Below are positions 1 through 14,173 of a stretch of 14,173 bases of DNA, one piece after another. The notes under the pieces are model-generated. The model saw only the letters and a list, made by a program, of their open reading frames with translations, did not search any database and was not told the origin of the DNA. The translations under genes and the position numbers were made by a program. This stretch comes from Vulcanimicrobiota bacterium (GTDB taxonomy: Bacteria > Vulcanimicrobiota > Vulcanimicrobiia > Vulcanimicrobiales > Vulcanimicrobiaceae): positions 1 through 14,173 of the forward strand of contig PLCF01000042.1 of assembly GCA_003135555.1 (NCBI GenBank). Reading direction: 5' to 3'. How positions within the stretch are numbered: position 1 is the first letter of the stretch; every line of letters starts with the position of its first letter.

Positions 1-90
1 CAGCTCCCGATGGGGTCACATCAACGGCAGCGAGCGCGCGCGGCAACGACATCCGCGCCGTCTTCAATCCGTACACGAGAAGACCCGCAC

Positions 91-153
91 ACGAAGTGGC
101 CCCCGCGCAATACGAAGTAGGCCCCGCGCAATACGAAGTAGGCCCCGCGCTAG
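91..153. repeat. Three tandem 21-bp repeats (consensus ACGAAGTAGGCCCCGCGCAAT)
   Basis: Units at 91-111 (acgaagtggcccccgcgcaat), 112-132 (acgaagtaggccccgcgcaat) and 133-153 (acgaagtaggccccgcgctag). There are no spacers between units. Confidence 0.9.
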
Positions 154-170
154 CGGGGCCTCATCGTTTT
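140..170. terminator. Probable intrinsic (possibly bidirectional) terminator downstream of sigH
   Basis: Perfect 9-bp stem aggccccgc (140-148), loop gcta, gcggggcct (153-161). It is followed by catcgtttt on + and by acttcgtatt on -, and lies about 65 nt past the sigH stop. Confidence 0.65.
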
Positions 171-227
171 CCGTCGGTCTCCTCGAAGACGTCGGCTGAC
201 GGATCAGCTACGCGTCCCTATGTCCTT

Positions 228-875
228 TCAAGGGAGCTCGATCTCGGCCAAGTTCTTCTCGATCTTGCGCTTCACGCGCTGGAGCGCGTTGTCGATCGAT
301 TTCACGTGCCGGTTGAGGTCGCGCGCCATCTCTTGATACGATTTGCCTTCCAGGTACGACAGCAGCACCTGTGACTCGAGGTCCGACAGGTTCTCCTGGA
401 TGCGCGCCTTGATGTCTTCGGAGACCTCTTGATTGATCACGAGCTCTTCGGGATCGGAGGTCTTCTGCGACGGCATCACGTCGAGGAGCGTGCGCTCGCT
501 GTCTTCGTCGTAGATCGGCTTGTTGAGCGAGATGTACTGGTTGAGCGGGATGTGCTTCTGGCGAGTCGCCGTCTTGATCGCGGTGATGATCTGGCGGGTG
601 ATGCACAACTCGGCGAAGGCCCGAAAGCTCGAGAGCTTGTCAGCCTTGAAGTCCCGGACGGCCTTGTAGAGTCCGATCATCCCTTCTTGGATGATGTCCT
701 CACGGTCGGCGCCGATGAGGAAATAGCTTTTCGCCTTGATCCGTACGAAGTTCTTGTACTTGTTGAGCAAGAACTCCATCGCGAGGTTGTCGCCGGATTT
801 CGCCGCTGAGACGAGGTCCTCGTCCGGCCGCTCGTGATAGTCGAGGGCCTCGGCGACGGGCTGGGTGAGGGCCAC
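228..875 (-). CDS. sigH: RNA polymerase sigma factor SigH (Bacillota sigma-H type)
   Basis: 215 aa with SigH signatures YKNFVRIKAKSYFLIGADREDIIQEGMIGLYKA, FAELCITRQIITAIKTATRQKHIPLN and KSIDNALQRVKRK. GTG start with AAGGTAGG upstream. Canonical position after cysS-rlmB. Confidence 0.97.
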   Translation of the reverse strand: MALTQPVAEALDYHERPDEDLVSAAKSGDNLAMEFLLNKYKNFVRIKAKSYFLIGADREDIIQEGMIGLYKAVRDFKADKLSSFRAFAELCITRQIITAIKTATRQKHIPLNQYISLNKPIYDEDSERTLLDVMPSQKTSDPEELVINQEVSEDIKARIQENLSDLESQVLLSYLEGKSYQEMARDLNRHVKSIDNALQRVKRKIEKNLAEIELP

Positions 876-949
876 GTAAACCTACCTTAGGGGCAACCGT
901 CGAGCACGAAAACGCGGGCCGGAGCCCGTCAGGGCCGTGCCCGAACCGT

Positions 950-1816
950 CTAAGTATAGGAGGGTCCTTCTTCCGGGTCAAGGACAACCGACGCACTCGC
1001 CGCCGGGGGTTCGCCTGCTTCGCCACGCTGGCGAACCGCCTCGAACAGCAAAATCCCGGCCGCGACCGAGGCGTTGAGCGACTCGATTCGTCCGGCCAGC
1101 GGGATGGCGACGAGCACGTCGCACTCGCGCTGGACCAGCGGCCCGATGCCGGGGCCCTCGGCGCCGATCACCAGCGCCACGTCGCCCCGCAGGTCGACCG
1201 CGGTGTAGGCCTGGGCCCGGGGGCCCGGCGCCGCCCCGAAGACCCACATCCCGGCCTTCTTGAGGGTCCGGACCGCCTGGGCGACGTTGGCGACCCGCGC
1301 CACCGGAACGTACGCCGTCGCACCGGCCGACGACTTGCGAACGGTCGGGTTGACCCCGGCGCTGCGCCGGTCGGGGATGACGACCGCCGTGGCGCCCGCG
1401 CACTCGGCGCTCCGAATGATCGCGCCCATGTTGTGCGGATCCGTGACGTGGTCGAGCACCACGAAGAGCGCGCGGCGGTCGCGGGGCCGCAGCGCGATCG
1501 CCTCGTCGAGGCTGAGGTAGGCGAACGGCTCGCCGAACGCGACGACGCCCTGGTGCGCCTTGTAGGGGAACGACGCGAAGAAGGCGCGGCTCTCGAAGCG
1601 CACGGGGACGTTCGCGCTGCGCGCCCGCTCGAGCACGTTGCGCAGCGCCGGGTCGCGCTTGCGATCGTCTCCGACGTGGATCCGGCGCAACGGCTCGCCG
1701 GCGACGAGCATCTCGTCGACCGCGTGTAAGCCGTAGACGACGTCGTCCAGATCGATCCGCGGCGCGCGCCGCTCGCCCTGCGGGCGCCCCGCGCCTACGG
1801 GGCGGCGACGATCCAT
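950..1816 (-). CDS. rlmB: 23S rRNA (Gm2251) 2'-O-methyltransferase RlmB (SPOUT/TrmH family)
   Basis: C-terminal part of ORF 950..2710. Motifs VYGLHAVDE, HQGVVA, LDHVTDPHNMGAIIRSAE, VIGAEGPG, IPLAGRIESLNASVAAGILLFE. ATG at 1816 is preceded by AAGGA and overlaps the cysS end. Confidence 0.93.
   Translation of the reverse strand: MDRRRPVGAGRPQGERRAPRIDLDDVVYGLHAVDEMLVAGEPLRRIHVGDDRKRDPALRNVLERARSANVPVRFESRAFFASFPYKAHQGVVAFGEPFAYLSLDEAIALRPRDRRALFVVLDHVTDPHNMGAIIRSAECAGATAVVIPDRRSAGVNPTVRKSSAGATAYVPVARVANVAQAVRTLKKAGMWVFGAAPGPRAQAYTAVDLRGDVALVIGAEGPGIGPLVQRECDVLVAIPLAGRIESLNASVAAGILLFEAVRQRGEAGEPPAASASVVLDPEEGPSYT
953..981 (-). promoter_or_regulatory. sigma70/SigA-type promoter for sigH
   Basis: Minus strand TTGACC (981-976), 17 bp spacer, TATACT (958-953). 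Embedded in the last codons of rlmB, giving an ~70-nt leader before the sigH GTG. Confidence 0.8.
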
Positions 1817-3264
1817 GTCGTGCCGTCCTTGGAATCCTTGAGCGCGACCCGTTCGGCGGCGAGCGCGTCGCGCAAGCGGTCGCCCAGCGCGAAGTCCTTG
1901 TCCCGGCGCGCTCGCGCGCGCGCCTCGATCACCGCCGCAATCGCGGCTTGCGGCGTCGCCTCGCCGTTGAGGTGCAGCGCACCGCCGAGCCCCGCCTGCA
2001 GCCGTTCGACGAAGCCGGCGTCGAACTCGACCGGGCGTTCGCGGTACAGCGCGGCTTCGATCCCGAACAACGCGAACAGCTCGCGCATCAGCGCCAACCC
2101 CTCGTCGCGCTGCGCGGTATCCTCGTAGCGGAGCAACTCGCCGGCGAGATCGAACATGCCGCCCAGCGCGCCGGCGGTATTCATGTCGTCGTCGAGGTGC
2201 TCGAAGATCCGCTCGCGATAGTTTGCCGGCGCCGTGACGGTCCGCCCCGGCGCCGAGGGTTCGAGATCGCCGCTTTCCGCGCGCCGGAAGCTGCTCACCA
2301 ACTTCTCGAGCGCGCTGGTCGCCGCGCCGATCGACTCCTCGGTGAAGTTCATCGGCTTGCGGTAGCCGGTCTGCAGGAACAGCAGCCGAATCGCCAGCGG
2401 ATCGTGGCGTTCCAGCAGCTCCGAAAGCGGCTCGAAGTTGCCCAGCGACTTGGACATCTTGCGGCCGTCGAAGTTGAGCAGGCCGCCGTGCACCCAGGTG
2501 ACGGCCATCGGCGGTGCGTCCATGAGCGGCTCGCTCTGGGCGATCTCGTTTTCGTGGTGCGGAAAGATCAGATCGTAGCCGCCGCCGTGGATGTCGAAGG
2601 GCACGCCGAGCAGCGCGCGCGCCATTGCGCTGCACTCGATGTGCCACCCCGGTCGCCCCCGGCCCCACGGCGACTCCCATGCCGGCTCGCCGGGCTTGGC
2701 GAACTTCCACAACGCGAAGTCGAGCGGGTCGCGCTTGTACTCGTTCTCGGCGACGCGAGCCCCGACGAGCAGCTCGTCGACGTTCTTGCCGCTCAGCTGG
2801 CCGTACCGGGGAAACTTCGCTACGTCGTAGTAGACGCCGTCTTCGCTGGCGTACGCGTAACCGCGCTCGATCAGCTCGGCGATCATTTCGACGATCTGCG
2901 GGATGAAGTGCGTGGCGTAGGGTTCGTCATCGGGCTCGCGCACGTTCAAGATGCGCATCGATTCCCGAAATGAGTCGTAGTAGCGCTTGACTACCTGATC
3001 GAACGTCGTCCCTTCACGCTGCGCCGTGGCGATCGCTCGGTCGTCGATGTCGGTCACGTTCTTGACGTAGGTAACGCGCAAGCCGTTGCGCGCATGTTCG
3101 AGGTATCGTCGCAGCACGTCGAAGAACAAGAACGAGCGCGCGTGGCCCAGGTGTCCCTCGGCCGACGGCGTCAGACCGCACACGTAGACGCGAGCGCGTC
3201 CGGCTTGCAGCGGCGTGAAGGTCTCGACGCGCCGAGTACGCGTGTTATAAAGCCGAAGAGGCAT
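1795..3264 (-). CDS. cysS: Cysteine--tRNA ligase
   Basis: LYNT, YVCG, HLGH (HIGH), [57 protein letters not shown] and C-terminal [11 protein letters not shown]. Start placed at ATG 3264 (MPLRLYNT). Confidence 0.98.
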
Positions 3265-3943
3265 CCCGTCGCTCGATCTCCGCCAGGCGTGCTTCCAACG
3301 TGGCGATTCGTCCCGACAGCTCAGCGATGAGCGGCGCATTGGGATCCGGCATGTTGACGCGCGGCCGGGCCTCGGTTCCGATGACCGGCTTCCCATCCTG
3401 CAAGACGACGCGGCCCGGAATCCCGACCACGGTGGCGTTGGGCGGAACGTCTTTCACGACGACCGAGTTGGCGCCGATGCGCGCGCCGTCCCCGATCGTG
3501 ATGGCACCGAGGACCGCGGCTCCGGAACCGACCGTGACGTTGCGGCCCAGTGTCGGATGGCGCTTGGTGCGCGCGAGCGACGTTCCGCCCAGCGTGACGC
3601 CCTGGTAGATCGTGCACCCGTCTCCGATCTCGGCGGTCTCCCCGATCACCACGCCCATCCCGTGATCGATGAACACGCCGCGTCCGATTCGCGCACCGGG
3701 GTCGATCTCGATCCCGGTAAAAAACCGGGCGAACGTCGACAGGACGCGCGGCAGCACCGGAATGTGCGCGCGGGACAACGCGTGCACGAGCCGGTGCGCG
3801 ACGAGCGCGTGGAAACCGGGATAGGCCAGGACGACCTCGAGCCACCCGTTCGCCGCCGGATCGTTCTCGAGCGGCGCGCGCAGGTCCGCCAGCATGTCCT
3901 CGACCACCTTGACGGCCACGATGCTTCTACGAACCCGCGTCAT
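3245..3943 (-). CDS. cysE: Serine O-acetyltransferase
   Basis: DPAA...[51 protein letters not shown] and hexapeptide repeats. Start uncertain (ATG 3943, GTG 3919 or ATG 3895). Confidence 0.95.
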
Positions 3944-5396
3944 CCGCGCCGGTTGCCGCGCGTCCGGGCGGCGTCGGCTGGATCGTTTCGAACGGGACGC
4001 CGCCGGGGCCGTACTTGATCGGCTCGAGGCCGCGGCCGTGGAGGATGTGCGAGTTGACCGCGCCGATGCGGATCATGATCCGGTCGTGGCCGAGCAGCGG
4101 AAAGAGCTGCGCCAGCGGCGGACCGTCGTGGCTGCCCGTCAGCGCCATGCGCAGCGCTCCGAACGCGTCCTCCTTCGCAATCCCGAACTCGCCCGCGATG
4201 ACGGGTAGGTCGGCTGCGAGCGGCAGGTCGCGCAGCTCCGGCTGAGCATCGACGTACTGCGCGACCGCGTCGAGGAAGAACAGCACCTGGCGGTTGCGCA
4301 GCCGTTCGAGTTCCAGCGCGGGGATCGTGACCGCTTCCTGGCGTAACGCTTCGACCGCTTCGATCGCTTCGCCCAGCGTGTGCACCTCGGCGCCGAACGC
4401 GTCGAGGAAACTCTCGATCCAGCGGTGCGCCGCTTCCGGGACGGGATCTTCGAGCAACCGGTGCCGCTGCATCCACTCGGCGAGCAACGCGTGGTAGCGT
4501 TCGCGCGTGAGCGCGCGCAGCGCGCGCGCATTGAACGCGCGCAGGCGCACCTCGTCGAAGACGGACGGCGAGCTGCCAACGCGCTCGAATGAGAACAACC
4601 CCGCTAGCTCGTCGAGCGTGAAGGTCTCGCGTCCGTCGGGCGGCGACCAGCCGAGCAGCGCCAGATGTTCGATCACGGCCTCGGGCAGATAGCCCGCGCG
4701 GCGCAGCCGGTCGACGGTCATCGCTTCGTCGTCCTTCGCCGGCTTGTGTTGGGCGTCTACGATGAGACCGGTATGCGCGTATCGTGGCGGCTCGTAGCCG
4801 AGCGCGAGCGCGATCGCTTTTTCGCGTGCCGTGTCGTCGAGGTGCTCGTCGCCGCGTAGAACGAGGTCGATGTGCATCGTCGCATGGTCGACCGTCGCCA
4901 TGAAGTAGGTACTGTACTCGCCGGCCGCCGTCCGCAGCTGGACGTTGCCGTCGATCGAGAGGTGCACGGTGCCCTTTATCGCGTCCTCGACGGTGACTCT
5001 GCCGGGTCCAGCCAGCCACACCGCACCGTCCTGCACGAATACGGCACGGCCACATTCGCGCACCGACCCGTCCGCCCACAGCCGGTCGAGGTGCTCGTCG
5101 TATAGGCTTCGGCGCTCGGAGCGCCGGTACGGTCCGTGCGGACCGCCGACGTCCGGGCCTTCGGCCCAGTCCAGGCCGAGCCAGCGCAGATCGCGCAGCA
5201 CAGACTCTCCGTCGCCGTCAGCACGTCCGGGCGTGTCATCGAGGAGCAGAACGAGCCGGCCGCCGGTCTTTCGCGCGAGCAGCCAGTTGAAGAGCGCGGT
5301 GCGCGCGCTCCCGACGTGCAGCGTCGCGGCGGACGGCGCGAAGCGCACCCGCAGCGCGCGCCCGGGCTCGAGCAAGTCCATCGGCCTCGCGATCAT
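3927..5396 (-). CDS. gltX: Glutamate--tRNA ligase-like protein with degenerate catalytic motifs
   Basis: [53 protein letters not shown]...LALLGWS, and anticodon domain LRMALTG..GPPL. Canonical gltX position. However SPTG is SAAT, RIEDTD is LLDDTP and KLSKR is KPAKD. Confidence 0.8.
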
Positions 5397-5402
5397 GCCC
5401 CG

Positions 5403-5423
5403 CGGCGGAGCGCGCCTCCGCCG
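5403..5423. promoter_or_regulatory. GC-rich hairpin immediately upstream of the gltX-like gene
   Basis: Perfect 8-bp inverted repeat cggcggag (5403-5410) / ctccgccg (5416-5423) with a 5-nt loop, between the small-ORF stop (5432) and the ATG at 5396. No U-tract. Confidence 0.4.
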
Positions 5424-5431
5424 AAGGTCAT

Positions 5432-5584
5432 CTACTCGGCTTCGTCTTCCTCGTCTTCGGTCGCGGTGTCACCGCCGCCGGGTGGCGGTTCGCCGACCGG
5501 TCGGCCGGGCGGCATTCCGCTGGCCAGAATCTCGCCTAAGAGTTCGTCGAGATCGGTGCCTAGGTTGCGTTCGAGCAGTAACAT
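5432..5584 (-). CDS. Putative 50-aa acidic, Pro/Gly-rich micro-protein (MLLLERNLGTDLDELLGEILASGMPPGRPVGEPPPGGGDTATEDEEDEAE)
   Basis: ATG 5584 to TAG 5432 fills the gap between the LuxR gene and gltX, with a protein-like amphipathic start and acidic tail. Rare TTA/CTA codons and the lack of a strong RBS lower confidence. Confidence 0.45.
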   Translation of the reverse strand: MLLLERNLGTDLDELLGEILASGMPPGRPVGEPPPGGGDTATEDEEDEAE

Positions 5585-5656
5585 GGTCCCGGCCGGTTCG
5601 GGGGCTGCGGGCGGAAACCATGCGACCGACCTGCACCTGTCGAACGGTGCGACCGG

Positions 5657-8401
5657 ATGATATCCTCGGCCCTGGTTTGCCGCGAGATGATCGCTCGCTC
5701 GTCTGAGCTCGACGTGCTTCTGGCCTGCCTCCGGCCGGATGCAGCGCGCAGCTCGTCGGTCGTCGTCGTGTGCGGTGAGGCGGGGATCGGCAAGAGCCGG
5801 CTGGTCCGCGAGTTCGCCGCCGCCGCGCAGCGTGTCGGCGCCCGCGTCGTCACCGCGACGGCGCGCGAATACGCGAACGCACCGTACGGTACACTTGTCG
5901 AGGCGCTCGAAGCGTTGGGTGCGCACGCGCACGTCCTGGCCGAGCAGCGCCCGCGCGGCGACGGCGCCGACGAACGGGGCCGGCGGTACTCCGAAACCGC
6001 CGCACAGCTCGAGGAGTTCGCACGCAACTCGCCCGGCGGGTTGGCGATCGTCTTCGAGGACGTGCACTGGGCCGACGGTGGGACGCTCGAGGTGCTGCGG
6101 TTTCTCGCGCCGCGCTTCGCTCAGCACCATGTGACCTTCGTGGCGACCTACCGCAGCGACGTGCTCGATGCCGACCCGGTGCGGGCCGGGGCGATCGCGG
6201 CGCTCGAGCGCGACGCGGCTCACGTCATCGCGCTGGAACCGCTCGCCGGCGAACAGATCGAACGGCTGCTGCGCAGCATCTTGCGCGACGCCGCGCGCAC
6301 GCTTTCGCCGACCGCCCTGGCCGAGCTGCGCGAGCTCGCCGACGGCCGCCCGCTTTTCGCCGAGGAGCTGCTGCGCGGCGTGCTCGAACGGATCGACCGT
6401 GACGGCGACGCGCGCGCGCTCGTCCCGACCAGCATCCGCGCGACGGTGCGCGAGCGCTTCGGCTCGCTCGCGCCCGAGGAGCGGGACGTCCTCGTTCACG
6501 CAGCCGTGGTCGGCCGGCGCTTCAGCGCGCGCTTCCTCATGAGCCTGGCGGGCCTCGAGGCGACGCTGGTCTTTCGAGCGCTGCGGCGCGCGCGCGACCT
6601 GCAGCTCGTCGTCGAACAGCGCAGCGACGACGGGGACGCGTTCGCGTTTCGCCACGCGCTCACGCGCGAGGTCGTCTACGGCGAGATGCTACGTGCCGAG
6701 ACGCGCGAGCTGCATGCCCGCGTCGCGGCGGCGCTGGCGCGCGAGCCGGTGCTCGACGTCGCGGCGATCGCCGAGCACGCCTACCGCGCACGCGACGCGG
6801 AGCACGCTCTGGCGTGGGGTGAGCGCGCGGGCGATGAAGCGCTCGCATTGTACGCCTATGCCGACGCGGGCCGGCACTTCGAGCGCTGCATCGAGTTCGC
6901 GACCCTGGCCGCCGACCTGGAACGTCTGGCGAGGAAGGCCGCCGAGGCCTTCTACGCCGGCGGCGATCTCGAACGCACGACGCGCTGGCTTACCGCGGCG
7001 ATCGGCGACGGCGGCGTTGCCGCCCGGCCTGAGATCGCGCCGCTGGCAATCCGGCGCGCGCGCGTCCTCTGGGAGCTCGGACGATACGACGAAAGCATCG
7101 TCGACCTGCGCCGCCTCGCCGCCGAGATGACCGAGCCCGGGCCACGCGTCGAAGCGCTCGTGATGCTGGCCGGACTGCTCATCCCGCGCGGCCGCTTCGA
7201 AGAAGCGCTCGAGCAGCTGCGCCTGGCGGCGCCGGCGATCGGCGACGCCGAGCCGCGCCTCGTGACGCTGTACCACAGCACCTTGGGATACGTGCACGGC
7301 CTCATGGGGGACGCCGCGCAGGCGCGCGCGCACTTCGCGCTCGCGATCGCCGGCGCTCGCGAGCAAGGCGACGACAACGTCTTGCTGCGCATGCTCAACA
7401 ACAACGGCAACGTCGAGCTCGCCGCGGGGACCGTCGCGGCGGCGCGGCAGCTGTACGCCGACGCCTTGACCATCGCCGAGCGAACCAAGAACTTTCCGGT
7501 CGCCGTCGCGTGGCTGGCGCAGAATGCCGCGCTCGCCGCGCTCGTCGGCGGCGATCTCGCCGAGGCCCGCAGCCGCTTGAAGCTGAGCCGCTCGATCGCG
7601 CATGACGTCGCCATTTCACGGCGCTGGGTGACGGCCCTGACGTTACGCATCGCGACGCTGGCCGGGGAAGAGCGCGCGGCTGAGCGAGCCGACGCCGAAC
7701 GCGAGCTCGAGTCCGCACTCGCCGACGCCGACGAGCAGGGCTCTGCGGGCTTGGGCGGCGCGCTGGCCTTCGACGCGATCGCCGAGCACCGTCCGGCGGA
7801 CGCGGCGGCGTTCGTGCGGCGCGCGCTTGCGGTGGTGGCTCGACCCGACGCGCCGTATTGGGTGTTGAACGCTGCCACGCGCATCGGCGAGCCCGCCGAC
7901 CGCGATCGCGCCCGCGCGGCGCTCACGTTGCTCGCGGCGCGCGAGGGTGCACTCGGTGCTCGCGGGCTGCTCGCGCTCGCCGACGCGCGGCGGCATCTGG
8001 GCAGCCGCAGGCGCGAGGATGCCGCGGCGTGCGCGCGCGCAGCGGCGGAGGCGTTTCGCGGCGCCGGCTGGCTCATCGAAGAGGCTGAAGCCCTCGAACT
8101 CGCCGGTCGGGTCGCCGAGGCGCTGGCCTTGCTGCGCCGCGCCGGCGCGCTTGGCGAGGTCCGGCGCCTGACGGAGACGGCGCCCGCGCCGAGCCGCCGC
8201 CGCGGCGACGCCGGCTTGACGGCGCGCGAGCGCGAGATCGTCGGATTGCTCGTCGCCGGCCGGACCGCGCGCGGGATCGCGGACGAGCTGGTGATCTCCG
8301 AGCGCACCGTCGAGACCCATGTGGCCGCCGCGTATCGCAAGCTCGGCGTCTCGAATCGCCAGGAGCTCGCGGCGATCCTGGCCGCCGGGCGGGCACACTA
8401 G
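5657..8401 (+). CDS. Large ATP-binding LuxR-family regulator (AAA_16-type NTPase + TPR-like helices + LuxR HTH; LAL/MalT-like STAND architecture)
   Basis: Walker A GEAGIGKS, Walker B IVFEDVHWAD, GRPLFAEEL (GxP), FAFRHAL, Ala-rich helical repeats, and C-terminal LTAREREIVGLLVAG...IADELVISERTVETHVAAAYRKLGV. Confidence 0.95.
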   Translation: MISSALVCREMIARSSELDVLLACLRPDAARSSSVVVVCGEAGIGKSRLVREFAAAAQRVGARVVTATAREYANAPYGTLVEALEALGAHAHVLAEQRPRGDGADERGRRYSETAAQLEEFARNSPGGLAIVFEDVHWADGGTLEVLRFLAPRFAQHHVTFVATYRSDVLDADPVRAGAIAALERDAAHVIALEPLAGEQIERLLRSILRDAARTLSPTALAELRELADGRPLFAEELLRGVLERIDRDGDARALVPTSIRATVRERFGSLAPEERDVLVHAAVVGRRFSARFLMSLAGLEATLVFRALRRARDLQLVVEQRSDDGDAFAFRHALTREVVYGEMLRAETRELHARVAAALAREPVLDVAAIAEHAYRARDAEHALAWGERAGDEALALYAYADAGRHFERCIEFATLAADLERLARKAAEAFYAGGDLERTTRWLTAAIGDGGVAARPEIAPLAIRRARVLWELGRYDESIVDLRRLAAEMTEPGPRVEALVMLAGLLIPRGRFEEALEQLRLAAPAIGDAEPRLVTLYHSTLGYVHGLMGDAAQARAHFALAIAGAREQGDDNVLLRMLNNNGNVELAAGTVAAARQLYADALTIAERTKNFPVAVAWLAQNAALAALVGGDLAEARSRLKLSRSIAHDVAISRRWVTALTLRIATLAGEERAAERADAERELESALADADEQGSAGLGGALAFDAIAEHRPADAAAFVRRALAVVARPDAPYWVLNAATRIGEPADRDRARAALTLLAAREGALGARGLLALADARRHLGSRRREDAAACARAAAEAFRGAGWLIEEAEALELAGRVAEALALLRRAGALGEVRRLTETAPAPSRRRGDAGLTAREREIVGLLVAGRTARGIADELVISERTVETHVAAAYRKLGVSNRQELAAILAAGRAH

Positions 8402-8476
8402 CTCGGTACCGGAGCCGCCCAACCTCAGTACCCGTCCCGGATGCCGGGCGCCCGCCGGCCGGTTAGCCTAGACTCA
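8402..8476 (+). promoter_or_regulatory. Putative activator-dependent leaderless promoter
   Basis: TAGCCT (TANNNT -10) at 8464-8469, 6 nt before ATG 8476, with no SD. Imperfect direct repeats CTCGGTACC (8402-8410) and CTCAGTACC (8424-8432) lie upstream, 22 bp apart. No consensus -35. Confidence 0.45.
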
Positions 8477-8664
8477 TGAATGCCATGGAGCACGCTCGCA
8501 GCGTCCTGGGCGCGCTGCGGTTCGTCGCCGACCTCTCCGCAGCCGCAGCCGAATGCGACCTTGCGCGAACCCGCGACGACGAGTTGACCGCGCGCCGCCG
8601 GCTGCGCGAGATCGTCGCCTCCGACGATCTGCCGCGCGACGAGATCGGGGTCGTGGCGCTATGA
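8476..8664 (+). CDS. Hypothetical 62-aa protein
   Basis: ATG just after a -10-like box, codon usage typical of the window, helical-looking sequence. Its TGA overlaps the next ATG (ATGA 8661-8664). Confidence 0.6.
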   Translation: MNAMEHARSVLGALRFVADLSAAAAECDLARTRDDELTARRRLREIVASDDLPRDEIGVVAL

Positions 8665-8837
8665 TCTGGTTCGCACCGTTTCATGCCCTGGCCGACGAAG
8701 AGCCCGATCCGCGGACTGCGCGCCAGCGCACCGAGCCGGCACATGCGCCCGGCGACGACGACGACGATGACGGCGCCGGTCCCGACCGCGCCCACGAACG
8801 GCCCGATCCCAACGAGCCGCGCGCCTCGCGGCGCTAG
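8661..8837 (+). CDS. Hypothetical 58-aa acidic, probably disordered protein (MIWFAPFHALADEEPDP...GDDDDDDG...RR)
   Basis: ATGA coupling to the upstream ORF. Its TAG (8835-8837) overlaps the convergent ispF TAG (8834-8836) in a shared CTAG. Confidence 0.55.
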   Translation: MIWFAPFHALADEEPDPRTARQRTEPAHAPGDDDDDDGAGPDRAHERPDPNEPRASRR

Positions 8838-9332
8838 CGCGCGGCGAGCGACTCCACGAGGACGACCGCGTGGGCGGCGATCCCCGTACCGTCGCCGGTG
8901 TATCCCATCCCCTCGGAGGTCTTGGCCTTCACGCTGATCAGCGCGACGTCGAGCCCCAGCACGTCGGCGAGGGCGTCCCGCATCAGCGGCACGTGCGGCG
9001 ACAACCGCGGCAGCTGCACGATGACCGTGGCGTCGACGTTGGCGATCGTCCAGCCGTGACGCACCGCCAGCTCGTGGCACGCGGCCAGCAGACGCAGCGA
9101 CTCAGCGTCCTTCCACTGCGGGTCGGTATCGGGGAAGTGCGCGCCCAGATCGCCCAGCGCGCACGCGCCGAGCAGCGCGTCGGCGATCGCATGGGTCAGC
9201 ACGTCGCCATCGCTGTGTCCCAACGGCCCGGCGTCGTGCTCGATGCGCACGCCGCACAGCACGAAGGGACGTCCGGCCTCCAGGCGGTGCGCGTCGAAAC
9301 CATGACCGACCCGAAACGGCGGCGCACGCCAC
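8834..9332 (-). CDS. ispF: 2-C-methyl-D-erythritol 2,4-cyclodiphosphate synthase
   Basis: RVGHGFDAHRL, GHSDGDVLTHAIADALLGA, GDLGAHFPDTD, NVDATVI, SVKAKTSEGMG. There is no in-frame start near the N-terminus. GTG at 9332, 1 nt after the upstream TAA, fits if one extra base near 9326-9329 is removed. Confidence 0.93.
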
Positions 9333-9333
9333 G

Positions 9334-10287
9334 TTACACCGCGCTGCGCGGCGCCAAGTGCGAAAGGTGCGCGGTGTAGAGCGCATCCTCGCCGGCGAGC
9401 GCGTGCAGCCGCGTCCCGAAGCCGCGCAAGCGCCGCGTTGGTCGCGTAGGCGCGGATGACCGTGGCGCCGGGAAGGTCGCGCTCGATCTCGTCGACCCGC
9501 GCCGCGCGCGCCTCGAGCTCGAGCAGCACCGCAGTCGACCGCACGCCGATCGACGTAACACTCGACGACCAGGATCTCTTCCTCGGGGATCTCCGCCGGG
9601 CGCGCGCTCGCGCAGCAGCGCTTCGGCGCGCACCAGATCGTTGGGCAGCGTGACCTTGAAGTTGGCGAAGGCGCTCTCGACGATCATGACGTCGAGCCCG
9701 GCGCGTTCGAGCAAGCGCAGCGTCGTCGGTCGCCGGCGGTTGACCGTGGCGCAGCGCTTCGGCGTGCGCGCGGCGCAGGTCCCGCGCGGTGGCGAATTGC
9801 GGCGTCTGTGCGGCCCACAAGCGTCGAACGGTCGAGCGTCCGCGTCACCTTACCGTCCGGCGCCGGCGACCTTCACGGTATCGACGATCGGGTTCGCCAG
9901 CAGCGCTGCGGTGCCTGGGCGCACCGGACGCATCCCGTTGCGAACGTCGGACGTCTGAACCAGCGGGCGCGCACCGTCGTGCACGAGGACCGCGGCGACG
10001 TCGTTGGAGAGCGCGTCGAGGCCTTGTCGAACGCTGCTCTGGCGGTCCGGGTCCGCCGCGCACCACGCTCGTCGTAGCGTGCTGCACGCGCGGCGTGCGC
10101 GATCGACTCCATCGCTTCGATGAACTCCGGCTCGGTCACGATGACCAGCTCGGAGATCTCCGCCATCGACGCGAAGGCCTCGACCGACCACGCGACCATC
10201 GGCTTTCCGGCCAGCTTCGACGAGCTGCTTGGGCCGCCCGAAGCGCTCCCCGTGCCCCGCCGCCACGATTACCGCCCCCCAGATCAT
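9334..10287 (-). CDS. ispD: 2-C-methyl-D-erythritol 4-phosphate cytidylyltransferase with ~85-aa C-terminal extension (frameshifted in this sequence)
   Basis: IspD motifs are spread across frames: [84 protein letters not shown]. Removing nine +1 insertions gives a 314-aa ORF ending at TAA 9334. ATGA overlap with yacL. Confidence 0.88.
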
Positions 10288-11345
10288 GCGCGCGCCTTCG
10301 GACGGGCGAAGATCATGCGGCCGGCGTTCGTCTGCAGGGCGCTGGTCACCGCGACGTCCACCGTTTCGCCGATCAGGCGCCGTCCGTTCTCGATCACGAT
10401 CATCGTTCCGTCGTCCAGATACCCAACGCCTTGATGCGCCTCGCGGCCTTCGCGGATCACGCTCACGCGCAGCTCCTCGCCCGGCAGGAGCACCGGCTTG
10501 ACCGCGTTGGCCAGCTCGTTGATGTTCAGAACGGTGACGCCCTCCACGTGTGCGACCTTGTTGAGGTTGTAATCGTTGGTGACCAGCTTCGCACCGCGCT
10601 CTTGCGCGAGGCGAACCAGCTTGGCATCGACTTGCGCGATGTCCTCGGGATCGCGCTCCACGATCTCGATCGCCGTCGTCTCCTGCAGTGCCGCGAGGAG
10701 CTCGAGCCCGCGGCGTCCGCGGGTGCGCCGCAACGGGTCGGCGCTGTCGGCGATGAGCTGCAGCTCGCGCAACACGAAGCGCGGCAGCAGGAGCGGCCCT
10801 TCGAGAAAACCGCTGCGTACGATGTCGAGCACGCGGCCGTCGATGATGACCGACGTGTCGAGCAGCTTCGGTTCGCCGCCGCCGGCCGTCGTCGCCGCCG
10901 GCGCGGCGATGCGGCCGATCGCGACCCGCTGCTTCGCCCCGACGCGCGCGCCGAGGAAGGCGGCGAAGATCGACAGCACGAGGTACAGCGCGATGGCGAT
11001 GTAGCCGCCGGTCGGTCCGGCGAAGGCGACGAATTCGAACAGGATGCTCTTGACCAGGAACGCGATCACGAGCCCGGTCACCAGACCGATCGCACCGCCG
11101 ACGAGCTCGCCCGGCGCGAGCCGGTCGATCGCCCGTTCCACGTGGTGCAGCTCCGTCTCGAAGAGCATTTGCGTGACCGGCACGACCATGACGCCGATGA
11201 CCGCGCCGAGTACCGGTGCGACCACCAGGGTCGTGAGCTGCCAGAATTGGCTGGCCACGTGGAGCGAGATGAGGTGGAGATAGGCCTGCTGGCCGAGCAG
11301 AAATCCCGTCACCCCGAAGATCAGGGCGAAGACGAGGCGCAGCAT
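10284..11345 (-). CDS. yacL: Membrane-anchored PIN/TRAM domain protein (YacL family)
   Basis: Four hydrophobic N-terminal segments, [76 protein letters not shown]. Start set at ATG 11345, after the repaired hemW stop; the alternative is ATG 11393. Confidence 0.93.
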
Positions 11346-11367
11346 GACCGTGCCGCCGCGGCCGGGT

Positions 11368-12500
11368 TCAGGCGAGAAACGCGCCACAGACATCGTTCGC
11401 TACGAACCGGCCGCGGTCGGTGAGGCGCAGCTGACGCGGGGCCGGCGTCGAGCACGCCGTCCGCCACGAGATCGTCGACCACCGAGCCGGTATCGTTCCA
11501 ACACATCGATGCCGTAGCGTTCGCGGAACGCTTGCACGTCGACTCCTTCCGCGGTCCGCAGCGCCAGCATGATCGCTTCGCCGGTCCGGGCGGCGCCTTC
11601 CAGCCGCTCGCTCTCGCCCGGGATAAGGTCCCCGGTGAGTGCCGCATCGCAGTACGTCTCGAGGTTGCGGGTGTGGGTCGAGCGCACGCCGTCGAGGTAT
11701 GACGCGGCCCCGACCCCCAGCCCCAGGTACGGCTCGTTGGCCCAGTAGAGCGCGTTGTGGCGGCAGCGGAACCCGGGCTTGGCCCAGTTGGAGATCTCGT
11801 ACTGCTCGAAACCTGCGACGTGCAGCCGGTCGATCGCGATGGCGTACAACCGCGCTTCGTGCGTCTCGCCGGCGAACGCGCCGGGGTCACGCGCGAACCA
11901 CGCCGCGTAGGGCGTGCCCTCTTCGATGGTGAGCCCGTAGCACGACACGTGCTCCACGCCGAGCGCCACTGCCGCATCGAGCGACGCCGCCCAGCTGTCC
12001 TCGCTCTGCCCCGGAACGCCGAAGATCAGGTCGATCGAGACGTTGGTGAAACCCGCGGCGCGCGCCGCGCGCACCGTATCGGTGACGTTCGCCGGCGTAT
12101 GACGCCGGCCGAGCACTCGCAGCTCGTGCGGCTCGAACGACTGGACCCCGATCGAGAGGCGGCTAGCGCCGGCCGCGCGCAACCCGCCCAGCCGTTCGGC
12201 CAACGACGGATCGGGGTTGGCCTCCACGGATACCTCGGCGTCAGCCGGAAGCGCGAAACGCGCGCGTACGCCTTCGATGAGCGAACCGATGATCTCCGGA
12301 GCGTACATCGCCGGCGTCCCTCCGCCGAAAAACAGCGTCCGCGCGTGGACGCGCGGCGACGTCGTCAGCTCGGCGCGTAGCGCATCGAGATAACGCGCCG
12401 CCCGCGCATCATCCCACGCCCACTTCGCGAAATCGCAATACGGACAGATATACGGACAGAACGGCAGGTGGACGTAGACGCCGGCCCGCACCGCGTTCAC
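11368..12500 (-). CDS. hemW: Radical SAM heme chaperone HemW (two apparent +1 insertions near the 3' end)
   Basis: [16 protein letters not shown] (CxxxCxxC), [42 protein letters not shown]. The C-terminus continues [11 protein letters not shown] then [20 protein letters not shown] in two shifted frames. GTG 12500 overlaps the upstream TGA. Confidence 0.93.
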
Positions 12501-13645
12501 GGACGCAGCGACCGTCCTTCGGCGCTGCCGTGGCGCAGCCAATGCTCGTAGCCGCTGGCGAACGTTCCCTCGGCAACCGCAGTCCGAACGTCCGGATTCG
12601 CACTCAGATATTCTTTTTCGAGGAATTCCGGGAACGGCCGCTCCGCCTGCAGACCGAAGGAGCTCAGGAACGCCCGCACGACCTCCTCGCCGGCGTCCTC
12701 GGAGACGTGCGACTGGTCGGGTGCGTAGGCGCGGCTCCGGTCGCACACCGTGACGATCTCGTACGCCGGCCAGTACTCGACGTTGGCGCGCTCGCGCGCG
12801 ATGTCGCCCGCGACGGCGCGCAGCGTCGATTTGCCGTACACGTTCGCCGTCAAGACGTCGGTCGAGGTGAACGTCCGGTGCATCGGCACGGGCGAGACGG
12901 TCAGGATGACGCGAAGATCGGAACGACCGGCCGCGGTCAGGAGGTCCAACATCTCGGCGATCCGGGCGCGGTTCTCCGCGTAGTCGCTGACGTGCACGCT
13001 GAAGCGACCCGGGAAACGCTGCACGGTGTCCCAGCTCGGCGTGATGTTCAGATACAGCTGCGTCGCGCGGTCGTACCACACTTCGACCAGCCCCAGCGTG
13101 AGGATGACGACGCTCGCGTCCTTCAAGCGGCCGAAATACTCCCGCAGCTCGCCGCGGCGCTCGCGTGCGCGCTCGAGCGAGATCGGTCCGCCGATGTCTG
13201 CGAGCTGCAAGTCGCGGTACCCGCTACCGTCGGGGACGATCGCCTCGTCGGGAAACGGAACGCCGGCGAGCGACCAGCGCATCTCGTTGAGCATCGACGC
13301 GGTGGTGTACTTGTTGACGCCGTTCGCCCCGATCCCAGGGTCGCCCGGCTCTGCCCGGAAGCGCATGCTCGTCACGTTCAGGCCGCGGTATCGCAGCTGC
13401 CGTTCGATGACCCGCGCGAAACACGATCCGATGCAAAAGAACGCATCGTCGGGCATCACGCGGAACTTGGGCTCGACATTCGGCGTCGCAAAACCGTTGG
13501 CGAGACGGCCCCGGACGCTGCGCGGGAACTTCTCGGACTCGACGGGGACGTCCCACACGGCGTGCGGCTCTGCCACTGAGCGCTCCCACGCCTGTGCTCC
13601 TTCGACTCCCGGATCGTGCGGAGCCGCGATCGAATGCACCCTCAT
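12497..13645 (-). CDS. GSCFA-domain protein (putative SGNH-like hydrolase) with C-terminal YL.ANPDV...G..HW..HG..EGR module
   Basis: IGSCFA, ILTLGLVEVWYD, ILTVSPVP, ANVYGKSTLRAVA, YWPAYEIV, DQSHV. Start overlaps the degV stop (ATGA) and stop overlaps the hemW start (GTGA). Confidence 0.88.
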   Translation of the reverse strand: MRVHSIAAPHDPGVEGAQAWERSVAEPHAVWDVPVESEKFPRSVRGRLANGFATPNVEPKFRVMPDDAFFCIGSCFARVIERQLRYRGLNVTSMRFRAEPGDPGIGANGVNKYTTASMLNEMRWSLAGVPFPDEAIVPDGSGYRDLQLADIGGPISLERARERRGELREYFGRLKDASVVILTLGLVEVWYDRATQLYLNITPSWDTVQRFPGRFSVHVSDYAENRARIAEMLDLLTAAGRSDLRVILTVSPVPMHRTFTSTDVLTANVYGKSTLRAVAGDIARERANVEYWPAYEIVTVCDRSRAYAPDQSHVSEDAGEEVVRAFLSSFGLQAERPFPEFLEKEYLSANPDVRTAVAEGTFASGYEHWLRHGSAEGRSLRP

Positions 13646-14120
13646 GCCTCACCCGGGATAACGAAGATTCCGACCGCTCCTTGGCCGGCGTGCGTGCCGA
13701 TCACCGGGCCCGCTTCGAGCACTTGGATCGAGAAGGGTGTCGCCGTGATCTTCTCGCGCAGCTTGGTCACCACGCGTGCCGCTTCTTCCGCCGTATGCGA
13801 ATGGATCACGGAGATCCGCGCGCCCTCGGCCTTGTTGGCCTCGAGCGCAACCGCGTCGATCATCGAGTCGATCGCGCGCGCGAAGGTGCGCACCCGGGCG
13901 TGCGGCTCGATCTTGCCGTCCTCGATCCGCAGCACCGGGACGATCTTGACCAGCGAACCGACGAACGCTTGCGCGCGTGAGACGCGTCCGGTGCGCACGG
14001 CATGCGAGAGATCGGGGAGCGTCGCGAAGCCGCGCAGCACCGCTCGATCGCGCTCCACGGCTGCCAGTACCGCGGCCGCATCGGCGCCGGCCTGCGCGAG
14101 CTCGGCCGCGTGCTGCGCGC
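13642..14120 (-). CDS. degV: DegV/FakB family fatty-acid-binding protein, C-terminal part
   Basis: HAAELAQAG, TLPDLSHAVRTGRVS, GSLVKIVPVLRIEDGKIEP..RVRT, ISVIHS, GPVIGTHAGQGAVG. DegV-like sequence is lost beyond about 14120. Confidence 0.88.
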
Positions 14121-14173
14121 TCGCAAGAACCGGGCGGTCATGCTCGATGGCGTGACGCTGGAGGATCCCGACT
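14098..14173 (+). other. Short GlmU-like coding fragment at the window edge (probable chimeric join)
   Basis: The plus frame reads ELGRVLRARKNRAVMLDGVTLEDPD, resembling the GlmU linker helix/LbH start (R..N..LM..GVT..DP). The degV frame over the same bases is not DegV-like. Confidence 0.55.

Follow-up and report, generated by a model that had tools for sequence, protein, structure and literature searches.

IspD, the CDP-ME synthase, catalyses the third step of the MEP pathway and is a well-studied target for drugs and herbicides. A 2025 review (PMC11770629) names one departure from the usual structure of IspD, the IspDF fusion. The IspDF proteins of Campylobacter jejuni and Helicobacter pylori carry a second domain C-terminal to IspD, as does the protein described here; unlike in IspDF, the appended module is no pathway enzyme and IspF stays encoded by a separate gene. 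The combination of IspD with a translation-factor domain is a second architectural exception, distinct from IspDF. The words 'elongation factor', 'fusion' and 'C-terminal' do not occur in the same review, and no publication on an IspD-EFG_C fusion was found in listings of the non-subscription literature on IspD, EF-G domain V and Eremiobacterota.

The module is homologous to domain V of the ribosomal translocase EF-G (EFG_C) in both sequence and fold, being colinear with it over about 77 residues and sharing its β-α-β-β-α-β order at an rmsd of 1.0–1.4 Å. Unlike EF-G domain V, it forms the C-terminal end of a metabolic enzyme, outside any GTPase; it is also much more acidic, has 'AGEDA' in place of 'S.TQGR', and its same-genus members fall under the Pfam gathering cut-off. 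The C-terminal domain of the ATP phosphoribosyltransferase HisG and the ACT and PII-like domains bind effectors. They are likewise small β-α-β-β-α-β domains on metabolic enzymes (Z 7.9–8.6 for HisG and 8.0–9.4 for PII-like domains), but the module has no sequence relationship with them and their structural scores lie below those of EF-G-type domains, so that the likeness is one of fold only. The C-terminal domain of YigZ/IMPACT-family proteins (DUF1949) is another EF-G domain V-like fold outside the translational GTPases (1vi7_A residues 130–206, Z 9.2; 2cve_A, Z 7.9). It differs in its partner domain and has no Pfam match in the module, which is nearer to EF-G.

The locus lies in a window of 14,173 nucleotides (contig PLCF01000042.1, assembly GCA_003135555.1), by which the whole stretch of DNA analysed is meant. 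Its features around ispD are as follows.

10284..11393, minus strand: gene of a PIN + TRAM domain protein (YacL-like), upstream of ispD; Pfam PIN E 5.4e-8, TRAM E 1.2e-7
ATG at 10287 to TAA at 9336-9334, minus strand: IspD-EFG_C gene, a two-domain protein of ~314 aa
9604..10287, minus strand: IspD domain, with PF01128 matches and read-through; the window copy is split by six spurious single-base insertions
9585..9603, minus strand: linker between IspD and the module, holding the seventh spurious insertion (9590-9602, depending on the alignment)
9337..9584, minus strand: EFG_C module (β-α-β-β-α-β) and a short variable tail, with spurious insertions at 9532/9533 and 9428/9429
9334..9336, minus strand: TAA stop codon closing the fusion gene; the start codon of ispF follows two bases further on
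8834..9332, minus strand: ispF (MEcPP synthase), a separate gene; PF02542 YgbB E 3.7e-63
interval 9325..10217, no strand given: ten single extra bases of the assembly, from frameshift-aware, DNA and contig alignments

The minus-strand region 10287-9334 is one gene, which encodes the catalytic domain of IspD and, after a short linker of variable sequence, an EFG_C-like module of about 80 residues. At its upstream end the TGA stop of the yacL-like gene (10286-10284) overlaps the ispD ATG (ATGA), and at its downstream end the ispF GTG start (9332-9330) enters the frame once the extra base at ~9325 is omitted. In nature this region is almost certainly an intact IspD-EFG_C gene in a conserved yacL-ispD-ispF cluster, translationally coupled on both sides and representing a family-confined fusion.

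In the window itself the gene looks broken because of the single extra bases. In the three minus-strand frames between 8820 and 10300 there was no stop after the IspD end, and the remainder was spread over the three frames, each one base on from the previous. Since tblastn bridged the frameshifts with gaps and also aligned alternative frames of the high-GC sequence, it could not place them alone, and a custom frameshift-aware protein-to-DNA aligner was used with three same-genus proteins. This gave nine single-base insertions inside the gene, six of them in the IspD part (~10215, 10091-10094, 10051, 9858-9861, 9821-9824 and 9715) and the others in the linker and module (~9591-9594, 9533 and 9430), with the frame ending at TAA 9336-9334. 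DNA alignment with seven relatives placed them at 10217, 10094, 10051, 9860, 9820, 9714, 9602, 9533 and 9429 (the alignments for placing indels took in 7 and 9 relatives). The tenth extra base, at ~9325, hides the ispF start. The preliminary description had obtained the module peptide by removing bases at about 9599, 9533 and 9428; that peptide is letter for letter the same as ours, but the gene holds nine insertions rather than three.

Three studies (X1, X2 and X5) supply near-identical public short-read contigs; these differ from the window by 0–2 other letters and omit exactly one base at each of 9325, 9428, 9532, 9590, 9713, 9819, 9861, 10047, 10088 and 10214/10216. In the same runs, gaps were absent from the flanks at 8800-9044, 10361-10671 and 10950-11337; DNA alignment with relatives likewise revealed no such indels in the yacL-like coding part or in ispF, and, in this genome, an unrelated gene of 2 kb that encodes a GTPase had an unbroken frame. 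The ten frameshifts are errors of this assembly, not biology. The initial remark that the fusion is hidden by frameshifts is right for the window. The bunching of ten frameshifting insertions in ~900 bases between intact flanking genes could also be taken as the mark of a true pseudogene in this organism. This is extremely unlikely: all ten are +1 insertions, accompanied by no deletion and no in-frame stop, and the read-through is 78–80% identical to same-genus proteins compared with 81% for the neighbouring yacL-like gene, i.e., there is no excess of substitutions. Moreover, the otherwise identical contigs lack every one of the ten insertions, and the gene is the sole full IspD match in the genome. 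Such a local patch of assembly errors would lead annotation pipelines to label an essential gene as a pseudogene.

Relatives with unbroken frames show the same arrangement directly. In the same genus the module was in frame at six of seven loci, in single ORFs of 312–321 aa, and among 30 further loci of the family (three of them from unpublished genomes) it was in frame at 29, in ORFs of 311–327 aa. Hence, the absence of a stop after the IspD end, first noted in the window, holds in these relatives as well, and the suggested fusion of IspD with an EF-G domain V-like module is borne out by single unbroken ORFs together with the profile and structure matches given below. A stand-alone or differently fused module, the other arrangement that related genomes might have displayed, was not found among 1.84 billion representatives, with all lengths covered. 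Short module matches that looked like stand-alone copies turned out to be either frameshifted or fragments beginning within IspD or the module, and the apparently split IspD and module of G097 were two frames of one locus separated by a single frameshift.

The domain at the N-terminus is an ordinary IspD. PF01128 matched six same-genus orthologues with 204–211 bits (cut-off 27) over profile positions 3–221 of 221, while the window's own pieces gave 50.4 bits, rising to 77.4 bits with the neighbours in frame. Residues 1–226 of the full-length model of a relative superimposed on B. subtilis IspD (5hs2_A) with Z 29.9 and an rmsd of 1.9 Å over 223 aligned residues at 36% identity; for E. coli IspD (1i52), Z was 29.0. 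The review lists Gly18, Arg20, Lys27, Gly82, Asp106, Arg109 and Lys213 as the strictly conserved catalytic residues of the E. coli enzyme (PMC11770629). In our alignment of 31 sequences G13, R15, K20, G77/G78, D103, R106 and K209 were invariant, a correspondence with the E. coli set made by order and motifs only. Since the fusion is the sole full IspD match in these genomes, it presumably makes CDP-ME.

The colinear match of the module to EF-G domain V is a matter of homology rather than chance. Pfam EFG_C (PF00679) was matched by all 31 aligned modules at E ≤ 0.01 (best 1.3e-11) and was the sole family matched. The same-genus proteins scored 14.4–24.0 bits, none of the six reaching the gathering score of 27.9 bits, which was exceeded by four more distant family members (29.8–31.4 bits). 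The window pieces matched the module query with E 1.9e-12 and 3.1e-11. In a PDB search with the module profile, 48 of 49 matches were EF-G-type (EF-G, EF-2, mitochondrial ribosome-releasing factor 2 and TetQ; best E 2e-6), and module positions 8–84 aligned with residues 603–678 of T. thermophilus EF-G. Among the 1.84 billion representatives the best matches were IspD-linked, and the following 19 of 19 scanned were canonical EFG_C; language-model features gave EFG_C clusters in 30 of 30 matches.

The structural evidence points the same way. An AF2 model of the module (pLDDT 89.7) superimposed on EF-G domain V with TM 0.76–0.81 and an rmsd of 1.0–1.4 Å, and all 50 Foldseek matches listed contained EF-G, eEF2 or Snu114 (TM 0.73–0.81, rmsd 1.0–3.2 Å, 79–89 columns). 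Against 48,161 chains, the 12 best structural matches were without exception domain V from translational GTPases (Z 10.0–13.6), followed below these by small regulatory domains, among them PII-like proteins (Z 8.0–9.4), CutA1, the HisG C-terminal domain (Z 7.9–8.6) and an ACT-type repressor (Z 8.1). The colinear domain V pattern put forward in the preliminary description is thus recovered by the PDB profile, Foldseek, 48,161-chain and Pfam searches in agreement, and the Pfam and AlphaFold-plus-Foldseek checks proposed there both returned EFG_C.

GTPase domains are absent from the fusion protein, and the module comes after IspD, not after domain IV. Lying outside a translational GTPase, the module is therefore a homologue of domain V set in a new architecture and does not belong to the EF-G family of proteins. 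The phylum also has its own EF-G frames of ~700 aa, one of which is fusA, between rpsG and tuf, and these matched the module profile with E from 3e-11 to 1e-6. On the question of the donor, domain V of the phylum's EF-Gs scored 36–45 bits with the module profile compared with 19–31 bits for the PDB EF-Gs, and an unlabelled canonical fragment (P0131) scored 55 bits.

The sequence character of the module has moved away from that of the canonical domain. The net charge of its core averaged -6.3 in the 31 sequences (range -9 to -4) compared with -1.2 in 13 canonical EFG_C stretches, lysine was nearly absent (mean 0.06 K), and the 'S.TQGR' loop of canonical EF-G was replaced by 'AGEDA'. In EF-G this conserved basic loop of domain V faces rRNA. 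The acidic surface and the altered loop speak against rRNA binding, although protein contacts would be compatible with them. These features bear on the idea that the module retains a role in translation, either bringing IspD to the factor-binding site of the ribosome or binding RNA. Its homology to EF-G domain V is genuine, with bacterial EF-G proper as the nearest group, and the cluster also holds gltX, cysS and an rRNA methyltransferase gene. However, the same gene cluster is found unchanged in module-less relatives, and the module is a lone domain V, while most ribosome contacts of EF-G come from its other domains. Together with the shift in charge and the loss of the 'TQGR'-type loop, this makes a retained translation role very improbable. 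The related proposal, that the module still recognises some part of the translation machinery such as a factor-binding-site protein or an EF-G partner, has just as slender a chance; if true, it would tie IspD, and with it MEP flux, directly to the translation state in these slow-growing soil bacteria.

The fusion was found in 62 of 206 genomes of one Eremiobacterota family and in none of 94 genomes of other families. A cultured member carries it (P0076, 317 aa, labelled by its source Vulcanimicrobium alpinum WPS_14190). It arose inside this one family and was later lost in some nested lineages: modules are present and absent within the same genera (g11 and g73), module-less lineages are nested among module-bearing ones, and the AU test rejects a single clade of all module-bearing rows (p 0.021). 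From the nesting and the AU test it follows that some backgrounds can do without the module. A link with phototrophy was considered and dropped, PF00124 being present in 28 of 151 family genomes and the module in 10 of these 28 (36%) compared with 55 of 150 overall (37%). Public records name the fusion proteins just IspD. In precomputed Pfam lists EFG_C appeared for 5 of the 120 proteins listed, and the feature is therefore easily overlooked.

Such a patchy distribution, together with presence and absence mixed within genera and the nested module-less lineages, is what would be expected of a tolerated passenger with no function itself: a duplication accident in the course of slow loss. Against this stand the signs of constraint. 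The median dN/dS was 0.35 for the module and 0.30 for IspD, and the module is under purifying selection. Its mean pairwise identity (0.58) was near that of the catalytic domain (0.63), while the linker of ~9 variable residues (0.34) and the tail (0.21) drifted. Ten module residues were invariant across the 31 sequences, the model is well folded, and module-less loci showed a clean absence without any remnant. A passenger without function is accordingly very unlikely.

We consider the module to be an accessory domain docked on, and working on, IspD within the same protein; this is a tentative proposal, somewhat short of an even chance. The full statement of an intact IspD-EFG_C gene whose module is docked on IspD we regard as slightly favoured. 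In outline, the strongly acidic module, altered at the conserved basic loop, would be off ribosome duty; it would pack in a fixed way on the catalytic domain through two arginines found only alongside the module, and might tune IspD itself in activity, stability or oligomeric state, in a mode likened to that of C-terminal β-α-β-β-α-β regulatory domains on other metabolic enzymes such as HisG. This mechanism is read from charge, from a global pTM value and from co-variation. The full-length two-domain model reached a pTM of 0.87 and a pLDDT of 91.0, with pLDDT falling to 75 in the block 221–230 of the linker region. Four columns of the IspD domain were specific to module-bearing proteins, two of them the arginines R120 and R168 (320-aa numbering). 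Each was replaced in three of the four nested module-less lineages, a co-variation confounded by descent, drawn from only about four loss lineages and dependent on thresholds of our own choosing. The same two columns read L and K in the reference protein, L012.

A different partner for the module would be IspF. In this alternative, the module is a docking adaptor that keeps IspD attached to the IspF trimer, or to IspE, as a non-covalent counterpart of IspDF. The module indeed occupies the place of the IspF domain in IspDF proteins, and ispF followed the fusion gene directly, its start codon often adjoining or overlapping the stop codon, in 25 of the 31 relatives' loci parsed and in the window. 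However, ispD and ispF were equally adjacent in 40 of 40 module-less loci, so that the adjacency is uninformative on the module. Moreover, when the same column test was applied to IspF, 0 columns separated module-bearing from module-less genomes (28 vs 37 rows), as opposed to the four columns in the IspD domain. At the level of sequence, the module thus appears to co-vary with two IspD-domain arginines and not with IspF, and the docking adaptor is unlikely.

A stricter form of regulation would make the module a ligand-sensing allosteric domain, through which a metabolite (e.g., MEcPP, IPP/DMAPP or a nucleotide) feeds back on IspD. The PII-like, HisG C-terminal and ACT-type repressor domains among its structural neighbours would fit such a role, as would its C-terminal position on a metabolic enzyme, the purifying selection and the invariant charged residues E14, R32, D37, R41 and R50. 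Several of the invariant positions are, however, also conserved in EF-G and may therefore be structural. Sequence searches yielded no match to ligand-binding families: none was found in the six same-genus proteins, where relaxing the Pfam threshold to E ≤ 10 brought in no more than a weak DUF, and ACT, PII-like and HisG_C profiles were absent at E ≤ 10 from the six full-length proteins and at E ≤ 0.01 from the 31 modules, EFG_C being the sole Pfam match at the latter threshold. Strict ligand sensing is therefore rather unlikely.

Overall, a translation-factor domain has been recruited to a metabolic enzyme, and selection maintains it in part of a phylum about which little is known. Should the module regulate or organise IspD, the MEP pathway would have a new point of control, and an EF-G domain would have taken on a job away from the ribosome.

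In the three minus frames translated over 8820–10300, the IspD-like text hopped between frames. No stop followed it, and about 85 more residues ran to a TAA at 9336–9334, with the IspF text beginning a few bases on. Aligning three same-genus proteins to the window DNA with an aligner allowed to skip bases gave one continuous protein from the ATG at 10287 to the TAA at 9334, with nine skips of exactly one base each, zero internal stops and 78–80% identity to the same-genus relatives (246–257 of 320–321 residues). The stop of the upstream yacL-like gene overlaps the ispD start in an ATGA. The three indels which the preliminary description had named after the IspD end correspond to the last three skips (about 9591–9594, 9533 and 9430), and its repaired peptide matched this read-through exactly.

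When the DNA was aligned with that of seven and of nine relatives, nine single-base insertions in the fusion gene proved to be present only in the window, and the coding sequences of the yacL-like gene and ispF on either side had none. Short-read contigs from three public studies (X1, X2, X5) had 0–2 other letters compared with the window and lacked one base each at 9325, 9428, 9532, 9590, 9713, 9819, 9861, 10047, 10088 and 10214/10216, while the flanks were covered by gap-free pieces from the same runs. Since the best-matching run may be the source sample, this agreement does not count as independent biology. It does show that the extra bases are particular to this assembly, so that the frame breaks by which the fusion was said to be hidden are present in the window but are assembly errors. 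Once the base at ~9325 is dropped, a GTG at 9332–9330, two bases past the fusion-gene stop, falls in the IspF frame. A 2-kb GTPase gene elsewhere in the same genome has an unbroken frame; the error patch is therefore local. The ten insertions are confined to ~900 bases (9325–10217), with 1.1 kb upstream and 0.5 kb downstream clean, and in four cases a T has been added in front of a G (CTG to CTTG three times, ACG to ACTG once); an unpolished patch is one possible cause. In the comparison with nine relatives, three more single-base insertions seen only in the window lay at 11434, 11483 and 8729, outside the coding sequences of the yacL-like gene, ispD and ispF; they may be additional errors or true differences. 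The IspD-module gene is also frameshifted in G097 (L044, G097:C3:495500-499000), with the break between IspD and module, and in G015 (L008), where the frame continues into ispF to give a 496-aa open frame; these breaks, too, probably arose in assembly.

Where relatives have intact frames, the proposed IspD–EFG_C fusion is one open reading frame: in six of seven same-genus loci (312–321 aa; the seventh is the frameshifted L008) and in 29 of 30 further family loci (311–327 aa; the thirtieth begins at a contig end), three of the 30 coming from the unpublished genomes G051, G139 and G164. IspD homologues of ~310 aa thus exist in related genomes, at 311–327 aa and with no stop after IspD. Of the 31 loci parsed, 25 have ispF as a separate gene after the fusion gene, frequently with overlapping stop and start. 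The gene order of the window is listed below; it resembles that of the Bacillus cluster yacL-ispD-ispF-gltX-cysE-cysS-rlmB-sigH, apart from an inserted regulator.

Genes of the window
228–14172, in order: DegV, GSCFA, HemN-like radical SAM, PIN-TRAM (YacL-like), ispD, ispF, gltX, cysE, cysS, SpoU methyltransferase, sigma factor
10287–9334, minus strand: ispD with the EFG_C module
5657–8401, opposite strand, between ispF and gltX: 914-aa AAA_16/TPR/LuxR-type regulator

The N-terminal part is an ordinary IspD. It scored 204–211 bits with PF01128, residues 1–226 of the full-length model (pLDDT 91.0, pTM 0.87) aligned with B. subtilis IspD at Z 29.9, and the positions at which the strictly conserved catalytic residues of the 2025 IspD review (PMC11770629) would be expected were invariant in 31 sequences. 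Other PF01128 matches in these genomes were partial, with support weaker by at least 40 orders of magnitude, which makes the fusion protein the cell's IspD. The structural search with the full-length model returned no solved chain covering IspD and module together.

The extension is homologous to domain V of EF-G. In all six same-genus full-length proteins tested, EFG_C aligned colinearly over profile positions 4–87 of 89, at 14–24 bits, below the Pfam gathering score of 27.9. When 31 modules from published genomes (alignment A1) were searched alone against Pfam, EFG_C (PF00679) was found in 31/31 at E ≤ 0.01 (best 1.3e-11), as the preliminary description had anticipated, and no other family was. 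The A1 profile retrieved 49 PDB sequences at E ≤ 10, 48 of which were EF-G, EF-2, TetQ or the EF-G-type mitochondrial ribosome-releasing factor 2; in these the match fell on domain V every time, with a best E of 2e-6. Among 1.84 billion representatives, it gave 113 matches at E ≤ 0.001; the best 30 comprised 11 linked to IspD (seven with IspD residues, four fragments) and 19 canonical EFG_C. Four representatives (P0133, P0143, P0147, P0149) combine canonical EFG_C (84–97 bits) with TetR_N, radical-SAM/4Fe-4S, biotin-lipoyl or LysR substrate-binding pieces; these may be genuine, if unusual, architectures or chimeras created by gene calling on metagenome contigs.

Structure led to the same domain. 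The AlphaFold2 module model (pLDDT 89.7) is beta-alpha-beta-beta-alpha-beta, and all 50 Foldseek matches listed were EF-G, eEF2 or spliceosome entries (TM 0.73–0.81), bearing out the fold first suggested. Against 48,161 chains, the top twelve were translational GTPases (BipA, EF-G-2, EF-G, LepA, TetM, Snu114, aEF2; Z 10.0–13.6), followed by PII-like, CutA1, YigZ, HisG C-terminal and ACT-type domains at Z ≤ 9.7. Language-model features agreed, with 30/30 matches in EFG_C clusters.

Module-profile matches in the genomes of the phylum fell into a strong class (E ≤ 1.2e-19, frames ~310–385 aa) and a weak class (E 3e-11 to 1e-6, frames ~700 aa); one ~700-aa frame that was read proved to be fusA, flanked by rpsG and tuf. 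In the window's own genome there is an EF-G paralogue (L048, G000:C46:4214-9217; 720-aa open frame, 35% identity to same-genus fusA), and a complete canonical fusA was not found in this 84% complete genome, the best candidate being a short match at a contig end. Strong matches occurred in 62 of 206 genomes of the window's family, besides its own, and in 0/94 genomes belonging to 20 further families of the phylum. Among the 62, six are unpublished (G049, G051, G058, G130, G139, G288); unpublished genomes enter the genome tallies and family locus count only and are excluded from all alignments, models, trees and statistics. A single-protein query found the module in 56/151 genomes and 28/78 genera. 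Module-bearing database proteins (196 matches) carried IspD labels among the 120 listed, under the names Candidatus Eremiobacteraeota, Ca. Elarobacter, Baltobacteraceae and Vulcanimicrobium alpinum, with EFG_C in the precomputed Pfam lists of five of those 120. In unpublished G051, a second module copy lies on another contig (C208:4683-4943; 133-aa open frame; E 7.4e-19 with the single-protein query, 1.4e-35 with the profile); it may come from a duplicate strain in the bin or be a fragment at a contig end.

Forty IspDs of this family that lack the module are plain proteins of ~221–241 aa, each with ispF as the next gene. In a maximum-likelihood tree built quickly from 73 IspD-domain rows, the module was missing from the outgroups and from the family's basal lineages, and module-bearing rows were strongly clustered (6 changes vs 23.6 for shuffled labels; 0/500 shuffles as low). 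Four module-less lineages were nested among them, and a single group of all module-bearing rows was rejected (p-AU 0.021). The most economical history has the module gained once within the family and then cleanly lost several times, which also fits the within-genus differences in genera g11 and g73.

The module is conserved nearly as well as the catalytic domain: mean pairwise identity was 0.58 vs 0.63 and median dN/dS 0.35 vs 0.30, rough values because dS is near 1, while linker (0.34) and tail (0.21) drift. That the module is a mere passenger is very improbable. Its core carries a mean net charge of −6.3 (range −9 to −4) with lysine almost absent, compared with −1.2 on average in thirteen canonical EFG_C stretches, and AGEDA stands in place of the canonical loop S.TQGR. 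Judged from sequence, such an acidic surface with an altered loop does not look RNA-binding; a link to the ribosome, as the domain V ancestry might imply, is extremely unlikely. The pTM of 0.87 suggests a fixed arrangement of IspD and module. Four IspD-domain columns were specific to module-bearing proteins, two of them arginines, each replaced in three of the four nested module-less lineages, so few independent lineages lie behind this co-variation. The same test on IspF gave no columns; an adaptor to IspF or IspE is quite doubtful, even with ispF next door. Because of the acidic charge, the pTM, the co-variation within IspD and the lack of IspF columns, we tentatively favour, at a little under an even chance, an accessory domain docked on IspD itself, which may act in the manner of the regulatory beta-alpha-beta-beta-alpha-beta domains that other enzymes carry. 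A strict ligand sensor seems unlikely; ACT, PII and HisG_C domains share the fold neighbourhood and have no sequence tie to the module.

Although homologous to EF-G at domain V, the fusion protein is not an EF-G family member, since the GTPase context is absent, nor is it one of the IspDF enzymes. No description of this architecture was found in title-level results of the literature searched or in the portion consulted of the 2025 IspD review (PMC11770629). Overall, the IspD–EFG_C architecture is real and conserved, and it is testable in a cultured relative.
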